Shown: in pieces, positions 1-64,000 of the stretch
Layout of the letters: each line of letters opens with the position of its first letter
How positions within the stretch are numbered: position 1 is the first letter of the stretch
Assembly (NCBI GenBank): GCA_007376385.1
Contig: VMGC01000004.1
Coordinates: forward strand, 1-64,000
Direction: 5' to 3'
Length of the DNA stretch: 64,000 bases
Source of the DNA: Parcubacteria group bacterium Gr01-1014_8
Lineage (GTDB): Bacteria; Patescibacteriota; Minisyncoccia; Phycocordibacterales; UBA2100
Notes under the pieces: model-generated
Databases searched by the model: none
Told to the model about the DNA's origin: nothing
Seen by the model: only the letters and a program-made list of their open reading frames with translations
Program-made: the position numbers and the translations under genes

Positions 1-312
1 CGCCATGCCCGAGCGGATAGAATTGTCGCCCCGCCACCTGCCCGAATACTTGGAGGGCAGAACACCAAAGAAAAATGTCCTTTCCTTTTTAGAAGAAATC
101 GGTCGCGCGCAAATCCGAAAAGCAAGGAACATTTTTCTTTGGTGTCCGCCGAGTCCGCGAGGCGGTGGCGGGGCGTCATCATTCGTGGGGGTTCTCCGCA
201 AAATGGGTTCTAACTTTTTTAAACAAACACCACAAAATTTGATTTGACCATTCGCGCGCTCGAGGCGGGTGATCTGTTTACTCTTTTTTACAGAACGTTG
301 TAAACTTGGCAT

Positions 313-1134
313 ATGTCAGATAGTTTAAAGCCATCACGCAGAGACGTACTTCGATTAGGGGGTGCTGCAGCAGGCGCGGCCGCACTCGGGATTCGTCTCG
401 AAAATGTTTTAGCGCAAGAAAGCGTAAAACCTGAGTTTGAAAAAAGATTGCTCGAAAGGTTGCCGAAGGCAGTTGCCCAAATTGACGCTTCGTATGCTGC
501 AGTCGCAAAATCGGGCAGTAGGGATGCTTTGACTGCGGGTATTTCAAATAGTGAACAAGATCGACTCGAAAAACTTATTATTCCTGACGATGAAAAATTC
601 GCCTACGAAAGACCATTGCCGCACGGATATGGTGGAGATGGGCGACTTCCAGTAGGTGGTAGAAAGTCATTTGAAGATAGGTCTAGGGCACTCCTTTCAT
701 ACTTGAGCACTACGGAGCGTGATGCGTCAACCTCAGACATTCAGCATGATTTGGTAGTCAAATTGCGAGAAAAAGTTGTGGAAATCGTATCAAAACAAAA
801 AGAGAATCAAACTACCGGCTGGGGTATTTATTTGGATTACAAAAAATCTGTAGAGAAATACTTTCAAGATAGAAATGGAGAAGTTTCCTTGCGTGCAGCT
901 CGTGCATTTCAAGACAGGGTTAGTGGAGCGGGGGAAACAGTGAAGCCCTCGTCTCAAGTTGCCGTTCAAGCATCATTCGAACAGGTGAGCGCAAACGCTA
1001 TAAGACTCGCAAAACACAATGATACTGTGGTGAATTGGCTGCCCTCTGCATTTCCTCCGATTGAAGAAGCCATCTTGAAACTGGTCGGTTTCGAAGGAAA
1101 ATACAGAGAAGGTCATTTTTTCAACGTGAGATAG
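313..1134 (+). CDS. secreted hypothetical protein with twin-arginine (Tat) signal peptide
   Basis: N-terminus SRRDVLRLGGAAAGAAAL fits the Tat motif (S/T-RR-x-F/L-L-K) followed by a hydrophobic h-region; no recognizable catalytic motif. Confidence 0.5.
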   Translation: MSDSLKPSRRDVLRLGGAAAGAAALGIRLENVLAQESVKPEFEKRLLERLPKAVAQIDASYAAVAKSGSRDALTAGISNSEQDRLEKLIIPDDEKFAYERPLPHGYGGDGRLPVGGRKSFEDRSRALLSYLSTTERDASTSDIQHDLVVKLREKVVEIVSKQKENQTTGWGIYLDYKKSVEKYFQDRNGEVSLRAARAFQDRVSGAGETVKPSSQVAVQASFEQVSANAIRLAKHNDTVVNWLPSAFPPIEEAILKLVGFEGKYREGHFFNVR

Positions 1135-1279
1135 TTGTTTCGCTCGAGATATAAAAAGTAATTGACTCAGAATACAGAAAATTTTTGTGAAAATAAGTTC
1201 CGAAGCCAAATCCGGCCAAGATAAAGGGTTATGATCACTTATGTTACGATTCAAATATATCTGAAGCTGAAACCCCGAT

Positions 1280-2434
1280 ATGTCTGAAGCGCTAACTACG
1301 GATATCTATAGGCAAAAAGCTACATTGTCTGATGCCGAAGTCGAGCAAATTTCCAGCGCATTGGCAGCAGAAATAGGAATTGAATCAGCCAAAGAAAAAA
1401 TGGCGGCGGCGCGCGATGCAATAGTACTGGTCAAGCGTGCAATTTCAGAGGGAAAAAAGATGAACACGACTGCCTTTGAGACGGCAAGCTTAGAGTCAAT
1501 GCATGAAAGCTGGAAACAGCGGCGAGCCGTAGATAGTACGGCAACCACCGAAGGTATTAAGGAACGCATGGTGTCTCTTAGGGACCTGCCAAAGGACCAA
1601 GAAGACGCATATCTTGCTCGACTAAGGAGTGCGATCAAGCATGTGGAGACACATATTCAGAAAATCCCTTGGCACGGAGATGCATTCAAAAAACCACTGA
1701 ACGAATTTTTAAAGGGATGGGAGGGACGCGAGGGATACCTTGGTGCAATGGTCTGTGGTAGTTATGGCGCCGGTCTGCAGAATAAATTTTCGGATATCGA
1801 TGTGTATGTCATATTGAGCGAGAAAACAGACTGGAAGGAGCGTGGAGACAAAAAGTTCGGTGATTTTCTGGTGGAATATAACGCACACCCCATACCGTAT
1901 ATTCGGGATCTGATCGAGCAGGACAAAAAAGCGGGCAAGCGGCATTGCTGCAGAAAAGTTGCAACAGGACTGATTCTCTCGGATCCGACCGGCCAAATTC
2001 GCGCCCTTCAAGATGACGCTAAAAAGCAGATGCTTGAATCGCTTCCACGGAATTCTGATCCTGAGTGGGTTGAAATGAGTAAATATTACATGTGGGACCA
2101 AATCGACAATCTTCGCGACATGGCGGAAAGACGCGACCCGGGATTTGCGTACGCTTATTTTGCGGGCGTCGTAAATATCGTTGATTACTTCAGCAAGTTT
2201 CTGGGTGCGGAAGTCCCGCGGCCGGTTCGGGCGTATCAATTCTTTTCCAGCGAAGATTTCCGGCGATCGTACAGTATTGATTCGTTTCCAGATCAGCCTT
2301 TTGCGGAGCTTGTGTTGGAATGCATGAAAGGCGCTGAGATTTCCCGAGTAAATACGTTGACCGAATATGTTACGGAGAAGATGGGCGGTCTCAATATCGA
2401 CGGATGGACGCTGCAAACCCCGTTAGCAAAATGA
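1280..2434 (+). CDS. Pol-beta superfamily nucleotidyltransferase (ANT/KNTase-like) with ~140-aa N-terminal extension
   Basis: Minimal NTase motif GSYGAGLQNKFSDIDVYVIL (GS-x9-13-DhDh); the C-terminal helical region resembles the KNTase/ANT C-domain; the N-terminal 140 aa is predicted helical. Confidence 0.6.
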   Translation: MSEALTTDIYRQKATLSDAEVEQISSALAAEIGIESAKEKMAAARDAIVLVKRAISEGKKMNTTAFETASLESMHESWKQRRAVDSTATTEGIKERMVSLRDLPKDQEDAYLARLRSAIKHVETHIQKIPWHGDAFKKPLNEFLKGWEGREGYLGAMVCGSYGAGLQNKFSDIDVYVILSEKTDWKERGDKKFGDFLVEYNAHPIPYIRDLIEQDKKAGKRHCCRKVATGLILSDPTGQIRALQDDAKKQMLESLPRNSDPEWVEMSKYYMWDQIDNLRDMAERRDPGFAYAYFAGVVNIVDYFSKFLGAEVPRPVRAYQFFSSEDFRRSYSIDSFPDQPFAELVLECMKGAEISRVNTLTEYVTEKMGGLNIDGWTLQTPLAK

Positions 2435-2438
2435 ATCG

Positions 2439-3077
2439 CTAGGGAAGGGGAGGCAGCTGATCCTTCCACTTCGCATAAAATTCTTCTTTGGAGATCTTGT
2501 ATACGTACTCATCGTACGCCACTCCATCTACCACGCGGGCTGCATTGTGTTTTTCGATCAGCGTATATCCGACGTGTTCAAGCAGTTTCTGACTCGCGAC
2601 GTTCGGGTCTATGGAATGTCCAAGAACCCAATTAATGCCCAATTTTGAGAACCCATAATGCAGTTGTAGGATCCGAGCTTCGGAGGCGATCCCTTTTTTC
2701 CAATACGCTTTGTCTCCGATAACGGCACCTCCGTTCGCACCGCCAGTCGCAGGGTCTATATCGCGGAAACTTACGACACCGATAAACTTGAATTTATCTC
2801 CGTTTTCTTTGGCGAAAACGCTAAAGACCTTCGCGGTCACGTCGTGTGCAGAACGCTGAAGCCAAGCTTTTTGATGTTCAAGTGTTACTGGCGGGCGCGT
2901 TCGCAAATAGCGGTTAACTTCTGGGTCATTCAAATATGTCACATGCGAAGGAAGGAGGCGTTCTTCCATTTCGCAAAGAGCTGTCCGCTGGCCTTCAGCC
3001 AGGATGTTCAATCCAGAGCGACTTTCAAAAGTGCTTTCCTGCGGCGTATTTTCGGGTTCTGGATTTTCAGCTGACAT
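2439..3077 (-). CDS. GNAT family N-acetyltransferase (RimJ/RimL-like)
   Basis: YLNDPEVNRYL...PVTLEHQKAWL matches the N-terminal signature of the RimL/Acetyltransf_3 class; 212 aa. Confidence 0.6.
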   Translation of the reverse strand: MSAENPEPENTPQESTFESRSGLNILAEGQRTALCEMEERLLPSHVTYLNDPEVNRYLRTRPPVTLEHQKAWLQRSAHDVTAKVFSVFAKENGDKFKFIGVVSFRDIDPATGGANGGAVIGDKAYWKKGIASEARILQLHYGFSKLGINWVLGHSIDPNVASQKLLEHVGYTLIEKHNAARVVDGVAYDEYVYKISKEEFYAKWKDQLPPLP

Positions 3078-3090
3078 ATACTTCGAGAAT

Positions 3091-3312
3091 TTAGGCTAGA
3101 AATTTCGCGATGGGTTTCGACCGGGACGCATCCGCCAGCTCAATTTCGTCGGTTTTGTGCTCTTTGAGAATAAGCCGTGAACATTCCAGAAATGCTGGCT
3201 GTTGATCCAGCGTGAGGAACCAGTGCTTATACGCTTTCCCGAAGTTCGCCTTTCGGTCCACGGATCTATCCAAGTGGCCGCAGGGAGCATGGGAGTGATA
3301 TATGCTGGACAT
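3091..3312 (-). CDS. small hypothetical protein (73 aa)
   Basis: ORF only; contains HSHAPCGH, a possible metal-binding motif; lies between two convergent or divergent genes. Confidence 0.3.
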   Translation of the reverse strand: MSSIYHSHAPCGHLDRSVDRKANFGKAYKHWFLTLDQQPAFLECSRLILKEHKTDEIELADASRSKPIAKFLA

Positions 3313-3489
3313 GACATGATTATACTAAATCAAAGTAGATTTTCTCCTGCATCCCCATGGCGAAGCGATGGTAAATAGCTCAGCCGATTTGCGGATGATA
3401 ATCCCGCAAACGAGTTTTAAGACGTTATAAATTGTGCCCGCACAGAAAGCATGCGATAGTTTTAGTACTTAGGAAAATCATTTTTTCTC

Positions 3490-5049
3490 ATGTCCATCAC
3501 AATTGCTGCATCGTTGTTACAAGCCGCACTCATGTTGCTGACTCTCGTTCAGTCGACGCCTGATCTGCCGCAATCCGCGAGGGATAATGCCATACAAGTT
3601 ACCGAACACGCGATTCGGGAGGCGACCATCGCGCTTACCCGGCTTGGTGCCGCACGGCCAGCCACTGCTGGAGCGGCAACGCTTTCTATAACGAACATGG
3701 CTCTTGCTACACCGCCGGGGATGACCATGACCCTGCAATACAGCAACATGCCGCGGGCAGGAGTCCGCATCATTAATACCGCTGGCGTTGTCGTATGGAC
3801 CCAGGAATTGACCCAGACGGGCGCAGGCACGTTGAATATGCCGCTCCCTATCACGTTGCCGGAGGGGAGCTACACGGCGCAAGCGTTTGGAACAGACAAC
3901 TCTATATACACGACGAGTCAGCCGTATTATTTTGCCGGTAACGTGCCAGCAAGCATAGCGTATAACAATCAATCGCAGTCGTCTGTCGTTGCGGTCTACA
4001 CAAACCTTCCGGCTGGAGTCCACGTCAATCTCCTCTGGAAAAATCCTCAAGGGCAATGGCTCCAAGTAGGAGAGTCCAACATTGCTCCAAACGGAGGCAG
4101 TGGTACGGTCAGCGTGCAAATTACCTTGGTTGACCCTCTTACCGGAAAAGTTCCCCTTGGTTCCTATAAATTTCGAATTCAAAAAACGAGCGACATAACC
4201 TGGTCTCTCGAAAGTGCGCCTTTTGCCTTCATCGGCGGACCGAGGACGGGACTCTGGTGTGATATCACATCGAATAAAGCGAATGTAGTTGCAGGAGAAC
4301 AGTTCATTCTGACATGGACCGGAAGCCAGGAGATCAAGGAACCGGTCATGCATCGGCATATAACCGGAGGCGGCAAGGTACTCGTCTCGCAAAACGGTTC
4401 GATGAGTATGACAGCAGAAAGCGGACCTAAAATAATCTGGTTCACGATTGGTAGTGGCGGACTGACAGGTACGCCCAACGAGATCTGCTCCGTAAAGATG
4501 AATATTGTTTCCTCAACAATGGCTGCTCCGACAGTTTCCATGGAAGCATCTCCTTCAACGCTTGGCGCGGCCCAAACTGCCATGCTGACCTGGAGTTCAA
4601 CCTACGCGAATCGCTGCACTCTTCAATACGATGGTAAAGAAGATATCGTCTCATTGAGCGGCTCAAGGACGGTGACGCCGACACATACAACGGCGTACCG
4701 TTTCGTCTGCACGAATGATCCTGGCTCTGGGAGAGACGGACCTTCTGCAGAAACAACGGCAGTGATAACCATTGCCGCGCCGACGTGTACGCTCACCACA
4801 GACAAAAGTTCGTATAAACTCGGCGAAGCCATCGTGCTTCAGTGGGCAAGCCAAAATGCGACATACGCATCGTTCTGGCAGGACACATCCGGCAGGGATC
4901 ATCTGCTGCTCCCTGGCGACAAATTATCGGCAAGCGGCATGCATACCATCACGGCGAGTGTCCTTGGCAATCCGCCAGTCACTCTCCTTATCTACAATTA
5001 CTTCAACAATAACGCCTGCAGTGTAGTCATCCCGGTCACTCAAAACTAG
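3490..5049 (+). CDS. secreted hypothetical protein (519 aa), beta-rich, Ig-like-repeat appearance
   Basis: N-terminal signal peptide MSITIAASLLQAALMLLTLVQS; Thr/Ser/Gly-rich repeated segments; no catalytic motif recognized. Confidence 0.5.
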   Translation: MSITIAASLLQAALMLLTLVQSTPDLPQSARDNAIQVTEHAIREATIALTRLGAARPATAGAATLSITNMALATPPGMTMTLQYSNMPRAGVRIINTAGVVVWTQELTQTGAGTLNMPLPITLPEGSYTAQAFGTDNSIYTTSQPYYFAGNVPASIAYNNQSQSSVVAVYTNLPAGVHVNLLWKNPQGQWLQVGESNIAPNGGSGTVSVQITLVDPLTGKVPLGSYKFRIQKTSDITWSLESAPFAFIGGPRTGLWCDITSNKANVVAGEQFILTWTGSQEIKEPVMHRHITGGGKVLVSQNGSMSMTAESGPKIIWFTIGSGGLTGTPNEICSVKMNIVSSTMAAPTVSMEASPSTLGAAQTAMLTWSSTYANRCTLQYDGKEDIVSLSGSRTVTPTHTTAYRFVCTNDPGSGRDGPSAETTAVITIAAPTCTLTTDKSSYKLGEAIVLQWASQNATYASFWQDTSGRDHLLLPGDKLSASGMHTITASVLGNPPVTLLIYNYFNNNACSVVIPVTQN

Positions 5050-5210
5050 AGCATGTTTGAAAACCTCCCCCTGCCTGGAAACCGTTCATTTTCTGCTCGA
5101 CATTTCGTCCCGCATTCGCCGTAACCGCTACGCTTCGTGCTCCGCCTCATGTCTCACGACGAAAATGAACGGTTTCGGCTCGGCTACCACGGGTTTTCAA
5201 ACATGCTCTA
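5047..5210. other. long imperfect hairpin (~165 nt) immediately downstream of the 3490..5049 CDS
   Basis: Outer arms tagagcatgtttgaaaac (5047-5064) and gttttcaaacatgctcta (5193-5210) are perfect reverse complements; inner arms ggaaaccgttcattttc (5079-5095) and gaaaatgaacggtttc (5163-5178) also pair. Confidence 0.45.
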
Positions 5211-5333
5211 GCTGCGGCGCGCCGGTCTATTGTGGTATAGTGGTACATTTGACGGTATGCGAAAGATGGCATTCATTTCCGTTGTTATAGGCCTCTCGTT
5301 TGTCGCATCTCCCGCACTGTACTAAAACCGGAT

Positions 5334-5537
5334 ATGCCGAATGATACCGTGCGGCTCGATGCGCTTGAGAAGAAAATCGACGCAATCTATGTGTCCGTCG
5401 AAAAGACGCGCAAATATTTGCTGGTAACCGCAGTTGTAACGCTGGCGCTCATCGTTCTTCCCGCACTCGGTCTTGTATTTGCTATCCCGTCATTTATGTC
5501 TACTTACGGCAGCATGATGGACGAACTTCAGATCTGA
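5334..5537 (+). CDS. small membrane protein (67 aa)
   Basis: Single predicted TM segment LLVTAVVTLALIVLPALGLVFAI; ORF only. Confidence 0.3.
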   Translation: MPNDTVRLDALEKKIDAIYVSVEKTRKYLLVTAVVTLALIVLPALGLVFAIPSFMSTYGSMMDELQI

Positions 5538-5542
5538 ATTGC

Positions 5543-6097
5543 ATGAGTTCTGCCCGCATCGTCCAAAAAGCCGAGGAGTACGCGACAGAAGCGCACGCCG
5601 GGCAATTTCTGAAAAATAAAAGCGCCGAGTCTTTTATCGAACATCCGAGGCGCGTCGTGAAGCTCGTCGAGATATCAGTCGCGACGGACGACGAACTCGC
5701 CGCAGCGTGGCTGCATGACATCGTAGAAGATACGCCGGTAACCCTTGAAGATATTGAAAGAGAATTTGGCGCAGTAATAACCGAGATGGTTGACGGCCTT
5801 ACCGACCCGCCGCATTTTGCGGGCAATCCCAACGACATCCGAAAAAAATGGCAGGCAGAGAGAGTGAAAGATAAGGGCAAGAGCGTAAAGCGCATCAAGG
5901 TCGCGGACCAGACGGTGAATTCCGCTATGATGGGTTTTGACCCCCCAATCGGATGGTCGCCGGAGCACAGGCGCATATACGTCGAAGGAGCGCGCTGGAT
6001 CGCAGAGGAATGCATCGGGGTTAGCGAGTACCTAGACCGCCTCTTCGCCGAAACATACGAAAAGGTCATTAAGGCGATTGAGGCCGACGAAGCCTAG
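5543..6097 (+). CDS. HD-domain protein, small (p)ppGpp hydrolase-like (RelA/SpoT N-terminal HD fold)
   Basis: EAHAGQ...IEHPRRV...AAWLHDIVEDT...IEREFGAVITEMVDGLTD reproduces the conserved HD_4 / SpoT hydrolase motif order (H...HD...D). Confidence 0.65.
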   Translation: MSSARIVQKAEEYATEAHAGQFLKNKSAESFIEHPRRVVKLVEISVATDDELAAAWLHDIVEDTPVTLEDIEREFGAVITEMVDGLTDPPHFAGNPNDIRKKWQAERVKDKGKSVKRIKVADQTVNSAMMGFDPPIGWSPEHRRIYVEGARWIAEECIGVSEYLDRLFAETYEKVIKAIEADEA

Positions 6098-6112
6098 TGC
6101 TATCCTTCGTAC

Positions 6113-6790
6113 ATGAACTTCGGAAAACCGCTCGATGTACGTCCGTCGCAAGACAACGCGCGGCCGTCCGTCGATGTAGATGGGATTAAATTTTTCAATC
6201 AAAAACAAGGCACCGTATCAGCGGAAGAGGCGAGTGCCATTCAAATAACGCCGGCGGCATTGCAGGCAAGCGCTCGGCTTTTCCGCAATCTCACACCGGA
6301 TACCAAGGTGCAAACGTTCAATGGCAGGCTGACAGACCCCCTCAAGGTGTTCGAGTTTGCAAAAAAGAAAATTCAAACTCTGATTGACAGCGGCAAAGAC
6401 GTTCCGTGGCTCGCTGTCGGACATGCGGGCGACGCTGTTGCGATGATACCCATGGTTGCATTTCCCGGCGACAAGCGAGCATTGGGCATAGAACATGAGA
6501 AATTGGGAACCTCGCGCATCGTAGAGATAACGGATGACAACAGAGAATTTCTTGCGGAAGAAGACACGGATAGCGGCAGGCCAAATGCATTCAAGGCGCT
6601 GGTCATGAAAATGGAGCCTCCGCAAACGGACCAGTTTGTAGCGATCCTAAGAAAGCGCGGAGGGGTCATTGAGCTCGCGCAAGTATTTTCTGGCATGCTG
6701 ACGCCGCCTATCCCAAATGCTACGCACGCCCCCGAAGTCTTCCGGTCCTACGCAGCTTGGTGGGAAAAACATGCTGTAGTGACCCAGTAA
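6113..6790 (+). CDS. hypothetical protein (225 aa)
   Basis: ORF with no recognized motif; sits in-line between the HD protein and the SemiSWEET gene. Confidence 0.4.
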   Translation: MNFGKPLDVRPSQDNARPSVDVDGIKFFNQKQGTVSAEEASAIQITPAALQASARLFRNLTPDTKVQTFNGRLTDPLKVFEFAKKKIQTLIDSGKDVPWLAVGHAGDAVAMIPMVAFPGDKRALGIEHEKLGTSRIVEITDDNREFLAEEDTDSGRPNAFKALVMKMEPPQTDQFVAILRKRGGVIELAQVFSGMLTPPIPNATHAPEVFRSYAAWWEKHAVVTQ

Positions 6791-6912
6791 TCTGGTACCA
6801 TAGGCATGCAATGCACGGAGGACTCCATCATCTCCACGCGCGTAAGAGGCTCTACAAGCACTTGAGCCCGTATCCGCATCCGACCCGTTGGAAGCGGCTG
6901 TTTGATTACGTA

Positions 6913-7146
6913 ATGTATGGAGTTGCCATTCTGTCTCCAGCTTCTCTCTTACCGCAGCTTCATATGCTGTATACGTTCCAAGATGCCGCAGGCCTCTCGC
7001 TTACGACATGGCTCCTCGGCAATATAATAAATTTGTTGTGGTTGGCGTATGGTTTGATCCATCGCGACATACCTCTCATGGTTTCGGGACTCATCCTTGC
7101 GATCCTCAACATACTAATGGTGTACGGAATAATAGCGTACAGCTAA
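6913..7146 (+). CDS. SemiSWEET / PQ-loop (MtN3-like) small sugar transporter
   Basis: 77 aa with three predicted TM helices and the PQ motif (SLLPQLHMLY) in TM1. The longer ORF 6757..7146 begins inside the previous gene, so the internal Met at 6913 is preferred. Confidence 0.55.
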   Translation: MYGVAILSPASLLPQLHMLYTFQDAAGLSLTTWLLGNIINLLWLAYGLIHRDIPLMVSGLILAILNILMVYGIIAYS

Positions 7147-7341
7147 GTAGTCTTTTAAGGAGTTTTTATTGGCGTGCAATACCCCGTGGAGTCGGTACTC
7201 CGACCCTCGGGGATGCACACCAAACCCGAATGGGCGGTGGCCCATTCCTATTCCAACACAAAATGCAAAAGTACTCTTTTGCGTTTCCGAGCCGAGGAGC
7301 AAACACAGGTTTAATACCTCGGAGCTTGTTCCGAGGAACCT

Positions 7342-9039
7342 TTATTCGGTTGCAGGTGCAGGTACGTTTGCTGGTGGCGGCGGAGAAGGTTCCGGTTCGG
7401 GTGGTGGTTCTACCGGCGTCTCTGGAGGTGGAGGTGGGACGTCTACAGGGGCGGGAGGTTCTGTTGCAGGAGCCGTCTCTGGCGTGACTTCTGGCACATC
7501 AGACGGCACCGGCGCGGATCCGTCATGTGCAGCATCCGATTGATCTGATTCTTCGGGGGAAGTCGAATCCGTCGCAGGATCGCTATCCTCCGCTGGTGCG
7601 TCTGGTTCGACTGTAGCGTCCAGCTCCGTCTGCTCGGACGTGTCGGCAGAATCCTCGTCTTCGGGGAGCGTGGAATCCTCATCTCTCGGTACATCGGCAG
7701 TTTCTTCTGGAGACGAATTTTCGGCTGGCTCTGCTGCACCGTTCTCTTCCGTGGCGGATCCCGACGCAGTCGCGGCAGGCGCTGCAGACGCGCTGCCTCC
7801 GCCACTGTTCGTTGGCGGTGCCGCATCAGTCGTTTCAGTCGTCGTTGCTTGTTCCGCTTCACTCTCCTCATCCGCGGCGCCCAATACTTCTGGCTGCGGC
7901 TCGCCGAAGGCTTCGGCGGAGGCGGCTTCTGGTTCCGGGTCAGGAATGTTGGGTGTGCCTGGCGTCGGTATCGGGTCCACCCACGTGCCTGTTCCATCTG
8001 GAATACGCGCGTACGACTTGTTTGGCGCGATCGCAGTCCCTGGGCAACTGCCCGCCGATGGAGTTGATGTTGCGTTTGTGCTTCCAGGTGTCAACTCATT
8101 CTCGCAAAAGTCACTGGGGTTGTCGTACGTGTGCGAGTCGACGAGGACGTTCGTATCGGTATAGAGAAAGATGCTATCACCGGTGTTATTGAGAACTGGC
8201 TTGTTGAAGTACACCACAAGCCATCCGTGTGCAGGGATGGTTGTCGTCGCGGGCTGTGTGTTTGTTGATCCTATAACTGCCTGCGTATTTCCAGCCCCGC
8301 CACTTTCATCCGCAAGATACCAATCGACAATATCTATAGCAACGTCGCCCTTGTTGTACAGTTCAACCCATTCGCCGTCCGGCATGTTTGAAGCATCATT
8401 TCCGAAGTCATATCCGTTCGCAGTATCGTCCGGATTCGGCAGGAATTCGTTCAGCACAATATCAAAGACGCTCGCGGTTGCTTGATAGGTGATGACAAGA
8501 TGCACGCGCTCTTCGTCTGTGTAGCCGGTGTTCTCTGGCGCTCCTTCATACCATCCGCGGTAAATGAGGTCAGCGTTGCAGATATCGCTGTTCGCGAAGC
8601 CCGTCGTCGTTGCAAGCGTGAGTCCGACGTTCCATACGCCCGTCGTTGTGGTTGGGGTCGTGTTAAGAGCTATGAGCCCTCCGGAATAAACAAATGGGGA
8701 AGTTGTCGCAACGACATTAAGTGCATTGCATAGCGCTGTTACTCCGCCTGTTTGTTCTGCAGTCACTCGATACTTTGTGGTGAAGCTCCCGGCTTCCGGC
8801 GTCATGACAGGAATGATGAGGGGAGTCGTTGTCGCTGTTATCGTTCGCGCGTATGTGTCATCTGCGACAAGAAAATCAAGAAGTCCCGCGCCAAAGAAGT
8901 TTCCGATCGAAATTTCTGTATCTCGCAAATATGAAAGCGTCTGTCCAATACCACCGTATGACATTCCGAAAGAAGATGCAAAGAGCATACATGAAAGCGC
9001 AAGAACTGTTGCCTTATGCGCAAAGGATGGCTTCCACAT
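7342..9039 (-). CDS. secreted lamin-tail-domain (LTD) protein with long acidic Pro/Ser/Thr/Glu-rich C-terminal tail
   Basis: Signal peptide MWKPSFAHKATVLALSCMLFASS at the internal Met (start 9039). LTD signature region DGEWVELYNKGDVAIDIVDWYLAD...GWLVVYF. The last ~200 aa are low-complexity (PEPEP, PPPPPETPVEPPPEPEPSPPPP). Confidence 0.7.
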   Translation of the reverse strand: MWKPSFAHKATVLALSCMLFASSFGMSYGGIGQTLSYLRDTEISIGNFFGAGLLDFLVADDTYARTITATTTPLIIPVMTPEAGSFTTKYRVTAEQTGGVTALCNALNVVATTSPFVYSGGLIALNTTPTTTTGVWNVGLTLATTTGFANSDICNADLIYRGWYEGAPENTGYTDEERVHLVITYQATASVFDIVLNEFLPNPDDTANGYDFGNDASNMPDGEWVELYNKGDVAIDIVDWYLADESGGAGNTQAVIGSTNTQPATTTIPAHGWLVVYFNKPVLNNTGDSIFLYTDTNVLVDSHTYDNPSDFCENELTPGSTNATSTPSAGSCPGTAIAPNKSYARIPDGTGTWVDPIPTPGTPNIPDPEPEAASAEAFGEPQPEVLGAADEESEAEQATTTETTDAAPPTNSGGGSASAAPAATASGSATEENGAAEPAENSSPEETADVPRDEDSTLPEDEDSADTSEQTELDATVEPDAPAEDSDPATDSTSPEESDQSDAAHDGSAPVPSDVPEVTPETAPATEPPAPVDVPPPPPETPVEPPPEPEPSPPPPANVPAPATE

Positions 9040-9155
9040 TTTTACTTTTTGTACCGGTTTGCCGAGAGCAGTAGGAAGCGCCAAGACGTGTCTCGACAAT
9101 GGAAACTTCTCGACGGTGCCGTCTACTGTCGGTATCCGTATATAGGTCATGTCGC

Positions 9156-9722
9156 TCATGGTTGTCGTAGGTCGAGCGTCGGAGTCGAACGGTTTGGCGG
9201 CGTGCCGGGATCCTTTCGTCTGCGAAGTGCAGTGACCTCGCGGCCGATGCGTATCACTTCGTCAACGATAATGATGGCAGCAGGAATTGCTATCATCAGC
9301 GTGAATCCGAGCGGTTTCTTTGCGAAATCAAGCACATATCCCGCATAGGGGATAGAGAACAGAACGCGTCCCTCGACATCCTGCGCAGCAATACGCACGC
9401 CATCCGCTTCCTCGTTCGCGTCGCCTTTGGTTTTATAAAACACTTGACTGCCCTCTGTTTGTATCTCGACAATTCGGTGCGTTGTAGGTATCTGCGCGCC
9501 CGTGCCTTCGCCGAACGTAATAACATCGCCAACGGCGTATGTTGATTGCGGTTTGAGGACGACGACGGAACCGGTCAATATCGCAGGCTCCATCGAACCG
9601 CTTTTAACTATCTTTATCTGCACGTTCCCCGGGATTGGGAGAAGTGATGCAAGGAAAAGGCCAGCAACCCCCAAGAGAAGGAGGACGAATACTGCATAGA
9701 AAAGTTTGCTAACGATCGTCAT
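9156..9722 (-). CDS. sipW: signal peptidase I, archaeal/eukaryal type (S26B, SipW-like)
   Basis: N-terminal TM anchor then SGSMEP catalytic-Ser box and GDVITF; 188 aa; SipW architecture. Directly downstream of four SipW-cognate-signal proteins. Confidence 0.75.
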   Translation of the reverse strand: MTIVSKLFYAVFVLLLLGVAGLFLASLLPIPGNVQIKIVKSGSMEPAILTGSVVVLKPQSTYAVGDVITFGEGTGAQIPTTHRIVEIQTEGSQVFYKTKGDANEEADGVRIAAQDVEGRVLFSIPYAGYVLDFAKKPLGFTLMIAIPAAIIIVDEVIRIGREVTALRRRKDPGTPPNRSTPTLDLRQP

Positions 9723-9725
9723 AGT

Positions 9726-10760
9726 TTATCGGAGTCGATTGAAAAGGTCTCTCAATAGATCACGAATGTCGTCACTGTCGCCGTTGATATTCGTTGTATT
9801 TGTCGTGTTGGTGGTCGTTGCGCTCGAAGACGCGTTGCCAGTCGTTACTGTGCCTCCCTGACCGGGCAGGCCGCCTCCTGCCGTATTGCCTCCTGTGTTT
9901 GAGCTCGATGTAGTTATCGAATTGACCGTGCCATTGTTTACGATGGTGATGTTAATGGGACCATTACAGCTTGGGCACGGCGGCTCAACTGGAGGATAGC
10001 CGCCGCAGATGAACTTTGGCTTAAGTTGCGCCATCTCTGCGCGGATAGAAACATCCACGCTAAAGGAATCTGTCTGCGCTTCGTTGCCGAGTGCGTTAGC
10101 GTCGCAGTTGAAGGAGCCGTTTTGTTGAACTGTCAGGTCTCCTGCGCACCAGCACATGCCGACATATCGCTTGGTATTGAGACGGCACATACTGCCGCGC
10201 GAATCCGCTATGGCGTACGTCGTTGATGCAAACACATACGAAGCCGCCTGCGTCGATGTGCCGAATATCGGCTTCTCGTTTGGCGGTTCATATTTACCAT
10301 CGCCATCATCCATCCAGCCAAAAAATTCTGTTCCATCCGCTAATTCTGCTCCTGCCGCGCCATCTTCATGTCCTTCCGGTTCGTTTACACCGTTCTCGTT
10401 TTCCTGAAGATTTTTGAAATCGAGACACATCCAGGCATTTGCATTCTTTACATGCATTGAGATCACGTTACAGCCAAAGTCGCCAGGCTTAATGTCGTCA
10501 AAATTGAAGAATTTATCTGCACCGGGGACGAGATTTTTCAGCGCCCACGTTGCAGAGGGGACAAGTACGCCGTTATAGAACGCTTGGCTGTCTATCTTTA
10601 AGTCTATTCCGTGCGTCGCGAAAGTTACGCCCGGCTCATTTCCGCGTACGACGTAAGCGACACCAACTACGGCAAACACCCCCGCCACGATGAGGGTGCG
10701 TGCCATTATCTTAGTTAGTGCCGCTGTTTGTGTCATACCATGCATTTCGTTCAACCACAC
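9726..10760 (-). CDS. TasA/camelysin-like SipW-dependent secreted protein, paralog 4 (divergent N-terminus)
   Basis: Shares the family motifs GIDLKID near the N-terminus and the C-terminal CDANALGNEAQTDSF...RAEMAQ...FICG with the three upstream paralogs. The start is uncertain; alternative Met codons are at 10736 and 10706. Confidence 0.6.
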   Translation of the reverse strand: MWLNEMHGMTQTAALTKIMARTLIVAGVFAVVGVAYVVRGNEPGVTFATHGIDLKIDSQAFYNGVLVPSATWALKNLVPGADKFFNFDDIKPGDFGCNVISMHVKNANAWMCLDFKNLQENENGVNEPEGHEDGAAGAELADGTEFFGWMDDGDGKYEPPNEKPIFGTSTQAASYVFASTTYAIADSRGSMCRLNTKRYVGMCWCAGDLTVQQNGSFNCDANALGNEAQTDSFSVDVSIRAEMAQLKPKFICGGYPPVEPPCPSCNGPINITIVNNGTVNSITTSSSNTGGNTAGGGLPGQGGTVTTGNASSSATTTNTTNTTNINGDSDDIRDLLRDLFNRLR

Positions 10761-10775
10761 TCCAGAGCGAATTTA

Positions 10776-10830
10776 TTCGCCCAGCTCCAGTTTCGTGCGC
10801 ACGTAACTGTCGAAACTGGAGCTGGGCAGG
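10776..10830. promoter_or_regulatory. intercistronic stem-loop (16-bp perfect stem, 15-nt loop) between paralog 3 and paralog 4
   Basis: cccagctccagtttcg ... cgaaactggagctggg are exact reverse complements; no obvious U-tract on the minus strand. Candidate transcript-processing or attenuation element. Confidence 0.5.
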
Positions 10831-10836
10831 CCGAAG

Positions 10837-12057
10837 TTAATCTTGGATGCCGTCACCAACCTCGTTGTTCAGAATGTTGCAGGTGAGATTGTCGCTCGGG
10901 TTCAAGGTGAATGGGGATGACGTACCGACGTTGACGCTGTTCGTGCAAGCGCCGCTGAATGTCACGGTGAAAGTCTTTCCGCCGACATTACCTGTTACCT
11001 GCTCATACGCGGTATACGAACCGCTCGGCAGGCCTGGCACCGGCACTTCGTCGGTCACTACCTGGTCGCCACCCGGGCCGACTATGTGCAGCGTGAAGTC
11101 GGCAACTTCGATACCTACTGTTGAAACGAGGAGTGCCTTGTTGACGGTAAGAGTACCGGTTGTCACCTCCGGTGGATTGCAGAGGAAGCCTTCATTGTGT
11201 CGCGCTTGTTCTGCTCTGAATGCAAGCGTGAGTTCAGCCATGTCAGTTTGCGTCTCGTTGCCAAGCGCGGTTCCGTCACAAAGTACGCTGTTAGGTCGTA
11301 CTTGCGGGCCTGTATCAGCGTCATCAGGCAAGCCAGGGGTCGTCAAGGTTCCAAAGCACCACGCTTTCGCGATATAGACGGTCTCATTTGCGGGAAGCGG
11401 CGAGTCTCCTCCCCACGCGTTTCCATTTGAGTCGGCAAGGGTGATGGAGAAGGCGCCGGTCGTCGTAGCAAGGTCAGTGAGTGTCTTTACGCCTCCCGAG
11501 AGGCCTTGTTCGCCAGTTTCGTACACGTTGTCACCGTCGTCAGCCCACCAGAAGAATTGGAGTGCATCTGCAAGCTCACCGTCCCACGCATCAAGCGGGT
11601 TTTCCTGCGCATCCACCTGGCCTTCAGGCTCAGTGGTCGAGACATCGTCATCCGATGTAAGCGTCAAGTCCATACATGCCCACGCATCGTTCTGAACGTG
11701 AATAGAGATGGTGTCCTCGCCCTCATCATCCGGCTTCAAGTCAGTGAAGTTGAAAAAGAGAAGACCGTCGTCGAGGTCCGAAAGAGGGAAGCTCGTGTCG
11801 CACGGCGAGCCTGGGAGTGGGAACGGAAACTGCCCCTGCCAATAGAATCCCGGCGTCGTCGTCGCTTGCTCGCCAAGGAATGTGCAGCGATTCCCATTGT
11901 AATAACTGTCATTATCAATCTTCAAATCAATCGCTCCCGCAGCAAACGTGTTGCCAGTGGACGTCTCTGTGTCGGAAAAGAACGCGCCGGTCATTCCCGC
12001 TCCTATCGCAGCCGCCGCTCCCGCGACAACGATGAGCCCAAATATGATTCGTGGCAT
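10837..12057 (-). CDS. TasA/camelysin-like SipW-dependent secreted protein, paralog 3 (406 aa)
   Basis: N-terminus MPRIIFGLIVVAGAAAAIGAGMTGAFFSDTETSTGNTFAAGAIDLKID matches the SipW-cognate class signal region (AFFSDTETSxGN). Conserved C-terminal CDGTALGNETQTD...FRAEQARHN...FLC. Confidence 0.7.
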   Translation of the reverse strand: MPRIIFGLIVVAGAAAAIGAGMTGAFFSDTETSTGNTFAAGAIDLKIDNDSYYNGNRCTFLGEQATTTPGFYWQGQFPFPLPGSPCDTSFPLSDLDDGLLFFNFTDLKPDDEGEDTISIHVQNDAWACMDLTLTSDDDVSTTEPEGQVDAQENPLDAWDGELADALQFFWWADDGDNVYETGEQGLSGGVKTLTDLATTTGAFSITLADSNGNAWGGDSPLPANETVYIAKAWCFGTLTTPGLPDDADTGPQVRPNSVLCDGTALGNETQTDMAELTLAFRAEQARHNEGFLCNPPEVTTGTLTVNKALLVSTVGIEVADFTLHIVGPGGDQVVTDEVPVPGLPSGSYTAYEQVTGNVGGKTFTVTFSGACTNSVNVGTSSPFTLNPSDNLTCNILNNEVGDGIQD

Positions 12058-12220
12058 ATTGTTTATTAATTAATCGCCAGTTTCCCACTGGTTAATAATG
12101 TTGCTAATAACGTAAAGAACTTTGCTGTGCCGTGCCCCGTGAGATGGCTTCGCCTATCTCATGGGGTTTCCCGTACAGCCTCCCGAGCACGACTTTCATG
12201 CTCGGAGTGGCTAGAAAGGA

Positions 12221-13513
12221 CTAAGTTGGATCTGGCGGCGGCGCATCTCCCGGATCGCACAGAAAATTCGGATTATGCCGCACTTGTTCCGCGCGGAACA
12301 CGATGTCGGCGGTCAACGAATCCGTCTGCGCTTCGTTACCCATCGTGCTGCCATCGCACGTGATAACGCCCGTCAGACCGTCAACAATTTGCACTCCTGC
12401 GCACCACGCAGAGCCGATGTACTCTGTCGTACTCGCAACGAGTGCGCCATTTCCTGTCGTAGAGTCGTGAAGCGGGAGCGTAATGCCGTTCCCGAAGAGT
12501 CCTGATGAGAGAGACGTCTCCGTCGGCGGTTCATACACGCCGTCTCCATCGTCATTCCACAGGAAGAGATTGAGATAGTTGCCAAGCTCTCCGAGCGGGC
12601 TGTTGTTCAAATCCACGAGACTCGCGGCGTTGCATTCCGCGTCCGGTACGAGCGCGTCTGATTCCGGTTCGGTGCAGGTGTTGTCGTCGTTCTCCACATT
12701 CGTGATGTCCATGCACGCCCAGCCGTCGTTGGTGCCGACATGCAAACTGAATACATCGCGCCCGTCGTCGCCCGGCTTTACGTCGGTGAAATTCCAGAAC
12801 GGCTCGCCCGTGAGATCAATGGGGTCAACAAAGATTCCATCGCCATCAACGACGAGTTTGAAGAGAAGCCCCGCGGGATTAAACGTTGGGTCGCCTCCGC
12901 CTCCACCAGGGTTCGTTACAACTGCGGTAAGTGTATTTGGGCCCTGCACGAAATCCGCCGCTGGTACGACGTACACGTCTTCTGCAGCAGAGGTGAAATT
13001 ACTTGCCGCAAATTCGCTACCGATCGCATTGCCGTTCAGAGAAACAGAATAGAAGTTATCCGCGGCAATGTAGAGCGTCGCGCCGACGATCGGCCCATTC
13101 ACGTTGAACGTCCGAGTGAACGTATTTGTCTGCGTAACGCTCGCGTCCGATGGGCCATCAGCAGCCCAGATCCAGAACGAGCCATCGTTCGCGCCATCAT
13201 TTGGTGGTCCCGCAACATGCCCGCCATCCAAATCCGCAGTCCACGACGGATGAATGAACGTAACCGCAACGGCATTTCCCGCGCCGTCGTCTCCTGTGAA
13301 TGTCGTTAGTGTGTCGCTCACGATGGTAAAGTCCTCGCCGTTTGGTTCGCCGTTGTACGTTGAAAGGGAATGGTCGATCTTGAGGTCAATCGAGCCGGCG
13401 GTGAAGATATTTCCCGCCGAAGTTTCGGTGTCAGAAAAGAAAGCACCCGTTGCTCCCGCTACTGCTCCGCCGATGAAGATGATCATACCGAGTCCCAGTA
13501 ATATTCGTCGCAT
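12221..13513 (-). CDS. TasA/camelysin-like SipW-dependent secreted protein, paralog 2 (430 aa)
   Basis: MRRILLGLGMIIFIGGAVAGATGAFFSDTETSAGNIFTAGSIDLKID; C-terminal CDGSTMGNEAQTD...FRAEQVRHN...FLC. Confidence 0.7.
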   Translation of the reverse strand: MRRILLGLGMIIFIGGAVAGATGAFFSDTETSAGNIFTAGSIDLKIDHSLSTYNGEPNGEDFTIVSDTLTTFTGDDGAGNAVAVTFIHPSWTADLDGGHVAGPPNDGANDGSFWIWAADGPSDASVTQTNTFTRTFNVNGPIVGATLYIAADNFYSVSLNGNAIGSEFAASNFTSAAEDVYVVPAADFVQGPNTLTAVVTNPGGGGGDPTFNPAGLLFKLVVDGDGIFVDPIDLTGEPFWNFTDVKPGDDGRDVFSLHVGTNDGWACMDITNVENDDNTCTEPESDALVPDAECNAASLVDLNNSPLGELGNYLNLFLWNDDGDGVYEPPTETSLSSGLFGNGITLPLHDSTTGNGALVASTTEYIGSAWCAGVQIVDGLTGVITCDGSTMGNEAQTDSLTADIVFRAEQVRHNPNFLCDPGDAPPPDPT

Positions 13514-13696
13514 AGTATCTATGCGCCGGTTTCCCTATATTAGTTAGCTGTTCTAAAAACGTTGCTGTTCACTGAACAGCCCCTCCAGTCGCAGGTTCGC
13601 CAAGGCGACTCCTTGAGATCCCCAAGGTGTCGCCTTGTGCATCGGCGAGCTGCGGCTGGATTCGGCTATCCACGAACCATCTAATTTCGTAGAGAA

Positions 13697-14596
13697 CTAG
13701 GAAGCTGGTACAGGTGTTACCCAAGATGGAACGTAGTCTGTCTCACACTGGAAGTCAGCGTTATTTCGAGATTGCTCCGCATAGAACTCGAGATCGCCAA
13801 TGACTCTGTCAGTTTGAGCTGCGTTATCAACTCCTGTTCCGTCGCAGTTCCAACCGGTTCCGAGGGTAGTCGGATTACCCGTGTTGACGCCATCTTGGAC
13901 GAGGGCATCGGGCGTCATTGCACCGAAGCACCAAGCCTTACCGATGTAGTTCGTTGATCCGCCAGGAACCCCGGCGCTACCGAAGGGACCTCCGGAAGCG
14001 TCAGAAAGAGCGATTTGACCTTGTGAGTCCAATCCGCTGATTGGACCGCTCAAAAAGACGGTTTCTGGTGATCCGCCTGTGCCTGCGACTGGCTCGAAGA
14101 CGTTGTCTCCGTCGTCCACCCAGAACGCGAAGTTGACTTGCTCGTCCAACTCACCGAGACCTGGACCCGGCTCTGCACAATTTGCGTCATCATCACCTTC
14201 CGGTTCCGTACAGGTATTATCTTCGTCTGTTGTTACTTGCGCCGCTGCGCACAGCCAAGCGTTGTTGCTACCGACGTGAATGGAGATTGTGTCCTCACCA
14301 AGGTCTCCCGGTTTCAGATCAATGAAATCGAAGAACTTCTCAATAGTTAGGTCAGTTAAATCCCACGAGGTGGCAGCCCACGCGACCATATTGTCGGGGC
14401 CTGATCCTTGTGTAGAAGTAGCGGTGATGTAGCTGTCATTATCGATCTGTAAATCAATATCTCCCGCCGCAAACGTGTTGCCAGTAGATGTTTCTGTGTC
14501 GTTGAAAAAAGCGCCCGTGGCTCCCGCCGCGACCGCCCCCACAAACACGATCATCCCCAAACTTATGAGAATTCTTTGTACTGATAGTAATTGCAT
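13697..14596 (-). CDS. TasA/camelysin-like SipW-dependent secreted protein, paralog 1 (299 aa; first gene of the cluster)
   Basis: MQLLSVQRILISLGMIVFVGAVAAGATGAFFNDTETSTGNTFAAGDIDLQID; C-terminal CDGTGVDNAAQTD...FYAEQSRNN...FQC. Confidence 0.7.
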   Translation of the reverse strand: MQLLSVQRILISLGMIVFVGAVAAGATGAFFNDTETSTGNTFAAGDIDLQIDNDSYITATSTQGSGPDNMVAWAATSWDLTDLTIEKFFDFIDLKPGDLGEDTISIHVGSNNAWLCAAAQVTTDEDNTCTEPEGDDDANCAEPGPGLGELDEQVNFAFWVDDGDNVFEPVAGTGGSPETVFLSGPISGLDSQGQIALSDASGGPFGSAGVPGGSTNYIGKAWCFGAMTPDALVQDGVNTGNPTTLGTGWNCDGTGVDNAAQTDRVIGDLEFYAEQSRNNADFQCETDYVPSWVTPVPAS

Positions 14597-14624
14597 ATTA
14601 TTTTTTTATTATTGATTTTTTATA

Positions 14625-14680
14625 TTTGGAGTTACGAACTCCAAACGTGCCAGATATTTGGACTTACGAACTCCAAACGT
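14625..14680. promoter_or_regulatory. two tandem palindromic boxes (24 nt each, 32-nt period) upstream of the TasA-like cluster
   Basis: tttggaGttacgaactccaaacgt (14625-14648) and tttggaCttacgaactccaaacgt (14657-14680); each has tttggag/ctccaaa inverted arms. They lie 30-85 nt upstream of the minus-strand start at 14596, beside an AT-rich stretch. Confidence 0.45.
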
Positions 14681-14825
14681 CTGTTTGGTAATTTCTTGCG
14701 TCGTTCGGAAGATCGACCACTCCGATCTCGCGATTGTTTGTACTGCTTCCTTCAGTCCACAAGCACCATGTTACCCAAGGACCTTCTCGTTTCCCGAAAG
14801 AAGAACGAAGCAGTAATTTGAATCG

Positions 14826-14945
14826 CGAGGACCTATCTGCGTGTTACCGCACAGGCAGACGCCTTTTTAACGGGGGTTACCCGGCTGGCTCCTCGGCTCG
14901 GAAATGAAAATGAATACACTTTCATTTCGCTCGCTCTATGTCGCC
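14826..14945 (+). repeat. copy A of a ~120-nt repeated structured element (candidate ncRNA)
   Basis: Shares tctgcgtg..cgcacaggcagac, a ttttaa box, gctcggaaatga.aa and tttcatttcgctcgct with copy B at 40611-40735. Contains hairpin gaaatgaaa/tttcatttc. Confidence 0.45.
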
Positions 14946-15243
14946 AGACAAGCGCAACGCGCTGGGCGAGTTAGGTCCGATGCGACAAGCGCATCAGACC
15001 TGCACGACCAACAGACAAACTGTAACGCCTTCATGATGTGGGTCTCATGAAGAAAAAATGGGTTTTCCGTGGATAACTCTTGTATAAGTGTGTGAATTGG
15101 CTCTGTATAACGATAGGGAAATCGTGTGGACAAACCTGTGGATTTATTTTCCATTGCAAACAATGCGCAGGGCGCTACGCGCCCTCTGCCCCTGTCAAGT
15201 CTTTTCTCTTTTCAGTATACCGTGGCACATCTGTCAACCGCCG

Positions 15244-15279
15244 ATACCATAATGGTGCCGACCGGCACCATTATGGTAT
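15244..15279. promoter_or_regulatory. perfect 17+2+17 bp palindrome
   Basis: ataccataatggtgccg-ac-cggcaccattatggtat. Its core tggtgccgaccggcac recurs at 15981-15996 on the other side of the PaaX-like gene. Confidence 0.45.
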
Positions 15280-15377
15280 GTTGCATATTTCACAAAAATA
15301 ACAAAAAAAGATGAAACAAGAAGAAAAAAAGAGGAGCAAGAAAGAAGCAGAGGGGATGGCAACCGAGATGACAACGA

Positions 15378-15959
15378 TTACGAGAGAGGCAATTTGAAAT
15401 GCACGCGGAATTTTCTGTCGTTCTCAATACTTTGAGCGATAAGATACACTACGCTTGGACCCAGCTTCAGCTCCGTGCGAATAAAGGATATGAATTCTTC
15501 GCATGGGTGGGGGAATATCCATACGCTTTCCTGCAATTTCACAAAACCGATTTTCTGCAGCATTTTTCGCAGTTGTACCCTTTGGCGGCGTCTCTTTTCC
15601 CAAATATCGAATATGACCACGCGCCACAAACCATCCCATTTTCGCGGGATTTGAGGTTGGATCGCTTCGGCCTGCTGGAGGCGTCCCATCTCTCGTTTTC
15701 CGCGCTCGGTAAGGGCGAATTTCCCATCGACTTTCCGCACAAAACCCTTGTCTTCTAGGCGCCCTAAGGCCTGTCGCATCCTGTGAGAAGCATTGCGCCG
15801 TCGGTTAAAATCAGGGTCGATGTGCTTCAACAATCTGGCTGCATTCGGTGCCATCAGGACGAACGTGAGTGCTGCCGCCCCAAATAGGGTCATCAGCATT
15901 GCATCCTGTATCTTTAGGCGCCTGTTATGTGCTTTCGCTTTTATTTCATGCTGTCCCAT
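15378..15959 (-). CDS. PaaX-like winged-helix transcriptional regulator
   Basis: N-terminal wHTH-like region plus a C-terminal WDGLWRVVIFDIWEKRRRQRVQLRKMLQKIGFVKLQESVWIFP segment resembling the PaaX C-terminal domain (W-G-W...R..LR..L...GF..L...VW..P). Confidence 0.5.
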   Translation of the reverse strand: MGQHEIKAKAHNRRLKIQDAMLMTLFGAAALTFVLMAPNAARLLKHIDPDFNRRRNASHRMRQALGRLEDKGFVRKVDGKFALTERGKREMGRLQQAEAIQPQIPRKWDGLWRVVIFDIWEKRRRQRVQLRKMLQKIGFVKLQESVWIFPHPCEEFISFIRTELKLGPSVVYLIAQSIENDRKFRVHFKLPLS

Positions 15960-15973
15960 ATCGAACTCAATTG

Positions 15974-16007
15974 TACCTTAGTGGTGCCGACCGGCACACG
16001 TAAGGTA
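15974..16007. promoter_or_regulatory. imperfect palindrome related to the 15244-15279 palindrome, in the divergent promoter region
   Basis: tacctta-gtggtgccgaccggcacacg-taaggta has outer 7-bp perfect arms and the shared core ggtgccgaccggcac. It lies between the PaaX-like start (15959) and the 16108 gene. Confidence 0.4.
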
Positions 16008-16107
16008 TGAGGAATATAGGATACTTACTATATGTATTGAGTGAAAAAACAAAGACACGCAATAAACAATAAACGCTGCCACGCTCAGGCTTCTTGGCGG
16101 ATAGTTC

Positions 16108-17463
16108 GTGCGTGATACGATTTCATATATGTCAGAGCCGAAGAAACCCGCAGCGTTAATACAGTCGCAATCAGGCCGACTGAATTGGGAGAGGATCGAA
16201 TCAGACGAGAATGTGCGCGCAGTTCTTATCCAAACATTCTCGCTCGGCGGAAATACGGATGACGCGGTGAATTTTCTGTCAAAAATCGGATGTACTGTGC
16301 CGGTCGAAAAATTGAAAGGGCGTTTGGATGTCGTGGGTGGCAAGCCAAAATATATCACTGCGTTACGAGCTACTCCGCCTTCGCCGGATGTAATGGAGCG
16401 GCGTCGGAACGAAGTTCAGACGCACTTGCTTCTTCTAGACCACGTGCGCTCCAGAGTGTGGTGTTTCGTCACGAATACGAGGGCTGCCGCGGTATACATG
16501 CTCAAAAAGGGCGAAATTGCGGGGGATATTGCGCGCGTCGTCTCGCGACAATTACAAATGACGCCGGAGATAGATGAGATCACGATAATACATCTGACGA
16601 AACGCGCGGGGGGCCCGGATGCGTTTGCGGCGCGCCTCCAACAAGGGAACCCTCCATTTACCGAGCCCCTCTCCGATGCAGAGCTCGCGCAGGGCAAAAA
16701 AGACGTGGAATATTATCTCCCAATAGCCAGGTCCAGAATGCGTGAAAGAGCCGAGTGGATGAAAACTGATGAGACTCGCGCATTCGTTCTTGCACTCGTC
16801 GCGGACCGCAATGTATCCGTGTTCATGATCGAATGGGCGCTGAAGAAAAAATTTGGGATGGAGCTCGGCTACAGCGGTCTATGGGACCGGATACAAAATG
16901 AGAAGGGCGATATTCTCGAAGAGAAGCGTGCGAACTTCGTCGAAGCACGCAAAGTCGGACTTGATGACGAAGAATTGAACGAACAGATGAGGGGACTCGC
17001 CGCCGAGGCTCAAAATGAATATTTCGGATATTTGCAGAACATGCATCGAAGAAAAGGCGAGCTCGCAAATATCTCAATAAACCGGAAGAAGGATATTGAT
17101 GCGCGGTCATCGTTTGAGCCGCTCCAGGCACTTGCAGAAGCGATCCGCATTCGCTCGACCCAGCTGGGGGCAACGGAGCCCCCGGCGAGCGTCACACTAC
17201 GTTATACAAATACGCCCGGAGATAAAAGGGCGGTTCCGACTCTATTTGTCGGCGTAAATGAGACTGACCCGGATGTTTCGCGGCTTTTACATTCGTACGT
17301 GCGTAAAGAGCTGCTTGAAATGCAGGCGGGATATGAAGGCATATTGCAAAGGGCGCTGACGTCAAATAAGGGCGAACCTTTTGGGCGAGCGATGCTCCGG
17401 GGCCCGAATCAGAATGATTTTGAAGTATTTTCGTTTAGCTCGAACGGACAGAACGGCCGCTGA
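16108..17463 (+). CDS. hypothetical protein (451 aa), cytoplasmic
   Basis: Long ORF with no recognized catalytic motif; divergent from the PaaX-like regulator. Confidence 0.45.
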   Translation: MRDTISYMSEPKKPAALIQSQSGRLNWERIESDENVRAVLIQTFSLGGNTDDAVNFLSKIGCTVPVEKLKGRLDVVGGKPKYITALRATPPSPDVMERRRNEVQTHLLLLDHVRSRVWCFVTNTRAAAVYMLKKGEIAGDIARVVSRQLQMTPEIDEITIIHLTKRAGGPDAFAARLQQGNPPFTEPLSDAELAQGKKDVEYYLPIARSRMRERAEWMKTDETRAFVLALVADRNVSVFMIEWALKKKFGMELGYSGLWDRIQNEKGDILEEKRANFVEARKVGLDDEELNEQMRGLAAEAQNEYFGYLQNMHRRKGELANISINRKKDIDARSSFEPLQALAEAIRIRSTQLGATEPPASVTLRYTNTPGDKRAVPTLFVGVNETDPDVSRLLHSYVRKELLEMQAGYEGILQRALTSNKGEPFGRAMLRGPNQNDFEVFSFSSNGQNGR

Positions 17464-17484
17464 CCTCATGATACGATTTCACCG

Positions 17485-18234
17485 ATGCCATTGAACCACG
17501 TTAGGCCGGATAATTCGGAAGGGAGAGATATTAAAGGGGCGCGCGTTGGAACGCTGACGCTGGGTGAGATAGCAGGAATTAAAGACAAAGCGGTCGACGA
17601 GCGGCTGGCGTCGTATGGACTCGACCCGGCAAAAATCGCCGCGGCTCCGGCAAGCTCGTACGCCTCCGACGAGGCACGAACATTGATGATAAAGAGGTTC
17701 GCGATCGCGCGTCTCGAAGGGCATCGGGAAGAAGAAATACAAGATTCCTTGCGCGTTGAAGTTCCTATGGGCTGGAAAGGAAGGGAAACCGGTTTTCCGA
17801 CCTATCATCTGCGCTCACTGTTTTCTGAAGACGTGAAGCACAAGATCAAAGAACACGAGGAGTTTTGCATTTCCGCTGCTGCTTTAAAGGGCGACGAGCA
17901 GATCCGGGAACTCATGGCAGTCATAAAAAAGATAACGTTCTCACACGGAAAAGCGGGGCTCGCGGCGGAACAATTCTTTAAAAGTATGGTTCGATTGCCT
18001 CCTTACGAGGGCCCCAAAGTGCATGCGAAAGAGGTCATAGACCTGCATAGTTTTCTTGTTGCGTACATACTTGCAATGGGTTCTCTGACGAATGTGAATA
18101 TTGCGTCGAAGCTAAATGCGCATAAGCCGCTCTCGGCAACGAATGTGAACAATGCGTTCCATCGGTACCTTTCAGATGAAGCGTGGGGGCGTCTTCCGAC
18201 GCGAGTCGGCGGGGACTATACGAGCGAGCAGTGA
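17485..18234 (+). CDS. hypothetical protein (249 aa)
   Basis: ORF 22 nt downstream of the previous gene, likely co-transcribed; no recognized motif. Confidence 0.45.
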   Translation: MPLNHVRPDNSEGRDIKGARVGTLTLGEIAGIKDKAVDERLASYGLDPAKIAAAPASSYASDEARTLMIKRFAIARLEGHREEEIQDSLRVEVPMGWKGRETGFPTYHLRSLFSEDVKHKIKEHEEFCISAAALKGDEQIRELMAVIKKITFSHGKAGLAAEQFFKSMVRLPPYEGPKVHAKEVIDLHSFLVAYILAMGSLTNVNIASKLNAHKPLSATNVNNAFHRYLSDEAWGRLPTRVGGDYTSEQ

Positions 18235-18239
18235 TACTA

Positions 18240-18545
18240 TCAGCCTTTCTTCTCCTCATCCTTCGGATTCTCGAACGTGAACGGTGTGGGCATCGGCTCG
18301 TGTGGCAAGCGGTCGTCAAATTTGACATTGTTTTTAGTCTCGATCTCTTCAACCTGCTGGAGCGTCGCTTTCGCGACTTTTTTGGCGAGCGGAAGTTGCA
18401 AGACATATGCTGTCGTCGTCGCGCCAGACTGCACAACGAGATTCAAGAGGCCGTGAATGATGCGCAAGTGCACCGTGTCTACGTATTTCTTTTCTGGAAC
18501 TGCATCGAAGTTGTATTGAGGCATAGTTATACTAGCGTACCTCAT
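18240..18545 (-). CDS. hypothetical small protein (101 aa)
   Basis: ORF only; convergent with the upstream pair. Confidence 0.35.
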   Translation of the reverse strand: MRYASITMPQYNFDAVPEKKYVDTVHLRIIHGLLNLVVQSGATTTAYVLQLPLAKKVAKATLQQVEEIETKNNVKFDDRLPHEPMPTPFTFENPKDEEKKG

Positions 18546-18579
18546 TGCAGGTATGTATTCAATGTTACGATGAGGCGCA

Positions 18580-20790
18580 ATGTTCGCATCCTTCGGACGA
18601 TTCCGACTATCCTCCGAAAGCTGGCAACTCTATTTATTGTACGCGGGCACGATCTTTCTAAGTGCGTTCCTACTTTTTCAAATTCAGCCGATAGCAGGGA
18701 AGCACATGCTGCCGTGGTTCGGCGGCTCATCGAGTGTGTGGGCGACAAGCCTGCTATTTTTTACCGGCATGCTTTTCCTAGGCTACTTGTACGTATATTT
18801 TCTCCAGCGATATCACGATGCGCTTCAAGCGAAGATACACCTCGTCGTTCTTATCGTATCTGCGGCGCTCGTTCTTCTTGCACTTCTCGTGTGGCATTCC
18901 GTATATCCGCCGCTTCAGTGGACGATAGGGAACGAACTCACCCCGTGGCTTGAGGTTCTTGCGGCTCTGTTCATCAGCGTCGGCATCCCGTATTTTCTGC
19001 TGGCAACGACGGGGCCTCTACTCCAGTATTGGTATGGAATATCGGCAGGCAAAGAACCGTATAAGCTCTACGCGCTTTCGAACATCGGTTCCTTGCTCGC
19101 GCTTGCGAGCTATCCGTTTGCCGTTGAACCGCACATGGTTCTGGCCGCGCAGAAGAGCGTCTGGATACTTGCGTTTTTGGTGTACGTCGCGCTTCTCTTT
19201 ATGGTATGTCGGCAATTTCTGAAAACGAAGGCAAGCCAGCCGCAGGAATCAGAGCCCGTGAGCCACGCATCCGTGCCAATGGAAGACAGAGTGATTTGGG
19301 TAACGCTTGCTGCGCTCCCATCGCTCATGCTTGTTGCGACGACGACGCAAATAACGCAGGTCATTGCTCCCATTCCTCTCCTATGGCTGCTGCCGCTGTG
19401 CGTGTATCTCATCACGTTCATCATTGCGTTCTGGGGTTTGGGAAGGGGATTCATCACCTGGTTTTTGCTCCTTGGCACCGCAGCGGCGACCTATTCATTC
19501 CTGGATTCGGGCTATCACGAGACTGCGTGGCGTGTCATCTCGGATATATTGCTTCTCTTTTTCATAGGACTTTTTTGCCATGGCCAGTTGTACGCCAGGC
19601 GTCCCGAGACAAAACATTCGCCGCTTTTCTATTTGAATATTTCGCTCGGCGGCATGATAGGGGCGCTCCTTGCCAGTTTGGTTGCCCCGCTTTTCTTTCC
19701 TGACCTGTGGGAATTTCCGCTCGGCATTTTGCTCTGCGCGCTGTTCGCCATCGCTCTTATTCCTAGGAGCATCACGGCTCGCGTGCATCCCGTGTACATA
19801 ACGATTGCGCGCGTCATGCTGCTTATTGCTATCTGTTCAGGCGTGGTGAGCTACGTAAATGACGAAAACGGAGTCGAAGACATCGTGCGATTCCGCAACT
19901 TTTACGGCACAGCAAAAGTGAACCAAGTGGGACAAATACGTACGCTTTTACACGGCGGCACAATTCACGGCATGCAATTCCTAGATCCTGAATTGGAATT
20001 TACGCCTTCGACGTACTACAGCGCGCAAAGCGGCGTCGCAAGAGCCATCATGGACCAATATTTGGCGAATAGAGATAAGACGCTCAACATTGGTATCATC
20101 GGGCTGGGAACGGGCGCAATTTCTACGTATTGCGGAAGCGGCGACAAATATGTGTTTTACGAGATAGACCCGCAGATAGTGAACATCGCCCACACGCAAT
20201 TTACGTATCTTACGCGCTGTCCGGGAGTAGAGATTCGGCTCGGCGATGCGAGAATTGTCTTGGAAGAGGAGCGCCGAGCGGGGGTGAAAAATAATTTCGA
20301 CGTGCTGGTGATGGACGCATTCAATGACGACACAATTCCTGTCCACCTTGTAACAAGAAATGCCCTGCAGACATTCCTTACGCACTTGCGCAGCGACGAA
20401 AGTATCCTCGCCGTTCACACGTCAAACAGGTATCTCGACCTTGCGCCAGCAATTATTAGTACTGCGGAAGACTTGGGGCTGTATTGGATGATAGTTGAGA
20501 ATCGCGGTGAGGAGAACGAAATTGCCTCGCCGTCGGAATGGGTGCTTCTTACGAGGAGCGAGAAAACATACAGGTCGGAAACATTCGAGAATCTTGACCT
20601 GTGGTACCCGGAAAAACGCGTGCCGGTCTGGACTGACGACTACAGCGACATGCTTGCCATAATCTCGATTCCGTTCGATTTCAACGACCTTGTTGATTCA
20701 TTCAGAGAAAAACTCGGCATAGAGAAAGAGGAAGTTGTTGAAGAAACTGTCCCCGAAGAAGAGGTCACGGAAGAAGTAACGGAAGAATAG
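18580..20790 (+). CDS. fused polytopic membrane domain / spermidine-synthase-like aminopropyltransferase (736 aa)
   Basis: About 10 predicted TM helices in the first 400 aa. C-terminal LHGGTIHGMQF, IGIIGLGTGAISTY, YEIDPQIVNIA, DVLVMDAFNDDTIPVHL match the spermidine synthase (SpeE) fold motifs. Confidence 0.7.
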   Translation: MFASFGRFRLSSESWQLYLLYAGTIFLSAFLLFQIQPIAGKHMLPWFGGSSSVWATSLLFFTGMLFLGYLYVYFLQRYHDALQAKIHLVVLIVSAALVLLALLVWHSVYPPLQWTIGNELTPWLEVLAALFISVGIPYFLLATTGPLLQYWYGISAGKEPYKLYALSNIGSLLALASYPFAVEPHMVLAAQKSVWILAFLVYVALLFMVCRQFLKTKASQPQESEPVSHASVPMEDRVIWVTLAALPSLMLVATTTQITQVIAPIPLLWLLPLCVYLITFIIAFWGLGRGFITWFLLLGTAAATYSFLDSGYHETAWRVISDILLLFFIGLFCHGQLYARRPETKHSPLFYLNISLGGMIGALLASLVAPLFFPDLWEFPLGILLCALFAIALIPRSITARVHPVYITIARVMLLIAICSGVVSYVNDENGVEDIVRFRNFYGTAKVNQVGQIRTLLHGGTIHGMQFLDPELEFTPSTYYSAQSGVARAIMDQYLANRDKTLNIGIIGLGTGAISTYCGSGDKYVFYEIDPQIVNIAHTQFTYLTRCPGVEIRLGDARIVLEEERRAGVKNNFDVLVMDAFNDDTIPVHLVTRNALQTFLTHLRSDESILAVHTSNRYLDLAPAIISTAEDLGLYWMIVENRGEENEIASPSEWVLLTRSEKTYRSETFENLDLWYPEKRVPVWTDDYSDMLAIISIPFDFNDLVDSFREKLGIEKEEVVEETVPEEEVTEEVTEE

Positions 20791-20810
20791 TAATGTCTTC
20801 GAGCATCTTT

Positions 20811-21278
20811 TCACCCTCCGTTCGAGAGTCTTGCGGCCTGAAGTTCGTCGTACAGTATGATGGCCGCAGCGAAGATCGTGTCCTTTGCTTCTCGAAGACT
20901 TGCGCTGTAGGTGTCCGGAGTTTTTCCTTCGCGCTGGAGTGATGCGGCAACCTTGGCGAATCCCTCGGCAAGATGCAACTCGCCGCCGATTTTCTCGAAC
21001 TGTTTGACGGGGATGCCTTCGTCGACAAATTCAGCGGCCTTGACTGAAATGGCATCCACAATGAGCTTTATCTCTGTTTCTACTTCCGTGGCGTTCGTCA
21101 TCCTGTCCACACGTGTGAGGTGAGTGCGTACAGTATTGAGAATTTCTTCTATTTCATTTGAGAATTCTTTCTTCACTCGTTCCGCAAGTATTTCTCGGCG
21201 ACGCTTTACATAGTCTATCGTGCCGTCTTCTCGCACATCACCTATTTTCGGCGGTCTATTGTCGTTCGCTTCTTTCAT
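20811..21278 (-). CDS. hypothetical protein (155 aa)
   Basis: ORF only; predicted helical. Confidence 0.35.
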   Translation of the reverse strand: MKEANDNRPPKIGDVREDGTIDYVKRRREILAERVKKEFSNEIEEILNTVRTHLTRVDRMTNATEVETEIKLIVDAISVKAAEFVDEGIPVKQFEKIGGELHLAEGFAKVAASLQREGKTPDTYSASLREAKDTIFAAAIILYDELQAARLSNGG

Positions 21279-21331
21279 ACATGTGCGCGGGCTATGCCGC
21301 TATTTTCCGATCGTATTACCGGGAGAGGATA

Positions 21332-22954
21332 TCACCCCCATTCAATCGTTGCTGGCGGTTTAGCCGACACGCGATAGACGACTGCGCCCACTTCCCGCAC
21401 CTCGTTCGTAATGCGGCGGGATACTTTGTCTAAGAAATCATAGGGGAGCTGCGCGAACCGGGCGGTAAAGCCGTTGACGCTCCAAATGGCCCAGAGCGCA
21501 ACGACGCATCCCATTCCCGCACCGTCGCCTTTTGATTCGGTGTGCTCGGAGCGCGTTACTACCGCTCCCGCTTGCCACACGGTGTCGTAGAGTTTTGACG
21601 TTCGCAGTTCATCTATATAAATGCCATCAATCGCGCGGGCGACTTTTAATGTTTCCGCGGTCACTTCGCCTTCGATGCGGACCACGAGTCCGGGACCGGG
21701 GAATGGGTGGCGGACAAGCATATCTTCCGGTACGCCAATGTCGCGCCCGATGTCGCGTGCGCTGTCTTTCACCATGTCTTCCAGCGGCCGCAGTTCCGCG
21801 ACGCTGAAATCAATGCCGGTGTTGTGATGCACTTTTATTTCCGCGATGCGTGCGCCTGTTGCATTCCCGAGGCCGCTTTCGCGAAGGTCCGTGTAGAGCG
21901 TCCCTTGCGCGATGAATTCCGCGCCGAATGATTCTATTTCCTTCTCTAACACTCCCTGGTAGACGCTTCGCATCGCTACGCGTTTGTCGCGCATCCGCGT
22001 TTTACCGCTCAAGGCCTGCAAGAATTCAATCGTTGCATCCACGACCTTCACCTGCAGCCATTTTTGCTTGCCGAAATGCTTTTTTACGTACGCTTCATCA
22101 TCTGGTCTGTCTATGCCGCGAATATACACTCCGAGGAGCTTGCCTCTTGAGCTTTTCATCGCGTGCTTGAGGAGATAAGCGACGACCGAGGAGTCAGAGC
22201 CGCCGGAGAGGGCGATAACCACATTCTTGTCTCCTATTTTCTCTTTTAATTCGGCGATTTTTAACTTTGCAACACTATGTGCCGGGAATGCGTTCGTGAT
22301 GCCACAGATGTCCACGCAAAAGTTCGAGTATATCTGCTCTCCGTATTTTGTATCGGTAACCTCTGGATGAAACTGAACGCCCCAGAGGTGTTTGTATCGC
22401 CCGGCGGCGATGGGTGAATTTTCCGTTGCGCCAAGTATGACGAGTTTCTTGAAAGGAAATATCTTGTCGCCGTGCGTTTGAAGGACGGGGGATTTAGCGG
22501 GGACGTTTTTAAATAGCGGGTCTTTCTTTTTGAGCCTCAACGTATGCACGCCGAACTCGCGTTTTTCATGCGGCGAGACGCGAGCGCCGATATGTTTTGC
22601 CCATTGCTGGTATCCAAGGCACACGCCTAGGAGGGGAATACCAAGGTCGAAAATTTTTACATCAAACGGCGGCGGCTCGTCGAACACAGACGCAGGACCG
22701 CCGGAAAGAATGATTCCCGCGGGTTTCGCTTTAAGCACATCGTCTGCTTTTACAGACGCTGGATCTGCGACGAGAGCGTAAATGCCGATTCGCGCGAGCC
22801 GCTGAACGATGAGGTGGTCGAATTGGCTCCCCATTGAAAAAAGGAGTATGTATTTTGTCGCTTTTCGGATACGCAGCTCTTCGGCAAGGGCTGACAAGGC
22901 TTCTGGAGTAGCGTTCTTAAATAGAGATAACAGTGCCATGTGAGAATATACCAC
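21332..22954 (-). CDS. guaA: GMP synthase (glutamine-hydrolysing)
   Basis: N-terminal class-I glutamine amidotransferase region (GVCLGYQ), PP-loop SGGSDSSV, and the C-terminal GMP synthase dimerization region ending ...PATIEWG. Confidence 0.85.
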   Translation of the reverse strand: MVYSHMALLSLFKNATPEALSALAEELRIRKATKYILLFSMGSQFDHLIVQRLARIGIYALVADPASVKADDVLKAKPAGIILSGGPASVFDEPPPFDVKIFDLGIPLLGVCLGYQQWAKHIGARVSPHEKREFGVHTLRLKKKDPLFKNVPAKSPVLQTHGDKIFPFKKLVILGATENSPIAAGRYKHLWGVQFHPEVTDTKYGEQIYSNFCVDICGITNAFPAHSVAKLKIAELKEKIGDKNVVIALSGGSDSSVVAYLLKHAMKSSRGKLLGVYIRGIDRPDDEAYVKKHFGKQKWLQVKVVDATIEFLQALSGKTRMRDKRVAMRSVYQGVLEKEIESFGAEFIAQGTLYTDLRESGLGNATGARIAEIKVHHNTGIDFSVAELRPLEDMVKDSARDIGRDIGVPEDMLVRHPFPGPGLVVRIEGEVTAETLKVARAIDGIYIDELRTSKLYDTVWQAGAVVTRSEHTESKGDGAGMGCVVALWAIWSVNGFTARFAQLPYDFLDKVSRRITNEVREVGAVVYRVSAKPPATIEWG

Positions 22955-23249
22955 TTTTTTTTATAACTTGTCAAAAAGATAAGGAGCTGCACTGTGCTCG
23001 CTTTTCTAACTTCCAGTGAGGTAGGGAATACCTCTGGAGGGGCTCTGCAGCGCGACAGCGCGAAGCCCGAGCAATCTTTTAGCAGAAAGATTGCGTACCC
23101 GGAAGAGGCATTCCCTGTGAGCGACCCCCTTGTGGATAAATGGCTTGCGGTGGTATATAGTGGTGTATATTTACATGCAGTGGGAGAAAGTGGGATGGCG
23201 GGCTGCACGACTCCCGCCATCCTTCCTCCCAAATAAAGAGTAAGAAATT

Positions 23250-23684
23250 ATGTTTATCGGGGAATACGAACACACGTTGGACGAAAAAAAGCGAGTGAGT
23301 CTCCCGAAAGCATTTAGGGCCGCACTGGGAAAAAAGATGGTAATGACGCGCGGCCTCGATAACTGTCTCTTTGTCTATCCGCAAAAGAGTTGGGAAAAGG
23401 TTGCCGGGAAGCTTAGCGAACTATCGTTCGCACAGGCTGACACGCGGGGGTTCAACCGATTCATTCTGTCGGGCGCAGCGGAAGTTGCACCAGATGGAGC
23501 AGGAAGAATTCTTATTCCGGAACATCAGAAGCAATTTGCGGGGTTGAAGAAAACAGTCGTATTTGCCGGAGTTTCAGACCGAGTCGAGGTTTGGGACCTG
23601 GATGCCTGGAAGAGCTACAAAGCCAAAATCGAAAGGCAGGCCGACTCCATGGCGGAGACATTAGGGAAGATAGGGGCTCTCTAA
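23250..23684 (+). CDS. mraZ: transcriptional regulator MraZ
   Basis: MFIGEYEHTLDEKKRVSLPKAFR... duplicated MraZ/SpoVT-AbrB-type halves; 144 aa; first gene of the dcw block. Confidence 0.85.
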   Translation: MFIGEYEHTLDEKKRVSLPKAFRAALGKKMVMTRGLDNCLFVYPQKSWEKVAGKLSELSFAQADTRGFNRFILSGAAEVAPDGAGRILIPEHQKQFAGLKKTVVFAGVSDRVEVWDLDAWKSYKAKIERQADSMAETLGKIGAL

Positions 23685-23729
23685 GGGACTTGGTGGAATT
23701 GGGTAGCTGGAGGAATTTGCAAAAATGTC

Positions 23730-24770
23730 ATGCGCACGCGACGTTCAGCATCATCCTCCAGCGACCCGGTGCCGTCAAGACGAGGCTCAAATTCCGACAC
23801 ACATGTGTTGGAAGGCAAGTCTCAGCGTCACCACAAGAGTACTTCCATTTTTCTAAGTCCGAGTACGGACAAGAAAAATTGGTCGCACCGAAGCGTTCTT
23901 TTACATGAAAGTATAGCTGCACTCAACGTGAAGCCGTCTCACGTCGTAGTAGACGCGACTCTCGGAGGGGCAGGACACGCAAAAGCGATCGTAGAGAAGC
24001 TGGACGCGAACGGTGTATTCATAGGATTGGATGCGGATGCGGCAGCAGTGGAACGAGCCCGTACGACGCTCTCTGCTGCCGCGTGCCGCATACACATCGC
24101 GACCGCAAATTTTCGTACGCTGGATGAAGTGCTCCATAACTGCGGCGTAACTGGTGTAAACTCGTGCCTTTTTGACCTTGGCTGGAGTGGATATCAGCTC
24201 GCCGCAGGGAGGGGGTTTTCTTTTCTTACAGACGAACCGCTACTCATGACCTACGCCCGCGACATTCTTCCGGACACTCTGACCGCCGAAAAGATAGTCA
24301 ATGACTGGGAGGAGGAGAGCATTGCAGATGTCTTGTACGGATGGGGAGAGGAGCGATATTCAAGGAGAATAGCGAAACGCATCGCCCTGTATCGAAAAAC
24401 CAAGCGGATACAAACGAGTAAGGAGCTTGGCGAGATAATTTCAAGCGCCGTTCCTCTCCACTATCGAAAAGGACGACTGCACCCCGCGACAAAAACGTTC
24501 CAAGCCCTCCGCATCGCGGTCAACGATGAACTCGGCGCCTTGAAGGAAGGATTGCAGGCGGCGTGGAAAACATTGCTGACAGGCGGACGACTCGTAGTCA
24601 TAAGCTTCCACTCGGTCGAAGATAGGGAAGTGAAGCGACTAATGATGGAGTGGTATCGGGCGGGAGAGGCAGAACGCATCACAAAATCTCCGATTCGGCC
24701 GAGCAGGGAAGAAATGACAGAGAATCCACGTTCTCGCAGCGCAAAACTTCGTGTAATTCAGAAAATCTAA
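23730..24770 (+). CDS. rsmH: 16S rRNA (cytosine1402-N4)-methyltransferase RsmH/MraW
   Basis: HRSVLLHESIAALNVKPSHVVVDATLGGAGHAKAI and the C-terminal FHSVEDREVK motifs. The ORF has a ~50-aa atypical N-terminal extension; the true start is unclear (no in-frame ATG near the conserved start). Confidence 0.8.
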   Translation: MRTRRSASSSSDPVPSRRGSNSDTHVLEGKSQRHHKSTSIFLSPSTDKKNWSHRSVLLHESIAALNVKPSHVVVDATLGGAGHAKAIVEKLDANGVFIGLDADAAAVERARTTLSAAACRIHIATANFRTLDEVLHNCGVTGVNSCLFDLGWSGYQLAAGRGFSFLTDEPLLMTYARDILPDTLTAEKIVNDWEEESIADVLYGWGEERYSRRIAKRIALYRKTKRIQTSKELGEIISSAVPLHYRKGRLHPATKTFQALRIAVNDELGALKEGLQAAWKTLLTGGRLVVISFHSVEDREVKRLMMEWYRAGEAERITKSPIRPSREEMTENPRSRSAKLRVIQKI

Positions 24771-24777
24771 ATTTTTC

Positions 24778-25143
24778 ATGACAAATCCAACATTGCCATT
24801 TCGACACAGGCGCATCTCCAAGACGTCTTTTTTTGTTACCGCGCTTCCGCGTGAAGAATCGGCGATCCGCATCCTCTGCGGCATGCTCGGTATTGTCGTA
24901 TTTGCATATATTACGCTCGTAAGCATTTCAATCGTGAACGTTATCGCGAGGAAAGAAGCAATGGACTCTGCAACCGCGCTCCGCGCAGTCGTGGGCCAGC
25001 TTGAGCGCGATTATTTCGCTACTTCCCATGGTGTCACGCTGCAGAGCGGCGATTCACTCGGCCTCTCGCCCGTCTCTGATACAGAGTTTGTCCATCGACC
25101 AGGAGCGGTTGGAACTGCAGGCGCAACACGAAATGAACTCTGA
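24778..25143 (+). CDS. FtsL-like cell division protein (single-TM)
   Basis: Sits between rsmH and ftsI as FtsL does in dcw clusters. One TM segment (ILCGMLGIVVFAYITLVSISIV) followed by a short periplasmic tail. Confidence 0.4.
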   Translation: MTNPTLPFRHRRISKTSFFVTALPREESAIRILCGMLGIVVFAYITLVSISIVNVIARKEAMDSATALRAVVGQLERDYFATSHGVTLQSGDSLGLSPVSDTEFVHRPGAVGTAGATRNEL

Positions 25144-25399
25144 AAAAGAGAAAAAAAGTCCGCTACAATTTCCTGTATGGGCGGACAAAAGGGAAGAGGT
25201 GCTAAAAGTTCAGTTTGTGTCTGGCGGCTCCACGCTGAATTATTTTCTTGTTGTCCGCCAACATGAGTCCAAAAAATCTTAGCGAGCACAGGTGTGTGCT
25301 CTCTGCCGCGTCTCGCAGGCTGACGAGCTGGCGGGCAGCGCTCCGCCAACAGGCAAAGACAGCGACGGCAGAGAGCGCGCACCAAGCGAGCGTCTTCCT

Positions 25400-27121
25400 A
25401 TGAGAGCTAAACTCGTTCTTCGGGTCAGACTGCTCTGTGGGCTTTTCATTCTTACCGCCATCCTGTTGATATTGCGTTTATACATCGTGCAAATAGTTCA
25501 CGGTGAGGAGCATCGAGCGACGGCGGTCAGGCAGTATACGGAATCGGTGGTTGCTAATGAACACAGAGGCGATATCTTTTTTACGCGCAAGGACGGTACG
25601 GAAGTCGCCGCTGCGGTCATGCAGACAGGCTGGCGAGTAGCGATCCAGCCGAAGGAACTAGGAGAAGCTTCCAGTGCATACGAACTCCTCAACGATATAG
25701 TGCCTATCGACAAGGAACGTTTCTTCAAGAGTGCAGAGAAGAGTGACGATCCCTACGAAGAGATAGCCGCTCGCGTCAATGATGAAGCGGCACAATTGAT
25801 ACGAGCAAAGGAAATTCCCGGCGTTATCACCGTTCGTGACGAATGGAGAATGTACCCAGCGCAGGATTTGGCGTCCCACGCAATAGGCTTTGTCGGGTTC
25901 AGCGGGGATGGAACGGGAAAGGCCGGTGTGTACGGACTCGAGCGATACTATGAGGATACTCTGAAGCGAGACGGCTCGAGTTTGTTCGTGAACCCCTTCG
26001 CAGAGATATTCACGAATGTTGCTGCTGTTCTTGCAAGCGACCCGAGTGAATTCGAAGGAAGCATCGTTACTTCCATTGAGCCTGACGTCGAGATAGAACT
26101 CGAGCGCGTACTCGCGGAAATAATGGATGCATATGACCCGCGGTTAGCCGGAGGAGTCATCATGGACCCAAAGACGGGTGCCATTCTGGGTCTTGCGGTA
26201 TTGCCAGATTTTGATCCGAATACATACAATACTGAACATGGTACGTCCGTCTTTGCGAACCCCATTGTAGAGAGCCGGTATGAGATGGGCTCCATCTTGA
26301 AGCCTCTCACGATGGCGGCAGGAATAGATGCAGGCGCTGTGACACCGAGTACAACCTATAACGACAAAGGCTTCATCATGAAAAGCGGTAAAAAGGTGTC
26401 GAACTACGATTTAAAAGGTCGCGGCGTGGTCTCGATGCAGGAAGTCCTTAGCCAATCCTTGAACACGGGCGCCTCGTTCGTCGTCGATAGGATGGGACAG
26501 CAAGAGTTCGCAGACTATTTCCGCAAGTATGGCTTTGGGGAAGAAACAGGCATAGACCTTCCTGGCGAGGTTGCGGGAGATATCTCCGCCATTGATCGCG
26601 GCGGCTCTGATGTTGACTTTGCATCGGCTTCGTTCGGACAGGGAATTGCGATAACGCCCATCGCGATGATACGGGCGCTCGGTGCGCTTGCGAATGCAGG
26701 CGTGTTGCCGGAGCCGCATGTTGCGACGGCCATTCGATATCCGAGCGGGATAAGCCGCGAGCTTTCGCAAATCCCGCCACGCAGCGTGTTAAAGCCAGAA
26801 ACAGCCGAGACGGTGACAAATATGCTTGTAAAAGTCTTTGACGATGCGCTCCTTTCAGGAGAGTTGAAACAGGCGCACTACTCGATCGCGGCGAAGACGG
26901 GAACGGCGCAAATGGCGCGTCCGGAATGCGGCGGATACTGCGAAGGTTTGTTCCTGCATTCATTCTTCGGGTATTTCCCCGCGCACGAACCTCGATTCAT
27001 TATTCTCTTGTATGCACTTGAGCCTCATAAACAGCAATATGCGTCTCAAACGCTTGCCCGCCCATTCATGTCGCTGACGAAGTTTCTTATAAACTATTAT
27101 AATATTCCGCCGGATAGGTGA
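25400..27121 (+). CDS. ftsI: penicillin-binding protein 2 / FtsI-type transpeptidase
   Basis: N-terminal TM anchor; transpeptidase motifs S-x-x-K (GSILKP), S-x-N (VSNYD), K-T-G (KTGTA). The internal Met at 25400 (MRAKLVLR...) is preferred over the ORF start at 25292. Confidence 0.8.
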   Translation: MRAKLVLRVRLLCGLFILTAILLILRLYIVQIVHGEEHRATAVRQYTESVVANEHRGDIFFTRKDGTEVAAAVMQTGWRVAIQPKELGEASSAYELLNDIVPIDKERFFKSAEKSDDPYEEIAARVNDEAAQLIRAKEIPGVITVRDEWRMYPAQDLASHAIGFVGFSGDGTGKAGVYGLERYYEDTLKRDGSSLFVNPFAEIFTNVAAVLASDPSEFEGSIVTSIEPDVEIELERVLAEIMDAYDPRLAGGVIMDPKTGAILGLAVLPDFDPNTYNTEHGTSVFANPIVESRYEMGSILKPLTMAAGIDAGAVTPSTTYNDKGFIMKSGKKVSNYDLKGRGVVSMQEVLSQSLNTGASFVVDRMGQQEFADYFRKYGFGEETGIDLPGEVAGDISAIDRGGSDVDFASASFGQGIAITPIAMIRALGALANAGVLPEPHVATAIRYPSGISRELSQIPPRSVLKPETAETVTNMLVKVFDDALLSGELKQAHYSIAAKTGTAQMARPECGGYCEGLFLHSFFGYFPAHEPRFIILLYALEPHKQQYASQTLARPFMSLTKFLINYYNIPPDR

Positions 27122-27195
27122 CCTGCACCTTTCTACGCAGGAACACTGCGTCTACGCCAGGGATGGCGGTTTCGAAATGATAAAGTTACCTCAAT

Positions 27196-28527
27196 ATGCG
27201 GGAATTATTTAAAATTATTCTCATTCAAGTGCTTACGCTCGAAGCGCGGATGATACTGTGGAAATATGATCCAAAGGTGATCGCCGTTACCGGGAGCATG
27301 GGAAAGACAACGACGAAGGACGCTATCTTTGCCGCGCTCCATGGACATGTGTCGATCAGAAAAAGCGAAAAGAGCTACAACAGCGAGATAGGCGTGCCGC
27401 TTGCTATCATCGGCTGCGAAAGCGCCTGGGGAAATGTGGTGGGATGGTTGCGGAATATCGCGCACGGTTTGCGGCTGCTTATTCTCAAGGAGGAGTACCC
27501 AGGCTGGCTTGTGGTCGAAGTCGGTGCGGATAGACCCGGCGATATACGGCGTATTGCCGTGTGGCTCCATCCTGACGTTGCAGTCATAACCGCAATTCCT
27601 GCTGTTCCGCCGCATGTGGAGTTCTTCACGTCAACGGACCACATTGCTCGCGAAAAACGTTCGCTCATTAACCACATGAAGCATGAGGGCCTGCCTGCGC
27701 CGGGCTCGTCGCGGCAGGCAGGCCGTGTCATCGTGAACGGCGATGATGAACGCACGCTAGCGATACAGCGCGACTATCGCGGTATTTCGCATACCTTCGG
27801 ATTCGGCGAGCACAATGAACTGAAAGCATCACACGATGAGATCACCTATGAAGGCGGGCATCCGGTTGGCGTGCAGTATCGAATAAATGTCGACGGCGCA
27901 TCAATTCCCGTTTTCATGCGCGGGGCGCTAGGAAAGCCTCGTATCTACGCTGGTCTTGCGGCGCTTGCGGTTGCCAAAGTCGTGGGGCTTGACCTCATAT
28001 CGGCTGCATCATCTCTTGCCGCATGGGACCCTCCGCCTGGCCGCATGCGTATACTCCCCGGGAAACATGGCTCTATTATTCTCGATGACACCTATAATTC
28101 ATCGCCGGACGCGGTTGTGGCTGCACTCGAAACCCTAAAATCTGTCGCACATGCAAAAAAACGGATAGCAGTTCTCGGAGATATGCTCGAACTTGGACGG
28201 TTTTCGACGGAGGCGCATCGCAGAATAGGCGAACTCGTTCCCAAATATGCTGGCGAGCTCATCACAATAGGCTTTCGCGCAAAGATGATGGCCAGTTCTG
28301 CGATGGAAAAGAAGATGAAAGGCGAAAAGATACAGAGTTATGATCAGGGCGAGTGTGAAAAGGTTGGGACAGAACTTGCTGCGCGTCTGAAGCCTGGCTA
28401 CATAGTCCTCGTAAAAGGCTCGCAGGCGATGCGAACGGAGAGGGTCGTCAAGGAACTTTTGGCAGATTCATTGCAACCGTCTGAAGTATTGGTTCGGCAG
28501 GATGCCGAATGGATGAAAGACCAATAA
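27196..28527 (+). CDS. murF: UDP-N-acetylmuramoyl-tripeptide--D-Ala-D-Ala ligase (MurF), N-terminally short form
   Basis: Mur ligase P-loop VIAVTGSMGKTTTKD (MurF-type) plus Mur ligase middle and C-terminal regions. Only ~35 aa precede the P-loop, so the usual N-terminal domain is absent. Confidence 0.75.
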   Translation: MRELFKIILIQVLTLEARMILWKYDPKVIAVTGSMGKTTTKDAIFAALHGHVSIRKSEKSYNSEIGVPLAIIGCESAWGNVVGWLRNIAHGLRLLILKEEYPGWLVVEVGADRPGDIRRIAVWLHPDVAVITAIPAVPPHVEFFTSTDHIAREKRSLINHMKHEGLPAPGSSRQAGRVIVNGDDERTLAIQRDYRGISHTFGFGEHNELKASHDEITYEGGHPVGVQYRINVDGASIPVFMRGALGKPRIYAGLAALAVAKVVGLDLISAASSLAAWDPPPGRMRILPGKHGSIILDDTYNSSPDAVVAALETLKSVAHAKKRIAVLGDMLELGRFSTEAHRRIGELVPKYAGELITIGFRAKMMASSAMEKKMKGEKIQSYDQGECEKVGTELAARLKPGYIVLVKGSQAMRTERVVKELLADSLQPSEVLVRQDAEWMKDQ

Positions 28528-28528
28528 T

Positions 28529-29221
28529 ATGGAATATCTCGCAGTCACAGTGCTCATAGGATCCATTTGGTCACTTTTATACTATGCGAGGCCGGACCTT
28601 AGAAAAATGCAGCTCTGGAGCAGCTGGTATTTCACGACTGTTATGACCATCGGTTTCGTGGCGTTAAAAGTAACGCTCGACCTTCCAGTAGAACAATCGA
28701 TAAACCCAGGATATTGGCATCCCAATACGCTCTTTAATTTGAATGCCCTGACAGGCGGTTACGCCATCGAAGATGCGTTCTTTATATTTTTTATGGGCGG
28801 GGTAGGTGCAGTAGTATACGAAGAGTTGTTTAGAAAACATGTTGCCCGCATACATGCGAAGCATAGACCGCATTTTGCAGTGAAAATAGGTGTTGCTGCC
28901 GCAGCATTAGTTGCCCTGTTACACGTTAATCTTATCTACGCGTTGATAGCGTTCGGGTTTGCGGGCGCATTCGTCATCTGGTGGCAAAGACATGACCTTA
29001 TCCGCCATTCGCTCGTAGGAGGCGCAGCTTTTTTAAGTATCTATGCGGTCTCATATTGGCTGGTTCTTTTCATGTTTCCGGAATTCGTGGCGCATCACTA
29101 TAATTTTTCTAACGTGTCTGGTTTGACCTTTGTGCAGTTGCCCATTGAAGAGTATCTGTTTGCGTTCAGTTTCGGACTCATGTGGTCGCCCTTATACGAA
29201 TATATGAGGGATGTGAGATGA
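28529..29221 (+). CDS. polytopic membrane protein, lycopene-cyclase-domain-like
   Basis: Six or more TM helices; the IEDAFFIFFMGGVGAVVYEE motif resembles the conserved PxEE/acidic box of CrtYcd-type lycopene cyclase domains. Low confidence. Confidence 0.4.
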   Translation: MEYLAVTVLIGSIWSLLYYARPDLRKMQLWSSWYFTTVMTIGFVALKVTLDLPVEQSINPGYWHPNTLFNLNALTGGYAIEDAFFIFFMGGVGAVVYEELFRKHVARIHAKHRPHFAVKIGVAAAALVALLHVNLIYALIAFGFAGAFVIWWQRHDLIRHSLVGGAAFLSIYAVSYWLVLFMFPEFVAHHYNFSNVSGLTFVQLPIEEYLFAFSFGLMWSPLYEYMRDVR

Positions 29222-29240
29222 TATTATTTGGAGAACGCAT

Positions 29241-30374
29241 ATGAGAATTCTTATCGTCGGAGCAGGAATTTCAGGTCTCGCTTTTGCGTCGTTCATCAAA
29301 CGCGACGGTACCGTGATTGACATTGTCGATAAAGCGCCGGCGTGGCCGAATCGCGGTTTTTCTATAGGTTTTTGGAGCAATGCAAGGGCTGTTCTGCAAA
29401 AATTAGGGCTTGGAGAGAAATTTGATGAACATGCGGTGCCATTCCATCGGCTCATCATTCGCAACGGCGACGGCAAACTTCTGCGTCAATTCAATTTGCA
29501 CAAATTTAATACGGAGGTTGGTCTCGCTCTCGTTGATTTAAAACGCTCTCTTCTCCATGATTGGCTGTACGAGACGGCGGGTAAACCTGCAGTTCGGCTG
29601 GGAAAGAGCCTGCTTACTCTGCGCGAAGAGGGGAACAAGGTACATGTGGTATTCAGCGATGGAGAACAGCAAAATTATGACCTTGTCGTTGGAGCGGACG
29701 GAATTCACTCTCAAGTGCGCACGTTATCTCTGAATTTTCACGAGAGATACAAAAATTGGCGCGCGTGGTGGATGTGGGTTAACGGTTCTTTTGGCGAATC
29801 CCGCACACTTAGTTCTTACGTGGAGCCAGGCGTCATTATAAATTTCTTCAATGAAGGTGAACGTACTCTCGTTAATCTTGCTGCGCATGCGAATCATGCT
29901 GTATGGGATACAGAGGCAGGGAGAATGGAGAGGCTGACACGGTTGTTTAAGAGCGAATCATCCCTGGTTCCTTTGCTTTTCGAAGGCCACAAAGATGTAG
30001 ACGCAATGCCAACTGACTTGGTGCGCATAAAACTGAAACATTGGCACACAAATCGCATCGTTCTTATCGGGGATGCGGCTCACGGGTTTGAACCATCGGC
30101 AGGCCTCGGGGGCTCAATGGCGCTTGAAGATGCATATGTACTTGCTGCCGAACTGCTTAAAGTCGAGGAAGAACATATCACTGCCGCACTCGAAGCATAC
30201 GAGAAGAAGAGAAAACCGCGTGTCGCGCTCGCGCGCAGTCTGACATCGAAAATGGGATCGTGGGGAATGGTTGACTCTGTCCTTCTTCGAAAATCGATCG
30301 ATCTCATCTTTCCGTACTTGCCGGAGAGCATGCTCACTAGGGATTTTTTCAAATTATTGAAGGAAGAAATTTAG
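29241..30374 (+). CDS. FAD-dependent monooxygenase / oxidoreductase (PF01494-like)
   Basis: N-terminal dinucleotide fold ILIVGAGISGLAFA, DLVVGADGIHSQVR (DG-x-x-S-x-x-R) and the LIGDAAHGFEPSAGLGGSMALEDA (GDAAH) motif. Confidence 0.7.
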   Translation: MRILIVGAGISGLAFASFIKRDGTVIDIVDKAPAWPNRGFSIGFWSNARAVLQKLGLGEKFDEHAVPFHRLIIRNGDGKLLRQFNLHKFNTEVGLALVDLKRSLLHDWLYETAGKPAVRLGKSLLTLREEGNKVHVVFSDGEQQNYDLVVGADGIHSQVRTLSLNFHERYKNWRAWWMWVNGSFGESRTLSSYVEPGVIINFFNEGERTLVNLAAHANHAVWDTEAGRMERLTRLFKSESSLVPLLFEGHKDVDAMPTDLVRIKLKHWHTNRIVLIGDAAHGFEPSAGLGGSMALEDAYVLAAELLKVEEEHITAALEAYEKKRKPRVALARSLTSKMGSWGMVDSVLLRKSIDLIFPYLPESMLTRDFFKLLKEEI

Positions 30375-30708
30375 CGCTGAGACTGATGGTCAGCGATGCA
30401 ACTATAAAAAAAGTGCCTGCAACTTGTACGAATTTTGTCGAAAGACGCTTGTGCGTGAGCTTGTACGTGTAATAGGTCGTGAAATTGTATTGATATCGAA
30501 GTTTGGGATTTAGCATTCTGCGAAGCGAGAACTCCCAGCGGCTCAGAATACAATAGCCGAGTATCAAATTCTGAAAAAGAACGTAGACGAGGAGTCCAAT
30601 ATAGATGGGCCAAATCGAGGGCCACAGCCATCCGAAGAAGATGATAACCCCCACAACGCAGTGTACGAGGAAGATACTGACAGCGCCTATGTGTTCTACA
30701 ATTCTCAC
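30349..30708 (-). CDS. hypothetical membrane protein (119 aa)
   Basis: Three predicted TM helices; ORF only. Confidence 0.35.
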   Translation of the reverse strand: MRIVEHIGAVSIFLVHCVVGVIIFFGWLWPSIWPIYIGLLVYVLFQNLILGYCILSRWEFSLRRMLNPKLRYQYNFTTYYTYKLTHKRLSTKFVQVAGTFFIVASLTISLSAKFLPSII

Positions 30709-30982
30709 AGGGGAATTGTAACCTATGATGATACCGCTATCGGTTTTATGTCTTTTCTAAGTTCTGCTCTCACCACAAAGTCGAGGACGTCCAGATCTCC
30801 CCAGTTCACTTTTAATACCTGAAATTCCGATACTTTGTGTTCAATTCCATTCGAGTCAAACTCTACGTCAGGGCTAAGGATGGACGGTAAGCCCTGTTCT
30901 TTCCGGCGCTCCTCAAATTGTTCAAGTTTACCCCGGTTAAGCAGTGCAGGATCCTGCGTTGCGCCGCCTCGTATGACGACTT

Positions 30983-31600
30983 TTACAATGAGAAAAGAGG
31001 GGAGTTCTCCTCGTTTTGTGTATGCTCGCTTTCTCTATGCGCTTTCCATTCGTCCAGATATTCATCAAATACCTTCTTGTGAGCGGTCGACACAAACTCG
31101 TAACCATTTTTGTGCGCGAATTGGATCACACTTGGCCGAGAGGACGAAAATTCAATGACAGTGGGCGTACGCGGGTCGTGTATGCACAAAGCGGCAATAA
31201 AGTCCTCCGCAGTCCGCAACGCGTAGGAGCCTATGCCTTGACCGCGAATGCTCTCATTGCTGCCCCTCTTCTTCTCCCTTACAAAACTGTGTTCTCTCCT
31301 CCATATTCTGCCCGAGCGCTGGTCGGGACCGGCGATAAACTGGAATGCCGCGATATTTTGTTTCTCATGGTCAAGCAAAACAGTTATTTCCGAGGGCTCC
31401 TTGCTATGCATGTAGCTGTACATCCAGGTACATGTCACCGTCTGCTTAGGAAATCCAGGCGCATCAATTCTCTTATCGATAGATACAAGACCAAATTTCT
31501 TTCTGTTTGCTTGCGCCATTAGTTGCAAGAATTCCCCATGAGAGAGGCTCGCGGATAGCTCAGGCGGATGTTCAGGAAGGATACCTCGCGGCTCGCTCAT
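30983..31600 (-). CDS. GNAT-like acetyltransferase domain protein
   Basis: IRGQGIGSYALRTAEDFIAA resembles GNAT motif A (Q/R-x-x-G-x-G/A). Low confidence on function. Confidence 0.4.
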   Translation of the reverse strand: MSEPRGILPEHPPELSASLSHGEFLQLMAQANRKKFGLVSIDKRIDAPGFPKQTVTCTWMYSYMHSKEPSEITVLLDHEKQNIAAFQFIAGPDQRSGRIWRREHSFVREKKRGSNESIRGQGIGSYALRTAEDFIAALCIHDPRTPTVIEFSSSRPSVIQFAHKNGYEFVSTAHKKVFDEYLDEWKAHRESEHTQNEENSPLFSL

Positions 31601-31898
31601 GACAAAAGTCTACCATTTGGAACATTACACGTGGGACTTAGTTTATTGGTTGAAATCGAAAATCAATGACCCTACGGGGACCGCGAGTACACTATCGGTC
31701 ACAAGTAATTTGCTTCGCAAACTCTCGCGACTCCGACTTGGCGGCCCAAAGGGTCCCCGCCTCCGTCTTTCGATTCCCGCTCGGGGCCCGACTAACGCCT
31801 AAAAACCCGACGGCATGCGGCGCGTGCGCTGTCAGTCAGGATTCTGGCTGAAATGAGTTCGAGCAATGTCGTACAGAGTCAAGAGTTTAGAACTTAAA

Positions 31899-31997
31899 TC
31901 GAAATCCCCGTGGGATTCTTTGTTGGCGGGCAAAGAAAACCACGGGGATTTCGGGGTGCCGCACGCCAAGCGCGCGTCCAAATGCAGGTTCGAGCCG
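31899..31997. repeat. inverted repeat, left copy (IR-L)
   Basis: See the mobile-element call. Also forms a local hairpin cgaaatccccgtgg...ccacggggatttcg. Confidence 0.55.
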
Positions 31998-32099
31998 AAG
32001 ATTTTTTGGAGGGGAATGCAAATGCAAAATCCACTAAGGAGTGCATTGCCCCGCCCGCCCTTGCGCGCACAGGATTATTCTTCGCTTTGCGAAGCTCCC

Positions 32100-32810
32100 T
32101 TAAACTCCCAAATCCTTTTTCTTTTCTTCAAATTCGCTCTTATCAATTTCGCCTTTGGCGTATCGCTCCTTCAATATATCGAATGCTGATTTTCCTTGCA
32201 CATCATTACCGTGACTGTGCCCTCCCATATGACCTGCTCCAAAATTCCCCCTTATCATGGAGACAATCATCCAGATTACGAAACCCCAAAAGAGAACCAT
32301 AAAGATCCAGCCAAACCCACCAAAAGGCATTAATCCAAAATTCATCATAGAATTATTTGATTGATTAGTATTAAGAGGAGACGACCATCCTCCCCACATC
32401 ATGTTCATCATCGGCATCCAGCCGCCGCTGATTGCGGGGAACGCCGCCGAGGTGTCGCAACCGGAAAGCCGTTTACCCATGACAATATGGATCTGCTCCT
32501 CACCATCCGCGCCGTGCGCTTGAATCATCATGGCGTTCATGGCGGCGTGAGAATCACCAGCCATTTGACCCATAAAGTATTCACCAAGCACTCCATACTG
32601 CTCATTGTTTAGATCAGCACAGGCGACCTCTTTTGCTTGCAGCTTACTCCGTAGCTCTTTTCCTTCCTGCTCTTCACGGGCAGTGTGCTCGACGACGGCG
32701 TTCCAATCCGCAGCAGAATTGGAAAACCCACCCATCATTTGAGCATGTGCACTTTGAGCAAACGAACCGACGACAACTATAGAAAGAAAAGTTAAAATGA
32801 GTTTTTTCAT
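32100..32810 (-). CDS. secreted/membrane Met- and His-rich protein with C-terminal SHOCT domain
   Basis: Signal peptide MKKLILTFLSIVVVGSFAQSAHA. Met-rich tracts (MMNMMWGGW, MPMMNMM) and HMGGHSHG. Two TM helices, then SAFDILKERYAKGEIDKSEFEEKKKDL, a typical SHOCT motif. Confidence 0.55.
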   Translation of the reverse strand: MKKLILTFLSIVVVGSFAQSAHAQMMGGFSNSAADWNAVVEHTAREEQEGKELRSKLQAKEVACADLNNEQYGVLGEYFMGQMAGDSHAAMNAMMIQAHGADGEEQIHIVMGKRLSGCDTSAAFPAISGGWMPMMNMMWGGWSSPLNTNQSNNSMMNFGLMPFGGFGWIFMVLFWGFVIWMIVSMIRGNFGAGHMGGHSHGNDVQGKSAFDILKERYAKGEIDKSEFEEKKKDLGV

Positions 32811-32822
32811 AGTTTTTTTAAT

Positions 32823-33170
32823 TTAACCAAATACTAACACCTTGTCCGAACTCTCGACCATATTGAGTAAGTCGGACATGGTGGAAATAGGACACATGGC
32901 GGTCTCTTTTTTGCCGCGAATTTCCAAGCAAGTACCGCATGCAAAGATTGTTCCTTTCAGTTCTTTATATTCTGCAATTCTCTTTGAAATATCAAAATGT
33001 TCGCCATCAGGAATAGAATCCAATTCCGAACCCTCATTCATCAAGAAAATCTCAACGTGGTGATTAGCTTTGAGTGCGGCGATACCGAGGCGGAACGTGT
33101 TCCATACGTGTTCGGGTTTATTGGATTGTAGGATGATGCCGAGCTTCATAGAGAGTATCTTCGTATCCAT
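32823..33170 (-). CDS. DsrE/DsrF-like family protein
   Basis: 115 aa with KLGIILQSNKPEHVWNTFRLGIAALKANHHVEIFLMNEG and a conserved Cys (FACGTC), consistent with the DsrE/DsrF/YchN-like fold. Confidence 0.5.
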   Translation of the reverse strand: MDTKILSMKLGIILQSNKPEHVWNTFRLGIAALKANHHVEIFLMNEGSELDSIPDGEHFDISKRIAEYKELKGTIFACGTCLEIRGKKETAMCPISTMSDLLNMVESSDKVLVFG

Positions 33171-33186
33171 TGATATAATACTTCAT

Positions 33187-34740
33187 ATGCGCTATTTCCT
33201 CTACGCCCGCAAAAGTACGGATGTCGAAGACAAACAGGTGATGTCCATCGAAGGACAGCTCGTTGAACTGCGGGCATTGGCTAAACGTGATGGATTAGAA
33301 ATTGCAGAAGAATTCATTGAAAAGCGAAGCGCGAAGATTCCAGGCCGCCCTGTATTTGAGGACATGTTAAAGCGGATCGAGAAAGACGAAGCGCACGGAA
33401 TTATCTGCTGGAAAATTGATCGTCTTTCACGCAATCCGGTTGATAGCGGGAGAATTAGTTGGCTACTTCAACAGAACATAATCCAGAAGATCGTAACGCA
33501 TGACAAGATATATCTTCCTCACGACAACGTACTCCTCATGTCTGTGGAATTCGGCATGGCGAATCAGTACATCCGAGACTTGAGTGTCAACGTGAAGCGC
33601 GGCCTCCGGCAAAAGGCACGACAAGGCGTATATCCAAGTACCGCGCCCTTGGGCTACCGCAACGACCCGTACACCAAGACCATCGTCGTGGATCGGCGCA
33701 AAGCGCCGCTCGTGCGTAAGGCATTTGAACTCTACGCAAAGAACGGCTCGCGGCTCGAAGACATTGCGCAGTTTCTTTTCGAGCACGGCATCAAGACGGG
33801 AGCGACGCGCGGATGGAGCAAGGGCGGCGGCAGGCCGCTCAAAAAAGACCAGATAACATTCCTGCTCTCTAATCCGTTTTACTTCGGCCACTTCGCCTAC
33901 AGCGGCGAGATGTACGAGGGCACGCATACGCCCATCGTGAGCAAGGAGCTTTTTGACGCGGTGCAAAAAGTCCTCGCGCTTCGCAGTCGTGCGCACCACA
34001 AAGTGGCGAACGAGCCGCAAGCGTATTGCGGCCTTTTGCATTGTGGCGAGTGCGGCTTTTCCATCACCGCCGAGGAGAAATCGAAGCGACAGAAGAACGG
34101 CAACGTACATCGCTACATTTACTATCGCTGTACGAAAAAGAAAGCCGCCGTTCATTGCTCACAGCCGTATGTGCGGGAAGAAGCGCTCGACTCGCAACTC
34201 TCCGGCTTGCTCGCAAAGTTTGTCATGCCCGCGCATTGGGCGAAGGAATTAGACGCAATGGCCGAGCGAGATGCGGCAAGCGCCTCTCAAACCACGGCGG
34301 CGTCCGTCCAAGCGATGCGGGCAAAGATTGCCGAGTTAGACGGCAAAATCGCCCGCATCACCGACCTCTTTGTCGAACAGGATATCGAGCGCGGCGACTA
34401 TCTCGAAAGGAAGCGCGCACTTATGTCCGAAAAGAAGTCGGTGCAGGAGCGAATCCTCCTGCTTGAACGGGACGCCGCCGTGTGGCTCGAACCGATGCAG
34501 AAGTGGATACAAGAGGCGCAAATGCTTGAAGAAATTGCGAAATCCAAAGACTACCCCTCCAAAAAATCCTCCCTCCAAAAAATCTTCGGCTCGAACCTCA
34601 CTCTCCACGCGCGCGAAGCGCGCGGCGTGCCGCAAAATCAGTGGTTTTCTTTGCTCACTGCCAAAGAAAACCACTCCGAAAATAACCTCGTTCCGATACT
34701 TGTGACCTCACGGGGAATCGAACCCCGGTTCCATCCTTGA
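33187..34740 (+). CDS. large serine recombinase (resolvase/invertase-type catalytic domain plus recombinase and zinc-ribbon domains)
   Basis: MRYFLYARKSTDVEDKQVMSIEGQ (catalytic Ser region), GIICWKIDRLSRN, recombinase-domain motifs, the CGLLHCGECG zinc ribbon and a C-terminal coiled coil. The 3' end is encoded by IR-R and runs into the antisense of tRNA-Glu. Confidence 0.8.
   Translation: MRYFLYARKSTDVEDKQVMSIEGQLVELRALAKRDGLEIAEEFIEKRSAKIPGRPVFEDMLKRIEKDEAHGIICWKIDRLSRNPVDSGRISWLLQQNIIQKIVTHDKIYLPHDNVLLMSVEFGMANQYIRDLSVNVKRGLRQKARQGVYPSTAPLGYRNDPYTKTIVVDRRKAPLVRKAFELYAKNGSRLEDIAQFLFEHGIKTGATRGWSKGGGRPLKKDQITFLLSNPFYFGHFAYSGEMYEGTHTPIVSKELFDAVQKVLALRSRAHHKVANEPQAYCGLLHCGECGFSITAEEKSKRQKNGNVHRYIYYRCTKKKAAVHCSQPYVREEALDSQLSGLLAKFVMPAHWAKELDAMAERDAASASQTTAASVQAMRAKIAELDGKIARITDLFVEQDIERGDYLERKRALMSEKKSVQERILLLERDAAVWLEPMQKWIQEAQMLEEIAKSKDYPSKKSSLQKIFGSNLTLHAREARGVPQNQWFSLLTAKENHSENNLVPILVTSRGIEPRFHP
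34571..34685. repeat. inverted repeat, right copy (IR-R), inside the recombinase 3' coding region
   Basis: See the mobile-element call. Local hairpin agtggttttctttg...caaagaaaaccact. Confidence 0.55.
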
Positions 34741-34774
34741 GAAGGATGTGTCCTAGCCGCTAGACGATGAGGCC
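34703..34774 (-). tRNA. tRNA-Glu (anticodon CUC), 72 nt, no encoded CCA
   Basis: The reverse complement folds as acceptor GGCCTCA/TGAGGTC, D-arm GTCT-AGCGGCTA-GGAC, anticodon stem CATCC/GGATG with loop TTCTCAA (anticodon CTC), 4-nt variable loop, T-arm CGGGG-TTCGATT-CCCCG, discriminator A. Confidence 0.8.
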
Positions 34775-34944
34775 GTCACGGCGAGTATAGAATATACTTG
34801 GTTCGATTCCAAGGGACTTACAGCTTCAAACATCATACGGGGAATCGGTCACGCATAATTTTCGAGTGAAAATTTGCGCGACCCCACCTCACTCGCCCTC
34901 GCTCGTTCCGGTCTTGCGGCGCTACGCTCACTCGCGCCTCACCC

Positions 34945-35010
34945 CGCTCCATCCTTGAGATACTGGTATAAAGATGTGAATCAGTTTGTCCTAGCCGATA
35001 GCCTGCCCGG
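34945..35010 (-). pseudogene. degenerate tRNA-Glu-derived fragment (D-arm and anticodon-arm region with two insertions)
   Basis: ccatccttgaga and gatgtg...gtcctagccgatag match the tRNA-Glu gene at 34729-34765 but are interrupted by 11-nt and 9-nt insertions; no acceptor or T arm. Confidence 0.35.
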
Positions 35011-35101
35011 CCAGGGACGATAGGGCGTTCGAATGTCAAAAATAGCGATTTCGGCAACGACAAGCATGAGATGTTTCTCATTAACGTGCTACAGTTTTTG
35101 T

Positions 35102-35773
35102 ATGACGGATGACCGTAGCGGCTCCAGGCTCGACCAGATGACGAGAGCGCAACAGATAACTGCACTTTTTCCGAAGCTTACAGCGCTGGATGGGCAGTAC
35201 ACTGCGCTCTGGGATGAGATGCAGGGACTTTTTCTCGAGAAAAAGATAGGCGGCGCGTTTGCTCCCATTATCGAGCATCGCAGGCGGCAGTTGAAGACTC
35301 CTCGAAAAATGATACGGGAAAATATTCTTGGCGCTCGCACGACTCTCTTAAGCGGCGGCACGGCACCGCTTGCCCCGCTCTATCTTTCGGACCTGCAGCA
35401 CCGATTTGCAGGGATTGAAAGTATGATCCAGCGCGCACGTACGATCGCGCGGGACCTAACAGAACTTCTTGGTCTCGTGCGAAGTCAGGGTGACATCGGG
35501 CAGCTTATGCGGCATGCGGAGGCTTTTTGGACGGAGCATCAGCGCGCACAAGAGCATTTACTCGAAGACATACCGCATCGTGACACTATTTCGAGTGTTG
35601 TTGTTCTTGAACAGCGATTGAGGCACGCCACAAGAGAAATCCCGCTTGTTCGCTCATTTGCAGGAAGCGGGGCGCCGCGTGCCGAGATAGAAGCTGAAGT
35701 TACCAAGCTCACTAAAGCGATAGACTACACCGGCCGCCGGATACAGCGAGTAAAAAAAGAATTGGGATACTGA
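35102..35773 (+). CDS. hypothetical protein (223 aa from the internal Met)
   Basis: ORF 35033..35773. The first 23 codons look non-protein-like, so the Met at 35102 is preferred. Confidence 0.35.
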   Translation: MTDDRSGSRLDQMTRAQQITALFPKLTALDGQYTALWDEMQGLFLEKKIGGAFAPIIEHRRRQLKTPRKMIRENILGARTTLLSGGTAPLAPLYLSDLQHRFAGIESMIQRARTIARDLTELLGLVRSQGDIGQLMRHAEAFWTEHQRAQEHLLEDIPHRDTISSVVVLEQRLRHATREIPLVRSFAGSGAPRAEIEAEVTKLTKAIDYTGRRIQRVKKELGY

Positions 35774-35820
35774 CGTGTTTAAAAGTCGAGAATATAAGCG
35801 CCTCTCGCTCGGGCGGCCCG

Positions 35821-36993
35821 TCATTCTTCGGATTGTTTTCCCAATCGTTTTCCTGTCCTTTCGCGATTAACTGTTCTGCTATGGATCTTTTCATACGCGA
35901 GCCAAGCTTCCTCCAGGTCGTGCGAAGTAGCTGCAAGTTTAAAAGAGATGGGACGTCCCTGCTCGTCGGTCATTTCATTGAATGCCCGTATGACTTCCGT
36001 ATAGCCGCTAACATCTTTGCGATCACGCGGGTTCTCGTGCCAATGAGCTGCAAATATATCCGAATAGAATCGATTCTGCAGGTCGTGTATCTCATGCCAA
36101 TTGCTTTCCGGTTTATACGTAAAGCCGACATCAAGCATGGAAGCGGTGTAGTCTATTGGACTTTTTGATCCCTTGAGCAGAGAAATATCGGTTGCGCCCT
36201 GTGTTGACAGGCCTTTTGCGGAATCAAACCCAAGATCATGCCCCATTTGAAGAGCCAAAAAAAGCAGTAGCCGCTGGGGCGATACTTTGTACTTGTCTAA
36301 AAAATCATCGCGGATAGTTTTCAGCTCCTTCAGCCGCTCTTCTTTGCCATGACTCTTGTGACCGCTGCCGGTGCGGACTATCCGGAAGACGCGCTCGCCG
36401 GATGGTGTGATTTCCATATCAACGCCAACGCGCCACATCTCTCCGTGGGTGCTCTGGCTGACATTTCGCGGGTCATATCCGATGGCAAGATCGATGGAAA
36501 ATGTTCCTGACCCGCTTTGACCTTTTACAGAAAAATAGTACCCAGGCAGCGAAAGCTGGTTCTTTAATATGCGTCCACGCCATGATGGCTCATCACTCGT
36601 TGCGAACATGTCTTTTCCAAAAAGACCGGACCAAAAATTATAGTTCGCCTTCATGTTCGAGAACATCCTTTCAACAGGTGTGTCCTGGTCAGCCAGATAA
36701 ACCAAATTCCCCCGTCCGAAAAAATTATCCGGCAATTTGTCTTTTAGCCACGCGGCAAACGTCAATGCCTCCTCGAGGTCAGCACGTTTATTAGCCCAAC
36801 CGGCTCTGTTCATGAATAGGTTCAGACCATTCGCAGTAGCAGAATCAATATTTTGTCGTTCGCAGAATGTGCGAATGACGCGCCATCTTTCCTGCGGCGA
36901 TACATCCTGATCCCGCGACTGGAGCTCCGTACTCACGAACGTCCGTACTTGGAGAAGGGTAGCCTCCAATTGCCGTTGTTCCTCAAAAACCAT
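35821..36993 (-). CDS. hypothetical protein (390 aa)
   Basis: Long ORF with no recognized motif. Confidence 0.4.
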   Translation of the reverse strand: MVFEEQRQLEATLLQVRTFVSTELQSRDQDVSPQERWRVIRTFCERQNIDSATANGLNLFMNRAGWANKRADLEEALTFAAWLKDKLPDNFFGRGNLVYLADQDTPVERMFSNMKANYNFWSGLFGKDMFATSDEPSWRGRILKNQLSLPGYYFSVKGQSGSGTFSIDLAIGYDPRNVSQSTHGEMWRVGVDMEITPSGERVFRIVRTGSGHKSHGKEERLKELKTIRDDFLDKYKVSPQRLLLFLALQMGHDLGFDSAKGLSTQGATDISLLKGSKSPIDYTASMLDVGFTYKPESNWHEIHDLQNRFYSDIFAAHWHENPRDRKDVSGYTEVIRAFNEMTDEQGRPISFKLAATSHDLEEAWLAYEKIHSRTVNRERTGKRLGKQSEE

Positions 36994-37043
36994 ATGAAAA
37001 GTCTAGCAGGAAAAGAAGGCGCGAACCATGATACTCTGAGCGA

Positions 37044-39262
<2,219 letters not shown>

Positions 39263-39279
39263 TTCTCATATTTACTTAC

Positions 39280-40170
39280 ATGCGTCCGGCTTTTGTCGTT
39301 GAGTTTGCAACTCCAAAAAAATATCAGCTGAGAGGGTTGTGGTTTGGTCCAAGAAAACCGAAGTGTGCCATCGTGTGGATACATGGTCTCGGTGGTTCAG
39401 CGTTCAGTATGGGCTCGGTTGTTGAGAAATTAGTTAACAAAGACACGGCAGTTCTCACTTTTAATAACCGCGGATTTGAACGGGTTGCTGAAATAAAAAG
39501 AAAAATCGGCAAGAAAACAACATGGACGCGAGCGGGAGCCGCGCACGAGGTTTTTACGGATTGCCTCGATGATGTGCAAGGGGCCGTGAATGTTGCACGA
39601 AAGAGCGGCGCAAAAAATATCTATGTAGGCGGGCAATCTACAGGCTGCCAAAAATCAATCTATTGGGCGAGTACGGCAAAAGGCGGACAACGAATAAAGG
39701 GAATAATTCTCCTTGCACCAGTATCTGACTATGCCGGTGCGGCAAAGCGGCACGGAAAGAAAAAAATAGAGCGCGGTATCGCGTATGCTCGCCGGTTGAT
39801 CAAACAAGGCCGGAATCACGATTTGCTGCCACCATCTGTATGGTCTGAAGAATTGGATGATGCGCAGCGATTTTTGTCTCTCTATACGCCTGATAGCGTC
39901 GAAGAGATTTTTAGTTATGCGCTTCCCATGAAAGCCCCAAAAGTTCTGAAGTCCGTGAAAGTCCCAATTCTGACGCTGTGGGCGGGAAAAGATGAATATA
40001 CAGACAGGCCAGCGAAAAAAATTGAAGAATGGTTCAAAAAACATGTGAACGGCAACATTCTTACGTTTGCGACCATACAGGGCGCAACGCATGGATTCCG
40101 GAACAAAGAGAAGATAGTTGCACGAATGGTGCAACGATGGATGGCGCACAAGAGCGGGGCCAATTATTAA
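39280..40170 (+). CDS. alpha/beta-fold hydrolase
   Basis: Oxyanion-hole-like WIHGLGGSAF and nucleophile elbow GGQSTGCQ (G-x-S-x-G). The internal Met at 39280 avoids overlap with ahcY. Confidence 0.6.
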   Translation: MRPAFVVEFATPKKYQLRGLWFGPRKPKCAIVWIHGLGGSAFSMGSVVEKLVNKDTAVLTFNNRGFERVAEIKRKIGKKTTWTRAGAAHEVFTDCLDDVQGAVNVARKSGAKNIYVGGQSTGCQKSIYWASTAKGGQRIKGIILLAPVSDYAGAAKRHGKKKIERGIAYARRLIKQGRNHDLLPPSVWSEELDDAQRFLSLYTPDSVEEIFSYALPMKAPKVLKSVKVPILTLWAGKDEYTDRPAKKIEEWFKKHVNGNILTFATIQGATHGFRNKEKIVARMVQRWMAHKSGANY

Positions 40171-40175
40171 TTGCT

Positions 40176-40544
40176 ATGAGTGAAATAGGTGAAAAGAACG
40201 GTGATAAGAACAATGATAAGAACGTTGACAAAGGGCCTGAAGATATCAAGGAAAGTTCACTCGTCGAGATTTTTATAGATGGCAAGGATGAAACTGGCGG
40301 AAAGCAGCCTTCCTTTGTGTACGGAATTGTGACAAACACGGCGGATAAAACACTAGAGGGTCGGCCTATCAGGGTCTGGGTTGCAGGACACAAAAGCAAA
40401 GATTACGCGTGCGCTCCATCAAGTATCAGACCGTGCCTGCCCGCGCGAAGGCGCATTGTTATCGATATGCTCCGACTGCGGCTTTCTGCAGAACCTAATG
40501 AATATGTACAGCAACTCTTAGATAGAGCTGAGGCACGAATGTGA
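40176..40544 (+). CDS. hypothetical small acidic protein
   Basis: ORF 40029..40544, with the internal Met after the hydrolase stop preferred; low complexity (KNGDKNNDKNVDK). Confidence 0.3.
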   Translation: MSEIGEKNGDKNNDKNVDKGPEDIKESSLVEIFIDGKDETGGKQPSFVYGIVTNTADKTLEGRPIRVWVAGHKSKDYACAPSSIRPCLPARRRIVIDMLRLRLSAEPNEYVQQLLDRAEARM

Positions 40545-40610
40545 GTCTCTACAAGGCATGAAAGGTTTCAAACCCCTGGGCTAGCCCAGGACCCTCGCGA
40601 AAGAGCAGCG

Positions 40611-40735
40611 CTCTTTCGCGAACTTCCGCGGCCTGTCTGCGTGCATCGCACAGGCAGACAAGCCGCAGGGTTTTAAACCTTTGCTGTCTGCGTCGCTCGG
40701 AAATGAGAAATCTACGCTTTTTCATTTCGCTCGCT
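40611..40735 (+). repeat. copy B of the ~120-nt repeated structured element, immediately upstream of atpB
   Basis: tctgcgtgcatcgcacaggcagac hairpin, ttttaaacc, gctcggaaatgagaaa...tttttcatttcgctcgct. Relative to copy A, the second hairpin keeps pairing through a G-U wobble where A has an A-U pair. Confidence 0.45.
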
Positions 40736-40774
40736 ATCCTCGACAGATAAATATGTGCTAGAATCGCGTTTAAT

Positions 40775-41602
40775 ATGGCCATGGAATCGGCAGTGGAGCG
40801 TGCTGGCGAAGCGGCGGGCGCAGCTCACCTGCCTGCCGAAGCCTCGGCGCAGGCAGGCGAAACAGGTATTCACGTCGCTCTTGCCGCTGAACGGCTTGGC
40901 CACTTTCTCGGCATTCCGATAACGAATACGCTTGTTACAAGCCTTGCTGCGATGGGTATTCTCGTCATTCTATCATTTGTGATGCGAGGCCGTTTAAAAC
41001 TCATTCCTGGTAAATTCCAGACATTGCTCGAATACGCGTTCGAATTTGTGTACGACTACGTCGCCGAAACTCTTGAGAGCACCGAAATGGCGAGAAAATT
41101 CTTCCCGCTCCTTATGACAATATTCCTTTTCGTATTTACCGCAAATATTCTTGAATTTATCCCGGGCGTCGGCAGTCTCACGTTTGACCATCACCCGCTT
41201 TTCCGTGGCGCGAATACTGACCTCACAACCCCGCTTGTGCTCGCGTTGGTGTCTTTTTTCGTCATCGAGATAACCGGAATCTTGACGATTGGCATCTGGA
41301 AATACGGAAGTAAGTTCCTTCAGAATCCGCTTACAAATCCAGTCGGATTTGCGGTCGGGCTCATTGAGCTCATCGGCGAACTGGTGAGAGTCGTCTCGCT
41401 ATCGTTCCGGCTTTTCGGCAACATATTTGCCGGTGCGGTTGTTATCAGTGTCGCGACTTATTTCGCGCCGTATGGAGTTCCGGTATTGTTGATGCTGTTC
41501 GAGATATTCATCGGCTTTTTGCAGGCAGCCGTATTTGCGCTTCTCACGCTCTTTTTCATCAAACTCGCTATCGAGGAACCGCACCGCGAAGAAGCGCACT
41601 AA
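40775..41602 (+). CDS. atpB: F0F1 ATP synthase subunit a
   Basis: Five or more TM helices with conserved LSFRLFGNIFAG (the essential Arg) and the FIGFLQAAVFALLTL C-terminal helix. Confidence 0.8.
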   Translation: MAMESAVERAGEAAGAAHLPAEASAQAGETGIHVALAAERLGHFLGIPITNTLVTSLAAMGILVILSFVMRGRLKLIPGKFQTLLEYAFEFVYDYVAETLESTEMARKFFPLLMTIFLFVFTANILEFIPGVGSLTFDHHPLFRGANTDLTTPLVLALVSFFVIEITGILTIGIWKYGSKFLQNPLTNPVGFAVGLIELIGELVRVVSLSFRLFGNIFAGAVVISVATYFAPYGVPVLLMLFEIFIGFLQAAVFALLTLFFIKLAIEEPHREEAH

Positions 41603-41608
41603 GCCGAG

Positions 41609-42079
41609 CTACGGCTTGATAGGAATTTCTTGAAATATGTGTTCTGTACCGCTTGGCGCGAATGCGTAGTCTGCGAAGCGTATCCACGTGGGTCGTATCC
41701 AGATAACAGCAGTCTTTTCAGGGTTCAGTTTGGACACGGGCGCAAAGAAATATGGATTGGCGTTGTATACATCCAAGATCTTGCTCCGTGTGCTTTGCAT
41801 GTCAGCGTCAAGAGAGACGTCTTTTGCCATGCCCTCTATTTGTATTGTTTGCGGTACATCTTCTCGCATGACGGTGAAAGCGACCTGCGGGTGCGCCGAT
41901 AGCGATGCATACTTTCGGCTCGAGGGGAGTGTTAGGAAATACACGTTGAATTCATCGTCGGCATAGTAATGAATGGCACTTGCATGCGGAATGTTGTCGT
42001 GTCCTGCGGTAGCAAGCACGCCCGTTTTGTTACGCTTTAGGAATGCAAGGGCATCGGCTCGTGCCGCCTGGTCGCTCAT
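41609..42079 (-). CDS. pyridoxamine 5'-phosphate oxidase-like FMN-binding protein
   Basis: ALAFLKRNKTGVLATAGHDNIPHASAIHYYADDEFNVYFLT matches the PNPOx-like split-barrel N-terminal pattern. Encoded antisense between atpB and atpE. Confidence 0.55.
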   Translation of the reverse strand: MSDQAARADALAFLKRNKTGVLATAGHDNIPHASAIHYYADDEFNVYFLTLPSSRKYASLSAHPQVAFTVMREDVPQTIQIEGMAKDVSLDADMQSTRSKILDVYNANPYFFAPVSKLNPEKTAVIWIRPTWIRFADYAFAPSGTEHIFQEIPIKP

Positions 42080-42282
42080 GGTGCCTATACTACCATTTAA
42101 TACTCTATTCAAAGGGATTGAGACGTTGAAATACTGTGCTATTATGCCGGCATTCGCATTTTATTGGCGGCGTAGAGCGAGGAAGGGAAAAGCATTCATT
42201 TTCATTTCCGAGCCGATGAGCCAAGATAGGATCGAATACCCCGCGGCTTGCCGCGGCATGAGTATCCTTTATTAATTACTAG

Positions 42283-42525
<243 letters not shown>

Positions 42526-42561
42526 ATCGGCGCACCATAGCGCCGAACGCTTTTTTGGCTC

Positions 42562-43011
42562 ATGTCTGAATTATTCGCAGCTTTTGGCATTAACTGGAAA
42601 CTCCTCTTGATCCAGGCGTTCAATTTCGGCATTTTGCTATTGGTGTTGTGGAAATACCTCTATACGCCTGTTCTGCGAATAATCGATGAACGACGGCAAA
42701 AAATGGCAGAAGGTGTAAAAAACGCAGAAGAGGCCGAAAAAAAACTAGCGTCAGCAGAAAGCGAAGGAAAAGATATAGTATCGAACGCTTCTCGCGAAGC
42801 AGAAGGAATGGTCGTTGCGGCACGAACTCGGGCGGGAGAAAAAGAAGATGAAATTATCAAGGAGGCTGAAAGCAGAGCGGACGTCATACTTCGGGAGGCA
42901 GCCGCGAGGGCGGAAGAAGTGAACCGTCAAATGCTTGCGACAAGCGCTCGTGACATTGCAAAGGCGGCGGTACTCGCCGCGGAGAAAATACTTCGACAAA
43001 AAAACGCATGA
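42562..43011 (+). CDS. atpF: F0F1 ATP synthase subunit b
   Basis: N-terminal TM helix then a long charged Ala/Glu/Arg-rich helix; position in the operon. Confidence 0.7.
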   Translation: MSELFAAFGINWKLLLIQAFNFGILLLVLWKYLYTPVLRIIDERRQKMAEGVKNAEEAEKKLASAESEGKDIVSNASREAEGMVVAARTRAGEKEDEIIKEAESRADVILREAAARAEEVNRQMLATSARDIAKAAVLAAEKILRQKNA

Positions 43012-43134
43012 TGCTGCTTCCTCGAACTATGAAAACCTTTCATCAAACCAATACGTATGCATCGGGTGGTACCATGAGGTCAAACGCTGTTTTATATTAC
43101 GCGCAAGAATAATTCGTCATTATACAAACCTGGT

Positions 43135-43521
43135 ATGGAAAAATCGTACGCGCAAGCTCTGTGGAATTGTGTCGAGAGGGGAATGGAGCCTGCGCATGCC
43201 GTGCGCTCGCTTCACCAAGGGCTTGAAAGACGAGGACGCGCTTCCCTGTGGCCGCAAATTGCGCGCGCATTTGAACGGCTCGCGTCGAGAGAGTCGCAAA
43301 AGAATCGCTCGGTCTTGATCGTCGCCGATAAAAGTCATGAGAAAGAAGCGCGTAAAGAGTCGGACGCGGAAGATGCCCGTCTCGTCGTTGATACAGGTTT
43401 GATCGGTGGATGGCGCTTTGAAAATAACGAGCAGTTGATTGATGCGAGTTTTAAGAAAAATCTTCTTGAATTGTATCAGCGGTCGACAAATGGTATGCAT
43501 TCGGCGGGCTACCAGCAGTAA
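43135..43521 (+). CDS. atpH: F0F1 ATP synthase subunit delta (short, 128 aa)
   Basis: Operon position between b and alpha; C-terminal [25 protein letters not shown] resembles the OSCP/delta C-terminal motif. Shorter than the typical ~180 aa. Confidence 0.6.
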
Positions 43522-43538
43522 GTTGCGAGCTACCCACT

Positions 43539-45110
43539 ATGGATTCAAAAGTTGTTCAAAAAATAGTAAATGAGATAGAAAAGTATCAACCGAAGGTTGA
43601 GAGCACACACGTCGGGCATGTGACGGCTGTGGGGGATGGAGTCGTCGCAATTGACGGACTATCGAAAGCGGTCATGAGCGAGATCGTGGAATTCGAGGAG
43701 ACGGGAGGAAAATCTTTGAAGGATTCAATGGAGACAGGCGGCACATTGTATGGCCTTGTGCTCAACTTGGAAGAAGACAGTGTGCGTGCGACGATCCTCG
43801 GTGATTCTGCAAGGGTTAGCGAGGGCATGACCGTAAAGTCAACCGGCCGGATCTTGTCGGTACCATCCGGGGATGAGCTACTTGGCCGCGTTGTGAACGC
43901 GCTCGGCGAACCAATTGATGGCAAAGGCCCTTTCAAGAATCCGACCATGATGCCCGTTGAGCGCGAAGCGTATGGCGTTATCTTTCGAAAATCAGTTTCG
44001 GTGCCTCTGCAGACCGGTGTAAAAGCAATCGACGCGACGATCCCGATAGGCCGCGGACAGCGAGAACTCATCATCGGCGACCGCTCGACTGGAAAAACAA
44101 CTATTGCCATCGATACTATCATCAATCAGAAGAATGAACCTGCCGAAAAAAGGCCCATTTGCATCTATGTCGCCATCGGTCAAAAGGAATCAAAAACAGC
44201 GCGTATCGTTGCGCAGCTGAGCGGGGAGGGGGCAATGGGGTACACAATTATCGTGGATGCACCTGCGTCTGCTCCCGCGGCGCTGCAATTTCTTGCACCA
44301 TTCGCTGGAGCTGCTATTGGCGAATACTTCATGGACCGAGGGAAGGACGTCTTGATAATTTATGACGACCTTTCAAAGCAGGCCGTCGCATACCGCCAGC
44401 TCTCACTTCTCCTCCGCCGACCGCCTGGTCGCGAGGCATATCCGGGGGACATCTTTTACCTGCATTCGCGCCTTTTGGAGAGGGCAGCGCGGCTCTCTGA
44501 TGAAAAAGGAGGCGGTTCGCTTACCGCGCTTCCGATCATTGAAACTCTGGACGGCGACATTTCTGCCTACATTCCAACAAACGTCATTTCCATCACCGAC
44601 GGTCAGATATTCCTAACAGCAGATCTCTTCAACAAAGGAGTGCGTCCGGCAGTGGATGTTGGTACCTCCGTATCCCGTGTCGGTTCTGCGGCTCAGACGA
44701 AAGCGATGAAAAGCGTAGCAGGAACACTTCGATTGGAACTGGCTCAATTCCGCGAACTCGAAGCGTTCATGCAATTTGCGCAGGACCTGGACAAAGCAAC
44801 TGCGGAGAAGATCGAAACCGGCCGCCGTATGGTGGAAGTGTTGAAGCAAAAGAACGGCGAACCGATGCCTCTTGAGCGGCAAGTTGTTGCCATTTACGCG
44901 GCAGGACAGAGGTTTTTTGCGGATGCTCCGGCAGCAAAAGTGACGGCAGTAGAGAAGAGACTTCTTGAATTCTTTGATAATAGATATTCTGAAGTTTTTA
45001 AAGCTATTAAAGAAAGAGGCATTATCGGCGATGACACGAAGAAGTTGCTCGATAAGGGGCTTCAAGAATTCAAGCAAGCTCAAAAAGAACTCTTCTCCCT
45101 TGCGAAATAG
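43539..45110 (+). CDS. atpA: F0F1 ATP synthase subunit alpha
   Basis: Walker [16 protein letters not shown], ...[43 protein letters not shown]..., 523 aa. Confidence 0.95.
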
Positions 45111-45113
45111 AGT

Positions 45114-46028
45114 ATGGCGGGATTGAAGAACATCAAGTTGAAGATTCAATCCGTAAAGAAGACCTCCACGGTAACCCGTGCGATGGAGGCGGTTTCTGCC
45201 GTAAAGATGCGAAAGGCGCAGCAGCGCGCTTTGACGGCAAGGCCGTACGCACTTTCTGCTTTCCGCGTTCTTCGCGGACTTTCAGGGAGCGTTGACCTCT
45301 TGAGCCATCCCTTAATGACTGAAAGAAAGGAGGGGAGAATTGCGGTCTTGTTGATAACGAGCGACAAAGGCCTCGCGGGCAGTTTGAATAGCGCAGTCCT
45401 TAAGAAAGTGGAGAATTTCATTAAAGGCAGAAATCTTAAACGAGACGACCTTATTTTTCTCTGTCTCGGAAAGCGCGGCTACGAATTCGCGCAGGCGCGC
45501 GGGTACAAAGTCGCGCATCGCCATATAAATATTTCGGACGATATCGACCTTGAAGAATTCGAGCAGATAACGAAACAAATAACGACACTGTATAACGACG
45601 GGATCGTGCGCGATGTGCATGCTGCATATACGAACTATGTTTCAACCTTCGAACAGCGCGCCGCGATGCACAAGATCCTTCCACTTTCGAGACTCATCGT
45701 TGAGCACATAGTTGCAGATATTGCGACGCCACGAGGAAAACTGTTAGACAAATTTGAGGCTGACGCCGTCCCAACATACATGGTAGAGCCCGATGCATCG
45801 GAAGTATTCACAATGCTTTTGCCGTTGCTCGTGAATGTGGCCATCTTTCACAAGCTATTGGAATCGAAAGCATCAGAACACTCGGCACGCATGGTTGCCA
45901 TGAAGAGCGCAACCGATAAGGCAAAGGAAATGTCACAAATTCTTACTCGCAAATTCAACAAGATCCGCCAAGCGGCGATCACGCGTGAAGTTTCAGAAAT
46001 TACAAGCGGTATCGAGGCGATGAAATAG
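45114..46028 (+). CDS. atpG: F0F1 ATP synthase subunit gamma
   Basis: N-terminal MAGLKNIKLKIQSVKKTSTVTRAMEAVSAVKMRKAQ and C-terminal ...ITREVSEITSGIEAMK helices typical of gamma. Confidence 0.85.
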   Translation: MAGLKNIKLKIQSVKKTSTVTRAMEAVSAVKMRKAQQRALTARPYALSAFRVLRGLSGSVDLLSHPLMTERKEGRIAVLLITSDKGLAGSLNSAVLKKVENFIKGRNLKRDDLIFLCLGKRGYEFAQARGYKVAHRHINISDDIDLEEFEQITKQITTLYNDGIVRDVHAAYTNYVSTFEQRAAMHKILPLSRLIVEHIVADIATPRGKLLDKFEADAVPTYMVEPDASEVFTMLLPLLVNVAIFHKLLESKASEHSARMVAMKSATDKAKEMSQILTRKFNKIRQAAITREVSEITSGIEAMK

Positions 46029-46030
46029 AT

Positions 46031-46468
46031 ATGTCAGACTCCCCTGATTGGTTAGGCAAGCTGAAACATATCGGAAGCGATAGTCCGCTCGTGAAAGAGG
46101 GATTGAGCCGAATGCAAGGTACAATGAACACATTTACCGCACGTTTTTCGCCGATTTCTTCTGAGGTTAATCGAATCACCGCAACGAAACTTTGGAAAGA
46201 GCAAGTTATACCGATATTTGCTCGCGCGATCCACGAAATAAACTACCTCGACATCGTTAAAAACCGCGGTCTTGCCAATCCACTCCGGCATCAGGCATTG
46301 TCTGCCGCCGACGATAAGTTGAGGCAAGCGGAAGCCGAGTGTCGAAATATGAACACACAAAGCAGACTCGCGGCGCTTGTAGGTCCAGAGGATGAAATTC
46401 GGCGTTTGAGAATTGAACTCTGGGGATTCCTCCTAGCGTGGGACAAGGCTGAGCTTTCAAGTGATTAG
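46031..46468 (+). CDS. hypothetical protein (145 aa) inserted between atpG and atpD
   Basis: ORF starting 3 nt after the atpG stop; helical; no match to a known ATP synthase subunit recognized. Confidence 0.4.
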   Translation: MSDSPDWLGKLKHIGSDSPLVKEGLSRMQGTMNTFTARFSPISSEVNRITATKLWKEQVIPIFARAIHEINYLDIVKNRGLANPLRHQALSAADDKLRQAEAECRNMNTQSRLAALVGPEDEIRRLRIELWGFLLAWDKAELSSD

Positions 46469-46500
46469 GATTGAATTTATTTATAAAACCTGTAATCTAG

Positions 46501-47886
<1,386 letters not shown>

Positions 47887-47887
47887 T

Positions 47888-48136
47888 ATGGTTGCTGTGA
47901 GAACGTTTCGGCTCGTCATAACATCTGTTACGGGAGCACAATTCGATGGCGATGCTATTTCCGCGACGCTACCTGGTTCTGCCGGCGAAATGACGATCCT
48001 TGCGCATCACGAACCCCTCGTTAGCACGCTTCGAAAAGGTTCGATAAAAGTGAGGACAGAACAAGGCTCACAGGAGATAAAAGTGGAAAAGGGGGTTGTG
48101 GAGTGCTCAAGCAACCGCGTCACCATCTTAGTCTAG
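47888..48136 (+). CDS. atpC: F0F1 ATP synthase subunit epsilon (N-terminal beta-sandwich only, 82 aa)
   Basis: Starts 2 nt after the atpD stop; LVITSVTGAQFDGDAISATLPGSAGEMTILAHHEPLVSTL matches the epsilon beta-sandwich; lacks the C-terminal helical hairpin. Confidence 0.7.
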   Translation: MVAVRTFRLVITSVTGAQFDGDAISATLPGSAGEMTILAHHEPLVSTLRKGSIKVRTEQGSQEIKVEKGVVECSSNRVTILV

Positions 48137-48195
48137 TGCAGTTTTCAACATTAGAAAGCAGATGGGCGTCAAAGTAAAGGTACAATTGCCATATC

Positions 48196-49293
48196 ATGCG
48201 CGTACATGCGGTGTATACCGTTGGTTTTCTCGCCAGTGTGGTGATGATTCTTTTGATTCCCGGGTGGATCCTTGCAGCTCTGCCTACCGGTTTGACGCCG
48301 AAAGTAACATTTAGCGGAGCCGCTTCGACCTACAATCCGCAGTGCGAAGCTGAACAGTGGAATACATCAACAGGACAGAGATACAATCCGAATGAATGGG
48401 CCGCAGCGTTGCAACAAGGCTATGCGCAAAAATATCGATGCGGGTACGGCACGGGCAGAGTATGTTGTGCTGTTGTACAAGAACCCGGGGGTCGAGCTCT
48501 TATACTTAAGATAAATGATAATGGTCCTCTCAAACCGGGGAGGGTCATCGATTTGAATGAAAAATCAATGCGGTACCTTAGCTACGAAAAGTTCGGCAAT
48601 TGTAACGGATTGATCCCCCGTGTGAGCGTGGCGCTCCTAGACGGGTCGAGCTGTCCAATGGGTCCGGTCGAAGAAGCCGACAAGAAAGCTTGGAACGATA
48701 AAGTTGTAAGCGCACCTGCAGACACAGGACCGGTAGGTCCAAGCGCGGCTACCGGAGTCCCAGCACCGAGCGGTTTTCCAACAACCATCGGCCAGGCCTA
48801 TCAGGGGAATCAACCAACACAGGCGCAGCAGTATATGCCTTCACAGCCGGCGGTAGCGCAGAACCAGCCGGGGGGAATGCAACCGACGTCATACTTCAAC
48901 CCGCAACAGCCTGCGCAAAATCCATCAATGCCTTTGCCTTCCATGTCCCAACCCGCAGCGCAAGACAGTACGCAGATCGAGTCGGTCACAGAACGGATCT
49001 CGAATTTTCTAAAAGGTGGTACAACGGAAAAACCCATTGATACGAAGTCGCTCACGTTTGATTCACGTGTAAGTTCGAAAGTGATACTTTCTCCGGAGCA
49101 CCCAGCGTCCGGCAGTTCGGCAAGTACGAGCTCAAGCACGCCGCTGGCGCCGTCGCAAACCTTCGTTTCGCCCGACATGGCTTTCTCTGAGCCGAGTGAG
49201 CCCGTGAATCAGCGGCTGATCGCTATTCTCGAGACAATTCGCTTAGCCGCGCTCAAACTGTTGGCGAGGTTGAGACAACTAGTACCGCTCTGA
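48196..49293 (+). CDS. secreted RlpA-like double-psi beta-barrel (DPBB) protein with Pro/Gln-rich C-terminal region
   Basis: Signal anchor, then GAASTYNP...GQRYNPNEWAAA...ALILKINDNGPLKPGRVIDLNEKSMRYL, matching the RlpA DPBB pattern (G-AS-Y...G..Y.......AAH......V.NDRGP...GR.IDLS). Confidence 0.6.
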   Translation: MRVHAVYTVGFLASVVMILLIPGWILAALPTGLTPKVTFSGAASTYNPQCEAEQWNTSTGQRYNPNEWAAALQQGYAQKYRCGYGTGRVCCAVVQEPGGRALILKINDNGPLKPGRVIDLNEKSMRYLSYEKFGNCNGLIPRVSVALLDGSSCPMGPVEEADKKAWNDKVVSAPADTGPVGPSAATGVPAPSGFPTTIGQAYQGNQPTQAQQYMPSQPAVAQNQPGGMQPTSYFNPQQPAQNPSMPLPSMSQPAAQDSTQIESVTERISNFLKGGTTEKPIDTKSLTFDSRVSSKVILSPEHPASGSSASTSSSTPLAPSQTFVSPDMAFSEPSEPVNQRLIAILETIRLAALKLLARLRQLVPL

Positions 49294-49362
49294 AGAACAG
49301 GAGAGCGTGTTTTCAACACCTTGGCGTCATGACAGGCATCTAAACGTTACAATGGAGCGAAT

Positions 49363-51276
49363 ATGCGGGCTATCCTAGGCCTTTGTTTTGTGTTGCTAGC
49401 GGCTTTACCGGTGTTCGCCATCACAGTGCCTGCAAATCCAACGACTGACGCAGAGCAGGCGGAAAGATCCTGCGCGGGCGAACAAACCGCAAAAACCGGT
49501 GAAGACGCAAAAGGAAAAATCGATTGTTCTCTAAAGTGCGGATCGAGAGTGATGAAGGTTGAGAAGGGAAAAGTTGTCATAACAAAAGACGAAAAAGGAA
49601 AGCAGTGCAGCGACCTTCAAAAAAATGTAATTTGCAAAACGTTGCCCAATAGTCCCGATTGCTGCACAGGCACCATCAGGTTTGTTTCGCCTGACATTCG
49701 AACGCCGGATAGGGTATTTTCTCGGTGCTCTCGCGATGATAAAGAGATCGAAAAGCAGGCTGAGCTGTTTGAAAATCTTGCAGGGAGGCAGCAGACTGCA
49801 ACAAATCTCAATGACCTTATTCAGTCAGTCGATCCGGATCTGCCATTGCCTGAAGGCATCCATCAAGAACTCAAGAACGGTCTTATGGAGCTCGGTTTTA
49901 CGCCCGGCCAGGCGGATGAGCTCATTCCTAAACTTGTCGGAAATCAGCAGAGTGCGGAAGATGCGCTCGATAAGATAGCGACGGGCAGAGCAGGATCTAT
50001 TACTGCAGACGAGCATGGTTTCAGCCTTTCTGACGCTGAGCGCTCGAATTTGCAGGCGCATATGGAAGCTTTGCAACCCGGTGAGCGTCCGCTCGACGAA
50101 GAACAGACTGACCCCGCCGTCGCGAGATGCAACGCTGGCGAAGAGTGTCCGGATAATACGTTCAAAGATGACGAAAAGGATGCATTGCTTCATCAGGCGG
50201 CGCTAAAAGATGATGTTGCAGACATGTGCGGGAAGCTCGACGGATGTTCCGTGGAATGCAGTGCAAGAAATCCGCTCGTATGCGTGACTCAGAATCCCGG
50301 TGCCGTCGTGTGCAGTCCTATTGCTAGAAGATTCGGTTGCAGTACGTGCGATCCCAACAATAACACTGCAATATGTCCGTCCATGGAAGCAGGAATTGCA
50401 TTGCAGGCTGTGCTCCTCCGTGAGAATGGTCGTTACTTCGGCTCCGGACAGAAATCAATACTTCAGGCATTTTGCAGCGGTTATTCGGCATCAAATTGCG
50501 GTCCGTATGCGCAATTCGTCGCCAGTCGAACGAGTATACCCATCAATCAAACTATTGACCCAAACAATACGGAACAGTTGGCGCGCATCATGATGGCGAG
50601 TTCTCGTTTTGAAAGCGGCCGGGGCGTGCTGTATTCGCCTGAACAGTTGCAACACGGTCTGGAGATCGCGTACGGTACGAGGGAACTCCCGCCCGCGACG
50701 CCAGGGTATGTCCCAAATTTCACTGCCGGCGGCTTGCCTAACGCTACGTCGCCATTCAACATTGGCTATGGAAATGATCCGTTCAGCACCGGCTTCGGGT
50801 CTCCCTTCGGCACGGGGACAAATGTGGGAACTCCGACAAATGTCGGGTACCCCACGAACACCGGGTATCCGGCCCAAAGTGGCTACGGCAGCGGGGGGAT
50901 CCCAGGGGGAACGGGGCCATCGCAAATCCCTGTTTCCCCGATCCCAATATCTCAGATCATTGATCCTCAAGGTCAGATGATGACCGTCGTGTCGATGCAG
51001 CCTGTGATAACGCTCATCGCAGAGCCAAATGAGATAGTACGAGGAAAAGGGGCTATCGTCTCATGGTCAGCGGTTGGTGTGAAGACGGAACCGAAATGTT
51101 CAATAACGAAAAGCGGTGTCGCAGGTTCGGGTACGTTTGCGGGGGGCAACGACGGCGCCAAACGTCTGAAAACGACGAAACAAATGTCGCCCGGCGTTGT
51201 TACACTTACAATGAAGTGTGTTTCAAGCGCAACAGGCCAAGTGCTCGAAAAAGGACAGCAAATCACCGTACGATGA
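49363..51276 (+). CDS. large secreted Cys-rich / Gly-rich hypothetical protein (637 aa)
   Basis: Signal peptide MRAILGLCFVLLAALPVFA; more than 30 Cys in clustered patterns; C-terminal Gly/Pro/Thr repeats (GTPTNVGYPTNTGYP). Confidence 0.5.
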   Translation: MRAILGLCFVLLAALPVFAITVPANPTTDAEQAERSCAGEQTAKTGEDAKGKIDCSLKCGSRVMKVEKGKVVITKDEKGKQCSDLQKNVICKTLPNSPDCCTGTIRFVSPDIRTPDRVFSRCSRDDKEIEKQAELFENLAGRQQTATNLNDLIQSVDPDLPLPEGIHQELKNGLMELGFTPGQADELIPKLVGNQQSAEDALDKIATGRAGSITADEHGFSLSDAERSNLQAHMEALQPGERPLDEEQTDPAVARCNAGEECPDNTFKDDEKDALLHQAALKDDVADMCGKLDGCSVECSARNPLVCVTQNPGAVVCSPIARRFGCSTCDPNNNTAICPSMEAGIALQAVLLRENGRYFGSGQKSILQAFCSGYSASNCGPYAQFVASRTSIPINQTIDPNNTEQLARIMMASSRFESGRGVLYSPEQLQHGLEIAYGTRELPPATPGYVPNFTAGGLPNATSPFNIGYGNDPFSTGFGSPFGTGTNVGTPTNVGYPTNTGYPAQSGYGSGGIPGGTGPSQIPVSPIPISQIIDPQGQMMTVVSMQPVITLIAEPNEIVRGKGAIVSWSAVGVKTEPKCSITKSGVAGSGTFAGGNDGAKRLKTTKQMSPGVVTLTMKCVSSATGQVLEKGQQITVR

Positions 51277-51584
51277 CACAAACACCTGCATTTCAGAAAA
51301 ACGTCGAGGACTTTACGTGCGAACACTGCGGCGCACTCGTGAGGGGTGATGGATATACGAATCATTGTCCAAAATGCCTATGGAGCAAGCATGTCGATAT
51401 GCATCCGGGCGATCGCTCAAACCCATGCCACGGCATGATGGAACCCGTTTCTATCGAGGGCGGTCCGCACGAATATAGGGTGGTTCACCGCTGTCAGAAA
51501 TGCTCCGCCAAAAAGCGCAATATTATCGGCCCTGAAGACGATATGAATATCGTGATAGCACTTGCCGGCAAGCAACATTCCTAA
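51273..51584 (+). CDS. RNHCP-domain zinc-ribbon protein
   Basis: FTCEHCGALVRGDGYTNHCPKCLWSKHVD contains the RNHCP signature (..N-H-C-P..) with CxxC pairs. The start overlaps the upstream stop (ATGA). Confidence 0.5.
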   Translation: MTQTPAFQKNVEDFTCEHCGALVRGDGYTNHCPKCLWSKHVDMHPGDRSNPCHGMMEPVSIEGGPHEYRVVHRCQKCSAKKRNIIGPEDDMNIVIALAGKQHS

Positions 51585-51625
51585 GTGAACAGGACAGGAA
51601 AAGTTGAAGGTGGTATTATTTAAAC

Positions 51626-52144
51626 ATGACGAAAATAAAACAAGAGCCCGAATCTGAGCTGGAACCGCCAGCTAATCTCTACTTTCCAAGGTTGAGTTTG
51701 GGTCCATCTCTCGCGCACTATCATGGCGACCACGTTCGGAGGCTCTTCATTGCCGCGGCAGGCGCGATGCTCGTCCTGGCTCCATTTCTTAGCAGTTACA
51801 TGCCGTATACACTCCCTTTCGAAATACTTGGTGCTGTCGTTATCGTTGTTCTCGCGGCTCTTACGAATCCGAAGAAGGAAATGGTAATGATGGCCAATGC
51901 GTTTGCTGCGGGTATAGGGGTCGTTGCAAATGAGACCATCGCACTCTTTGCATATTTTGACGGCTCTATATTTATTTTTTTCGGAAGGGAAGTTATCGCG
52001 TTCCTATTTATATTTGCTCTGTACTTTAGTTTAAAGACCGTTCGTGCGATGGAATTGGGGCAGATAGGGAAGCGCGAACCACCCGGAGAATTTCGCGAAC
52101 CGACGCTCGAAGAGATGTGGGAAGAAACACATCATCAGAAATAG
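51626..52144 (+). CDS. hypothetical membrane protein (172 aa)
   Basis: Four predicted TM helices; ORF only. Confidence 0.4.
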   Translation: MTKIKQEPESELEPPANLYFPRLSLGPSLAHYHGDHVRRLFIAAAGAMLVLAPFLSSYMPYTLPFEILGAVVIVVLAALTNPKKEMVMMANAFAAGIGVVANETIALFAYFDGSIFIFFGREVIAFLFIFALYFSLKTVRAMELGQIGKREPPGEFREPTLEEMWEETHHQK

Positions 52145-52161
52145 TCTTTCATCGCAGCGGC

Positions 52162-55100
52162 CTATCGCACGGGGGAGGATCGCTGCACAACAGTGCTGTC
52201 TTGCCGCGCGATTTTCCACGAACCCGGCCATCGGTAGGTCAAAATCGGTATCATCACTAAGGTCAATATCATAGAGAATGCAAGCCCGAACATGATAGCG
52301 AACGCCAGCGGTCCCCATAGCGCTGAAGCGCCAGCAAGCGGCGCCATGCCGATAACGGTTGTCAGCGTCGTAAGGAATATCGGACGAAGGCGTGAGACGG
52401 CGGCCTCGACGATGATATCTCTATGGCTAAGGTCGTGCCGCGTCTGCAAAAGCCGATGTATTGAGTCAGTAAGAATAATTGCGTGATTAATGATAACCCC
52501 GGCGAGCGCAATGATGCCGATGACGGACGAGAACGACAGCGTTTGCGCCGTTAAGAACAATCCTCCGAAGACGCCGATCAAGGATAGGATGACCATCAAG
52601 ATGAGGTAGAGTGCGTGGCGCAGAGAATTGAATTGAAGGACCATGATGGCTATCATCAAAAGGAGGCCCGCAATGAACGCGATACCCATTTCCGCGAATG
52701 ACTTATTTACATCTTCAGTCTCACCGCCCGCTTTCCACGTGACGCCCTCTGGCAATTCGAGTTCATCTATACGCGCTTCGAATTCGTTTGTAACTTCAAC
52801 TGCTGTTTTACCGCCAGAAACCTGGCTAGAGACAGTCTCAATGCGCTTGCGATCGTCATGGCTGATGGAAGATTTTCCGCGATGAATTGATGTATCGAGA
52901 ACTGAACCGAGGAGTACCGGTCCACGGGGCGTTGGAATAGATATCGCGCGCAAAGCGTCTGGGCTAATGATAGTCGTTTCAGATGGGTCATCATAGAGGG
53001 GATTGAGGTCGAGTTTAACAACGACGTCTATATCGTCTTTAGCATTTCGTATCGTCGTAGCCGTTTGACCTTGTACAGCCGTGCGCAGTGTTTGCGCTAT
53101 CATCACCGGCGATAATCCTAAGGAAGCTGCTTTTGCCCTGTCGATAGAAAGTGAGAATTCGAGCCCGTTATCTTTCACGCTCGACTGAATGTCTGAGACT
53201 CCTTCAATGGAGGAAAGAATGTTTTCTGCCTTTAACGCGGCACTTTCCAGTTGGTCGAGGTCATCGCCGGAAAATGTGATGAGTACCGGCGAGCCCGACG
53301 GCGGGCCGTTATTCGGCTCCTGTATGCGAACATCCGTTCCCGGGATCGTGCCAACGCTTTTCCGAATATCCTCAACTACCTCGGACGAGGTCTTAGTCCT
53401 GTTTTTTTTGAGAAGTATAGTGATGTTCGCAAGATGGCCACCAGACGTTGGAGCGTCTCCAGTAAGAGCGCTCGAACCTCCCGTTGTCGTGGTGAATGCT
53501 TCAATATCAGGATTTCCATACAGCGATTCCTCAACGATGCGTACCGCAAGGTCGGTCTCTTCGAGAGCAGTGCCGCGCGGTTTCTCGATCTCAGCAAAAA
53601 TAAAATCTATGTCTTCCTGCGGGAAGAACGTTGTCCTCAAGAGGCCTGTAATAGGTAAGAGCATGGAGAGGATGAATGCGCCTGCTATTGACCACAGGAA
53701 AATATTCTGCGCCCGTCTGCTATCTAAGAGCCCGGATAGCTTCATCCGGTACCACTCTTGGAATCGATGCGTATACTCCTCTTGTTTTTGTTCGAGCCTG
53801 TTAGACTCTTTTGTCGTTAAAGCGATAGCTATGAGAGGAACAATGCCGAGAGCAACAAAAATTGACGCTACAAGAACGAAGATAAGCGTGAAAGGAATCG
53901 ATGCTATGAATTCGCCGACAATGCCGGATATGAAAAAAAGTGGAGCAAATACGGCGACGCTCGCCATCGTGCCGCTCATAAGCGGCCACGCATATTCCCG
54001 AAGCGACACGGCAGCTGCTTCATCCTTCGTAGGATAGCGGCGCATGCGGGTATGTATGGCCTCGGTGACAACGATGCCGGAATCAACCAGGATACCAATT
54101 GCAAGAATGAGCGCAAAAAGCGATACGAAGTTTATCGTATTGCCGGACGCTTGCAGGCCTATGAATGCTATAAGGAACGAAAGCGGAATAGAAGCTGCTG
54201 CAACGAGCGATTCACGCCAACCTATCGTTATAAAGAGAGTAAGCATCACCAATATCATGGTCTCGAATCCGACGCTGGTGAGCTCCGTTAAGTCTTTATT
54301 GACCTCTTCCCCTAAGTCGAGCGCAACGACAACCGTACTCCCCGCAAGCATGCCCGACTGCAATTCATCAAGCCGTTCTTTTATAGCGTCGGCAGTCGCG
54401 ACGATATTGCCGCCGGAACTTTTGAAGACGGAGAGCGTAAGGGAAGATTGCGACGGCTCACCCGCCTTCGACGCTCGGGAGATGCTCGTCGGTTTTTGTA
54501 ATCCATCCACAATGTCTGCGATATCGCGGATGTACACGATCGAGCCGCTTTGAGTCAATATCGCAACATCACGCACTTGGTCCGCTTTTGTAAGGTCTCC
54601 CTCAAAGTTCAGCGCGTATTCGACAGAATTGACGGTTATTGAACCTACCGGCAGCGAAGCATTTGATGCTTGTATGGCTCCCGTTACATCTCCTAGTCGG
54701 AGTCCATACTGCTCGAGTTTGTCTTTTTGAACTATGACGTGTATCTGGCGTTTCCGCACGCCTGACACTTCTACTCGGGAAACACCGTCCACATTTTGAA
54801 GCTCTTCTTTTATATCGTCGCCTAGTTTTGTGAGGATAGAAGGCGGATATTCACCGGTCACGGAAATAATAAGTACTGGTTGTTCGGAGAAATTTATCTC
54901 GCTCACGACCGGGTCATTTGCTTCTTCCGGCAGATTTGGTTTTACCTGGTCTATCGCGTCCTTCAAGTCCTGGATAGATTTGTCGAGGTCGGCACTCGCG
55001 TCGAATTGCACAGTAACGATCGAAATGCTCTCGCGAGAACTCGACGTGAGTGTGTCCAGGTTTTCAAGATTCGCGACAGCTGTTTCTATCTCATTCGTTA

Positions 55101-55290
55101 TGAGCTGCTCCACATCTTCAGCTGAACCGCCCGGCAGAACGACCGAGACGATGCCGACTGGGATACGAACCTCGGGCGCTGATTCCTTGGGGATCGAGAG
55201 AAGCGCGTAAGTACCAGCAGCAATGAGAGACACTACGAGAAGAACCGTGAATTGGCGCTTTTTAAGAAAAAATGTCCAGAGCGGTAACAT
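52162..55290 (-). CDS. RND-family efflux transporter permease (AcrB/HAE-type)
   Basis: 1042 aa, 12-TM architecture with two large periplasmic loops; typical N-terminus MLPLWTFFLKKRQFTVLLVVSLIAAGTYALLSIPKESAPEV. Confidence 0.85.
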   Translation of the reverse strand: MLPLWTFFLKKRQFTVLLVVSLIAAGTYALLSIPKESAPEVRIPVGIVSVVLPGGSAEDVEQLITNEIETAVANLENLDTLTSSSRESISIVTVQFDASADLDKSIQDLKDAIDQVKPNLPEEANDPVVSEINFSEQPVLIISVTGEYPPSILTKLGDDIKEELQNVDGVSRVEVSGVRKRQIHVIVQKDKLEQYGLRLGDVTGAIQASNASLPVGSITVNSVEYALNFEGDLTKADQVRDVAILTQSGSIVYIRDIADIVDGLQKPTSISRASKAGEPSQSSLTLSVFKSSGGNIVATADAIKERLDELQSGMLAGSTVVVALDLGEEVNKDLTELTSVGFETMILVMLTLFITIGWRESLVAAASIPLSFLIAFIGLQASGNTINFVSLFALILAIGILVDSGIVVTEAIHTRMRRYPTKDEAAAVSLREYAWPLMSGTMASVAVFAPLFFISGIVGEFIASIPFTLIFVLVASIFVALGIVPLIAIALTTKESNRLEQKQEEYTHRFQEWYRMKLSGLLDSRRAQNIFLWSIAGAFILSMLLPITGLLRTTFFPQEDIDFIFAEIEKPRGTALEETDLAVRIVEESLYGNPDIEAFTTTTGGSSALTGDAPTSGGHLANITILLKKNRTKTSSEVVEDIRKSVGTIPGTDVRIQEPNNGPPSGSPVLITFSGDDLDQLESAALKAENILSSIEGVSDIQSSVKDNGLEFSLSIDRAKAASLGLSPVMIAQTLRTAVQGQTATTIRNAKDDIDVVVKLDLNPLYDDPSETTIISPDALRAISIPTPRGPVLLGSVLDTSIHRGKSSISHDDRKRIETVSSQVSGGKTAVEVTNEFEARIDELELPEGVTWKAGGETEDVNKSFAEMGIAFIAGLLLMIAIMVLQFNSLRHALYLILMVILSLIGVFGGLFLTAQTLSFSSVIGIIALAGVIINHAIILTDSIHRLLQTRHDLSHRDIIVEAAVSRLRPIFLTTLTTVIGMAPLAGASALWGPLAFAIMFGLAFSMILTLVMIPILTYRWPGSWKIARQDSTVVQRSSPVR

Positions 55291-55310
55291 ACGCTACGTC
55301 GAGTTCAAAT

Positions 55311-56921
55311 TTACTGCGCGATTTCCACCTCTTGCCCTTCCTTTAAGCCGCGAACATCCACAACGATCTTAGTATCTGCATCGAGCCCGGAAGTTACTTG
55401 CACGTACTCGCCGGACAATTTGCCGATCGTAATTTCATGCGATACTGATTTATTTTCAACAACGGAAAAAATAATGGTACGACTAGCCTCGATCTTGAGG
55501 GCAGTTATAGGAATCGAAAGAGGGCCTTTTACTTCGGGTTTTGGTTTCTCGCCATTCGCGGTAAATTCTACTCTCAGCGATTGACCGTTCGTCAGCGTGT
55601 TTATCGCAGTTACAGGAAGCCCAATACGTACCTCTATCTTACGGGTCACAGGGTCAAGCGCAGGCGCTATTTTGGTAACGACGCCGGTGATGCCTCCCTC
55701 CAGCGCTACCTTCTGCCCGACTGATACGCGAGATTTATCCTCTTCTGTAAGAAATGCGATCGCTTCAAGTGCATTGTTGTTTGAAACAATAGCTATCTCT
55801 TGGGAAGGCGCAACCGTGTCGCCGAGCTTGATGGTGAAGTTATTCAACGTTCCTGAAATAGGGGAACGAATGATGGTTTTTTCAAGGTTTGCAAGTGCGG
55901 CGTTGTATGCTCCTTCGGCCTGCTTTACTACCGCTGCTGCAGCCGCGACGTCTTCCGACTGTGCGCCTGTCTCGCCTTGTTCGAGATTCTTTTCTGTAGT
56001 TTCAATTCCGCTTTTTGCTGAAGTGATCGCGGAAAGGGCGGTAGTGAGAGCAGTTCGAGAAGCAGTTGCATCGGAGCGGAATGCGGCAATGTCCGCCGAA
56101 TCAACGCCCGGTGAGTCGATGGCATCTGAGAGAGCGGCGAGAATGGTGTCGATAAATGTGCGTATATCACGCACCTCTGCTTCAGTAACTTGCAATTCGG
56201 TCTTCAGGTCGGAAGATGTAGAAATTGCATGGGATGCTGATTCTTGTCTTTTTAGAACAATAGCGAGTTCGCCACGTGTATATTCGAGAGCCACCTCTCG
56301 CTGCTGATTTGACGTTACCGGGGTGAATTGTATCTGGCCTATCTCAACGCCAGTGAACATTTGGTCCGCTGTATCGTTTACAGCGCTGTCCACTGTCCCG
56401 TATGCCGTAAGAAGTGAATTTACGGCAGTACCCTTCGCGGATGCGAGGACCGACTGGAGTATGGACAATTGTTCAGCCCGTGTACCGCCCTGGATCTTGT
56501 GGAGCGACGCTTTGGCGGCATCATATGCACCCTCAACTTGTAAGACTGTCGCGCGCTGCGAGCTATTCTCCAGTTCGGCAAGGACCTGGCCAGCCCCGAC
56601 GTGGTCTCCAAGAGATGCCTTTACGCGAACAACTCTGCCCCCGTTTTCGGGTGATATCTTCGCCTCGTTCACCGATTGGACTTCAGCGATAACTGAAAGG
56701 GTAGTACCCCCGTTCATGAGGTCGGCAACCCGTTTTACCACAACTGTTCGTATTTGTTTCTCTGCGAGCTCTGTTGAGCCGCCAGAGAGCGATATATAAG
56801 CAACAACAGCTATGAGGGCAATGACGAGCAGGAGAATGATGGATAGAGTTCTTCGAGAACGCCAGCTCACTCCGCGAAGAAGTCTTAGGAAAGGCACATT
56901 CTGAATGTTGAATGATGGCAT
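55311..56921 (-). CDS. efflux RND transporter periplasmic adaptor (HlyD/MFP family), long form
   Basis: N-terminal TM anchor, a biotin-lipoyl-like hairpin (VVVKRVADL...GQVLAELE), an extended coiled-coil and C-terminal beta-barrel/MP domains; directly upstream of the RND gene. Confidence 0.7.
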   Translation of the reverse strand: MPSFNIQNVPFLRLLRGVSWRSRRTLSIILLLVIALIAVVAYISLSGGSTELAEKQIRTVVVKRVADLMNGGTTLSVIAEVQSVNEAKISPENGGRVVRVKASLGDHVGAGQVLAELENSSQRATVLQVEGAYDAAKASLHKIQGGTRAEQLSILQSVLASAKGTAVNSLLTAYGTVDSAVNDTADQMFTGVEIGQIQFTPVTSNQQREVALEYTRGELAIVLKRQESASHAISTSSDLKTELQVTEAEVRDIRTFIDTILAALSDAIDSPGVDSADIAAFRSDATASRTALTTALSAITSAKSGIETTEKNLEQGETGAQSEDVAAAAAVVKQAEGAYNAALANLEKTIIRSPISGTLNNFTIKLGDTVAPSQEIAIVSNNNALEAIAFLTEEDKSRVSVGQKVALEGGITGVVTKIAPALDPVTRKIEVRIGLPVTAINTLTNGQSLRVEFTANGEKPKPEVKGPLSIPITALKIEASRTIIFSVVENKSVSHEITIGKLSGEYVQVTSGLDADTKIVVDVRGLKEGQEVEIAQ

Positions 56922-57070
56922 AGGCTAAGCACTATAAATGATAATGTATTTGAGGCATGAGACGTACTCAGGGGGTTGACACTATCAAGAATTAATTGTC
57001 TGGTCAACTTTTAGCATTGTATAGAGAGCCAGTCGTCGCGACATCCTAGCATGTTACAATTCCACATTCC

Positions 57071-57661
57071 ATGACTAAAAAAATATTTCTCCTCCTCGGT
57101 CATCCGGACAAGATGGGATTATGCGGCGAACTTGCCGACGCATATGAGAAGGCGGCGCGAGATGCGGGACACACCATAGAGCGCATGAATTTAGGGGAAA
57201 TTAAATTTGACCCTATTCTTCACAAAGGATATCGCGAGAAACAAGAATTGGAGCCAGACCTGGTGCGCTTTCAGCAGCTCGTAACCGCGTCAGATCACTT
57301 TGTCGTTCTATACCCGGTCTGGTGGGTGGGCATGCCGGCGCTTCTCAAAGGTCTTTTTGATCGTGCGTGGCTTCCCGGTTCTGCGTTTCGCTATATAAAG
57401 ACAAAGGGCGGGCAGCGCACGGTGTTTTGGCACCGGCTATTTCGAGGGAAAACTGCCCGGATAATAATGACCAGCGGTACGGCGCCGTGGATTGTCCGCT
57501 TTTTGCCTGGCAACGTTAATGCGCAGTTGCGATGGGGAATCTTGTGGTTTGCAGGTTTCTCTGTCTGCACAACGTGGTTCGGTCCCGCAGAAAACCCGGA
57601 GCCCGCGACAAAGAAGCATTGGCTTGCGAAGATCAGCGCTTTAGGTAGAGGGGCGAGGTGA
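57071..57661 (+). CDS. flavodoxin-like NAD(P)H:quinone oxidoreductase (Flavodoxin_2 family)
   Basis: MTKKIFLLLGHPDKMGLCGELADAY...FVVLYPVWWVGMPALLKGLFDRAW matches the NQO/MdaB/KefF-like FMN-binding fold. Confidence 0.7.
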   Translation: MTKKIFLLLGHPDKMGLCGELADAYEKAARDAGHTIERMNLGEIKFDPILHKGYREKQELEPDLVRFQQLVTASDHFVVLYPVWWVGMPALLKGLFDRAWLPGSAFRYIKTKGGQRTVFWHRLFRGKTARIIMTSGTAPWIVRFLPGNVNAQLRWGILWFAGFSVCTTWFGPAENPEPATKKHWLAKISALGRGAR

Positions 57662-57664
57662 CAT

Positions 57665-57904
57665 TTATTCAGCGTCGTATAAGTCCTTTCGCCACTTTTC
57701 AACCGAACCTGGCCCGTCCTTACCCTGAGGAGTATCCGATGGCGCGGGGGCCTTTTTTTTGAGTTCTTCATCAATAATGAACGGCTTATGTCTCGCCTTC
57801 TTACTCTCTTCCTCTTGGCGGTCACTCGGAGGTCCTTTCAACATGCTGCCGATTATAGCAAATTGCATGTAAAGGGCCGAGCGCCTAGAACAGTTTACAG
57901 TCAT
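57665..57904 (-). CDS. small hypothetical protein (79 aa)
   Basis: ORF only, basic and low complexity; may be spurious. Confidence 0.25.
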   Translation of the reverse strand: MTVNCSRRSALYMQFAIIGSMLKGPPSDRQEEESKKARHKPFIIDEELKKKAPAPSDTPQGKDGPGSVEKWRKDLYDAE

Positions 57905-58092
57905 CTCACCGACCGCGCGGTTGGTGCCGCCTCTGGAGCGCGTCTTGTCTGTCCAGCATCGAGAGACAGGAGGTGTTCAGATGAATACTGTTGGTCGAGG
58001 TCAAGGAGTGGCATACTGTGCATAGGATGCTTTTAAAAAGCATGCAGAATGCGCCGAGCGCGCAAAAAAACAATCGTCTCACGTGACATATT

Positions 58093-58740
58093 TTGCCGGA
58101 TATGTTCAAAAATAGAAAAGAAGCGGGAAAAGAAATTGCGCAAAAACTCGCATCGTATCGAGGCATGAACGCTGTTGTTCTTGCGCTTCCGCGCGGCGGA
58201 GTTGTTGTCGGGCATGAGGTCGCAAAAGCGCTCTCGCTTCCTCTTGACATTGTTGCGGTGCGGAAAATTGGACATCCGTCATCGCCGGAATATGCAGTGT
58301 GCGCCCTCGATGAACACGGGACCCGTCTATGCAATGAAAGCGCTATTTGGGATATCGATCCAGCGTGGCTTGCTGCAGAGACAGAGCGGCAGACAATGGA
58401 GGCGTTGCGGCGGGCGCGTGTGTACCGGGGAAAACGGCTGCCGGTTGAGATAGCTGGCGCGACGGCTCTCTTGGTTGATGATGGAGCCGCGACTGGACTC
58501 ACGATGCGCGCCGCGATCGCGGCTGTTCGCGCGCGAGGAGTACAGAAAATAGTCGTTGCTGTTCCCGTCGCTTCCGTAGATGCCGTCAGAGATTTCACAA
58601 AGGAAGCGGACGAAGTGGTCATCCTCGAGCCCCCGGAGGAATTTAGGAGCGCAGTCGGAGCGCACTTTCGGCATTTCGACCAAGTCGAGGACAAGGAAGT
58701 TGTCCGTCTCCTTAAGGCATCTGTTCGGAACGCTTATTGA
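58093..58740 (+). CDS. type I phosphoribosyltransferase-domain protein
   Basis: PRPP-binding motif LLVDDGAATGLTMRAA (acidic-hydrophobic-DD-x-x-x-TG) and N-terminal hood region. Confidence 0.7.
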   Translation: MPDMFKNRKEAGKEIAQKLASYRGMNAVVLALPRGGVVVGHEVAKALSLPLDIVAVRKIGHPSSPEYAVCALDEHGTRLCNESAIWDIDPAWLAAETERQTMEALRRARVYRGKRLPVEIAGATALLVDDGAATGLTMRAAIAAVRARGVQKIVVAVPVASVDAVRDFTKEADEVVILEPPEEFRSAVGAHFRHFDQVEDKEVVRLLKASVRNAY

Positions 58741-58832
58741 TACGAGATTTGTGCGAACCATCGCGAAAAGCGGGGTGTTGAAAGGAAGAAGAGGGGAGAA
58801 TATGCGGCTAATAAACACGGCAGAGAAATGAT

Positions 58833-59774
58833 ATGCGAGAGCAAAAATTACCAAAATATTTACAGCCGATGCTCGCGACGCTCATCGACGCGCCGTTTGA
58901 CGATGCTGAGTGGGTGTACGAAACCAAGTGGGACGGTTTTCGCATTGTTGCCGAGATAAAGCCCGGCGCGGTTACATTATATTCGCGTAACGGTCAGGTC
59001 ATGAGCGAACGATACAAGCCTGTAGCGATGGCGCTTTCAAAAATTCATCACGACGCGGTCATAGACGGCGAGCTGGTCGCGCTCGACAGGCAAGGCGTAT
59101 CGCGTTTTCAGCTGTTGCAAAATGCGTTGAAAACAAAAGTTGACCTGCACTATTGTATTTTTGACGTGATGTTCCTAGATGGTAAAGACCTTCGCGGCCT
59201 CTCTCTCGTCGAACGCAAGGAACAACTAAAAAGGATTATTCCGAATGATACGTTGTTGCGATATAGCGAACATCGTTTTGAACACGGAACAAGATACTTT
59301 AATGAGGCAAAAAAGAAAAAGGAGGAAGGCATCATGGCAAAACGGGCAGAGAGTAAGTATCTTTCTGGCAAGCGCTCAATGGCGTGGCTGAAGATCAAGA
59401 CTGGCTCGAGGCAGGAGGTCGTCATCGTCGGCTTTACTGCCCCCAAACGTTCTCGTAAATATTTCGGCTCCTTGGCGCTCGCAGTTCACGAAACCGGCCG
59501 GTCGAGCGGGAAAAAATGGCGCTATGTCGGGCATGTCGGCACAGGATTTGATGCAGCTGCCTTGAATGAGATACATGGGAAATTAGAACATTTGAGGACA
59601 CGGCATTCGCCGTTCGATACGGCGGTGAAATATGAGTCAACGACAACATGGGTGAAGCCAAAGCTTGTTGGCGAAGTGAAATTCACTGAATGGACGGACA
59701 AAGGGGAGATGCGGCATCCTGCGTTCATGGGGCTTAGAGAGGACAAGAAGCCTGAGGAAGTAGTGCGCGAATAG
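58833..59774 (+). CDS. ligD: ATP-dependent DNA ligase (LigD ligase domain)
   Basis: LQPMLATL... and the adenylation motif I YETKWDGFR (K-x-DG-x-R); C-terminal OB fold; 313 aa. Confidence 0.8.
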   Translation: MREQKLPKYLQPMLATLIDAPFDDAEWVYETKWDGFRIVAEIKPGAVTLYSRNGQVMSERYKPVAMALSKIHHDAVIDGELVALDRQGVSRFQLLQNALKTKVDLHYCIFDVMFLDGKDLRGLSLVERKEQLKRIIPNDTLLRYSEHRFEHGTRYFNEAKKKKEEGIMAKRAESKYLSGKRSMAWLKIKTGSRQEVVIVGFTAPKRSRKYFGSLALAVHETGRSSGKKWRYVGHVGTGFDAAALNEIHGKLEHLRTRHSPFDTAVKYESTTTWVKPKLVGEVKFTEWTDKGEMRHPAFMGLREDKKPEEVVRE

Positions 59775-59780
59775 CATGAA

Positions 59781-60674
59781 ATGAATATGTTTGAACCGAC
59801 GCATCTGGACAAAATGTATTGGCCTGAAGCCGGATATACAAAGGGCGACATGCTCAAATATTATGAACGCATTTCCCCCTACCTATTGCCGTACCTTAAA
59901 GACAGACCAGTGGTATTGAAGCGTTTCCCCCACGGCATCTCAGGGCAGAGCTTTTTTCAGAAGAATGTCGAAGGCGATGTTCCAAAATTTGTGAAGCGCG
60001 TGACGATTCCTGCAGAAACCATCGAAAAGGATGTGCACTACATCGTCTGCAATAATGTGGAGACGCTCTCGTATCTGGCAAATTTAGGGACGATAGAGCT
60101 CCATCCATGGAATTCTCGCGTGAAAAAATTACATCACCCGGACTTCATGATATTCGATCTCGACCCAGGGGAGGGAACGACGTATAACGACGTTGTCGCT
60201 GCAGCGCTTCAGACGCGTGAATTATTGGATGAATTGGGCGTTTCGAGTTATCCCAAAACATCGGGGAAAAAAGGTATACACCTATACGTGCCGCTCGGAG
60301 CAAAATATTCGTATGACGAGGTGCGTGATTTTGCTCACCGAGTGTCGGGGACGCTCGCAACGCGTTATCCAAAGCTTCTCACGGCCAAGCGCGGTGAAGA
60401 ACACAGACACAAGAAGATATTTGTCGATTATCTGCGTAATTCTGTCGGGCAGACAGCAGTCGCTCCGTACTCCCTACGCGCATCGCCCGAGGCGACAGTC
60501 TCAACGCCGCTCAATTGGAGCGAAGTGAAAAAGGGTCTCAACCCGAAATTATTCACAATTGAGTCGGTGCTCAAGCGATTGAAGGTAAAAGGCGACTTGT
60601 GGGAGCCTGTTCTTAGCACTGGAGTCGAAATGAAAGCCGCGGCGAAGCAGCTTCGCGCATTGGCTTCAAAGTAG
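59781..60674 (+). CDS. LigD polymerase/primase domain (NHEJ PolDom)
   Basis: VLKRFPHGISGQSFFQKN, IFDLDPGEG, GKKGIHLYVPL are hallmark PolDom motifs; separate ORF 7 nt after the ligase gene. Confidence 0.8.
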   Translation: MNMFEPTHLDKMYWPEAGYTKGDMLKYYERISPYLLPYLKDRPVVLKRFPHGISGQSFFQKNVEGDVPKFVKRVTIPAETIEKDVHYIVCNNVETLSYLANLGTIELHPWNSRVKKLHHPDFMIFDLDPGEGTTYNDVVAAALQTRELLDELGVSSYPKTSGKKGIHLYVPLGAKYSYDEVRDFAHRVSGTLATRYPKLLTAKRGEEHRHKKIFVDYLRNSVGQTAVAPYSLRASPEATVSTPLNWSEVKKGLNPKLFTIESVLKRLKVKGDLWEPVLSTGVEMKAAAKQLRALASK

Positions 60675-60687
60675 TTTTTCAGCTAGG

Positions 60688-61800
60688 ATGATTCGTGTCA
60701 TGAGCCTTTCTATTGGGATAGTAGGTTTGCCGAACGTTGGTAAATCCACGCTTTTTAACGCGCTTACGCAAAAGGGTGTCTTAATAGCCAACTATCCGTT
60801 TGCGACCATTGACCCTTCTGTCGGCGTTGTTGCCGTGCCGGACATCAGGCTTACTCGATTGAGCGAAATGTCGCATTCGGAAAAGACGGTTCCGGCGGCG
60901 GTTGAATTTGTTGATATCGCCGGGTTAGTTAAGGGGGCATCGGAGGGCGAGGGTTTAGGAAATCAATTCCTAACAAATATACGGGAAACAGATGCCATCG
61001 CAGAAGTCGTGCGCCTTTTTGATGATGAAGATATCCATCACGTTCATGGCGATGTGGACCCTCTCAGAGACATCGAGGTCATCAATTTAGAACTTGTTCT
61101 CGCTGATGAGGAGACAGCAGAGAAAAGGTTGGAGCGCGTTGAGCGAGATTCTAAAAACGGCGAGAAGGAGCTTGTACTTGAACGAGATGCTCTCCGGAAA
61201 ATAGTTTCTGTTCTAAAAAAAGGTACAGCAGCTCGTGAAGCTGAGCTTACTGATAAAGAGAGGGACGTTGTGAAAGGATTTCATCTCCTCACCATGAAGC
61301 CAATTTTGTACGTCCTGAATCGAAAGAGCGGCGCGGTCAACATGGATGCAGAGGGCGGGAACAGGTGGCGGGAATTAAAGAACTTTTTTGATACTACAAA
61401 AGCACAATACGTATTCGTAGACGCCGGAGTTGAAAACGAACTTCATGATGTGGGCGATGCAGAAAGGAATGACTTCCGCCGCGAACTCGGCGTATCAAGC
61501 GACGGAATAGATGACCTCATCAAAGGCGGATACGAACTCCTTGATTTGATCTCGTTCTTCACGACAGGACCGGATGAATCTCGTGCGTGGACAATCAAGC
61601 GCGGCTCGACTGCGCCCCATGCTGGCGCCGCCATCCACTCCGATTTCCGCGATAAATTCATCCGAACAGACGTCATCCAATGGGACAAGCTCCTGGAAGC
61701 AGGCTCTTGGAGCTTGGCACGGGACAAAGGTATACTGAGGACCGAAGGGAAAGAATATATAGTTCAAGATGGAGATGTAATGGAATTTAAACACAGTTGA
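60688..61800 (+). CDS. ychF: ribosome-binding ATPase YchF (Obg-family)
   Basis: G1 IVGLPNVGKSTLFNALT, the YchF-specific coiled-coil insert, and a C-terminal TGS domain (...GKEYIVQDGDVMEFK). Confidence 0.9.
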   Translation: MIRVMSLSIGIVGLPNVGKSTLFNALTQKGVLIANYPFATIDPSVGVVAVPDIRLTRLSEMSHSEKTVPAAVEFVDIAGLVKGASEGEGLGNQFLTNIRETDAIAEVVRLFDDEDIHHVHGDVDPLRDIEVINLELVLADEETAEKRLERVERDSKNGEKELVLERDALRKIVSVLKKGTAAREAELTDKERDVVKGFHLLTMKPILYVLNRKSGAVNMDAEGGNRWRELKNFFDTTKAQYVFVDAGVENELHDVGDAERNDFRRELGVSSDGIDDLIKGGYELLDLISFFTTGPDESRAWTIKRGSTAPHAGAAIHSDFRDKFIRTDVIQWDKLLEAGSWSLARDKGILRTEGKEYIVQDGDVMEFKHS

Positions 61801-62276
61801 TACATATGGGTCGGAAAGAAAGCAGTTTGGATAAAGGTGCAGGCCTTGATTCAAAAAAACTCTCGCAGATGCTGGTCGCGATTGCTGCCGGTGATGTTCC
61901 CGCGATCAAGAGCATGCAAATCCCAAATATGGTGGACACTTTCTTCGGCTACGTTCGTAACCTGGAGGACTCTCACGCGAAATACCAGGATTTGAAGACA
62001 TCACAGAACCCGAAAGCAGTGAAACTCGGGGAACATTTCAACCAATACGTGAACGCGTGGCTTGATAGCGGTGATTGGCAGACGCCATTCGTTAAGTTTC
62101 TAATTGAAAGCGATTTCCCACCCGGCGAAATTTCAAGGGGACTTGGAATGCGCTCATGGAAGGACCTCGAGAAACTGAATGCGGCGCTAGAGAACAATAA
62201 ACAGTTCCGAGTATTCAACGAAATAAAATCGCCGAAAGACTTGGAAGGCGCAACTGACGAGACTGACGAGACGTAA
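61797..62276 (+). CDS. hypothetical protein (159 aa)
   Basis: ORF overlapping the ychF stop by 4 nt; no recognized motif. Confidence 0.4.
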   Translation: MIHMGRKESSLDKGAGLDSKKLSQMLVAIAAGDVPAIKSMQIPNMVDTFFGYVRNLEDSHAKYQDLKTSQNPKAVKLGEHFNQYVNAWLDSGDWQTPFVKFLIESDFPPGEISRGLGMRSWKDLEKLNAALENNKQFRVFNEIKSPKDLEGATDETDET

Positions 62277-62300
62277 AAAAATCGCGAAGTATCAATTTTG

Positions 62301-63353
62301 TTATTCAAGAGTTTTTATTGCGTTTGATTTCGCAGCCCACATCGCGAGATCCCATAAAACTCTCATTCCAACATTTTGATTCCACTCCGAATCTTCTGAC
62401 GGGCTTACTTCGTTGACATCAAAGCCGATAATGGTCTTCCCAGATCCGGCAACGGCTCGTATTAAATACGTGGCTTCTTGGAATTGAAGACCTCCCGGAA
62501 CAGGAGTGCCTGTGTGCGGGCAAAGCGCCGGATCGAGTCCATCTATATCGAGACTGATGTACACTTTTTCGGGCAATTTGCTCGCGATGTCGCTGACGAT
62601 ATTCACCCAGGTGTCGCCGCTGAATTGACGCTCCTTTATGTCCGCGTCGAAAAAAGTCACTATTCTGCCGTTCGAATTCTTTATGATCTCATTTTCGCCG
62701 ATGGAATAATCTCGGACGCCAACCTGTACTAATTTTTTGACTTGCGGCATTTTGAGCGCATTTGTCATTATTGACGCATGAGAATACGTGAATCCTTCGT
62801 ATGAATCTCGTAGGTCGCAATGAGCATCAATTTGGAGAATGCCGAAATCTCCGTGTTTTTTTGCAAGGGCACGCATAAGACCGAGCGGCGTAGAATGGTC
62901 GCCTCCGACGAGTCCCACGAGTTTTCCCCTCGCAAGCAATTCCGATGCCGTTTTCTCGATCCGCGCCATAAACAGCTCGCACCCCTCATTTATGACCGAC
63001 ATCGTATGTCCGTCATTTTTATCGATATCATGTTCGAGGTTTTCGATATGAGCCCTGGCTTTTTCGCGCAGCAAGAGGTTTTCCTTGTACGCGTCACCCC
63101 ACTCCTCGAGAGGGAGCATCGAGATGCCAAGTTTCCACGAATCGTTTCCGTAGCTTTCGTGAAAATAATCAATCTGGGGCGAGGCTTCGTATATTGCCTT
63201 CGGTCCATTATGCGTTCCGCCGCCGTACGAGACCGTGACGCCCCATGGGGCGGGGATAAGCACTACCTGCGAGTCGTCGGGCGAGAATGGGAGACCGAAG
63301 ATGCCTAAATCTTCTCGTCCGACTCCATTTGGATCGAAGTTCTCCCGTTTCAT
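62301..63353 (-). CDS. arginase-family ureohydrolase (agmatinase/formimidoylglutamase-like)
   Basis: Mn-binding motifs GGDHS, DAHCDL, SLDIDGLDP in canonical order. The internal Met at 63353 (MKRENFDP...) is preferred over the ORF start. Confidence 0.8.
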   Translation of the reverse strand: MKRENFDPNGVGREDLGIFGLPFSPDDSQVVLIPAPWGVTVSYGGGTHNGPKAIYEASPQIDYFHESYGNDSWKLGISMLPLEEWGDAYKENLLLREKARAHIENLEHDIDKNDGHTMSVINEGCELFMARIEKTASELLARGKLVGLVGGDHSTPLGLMRALAKKHGDFGILQIDAHCDLRDSYEGFTYSHASIMTNALKMPQVKKLVQVGVRDYSIGENEIIKNSNGRIVTFFDADIKERQFSGDTWVNIVSDIASKLPEKVYISLDIDGLDPALCPHTGTPVPGGLQFQEATYLIRAVAGSGKTIIGFDVNEVSPSEDSEWNQNVGMRVLWDLAMWAAKSNAIKTLE

Positions 63354-63784
63354 ATTCGCAGAATTATGTGCAGTGTAGCAGAATTTATAGAAGCACACAC
63401 TAGATTGCGGCATCAAAATCAACGCTATAATGGCAATCATGGTTGAACTAGAGCCGGAGCCAAGAGACCGAAGCAGCCTTTCTTGCTGGAAGGAAGAGTG
63501 CGGATAGTACCGATGCGATTGCTGATCAAGCGAGGATGATAACTTTCTTGAAAGGCCGAGCGGAACTTGATCAGAATGTCATTAACCGCCAAAAAGATAA
63601 AATTCAGAGATTGGAAGATAAGCAAATTGACCTTGAGCTAAAAATTAGAGAACTTGAGAGAAAAAATATTGATTAAGGGGTTGTCATTCGAAAATTAGAC
63701 GAAAAATTACGCCAGCTGCAACAATTCCCCCCGACGGCAAATCCTGAGAAATCGATATAATGTGGCGCGTTGCAAAGGGAATTT

Positions 63785-63997
63785 TTACCCCATTCTCGCC
63801 CTAAAGTCTTGGTAAGAGAATTCGCGTATGGGGATCGCCTGGCCGTCTTTCCATAAAACAATACTTGGGTGCTGGACACCATTGAACATGGTGCACTGAA
63901 CGAGGTTGTATTGAATTCCGTCTTCAATGACTATTTTATCGCCTGCCTTTAGAGGTTTTTTAAAGACGTGGTTAAAGGAAAGTCTGTCGCCCGTCAA
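63785..63997 (-). CDS. hypothetical protein; may be N-terminally truncated by the window edge
   Basis: ORF reaching within 3 nt of the window end; no motif recognized. Confidence 0.2.
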   Translation of the reverse strand: MTGDRLSFNHVFKKPLKAGDKIVIEDGIQYNLVQCTMFNGVQHPSIVLWKDGQAIPIREFSYQDFRARMG

Positions 63998-64000
63998 ACA

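Follow-up and report, generated by a model that had tools for sequence, protein, structure and literature searches.

The stretch of DNA analysed here, 64,000 nt from Parcubacteria group bacterium Gr01-1014_8 (hereafter, the window), contains a block in which an inverted repeat encloses the gene of a large serine recombinase (LSR) that abuts a tRNA gene. We read this block, with a probability of roughly 0.6, as the tRNA-proximal part of a site-specifically integrated, LSR-driven islet that would belong to a large family in Patescibacteria, its right repeat (IR-R) being an arm of attR, and its left repeat (IR-L), together with an adjoining partner arm termed X, an internal attP module. The family is apparently undescribed; in the literature, no description of this element system was found.

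The recombinase and its junction with tRNA-Glu

The recombinase gene (33187-34740, plus strand) encodes a protein of 517 aa with the domain order of LSRs: PF00239 (Resolvase, E = 1.3e-20), PF07508 (Recombinase, 8.5e-17) and PF13408 (Zn_ribbon_recom, 4.7e-10). Its R8/S10 motif, YARKST, is invariant across the recombinases of 30 relatives, and the protein is distant from SprA, A118 Int, CcrB and XisF. As proposed in the initial annotation, IR-R lies within the 3' coding end of this gene, which then reads into the antisense strand of an intact tRNA-Glu(CTC) (34702-34774, minus strand; ARAGORN; Rfam, 58.1 bits). The final 12 sense codons and the stop codon are antisense tRNA, giving an overlap of 39 nt with the stop codon included, rather than the 38 nt first counted.

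In the proposed reading, IR-R (34571-34701, plus strand; recombinase codons ~462-505) would form the arm of attR on the element side (the I arm) and also serve as the tRNA's new 3' trailer, with the tRNA gene itself as the host-side arm. This I arm is near-identical to that of locus L002. The predicted crossover is the dinucleotide TG at 34702-34703, that is, A73 and C72 of the tRNA on the minus strand, where the identity between I/tRNA and I/X junctions ends in close relatives; the 2-nt core of locus L090 occupies the same position. No direct repeat of the tRNA 3' end was found at the far end of the element within the window, in agreement with the initial annotation.

Two genes on the minus strand accompany the recombinase between the repeats. 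The first encodes a Met-/His-rich secreted or membrane protein with a C-terminal SHOCT domain (32100-32810; PF09851, E = 1.2e-8), for which NCBIfam gave no match; the second encodes a small DsrE/DsrF-like protein (32823-33170; PF02635, E = 9e-10) with weak similarity to the C-terminal part of YedF. The Pfam matches agree with the three genes originally named, and the label of a putative "metal/sulfur" cargo amounts to the SHOCT and DsrE domain matches.

Two heterologous arms

A repeat search of the window placed the arms of the inverted repeat at 31910-32013 and 34571-34674, each 104 nt long, 76% complementary and separated by 2557 nt; this is the longest inverted repeat within the 64 kb, the runner-up having 50 nt. 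The arms are imperfect reverse complements, as had been claimed, with an exact core that measures 28 nt (AGGTTCGAGCCGAAGATTTTTTGGAGGG) and not 27 nt. The boundaries first assigned to them (31899-31997 and 34571-34685) require revision: the end at 31997 cuts the core, and homology to relatives puts the outer ends at 31880/31882 and 34701/34703. An internal hairpin is indeed present in each arm. IR-L carries a 54-nt palindrome (31900-31953; half-repeats 31900-31922 and 31931-31953, 23 nt, 91%), which is in flipped orientation relative to locus L207 (98% plus/plus match), and IR-R a 36-nt palindrome (34640-34675; half-repeats 34640-34653 and 34662-34675, 14 nt, 100%), which lies 26 nt downstream of the tRNA 3' end. 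Two tandem copies of the 16-nt direct repeat CCCTCCAAAAAATCYT, followed by GGCTCGAACC (34555-34586, plus strand), sit at the inner edge of this arm and are conserved at the DNA level in relatives.

The segment 31878-32013, comprising IR-L, the core and two bases of the X arm, is 91% identical over 136 nt to positions 2172-2307 of L207, which are the 3' end of the P0028 recombinase, whereas IR-L and the window's own IR-R are only 76% identical. Judged from these alignments, the two arms come from two different element lineages and are not diverged copies of one sequence; decay of a self-duplicate was ruled out as the origin of IR-L by the 91% match to the recombinase end of another lineage.

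An internal attP-like module

IR-L (31882-32013) repeats, in inverted orientation, the 3' end of a recombinase gene, i.e. an I arm, of a sister lineage, and it lacks the recombinase body. It is joined to the X arm (31832-31879, minus strand), the putative partner arm of an internal attP-like site, which is the sole match in the window to the consensus TATACN6GCTCGAACCTATTT (3 mismatches; 0.01 expected by chance). The X arm is in frame with the IR-L copy and would encode an alternative recombinase tail, TLYDIARTHFSQNPD, followed by a stop. Alignment to the L207 and L002 junctions and to the 2-6 nt three-way cores of relatives predicts the crossover dinucleotide CA (plus strand) at 31880-31881. 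On the 3' side of the X-tail stop lies a structured spacer with GC-rich hairpins (31600-31831, minus strand, the left boundary being approximate) in the place of the "X-GC" module of relatives, and a conserved hairpin region sits likewise after X in L002, L084, L011, L007 and others. Rfam searches of the repeats and the X-GC region matched tRNAs and no other RNA.

The inner flank of IR-L (32014-32099) is also conserved among relatives and consists of a G-rich "K-box" (~32040-32070) and a hairpin after the SHOCT stop; the window segment that spans it (31977-32100) is 82% identical to positions 1-139 of L207. The K-box motif recurs among relatives in differing reading frames and would therefore act at the DNA or RNA level, not as coding sequence. 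A mini-ORF or directionality factor encoded by IR-L and X was ruled out, there being no conserved start, a K-box whose frames differ, and frameshifting indels in the FGSNL region.

Neither sensitive BLAST nor a weighted motif scan of the window found an attL for this element, which would appear as a native tRNA trailer (a) joined to X, with a second X-GC copy. The window itself holds attR and the internal attP-like site only and, because no attL is present, its copy of the element is probably mosaic and immobile. One further X arm is present in the window, at ~200-238, and is part of a different element.

Junctions and tails among relatives

Homologues of the recombinase form 5157 protein clusters at E <= 1e-20; at least 576 matches lie in species-representative genomes, and the X motif is carried by at least 120 contigs from metagenomes. 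The 3' end of the recombinase ORF overlaps the antisense 3' end of a tRNA in 51 of 80 genome loci, the tRNAs representing 13 amino-acid types. Upstream of the recombinase, 57 of the 84 sources have an inverted copy of its last ~40-55 codons, usually 110-180 nt long and 84-100% identical, which continues into a conserved X arm encoding ..LYxxARTYF-stop. The right copy runs into a T-loop motif in 43 loci, nearly all of which have a left copy that runs into the X consensus.

I/X, a/X and I/tRNA junctions with a common core of 2-6 nt are found together in L007, L009, L037, L053, L060 and L090, and in all six loci the shared core lies at tRNA positions 72/73. The core is TGGTGA, GTGA, GTG, GGTAC and GTG in five of them and only CA (C72-A73) in L090. 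The a arms carry hairpins, as expected of a native tRNA trailer. From this anatomy, a/X can be read as attL, I/X as an internal copy of attP, and I/tRNA as attR; full sets of all three were obtained for about 8 loci only. In complete relatives, the island runs beyond IR-L to an a/X junction 2-7 kb further out, and the cargo from that junction to the internal module includes restriction-modification systems and a TraG-like protein; peptidases and small unknown genes also occur as cargo in the family. Recombinases 85-91% identical to that of the window occupy other contexts with other cargo, and minimal elements contain no candidate gene for a directionality factor.

Recombinases of the family end in one of two kinds of tail, antisense tRNA or X, in a ratio of ~10:1. 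A full recombinase ending in the X tail was observed in 10 of the best 120 protein clusters and at the loci L002, L064, L135, L163 and L208. Across 42 relatives, the X arms vary synonymously (Leu CTN; Arg CGA/AGA/CGT; Thr ACC/ACT/ACG; Phe TTT/TTC). Since its codons vary in this way and full recombinases end in it, we read the X tail as translated at some point of the element life cycle.

An unoccupied attB was sought via the 390-aa protein of the right flank, but its nearest orthologue (59%, L085) shares only the PfkB neighbour and lacks tRNA-Glu; neither an empty site nor a circular junction was recovered. IMG/VR contigs contained no relatives and, with phage genes also lacking, a prophage was ruled out. 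Contig joins are ambiguous where the repeats are perfect and longer than the assembler k, as in L143 (a 1550-nt palindromic contig) and L156, and these palindromic contigs were set aside as evidence of a free form with two attP sites because they may be assembly artefacts. Contig ends at the repeats were likewise ruled out as a sign of population heterogeneity, their overhangs being at most k-1.

Integration model and alternative explanations

In the free form of the element, the recombinase ORF would run through its own attachment site. The I arm of this attP would comprise the final ~50 codons upstream of the core, which has 2 nt; beyond it, the X arm would add another 15-20 codons (..LYxxARTYF..), then a stop and hairpins. 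The enzyme would catalyse recombination between attP and positions 72/73 of a tRNA gene. Integration would create attR (I/tRNA), at which the ORF gains an arbitrary antisense-tRNA tail and the tRNA receives its N73/CCA and a new trailer from the element, and attL, in which the native tRNA trailer is joined to X at the far end. TCGAAC is shifted by 4 nt in the X arm relative to the tRNA arm, which resembles the offset between attP and attB half-sites of serine integrases. The anatomy of the junctions, their common cores and the two kinds of tail are observed, whereas a circular intermediate, directional recombination and any role of the internal attP copy are inferred. In nearly all members, a duplicate of the complete attP end (I/X plus hairpins, without the recombinase body) would lie upstream of the recombinase in inverted orientation, and its pairing with the I arm of attR yields the long inverted repeat; IR-L and X of the window would be such a module acquired from a sister lineage. 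The first of two readings in the initial annotation, an integrative element next to a tRNA, was therefore right in kind. Its boundaries were not, for the repeats are not transposon ends, IR-L is internal, and the island extends past IR-L.

The integration model leaves the internal inverted attP copy and the ~10:1 excess of tRNA-joined recombinases unaccounted for. A speculative extension, to which we give a low probability, is that the internal module is a built-in toggle. Integration would cut the recombinase from its conserved 15-20-codon X tail and terminator and lock it in the tRNA-fused form, and the enzyme itself, or RecA, would on rare occasions invert the segment between the long identical arms, which would re-join the stored X tail and re-arm the element.

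More generally, the segment from IR-L to IR-R might flip in situ, through the LSR acting on I/X and I/tRNA or through homologous recombination, toggling the tail between tRNA-coded and X and reversing the cargo. This corresponds to the second initial reading, an invertible segment that swaps the recombinase C-terminus, and relatives whose recombinases end in an antisense-tRNA or an X tail lend it some substance. The further claim that inversion would substitute the near-identical peptide encoded by IR-L did not hold, however, as the tails differ beyond the repeat and the swap concerns the 15-20 codons that follow it. All four arm combinations occur among relatives: the majority arrangement joins the recombinase to the tRNA and IR-L to X, the five loci named above join the recombinase to X, and in L039 and L061 the tRNA is joined to IR-L and the recombinase points away. 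Constraint on the X tail at the protein level and the length of the arms, which are often 97-100% identical and exceed what a recombinase half-site needs but suit homologous exchange or gene conversion, point in the same direction. Nevertheless, among the assembled contigs no single locus is seen in both orientations, the combinations being spread across different genomes, and integration through either of two attP copies yields the same combinations. The bias is strong (at least 43 tRNA-joined loci against a handful of X-joined ones), contig breaks by the repeats at <= k-1 are accounted for by the repeats themselves, and attP x attR recombination is, to our knowledge, not carried out by canonical serine integrases. 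The two arms in the window are heterologous (76% overall, with ~13 of 33 core-proximal positions matching), which makes in-situ inversion of this copy unlikely. We regard an invertible switch as doubtful.

It is less probable still that IR-L and X are a functionless relic, the leftover 3' end of a second, opposite and decayed element. Such an origin would suit the heterology between the left module and the neighbouring recombinase in the window, L082 and L012, and a module that encodes no conserved mini-ORF. Yet the module is present in nearly every locus with enough upstream sequence (the 57 of 84 sources). It is of comparable extent throughout, has a conserved K-box on its inner side and usually matches the end of its own recombinase at 84-100% identity, while the recombinases themselves share just 50-90% identity; decay at random would not spare the same fragment at every locus.

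Very improbable, and largely refuted as far as the junction anatomy can tell, is a compact IS- or Tn-like element that transposes as a block bounded by IR-L and IR-R, as in Tn4451/Tn5397, and inserts by tRNAs: minimal versions do consist of IR-L, recombinase and IR-R only (~1.5 kb between the arms; L007, L009, L010, L034), the arms enclose anything from 0 to 9 kb of cargo and the same recombinase type lies by many different tRNAs, but IR-L is never joined directly to host DNA and always to an X arm, a/X junctions with the native trailer of the tRNA are found 2-7 kb farther outward, the inner repeat edge shifts by tens of nucleotides between lineages, the lineage of IR-L can differ from that of the adjacent recombinase, and the core is N72-N73 of the tRNA, not a GA dinucleotide.

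Comparison with known systems

The islet proposed here shares features with serine integrases (phiC31, Bxb1, A118/LI Int, SPbeta SprA), which have the same three-domain architecture and an attachment site adjoining the recombinase gene; the junctions would fit attP x attB giving attL and attR with a very short common core. The best solved-structure matches of the window LSR are SprA/YokA and A118 Int, although they are only remotely similar (E about 1e-11), and the scores fall well short of the NCBIfam cut-offs. In contrast to those systems, phage genes and IMG/VR relatives are lacking here, insertion is at the very 3' terminus of a wide range of tRNAs, attP is contained in the recombinase ORF, and a second, inverted attP copy is carried. 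SCCmec/SCC elements (CcrA/B/C) are likewise small LSR-driven islands with variable cargo that insert at the 3' terminus of a conserved housekeeping gene and leave it intact, and CcrB is the best NCBIfam match of the window LSR (110 bits, far below the 900-bit cut-off); they differ in target (rlmH, not a tRNA), repeat architecture and phylum.

In Tn4451 and Tn5397 (TnpX, TndX), too, an LSR is the sole mobility gene of a small element for which a circular intermediate is expected, and recombinase expression in elements of this type is coupled to the junction state. Here, the ends are not the inverted repeats, targeting of tRNA N72/N73 is strict, and instead of a GA crossover at the element ends the cores are CA, AG, TA and others, with IR-L internal. 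Inverted repeats flanking a segment next to or containing a serine recombinase gene, whose inversion can swap C-terminal ends, are also known from Hin/Gin/Cin; those enzymes, however, have ~190 aa with a C-terminal helix-turn-helix, short hix-type sites and a Fis enhancer, whereas the 517-aa LSR has recombinase and zinc-ribbon domains and repeats of 100-180 nt. Two systems with tyrosine recombinases in unrelated hosts offer analogies: mycobacteriophages of the BPs/Brujita type, in which attP lies inside a gene and integration rewrites the protein C-terminus, and the yeast 2-micron plasmid, whose FLP/FRT system has two inverted copies of the recombination site on a circle. Modular cargo by tRNA genes is a further trait in common with tRNA-targeting islands and tycheposons. 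Those mostly use tyrosine recombinases and generate duplications of the tRNA 3' half that span tens of nucleotides, whereas the present family has a serine enzyme, shares 2-6 nt and has a recombinase ORF that reads into the tRNA, with no tRNA repeat of >= 15 nt in the window; an LSR was reported for 27 of 937 tycheposons (bioRxiv 10.1101/2020.12.28.424599).

Biological significance

For two features, an attachment site in the recombinase's own reading frame and a stored inverted copy of that site, we found no described counterpart. The target, the last base pair and the discriminator of tRNA genes, is present in every genome, which would be of interest in prospecting for serine integrases with generic landing sites. 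The inverted repeats of 100-400 nt systematically break or mis-join short-read assemblies of Patescibacteria (CPR) next to tRNA genes. If the toggle is true, the recombinase would regulate itself by rewriting its own C-terminus, and nearly every tRNA gene with an N72-N73 that matches its core would be open to the element. If the integration model holds, Patescibacteria, in which mobile elements are poorly known, would host a very abundant family of mini-islands that move defence, secreted-enzyme, redox or metal-type genes between genomes.

Recombinase family and its association with tRNA genes

All of the features listed in the initial annotation (inverted repeat, arm palindromes, SHOCT and DsrE genes, recombinase and antisense-tRNA overlap) were found in the window. 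The imperfect inverted repeat of 104 nt (31910-32013 and 34571-34674) is 76% complementary, includes an exact core of 28 nt and greatly exceeds in length every other inverted repeat in the 64-kb window; both its left arm (IR-L) and its right arm (IR-R) contain an internal palindrome. SHOCT-domain and DsrE-like genes lie between the arms, and a large serine recombinase (LSR) of 517 aa, with Resolvase, Recombinase and Zn-ribbon domains, extends between and into them. Its ORF is intact, enters the antisense tRNA-Glu(CTC) for 39 nt before its end, and encodes a protein 100% identical to P0001 of the collected homologues.

Homologues of this recombinase (5157 at E <= 1e-20) belong almost exclusively to Patescibacteria; the source organism, Parcubacteria group bacterium Gr01-1014_8, itself belongs to the Candidate Phyla Radiation (CPR). 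We compared 80 genome loci, whose recombinases are 48-91% identical to that of the window, and at 51 of these an antisense tRNA overlaps the recombinase ORF with its 3' end; the tRNAs concerned are those for Glu, Gln, Leu, Ile, Val, Tyr, Ser, Asn, Ala, Gly, Arg, Thr and Lys. The C-terminal GIEP/GLEP residues in the protein alignment are simply the antisense T-loop. At the related loci L045 and L038, a clear T-arm and acceptor end follow the junction at the recombinase 3' end; neither ARAGORN nor Rfam (gathering threshold) called a tRNA in this sequence, which may represent an intron-containing or unusual tRNA. In the window, fragments resembling another tRNA-Glu(CTC) gene were seen just upstream of the intact tRNA-Glu (34870-35030, minus strand). 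They show a recognizable D-arm, anticodon arm and acceptor 3' strand but contain insertions and lack most of the T-arm; this sequence was likewise called by neither ARAGORN nor Rfam.

Inverted copy of the recombinase 3' end

An inverted copy of the last ~40-55 recombinase codons is present upstream of the gene in 57 of 84 sources, almost all of those having enough upstream sequence. It lies 0.13-9 kb upstream, is usually 110-180 nt long, and is 84-100% identical to the recombinase's own end. The inner side of this copy is bordered by a conserved G-rich motif similar to GCGCGCACGGGTGGGCGGGGCAAGCAC, located directly inside the left repeat in the window (32040-32070) and also found in L082, L084, L004, L014, L046, L051 and other loci. 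The reading frame of the motif differs from lineage to lineage, and no conserved mini-protein is encoded by the inverted copy. Left copies frequently carry a 7-10 nt insertion (e.g. TTGTATTTCT; L004, L005, L007, L009, L014, L020, L082 and L084), which interrupts the GCTCGAACC motif and puts the left copy out of frame with the recombinase copy.

Within the recombinase codons (34555-34586), and at the same place in relatives, CCCTCCAAAAAATCYT occurs twice in tandem as a 16-nt direct repeat. The units are translated in different frames (PSKKS and SLQKI), conservation at the DNA level reaches distant relatives, and the repeat is followed by GGCTCGAACC, a motif that also occurs in the T-loop of the tRNA and in the X arm described below. 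The repeat may function as a site at the DNA level.

Junctions and proposed integration model

Identity between the two copies ends sharply at ..TGGTGA(C), the reverse complement of the tRNA end (G)TCACCA. Past this junction the right copy continues into the tRNA and the left copy into a conserved arm, X, with the consensus nnTCTATACn6GCTCGAACCTATTTT followed by a stop codon and GC-rich hairpins. At several loci the X-plus-hairpin region forms a second inverted-repeat pair (148-255 nt, 90-100% identical) that encloses another segment of 2-7 kb. With I for the last ~50 recombinase codons before the core and a for the presumed native tRNA trailer, these loci show three junctions: a/X, I/X (inverted) and I/tRNA. 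The core common to the three junctions at five genome loci is TGGTGA, GTGA, GTG, GGTAC and GTG, with nothing more shared, and at locus L090 it is merely CA, corresponding to tRNA C72-A73. Hairpins occur in the a arms, as would be expected of a native trailer and terminator of a tRNA gene.

The three-junction, short-core pattern is that expected from integration in which attP (I/X) would recombine with attB (a/tRNA) at tRNA positions 72/73, yielding attL (a/X) and attR (I/tRNA); N73/CCA and a new trailer would then be supplied by the element. The core varies by tRNA type (CA for many tRNAs, AG for Gln and Asn), which fits a dinucleotide that needs to match between the partners. An offset between attP and attB half-sites has been described for serine integrases; the distance from TCGAAC to the core, 4 nt longer in X than in the tRNA arm, looks similar.

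The recombinase of L082, 86% identical to that of the window, terminates in ..VVTS-stop (2920-3000); its I arm is joined to CAGTTAGGGTGGCTTT.., neither tRNA nor X, with primase-like and SocA_Panacea genes adjoining, and this join may reflect a deletion or a further, third type of partner site. Another arm of the X type, TTTGTTTAAAAAAGTTAGAACCCATTTT, was noted at the left edge of the window (1-260, minus strand). It codes for ..LFKKVRTHFAENPHE up to a stop, with ..TTTTGTGGTG before it and long nested stems after it; the arm paired with it is unlike a recombinase end. This structure has the appearance of the attL end of a further family member situated immediately to the left of the window.

Two recombinase tails

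The reading frame of the I arm continues into the X arm, which codes for ..L-Y-x-x-(A/V/I)-R-T-(Y/H)-F.. before the stop. Over 42 X arms, the third position of Leu codons is almost random, and Arg (CGA/AGA/CGT), Thr (ACC/ACT/ACG) and Phe (TTT/TTC) codons vary synonymously, a signature of selection on the translated peptide. Full-length recombinases with the X tail occur in L002, whose enzyme is 91% identical to that of the window, and in L064, L135, L163 and L208; 10 of the best 120 protein clusters end in it. Where the tail is read from antisense tRNA, it is arbitrary and varies in length between about 5 and far more than 100 residues. The two tail types and the in-frame X arm indicate that attP lies within the recombinase ORF and that the native tail would be replaced on integration.

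The copy in the window

IR-R, extended to 34571-34701, is the I arm of attR, with the crossover predicted at TG 34702-34703. The possibility that IR-L is a drifted copy of IR-R was ruled out, since 31878-32013 shares 91% identity with the 3' end of another recombinase gene, that of the P0028 element (L207), from a lineage whose recombinase is only 74% identical to that of the window at the DNA level. The X arm joined to IR-L fits the family consensus (0.01 matches expected by chance), and the 28-nt exact core is a family-wide conserved stretch encoding ..LQKIFGSNL... Heterologous left modules likewise occur in L082 and L012. As no attL partner was found within the window, we regard its copy as a mosaic that is probably immobile despite the intact recombinase ORF; it is a degenerate example of the family. 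Comparison with its closest relative, L207 (2232-2285), shows the 54-nt palindrome of IR-L (31900-31953) turned around within the arm: the palindrome matches at 98% in plus/plus orientation, the flanks in minus. This is a hairpin "flip/flop" event.

Possible segment inversion as an alternative

The initial annotation had also proposed a flip of the segment that swaps the recombinase C-terminus. Such a flip in situ is conceivable, because relatives together show all four arm combinations; however, none of the loci examined was observed in both states, and a circular form with two inverted attP copies, integrating through either, gives the same combinations. The ~10:1 excess of tRNA-joined over X-joined recombinases also speaks against it, as does the match of the two arms in the window at only about 13 of 33 core-proximal positions. 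Moreover, short-read joins over perfect repeats are unreliable: where a contig terminates close to the repeats, it does so no more than k-1 from their edge, and palindromic contigs also occur. In L143 (4651 nt), L156 (3257 nt), L056 and L063 the recombinase or cargo segment is bounded by terminal inverted repeats that are perfect over 141-1550 nt; these contigs are probably assembler artefacts caused by the repeats, and CPR MAGs should be read with care in the vicinity of tRNA genes.

Cargo and relation to known systems

Among relatives, up to 9 kb of cargo separates IR-L from the recombinase, some elements having none, and the outer segment carries a BglI/SfiI-type R-M system, a TraG/VirD4-like protein, M23 and trypsin-like peptidases, or a methylase with helicase. 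The SHOCT and DsrE genes of the window are cargo, for which a metal or sulfur role is a guess from their domains. Elsewhere in the window, a 107-nt stretch occurs in three direct copies (11903-12009, 13362-13468 and 14430-14536; 64-79% identical) within neighbouring minus-strand ORFs, probably paralogous genes.

No relatives were found in viral collections, and close relatives of the recombinase occur in different contexts. The recombinase is a generic LSR, only distantly related to SprA, A118 Int, CcrB and XisF. The reaction logic looks like that of serine integrases. The family members are small, mobile genomic islands. They differ from the described systems known to us or found in the literature in their targeting of tRNA N72/N73 across many isoacceptors, the attP embedded in the recombinase ORF, the predicted replacement of the recombinase tail on integration and the near-universal inverted attP copy.

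Follow-up and report, generated by a model that had tools for sequence, protein, structure and literature searches.

A large serine recombinase gene that runs into a tRNA-Glu gene in a Parcubacteria group bacterium: a probable insertion scar of a small mobile element

In a 64,000-nt stretch of a contig from a Parcubacteria group bacterium (hereafter the window), the gene for a large serine recombinase (LSR) overlaps, in antisense orientation, the 3′ end of a tRNA-Glu(CUC) gene. Sequence comparison with related loci indicates that this overlap is not accidental and that it was left by the insertion of a small mobile element. We assign a probability of about 0.8 to the explanation as a whole, in which an integrative element carries its attP in the coding end of its LSR gene and targets the 3′ end of a tRNA gene, and in which the tRNA-like debris nearby is separate and older. 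The LSR apparently belongs to a widespread, undescribed family in CPR bacteria that targets tRNA 3′ ends and has its attP within its own gene; the searchable literature yielded no earlier description of it. The evidence is comparative throughout. The following features of the window are discussed.

31640–32020, minus strand: site C, an inverted second attP-like copy (repeat and junction comparison)
31697–31800, minus strand: diverged copy of the R1 repeat within the P′ arm of site C (CM hit, 33 bits, E 1.2e-7)
32100–33170, minus strand: LSR-module cargo, made up of a SHOCT-domain membrane protein (32100–32810) and a DsrE-like protein (32823–33170) (Pfam)
33187–34740, plus strand: LSR gene, 517 aa (Pfam domains, identity to P0001)
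34554–34702, plus strand: P arm, the 3′ coding end of the LSR gene and also a putative cis-acting region (inverted repeat I1, third-codon identity)
34641–34674, minus strand: hairpin located 28 nt past the tRNA 3′ end, with UGAUUUUG after it on the tRNA strand (fold)
34702–34774, minus strand: tRNA-Glu(CUC), an intact host gene and putative B′ half of the attachment site (ARAGORN and Rfam)
34703–34706, plus strand: common core TGAC, complementary to the final bases of the acceptor stem and to the discriminator; putative attR crossover region (junction comparison, sites D and C)
34784–34813, minus strand: T-arm-like hairpin (34797–34813) in a region with a promoter-like pair (conserved in L091, a locus without LSR)
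34847–34946, minus strand: structured repeat of ~95 nt (model R1) between the pseudo-tRNA body and a T-arm remnant at 34843–34853 (CM hit, 72 bits)
34941–35003, minus strand: pseudo-tRNA-Glu that covers the D-arm up to where the T-stem begins and has two insertions of ~10 nt (local alignment)

The full LSR reading frame spans 33070–34740 on the plus strand and encodes the Pfam domains Resolvase (PF00239, E 1.6e-20), Recombinase (PF07508, E 1e-16) and Zn_ribbon_recom (PF13408, E 5e-10). The true start is likely the ATG at 33187, in agreement with the annotated protein P0001, which is 100% identical. A resolvase catalytic domain with a serine nucleophile, followed by a recombinase domain and then a zinc ribbon, places the protein among the LSRs. 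R8, K9, S10 and T11 in the YARKSTD motif are nearly invariant among 38 homologues. Residues 8–421 align to SPbeta SprA (9dxh, E 1.6e-11) and the recombinase domain aligns to the A118 integrase (4kis), with a C-terminal extension of ~95 aa past the region alignable to solved LSRs. The first-pass annotation had described a clean minus-strand tRNA-Glu at 34703–34774 that shares 38 nt with the end of the recombinase frame, and both observations hold: ARAGORN calls Glu(ctc) at 34702–34774 on the minus strand, RF00005 matches 34703–34774 with 58.1 bits (E 2.3e-11; family gathering score 29), and the LSR frame has 34703–34740 in common with the tRNA 3′ end. The final 13 LSR codons (VTSRGIEPRFHP and the stop) are antisense to the tRNA, whose gene sequence does not include CCA.

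This arrangement recurs throughout the family, which has at least 589 members in GTDB species genomes. An antisense run of the LSR into a tRNA 3′ end, with the tRNA on the opposite strand at the junction, is found in 53 of the 69 CPR loci with a complete 3′ end. The tRNAs at these 53 junctions represent 13 amino-acid identities, and in about nine further loci the LSR adjoins tRNA 3′ halves. Among the top 120 homologues, the C-termini are mostly antisense tRNA T-arms, while 11 (~10%) end in a native tail, LY.AARTYF before the stop. The native-tail form reads ...LV(T)/LY.AARTYF.. to the stop codon, and the tRNA-derived tail in the window is SRGIEPRFHP. The two forms part at one codon position, and the switch point is fixed to the base across at least 44 loci. 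A first metagenome scan, with the window-specific hairpin sequence as query, gave no matches; roughly one-sixth of 103 metagenomic tRNA-Glu(CUC) loci are occupied, and many of the unoccupied ones have a terminator immediately after the tRNA. The cargo of related elements consists of surface proteins and accessory or defence functions (type III R-M, GmrSD with a methylase, AbiEii, DUF3800 and a VirD4-like protein).

An occupied/empty pair of loci defines the attachment sites. PfkB and tRNA-Glu are separated by 170 nt without an LSR in L181, compared to 5.5 kb in L134, and the flanks are 83–90% identical. Together with the native-tail gene of L001, the pair gives the following set.

attB (L181): ...AAAATTTTTT / GAC / CTCACGGGG
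attL (L134): ...AAAATTTT / GAC / TCTATACAACTCTGCTCGAACC
attR (L134): ...GATACTGGT / GAC / CTCACGGGG
attP (L001): ...GATACTTGT / GAC / TCTATACAACTCTGCTCGAACC

The common core is GAC, at the acceptor end, and the L001 reading frame runs across the P/P′ junction. As with serine integrases in general, attL and attR of L134 combine attP and attB halves around an identical short core. Because the crossover is in GAC at the acceptor end, attP lies inside the last ~13 codons of the integrase, and the tRNA acceptor and T-arm would act as the B′ half-site. The core is 3–6 nt long in five further loci, and the crossover falls somewhere within it. Three types of junction occur, D (P joined to the tRNA), C (P joined to P′) and A (X joined to P′), and at least 11 related loci have complete junction sets; the X of L007 and L009 is an intrinsic terminator that belonged to the tRNA and has been displaced. 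This att set and the family-wide arrangement bear out the proposal that the overlap reflects site-specific integration at the tRNA. The B′ motif YGAAC lies 15 nt from the junction and its P′ mimic GCTCGAACCTATTTT exactly 4 nt further out, an offset kept in 42 of 44 loci. By analogy, it may be comparable to the difference in attP/attB spacing by which known serine integrases achieve directionality. The half-site spacing rule for attP and attB of A118 is reportedly the work of Rutherford and Van Duyne. Inspection of the P and X half-sites for a T-arm-like motif symmetric to P′/B′ gave no convincing or clear pattern.

We propose that the 38-nt overlap represents the right-hand junction (attR, P joined to B′) of a small integrative element, that this element is moved by an LSR with attP in the final ~13 codons of the LSR gene itself, and that in the window it is integrated at tRNA-Glu(CUC). 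The comparisons show that, in the unintegrated or an alternative state, the LSR gene ends in the conserved native tail, and that recombination with a tRNA gene swaps this tail for whatever the antisense tRNA encodes. The exchange falls within the 3–6 common bases, complementary to the final bases of the acceptor and to the discriminator, plus CCA where encoded; tRNA positions 1–73 therefore stay host-derived and intact. At least 13 kinds of tRNA are targeted, and the enzyme presumably reads the universally conserved acceptor and T-arm as its B′ half-site. The P arm of the element would take the place of the 3′ flank of the tRNA, bringing a terminator hairpin and U-tract. Third-codon identity is 0.67 in the distal P arm, compared to ~0.4 elsewhere in the LSR gene, which points to constraint at the DNA level. 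The arm contains a GCTCGAACCT motif (34589–34598), enriched in the window, and a 14-bp palindrome (34641–34674). The 82-nt stretch 34620–34701, which contains the hairpin, folds with –29.5 kcal/mol (z = –3.2), and the hairpin with its U-tract is predicted to be an element-supplied terminator for the tRNA; a simple consensus scan did not detect this role.

Site C consists of a pseudo LSR 3′ end (P arm, 31882–32020), a TGAC core (31878–31881) and a P′ arm that carries the native tail LYDIARTHFSQNPD with its stop at 31832–31834. The two P arms of the window are 76% identical, compared to 85–100% in most loci. An equivalent of site C is found in ~55 related loci, and most elements have an inverted attP copy upstream of the LSR, where it would sit between a cargo module and an LSR module. 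In L083, which has a 90%-identical LSR, DsrE is again directly upstream. Our guess is that a circular form integrates via either site, that the LSR module flips, or that site C is an operator for the LSR promoter. About 90% of the isomers are tRNA-fused, which fits equal use of both attP copies poorly.

A BLAST search with the P′ arm and a search for the motif GCTCGAACYT found no attL (X joined to P′) in the whole 64-kb window. Matches at 28185 and 53470 lie within unrelated ORFs and have no CTATAC context, and were set aside as chance. Of its att sites, the window has attR (34703–34706) and the inverted attP-like copy only, not the two junctions of an integrated element. Because there is no attL in the 64 kb, the left limit of the element is undefined and the window copy may be immobile. 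A search left of the LSR for a directly repeated 3′ half of the tRNA, of the kind that tyrosine integrases leave behind, found none. No candidate for a recombination directionality factor (RDF) was identified, and minimal elements such as L007 have ~290 nt from site C to the LSR. A viral origin was rejected since an IMG/VR search gave no relative; there is no phage context, and the cargo has no virion, packaging or lysis functions.

The tRNA-like pieces seen by the first-pass annotation on the other side of the tRNA are real. Local alignment of the tRNA to 34775–35300 gives a score of 34 at 34941–35001, compared to a mean of 16.4 (sd 2.3, maximum 27) for 234 other 526-nt chunks of the window, which substantiates the pseudo-tRNA fragment placed near 34945–35010 with its two gaps of ~10 nt. 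The T-arm-like sequence at 34797–34813 is likewise present, as the hairpin cttggttcgattccaag; it overlaps a promoter-like –35 TTGGAA/–10 TATACT pair that stops 9 nt short of the tRNA 5′ end. In addition, ACGGGGAATCG (34843–34853) is an 11-nt same-strand match to the T-arm and acceptor, and among opposite-strand matches to the tRNA the best is the 11-mer GGAATCGAACC. What separates the pieces is copies of R1, whose model shows covariation at 15 of 22 pairs, and not att-like sequence. They are located 5′ of the tRNA; the LSR, in contrast, recombines at the extreme 3′ end of the tRNA, so that the element is on the 3′ side. The syntenic locus L091, without an LSR, has the same debris upstream of tRNA-Glu (a T-arm-like hairpin, tRNA-Glu pieces and an inserted repeat of ~90 nt), and L083 and L134, close relatives of the element, have none. 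Because it is on the 5′ side, common to L091 and interrupted by R1, the debris would be an old, decayed tRNA-Glu paralogue and not a product of integration or excision. The sequence evidence thus marks 34797–35010 as a separate feature, a paralogue broken by R1 that probably predates the LSR insertion. A functional multi-intron tRNA was rejected in favour of a pseudogene, because manual removal of R1 in L091 restores no D-stem or anticodon stem. The T-arm-like hairpin was also rejected as an inverted P′/B′ site, since its order of GTATAG and GGTTCGA is unlike P′ in either orientation.

That the pseudo-tRNA fragment and the T-arm-like hairpin record repeated integration and excision at a tRNA hotspot, as was originally suggested, is therefore unlikely. 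The reading can call on statistically real fragments and on parallels elsewhere: in L024 and L048 the LSR adjoins tRNA 3′ fragments with an intact tRNA ~100 nt beyond, L081 has a P/P′ site fused to a pseudo-tRNA-Leu, and R1, which interrupts the pseudo-tRNA, also lies within the P′ arms of L030, L038 and the window. However, the debris is 5′ of a tRNA at which the LSR exchanges at the 3′ end, homologous debris exists in the LSR-free L091 but not beside L083 and L134, and the pieces are not flanked by P/P′ arm sequence or the att core. As regards the family, the tRNA fragments at LSR junctions in L024, L048 and L081 mean that the idea of repeated integration is not wrong in general, only for the window.

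The run-on explanation, in which the frame simply reaches the first chance stop beside a tRNA with no mechanistic link, is effectively refuted: although the tRNA sequence sets the position of the stop codon and the variable tRNA-derived tail is probably of no consequence to the protein, the switch point is base-exact across at least 44 loci, 53 of 69 loci have the same geometry, and the att set agrees with recombination. A resident inversion switch of the Hin/Gin type or shufflon-like, flipping the LSR, cargo and/or tRNA block without being mobile, is quite improbable. Thirteen kinds of tRNA with unrelated flanks and cargo speak against it, as do the empty/occupied pair and the displaced tRNA terminators, which indicate insertion and not inversion alone; moreover, ~90% of copies are in one orientation, and canonical LSRs are not known to recombine attP with either attL or attR. 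Yet inverted arms of 85–100% identity bound both modules and end exactly at the core, the LSR module is found in both orientations (L007-type and L082/L001-type), and, with the conserved FtsI...PfkB-AhcY flanks as reference, the tRNA-Glu and LSR block of the window is inverted in comparison with L134, L083 and L181. Inversion may thus be an added property of the integrative element rather than an alternative explanation. The protein database, being clustered at 90% identity, hides orientation isomers within a population, and contig breaks at the inverted arms are uninformative on inversion.

According to PMC7192596, serine integrases had not, up to 2020, been reported to use t(m)RNA genes. In enzyme class and domain order (resolvase catalytic, recombinase, zinc ribbon) the CPR LSR resembles the phiC31, Bxb1, A118/LI and SPbeta SprA integrases, and it shares with the large serine integrases of phages and ICEs a short core and a half-site motif at different spacing in attP and attB. 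Those integrases use one protein-coding or intergenic site, whereas the CPR LSR uses the 3′ ends of many tRNA identities; it also differs in having attP in the integrase ORF, a second, inverted attP, the C-terminal extension and no phage context. The SSV1-type integrases of archaeal fuselloviruses are tyrosine recombinases with attP in the integrase gene and a tRNA target, and their ORF is changed by integration. The CPR LSR has all three of these latter traits, but it has serine recombinase domains only and bacterial CPR hosts, and where the SSV1-type gene is split into two large parts, only the last ~13 codons are lost here and full length is kept. Hin and Gin are small invertases of ~190 aa with a C-terminal HTH, an enhancer and inverted sites, and FLP/FRT belongs to the yeast 2-micron plasmid with its inverted repeats. 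Inverted recombinase sites that bound segments, and two orientation isomers, are common to these systems and the CPR element; unlike Hin/Gin, the 517-aa protein has LSR architecture and its element is inserted at varied chromosomal tRNAs, and inversion by it is hypothetical. Like P4/Islander-type islands and tycheposons, the elements are small, lie beside a tRNA with the integrase tRNA-proximal, and carry defence or accessory cargo. They differ in using one enzyme family on at least 13 tRNA identities and in having an inverted attP in their architecture. In tyrosine-integrase islands a 3′ stretch of the tRNA is present twice, as a direct repeat, whereas exchange at the discriminator/CCA duplicates no tRNA segment. 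Among tycheposons, 27 of 937 use an LSR (10.1101/2020.12.28.424599).

Routine use of tRNA genes by this LSR family appears to extend, judging from the sequences, across hundreds of CPR genomes. A broader view, which we hold tentatively and rate somewhat below even odds, is that these serine integrases form a very large and hitherto undescribed CPR clade able to use any tRNA acceptor and T-arm as an attB half-site, with attP in the coding end and with elements in which two inverted attP copies divide two modules. Integration or flipping of the element, or of its LSR module, might then take place either way, toggling the integrase between a native and a tRNA-encoded C-terminus in a two-state "pan-tRNA landing". 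Serine integrases do much of the work in large-cargo genome engineering, and to our knowledge they are regarded as not using tRNA genes; no other stretch of nucleic-acid sequence in biology is, as far as we know, as conserved as the T-arm and acceptor end, and we know of few recognised mobile elements in CPR bacteria. If the explanation is true, integrases would be available whose landing site already exists in nearly any genome, the movement of small defence and accessory islands in CPR bacteria would be accounted for, and the archaeal layout with attP inside int would have a bacterial serine-recombinase counterpart. The inverted second attP and the DNA-level constraint in the coding end raise the question of how directionality or expression would be controlled without an obvious RDF. 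For annotation, the variable C-termini of these LSRs and many of the adjoining contig breaks would be consequences of the att architecture.

ARAGORN calls a single tRNA in the 64-kb window, a tRNA-Glu(CUC) on the minus strand that matches the Rfam tRNA model with 58.1 bits (E 2.3e-11); there is no further significant match to that model near it. The recombinase ORF runs 38 nt into the 3′ half of this tRNA. The first-pass annotation had proposed both the tRNA and the 38-nt overlap, and both are borne out. The large serine recombinase (LSR) likely starts at ATG 33187; the 517-aa product from this codon is identical to a database protein of 'Parcubacteria group bacterium Gr01-1014_8'. On the tRNA strand lies a pair of −35- and −10-like elements, positioned as a promoter of tRNA-Glu would be, and its −35 sits within a T-arm-like hairpin at 34797-34813, a T-arm-like sequence that the annotation had also noted.

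Features of the window
33070-34740, plus: recombinase ORF with Resolvase, Recombinase and Zn_ribbon_recom domains
34702-34774, minus: tRNA-Glu(CUC)
34784-34812, minus: promoter-like TTGGAA-17-TATACT, ending 9 nt upstream of the tRNA-Glu 5′ end
31640-32020, minus: site C (inverted attP-like copy), encoding PLQKIFGSNLHLDARLACGTPKSPWFSLPANKESHGDFDLSSKLLT/LYDIARTHFSQNPD and a stop
34589-34598 and 31986-31995: distal copies of the 10-mer GCTCGAACCT
34847-34946, minus: repeat R1 (covariance model)
31697-31800, minus: R1 inside the P′ arm (covariance model)
23012-23095, plus: R1 (covariance model)

The window LSR has thousands of homologues, of which the best 120 (62-90% identity) all come from CPR/Patescibacteria. 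Their C-termini form two classes. The majority read the antisense T-arm of differing tRNAs (for example ...LVT/SRGIEPRF, ...LVP/GVGLEPT and ...LVD/PRGIEPRPRPCHGRVIPLNYGP, with the switch marked by a slash), whereas 11 of the 120 carry a native tail, ...LV(T)/LY.AARTYF.. and a stop; native-tail LSRs are dispersed over all sublineages. A census of one genome per GTDB species yielded at least 589 LSR relatives, and 80 loci were examined. ARAGORN places an opposite-strand tRNA (Thr, Leu, Gln, Glu, Asn, Arg, Tyr, Ala, Val, Ser, Gly, Ile or Lys) exactly at the LSR junction in 53 of the 69 loci with a complete 3′ end, and tRNA 3′ halves adjoin the LSR in about 9 further loci. The overlap of LSR and tRNA is a family trait rather than an accident. 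Several MAGs hold at least two family members at different tRNAs (e.g. loci L001/L003, L011/L032 and L009/L041), and in L084 (10001-13402) a divergent tRNA-Glu(UUC)/tRNA-Ser(CGA) pair has an LSR gene on either side; the two genes converge on the pair, and each runs antisense into the tRNA next to it. Among solved structures, SPbeta SprA and the A118 integrase come closest; the alignment to them stops near residue 421, and the C-terminal extension past that point is specific to the family.

Metagenomes scanned with a 27-mer from the anticodon arm of tRNA-Glu(CUC) gave 120 loci, 103 of them with enough 3′ flank, and an LSR ends at the tRNA in roughly one in six of these 103. In many of the other loci a terminator hairpin comes right after the tRNA. 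Those of the window's family are in L117, L134 and, as a fragment, L173. The others are just 24-39% identical to the window LSR and likewise end at the tRNA-Glu(CUC) 3′ end (L092, L138, L089, L120, L202, L116, L146, L186, L188, L190 and L197), so tRNA-end targeting seems to reach well beyond the subfamily.

Two of the metagenomic loci, L181 and L134, have flanks of 83-90% identity and differ in the distance from PfkB to tRNA-Glu, 170 nt in L181 versus 5.5 kb in L134; their homology picks up again exactly at the tRNA 3′ end. The junctions can be set beside the 3′ end of the native-tail LSR gene of L001, which is 91% identical to the window's LSR.

Junctions around the GAC core
attB, L181: AAAATTTTTT-GAC-CTCACGGGG
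attL, L134: AAAATTTT-GAC-TCTATACAACTCTGCTCGAACCTATTTT
attR, L134: GATACTGGT-GAC-CTCACGGGG
attP, L001, 3′ end of the native-tail LSR gene: GATACTTGT-GAC-TCTATACAACTCTGCTCGAACCTATTTT

These junctions form a standard attB/attP/attL/attR set in which attP lies within the integrase ORF, and they document insertion directly. Reduced forms also occur: a solo P-arm scar beside tRNA-Glu in L173 (14131-14300), with no LSR within 14 kb; an LSR N-terminal stub fused to the P-arm end in L106 (2248-2406); and, in L134 (10206-10360), about 70 nt of P′ fused directly to a distal inverted P arm, which implies that the remainder of site C has been deleted together with the cargo module.

With the LSR set on the plus strand, many loci have three sites with a common 3-6-nt core: site A, in which a sequence X joins the attP half-site P′; site C, a complete P-P′ on the opposite strand upstream of the LSR; and site D, in which P joins the tRNA. 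The arms of L007 (241 nt, 100% identical, and 125 nt, 98%) join at TGGTGA, and L009, L036, L042 and L076 are built in the same way; in L007 and L009, X is the intrinsic terminator of the tRNA, which has been moved 5.4 kb away. The point at which shared sequence gives way to tRNA or P′ is base-exact in at least 44 loci; it is complementary to the discriminator and, in tRNA genes that encode it, to CCA. The consensus of P′ is nnCTATAC-N8-9-GCTCGAACCTATTTT. In the tRNA the YGAAC motif lies 15 nt after the junction, in P′ 19 nt, and 42 of 44 loci show exactly this 4-nt difference. Work on A118/LI reportedly describes a spacing difference between attB and attP half-sites of serine integrases, and we would read the 4-nt offset as this difference.

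The coding end of the LSR is also constrained as DNA. Across 65 LSR genes, third-codon-position identity is about 0.33-0.45 over most of the gene and peaks at 0.67 in codons 451-465 and 0.57 in codons 466-480; the inverted arm starts at codons of raised identity. The 10-mer GCTCGAACCT, a mimic of the T-arm (tRNA counterpart TCGAACC), is present in the P′ arm, read as ARTYF, and a third time in the distal P arm, read as GSNL, where it coincides with the identity maximum. Most site C copies have a 10-nt insertion (consensus TTYGKATTTT) exactly inside the distal copy; the window site C is without it. The P arm also holds a 14-bp palindrome, followed on the tRNA strand by UGAUUUUG, 28 nt past the tRNA end, and the 82-nt stretch containing it (34620-34701) folds with −29.5 kcal/mol (z = −3.2). 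We infer that the element would provide the tRNA with a new terminator. Just upstream of the conserved P-arm motif, the window has a tandem duplication of CCCTCCAAAAAATC in the region coding for PSKKSSLQK (34554-34585).

An inverted P arm lies upstream of the LSR in about 55 loci, at least 11 of which have a site A too, and in minimal elements site C is about 290 nt upstream of the LSR. Many short-read contigs stop 100-140 nt inside the P′ arm, which is what a repeat exceeding k should cause. The opposite orientation is seen in L082 and L001, where a native-tail LSR runs into P′ and then cargo, with inverted P and P′ arms at the contig ends; such a state could be a circular form that has two inverted copies of attP, or it could result from flipping of the LSR module. 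Free and symmetric use of both attP copies sits poorly with the roughly 90% excess of the tRNA-fused state, and site C might alternatively act as an operator. In the window, the P arms of site C and of the LSR share only 76% identity, that of site C resembles another sublineage (database protein P0028), and no attL was found anywhere in the 64-kb window; the window copy may therefore be old or immobile. Between the lineage of the window (23730-39262) and L091 and that of L134, L083 and L181, the block of LSR element and tRNA-Glu has opposite orientations with respect to its conserved flanks (FtsI ... PfkB-AhcY-ATP synthase), and a similar flip of the tRNA-Glu segment separates L009 and L007 from many empty loci.

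The first-pass annotation had taken the tRNA-like debris beside the recombinase as a trace of repeated integration and excision. The pseudo-tRNA fragment itself is significant: tRNA-Glu aligned to 34775-35300 scores 34 at 34941-35001, spanning D-arm through the beginning of the T-stem and including two gaps of ~10 nt, against a mean of 16.4 (sd 2.3, maximum 27) for 234 other window chunks, and there is an extra 11-nt T-arm/acceptor match at 34843-34853. However, L091, syntenic with the window (tRNA-Glu, PfkB, AhcY, hydrolase) and lacking an LSR next to the tRNA, has the same arrangement upstream of tRNA-Glu: a T-arm-like hairpin and a second tRNA-Glu-like copy, with ~88-nt insertions, related in sequence, at the positions of the 9-11-nt insertions in the window. 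The debris is absent in L083 and L134, the closest relatives of the element. From this distribution we conclude that the debris probably predates, and is independent of, the LSR insertion. The integration reading is borne out, in much sharper form, for the overlap of LSR and tRNA; repeated integration and excision finds no support as the source of the debris in the window. The tRNA-Glu-like copy was also considered as a functional tRNA; removing the insertions restores no foldable tRNA, so it is a pseudogene. At other LSR junctions tRNA fragments do occur: in L024 (4300-4530) and L048 (11480-11664) a tRNA 3′ fragment adjoins the LSR and the intact tRNA follows about 100 nt further, and in L081 (11440-11680) the LSR ends in P-P′ (25 nt), joined at the TCGAAC motif to a pseudo-tRNA-Leu, after which comes an intact tRNA-Leu.

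The insert in the pseudogene is R1, a repeat of ~95 nt whose conserved 15-bp hairpin is preceded by a smaller stem; it has compensatory changes in 15 of 22 predicted pairs, and G-U pairs that favour the tRNA strand (minus in the window). It has no Rfam match. Beyond the window its covariance model matches in about a dozen related loci, and R1 is present in L038, L034, L030, L083, L044, L049, L035, L019 and L065. Insertions lie in the tRNA-Glu pseudogene (two in L091) and, for some LSR elements, within P′ arms. Between L034 and the window R1 is precisely present versus absent, as for a mobile insertion.

In the window, the LSR module encodes a SHOCT membrane protein along with DsrE, which also precedes the 90%-identical LSR of L083. 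Cargo elsewhere includes type III R-M (L001, L082), GmrSD plus an EcoRI-type methylase, AbiEii, DUF3800, a VirD4-like coupling protein, M23/CBM96 secreted proteins and giant surface proteins. In the native-tail element of L082 (7547-7694), the cargo that lies between the P′ arms includes tRNA-Phe and tRNA-Arg genes in addition to the type III R-M system. No relative was found in IMG/VR, so the elements are small non-viral islands. The searchable full-text literature, incomplete in coverage, yielded no description of this family. Mageeney et al. 2020 stated that tRNA genes are not known as serine integrase targets and listed 14 of 297 candidate cases of tRNA-targeting serine integrases as needing proof (PMC7192596); LSRs are borne by 27 of 937 tycheposons (10.1101/2020.12.28.424599). 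Judged by its sequence, the feature described here is a predicted serine-integrase island that would target tRNA 3′ ends, with attP in the integrase gene and an inverted second attP.
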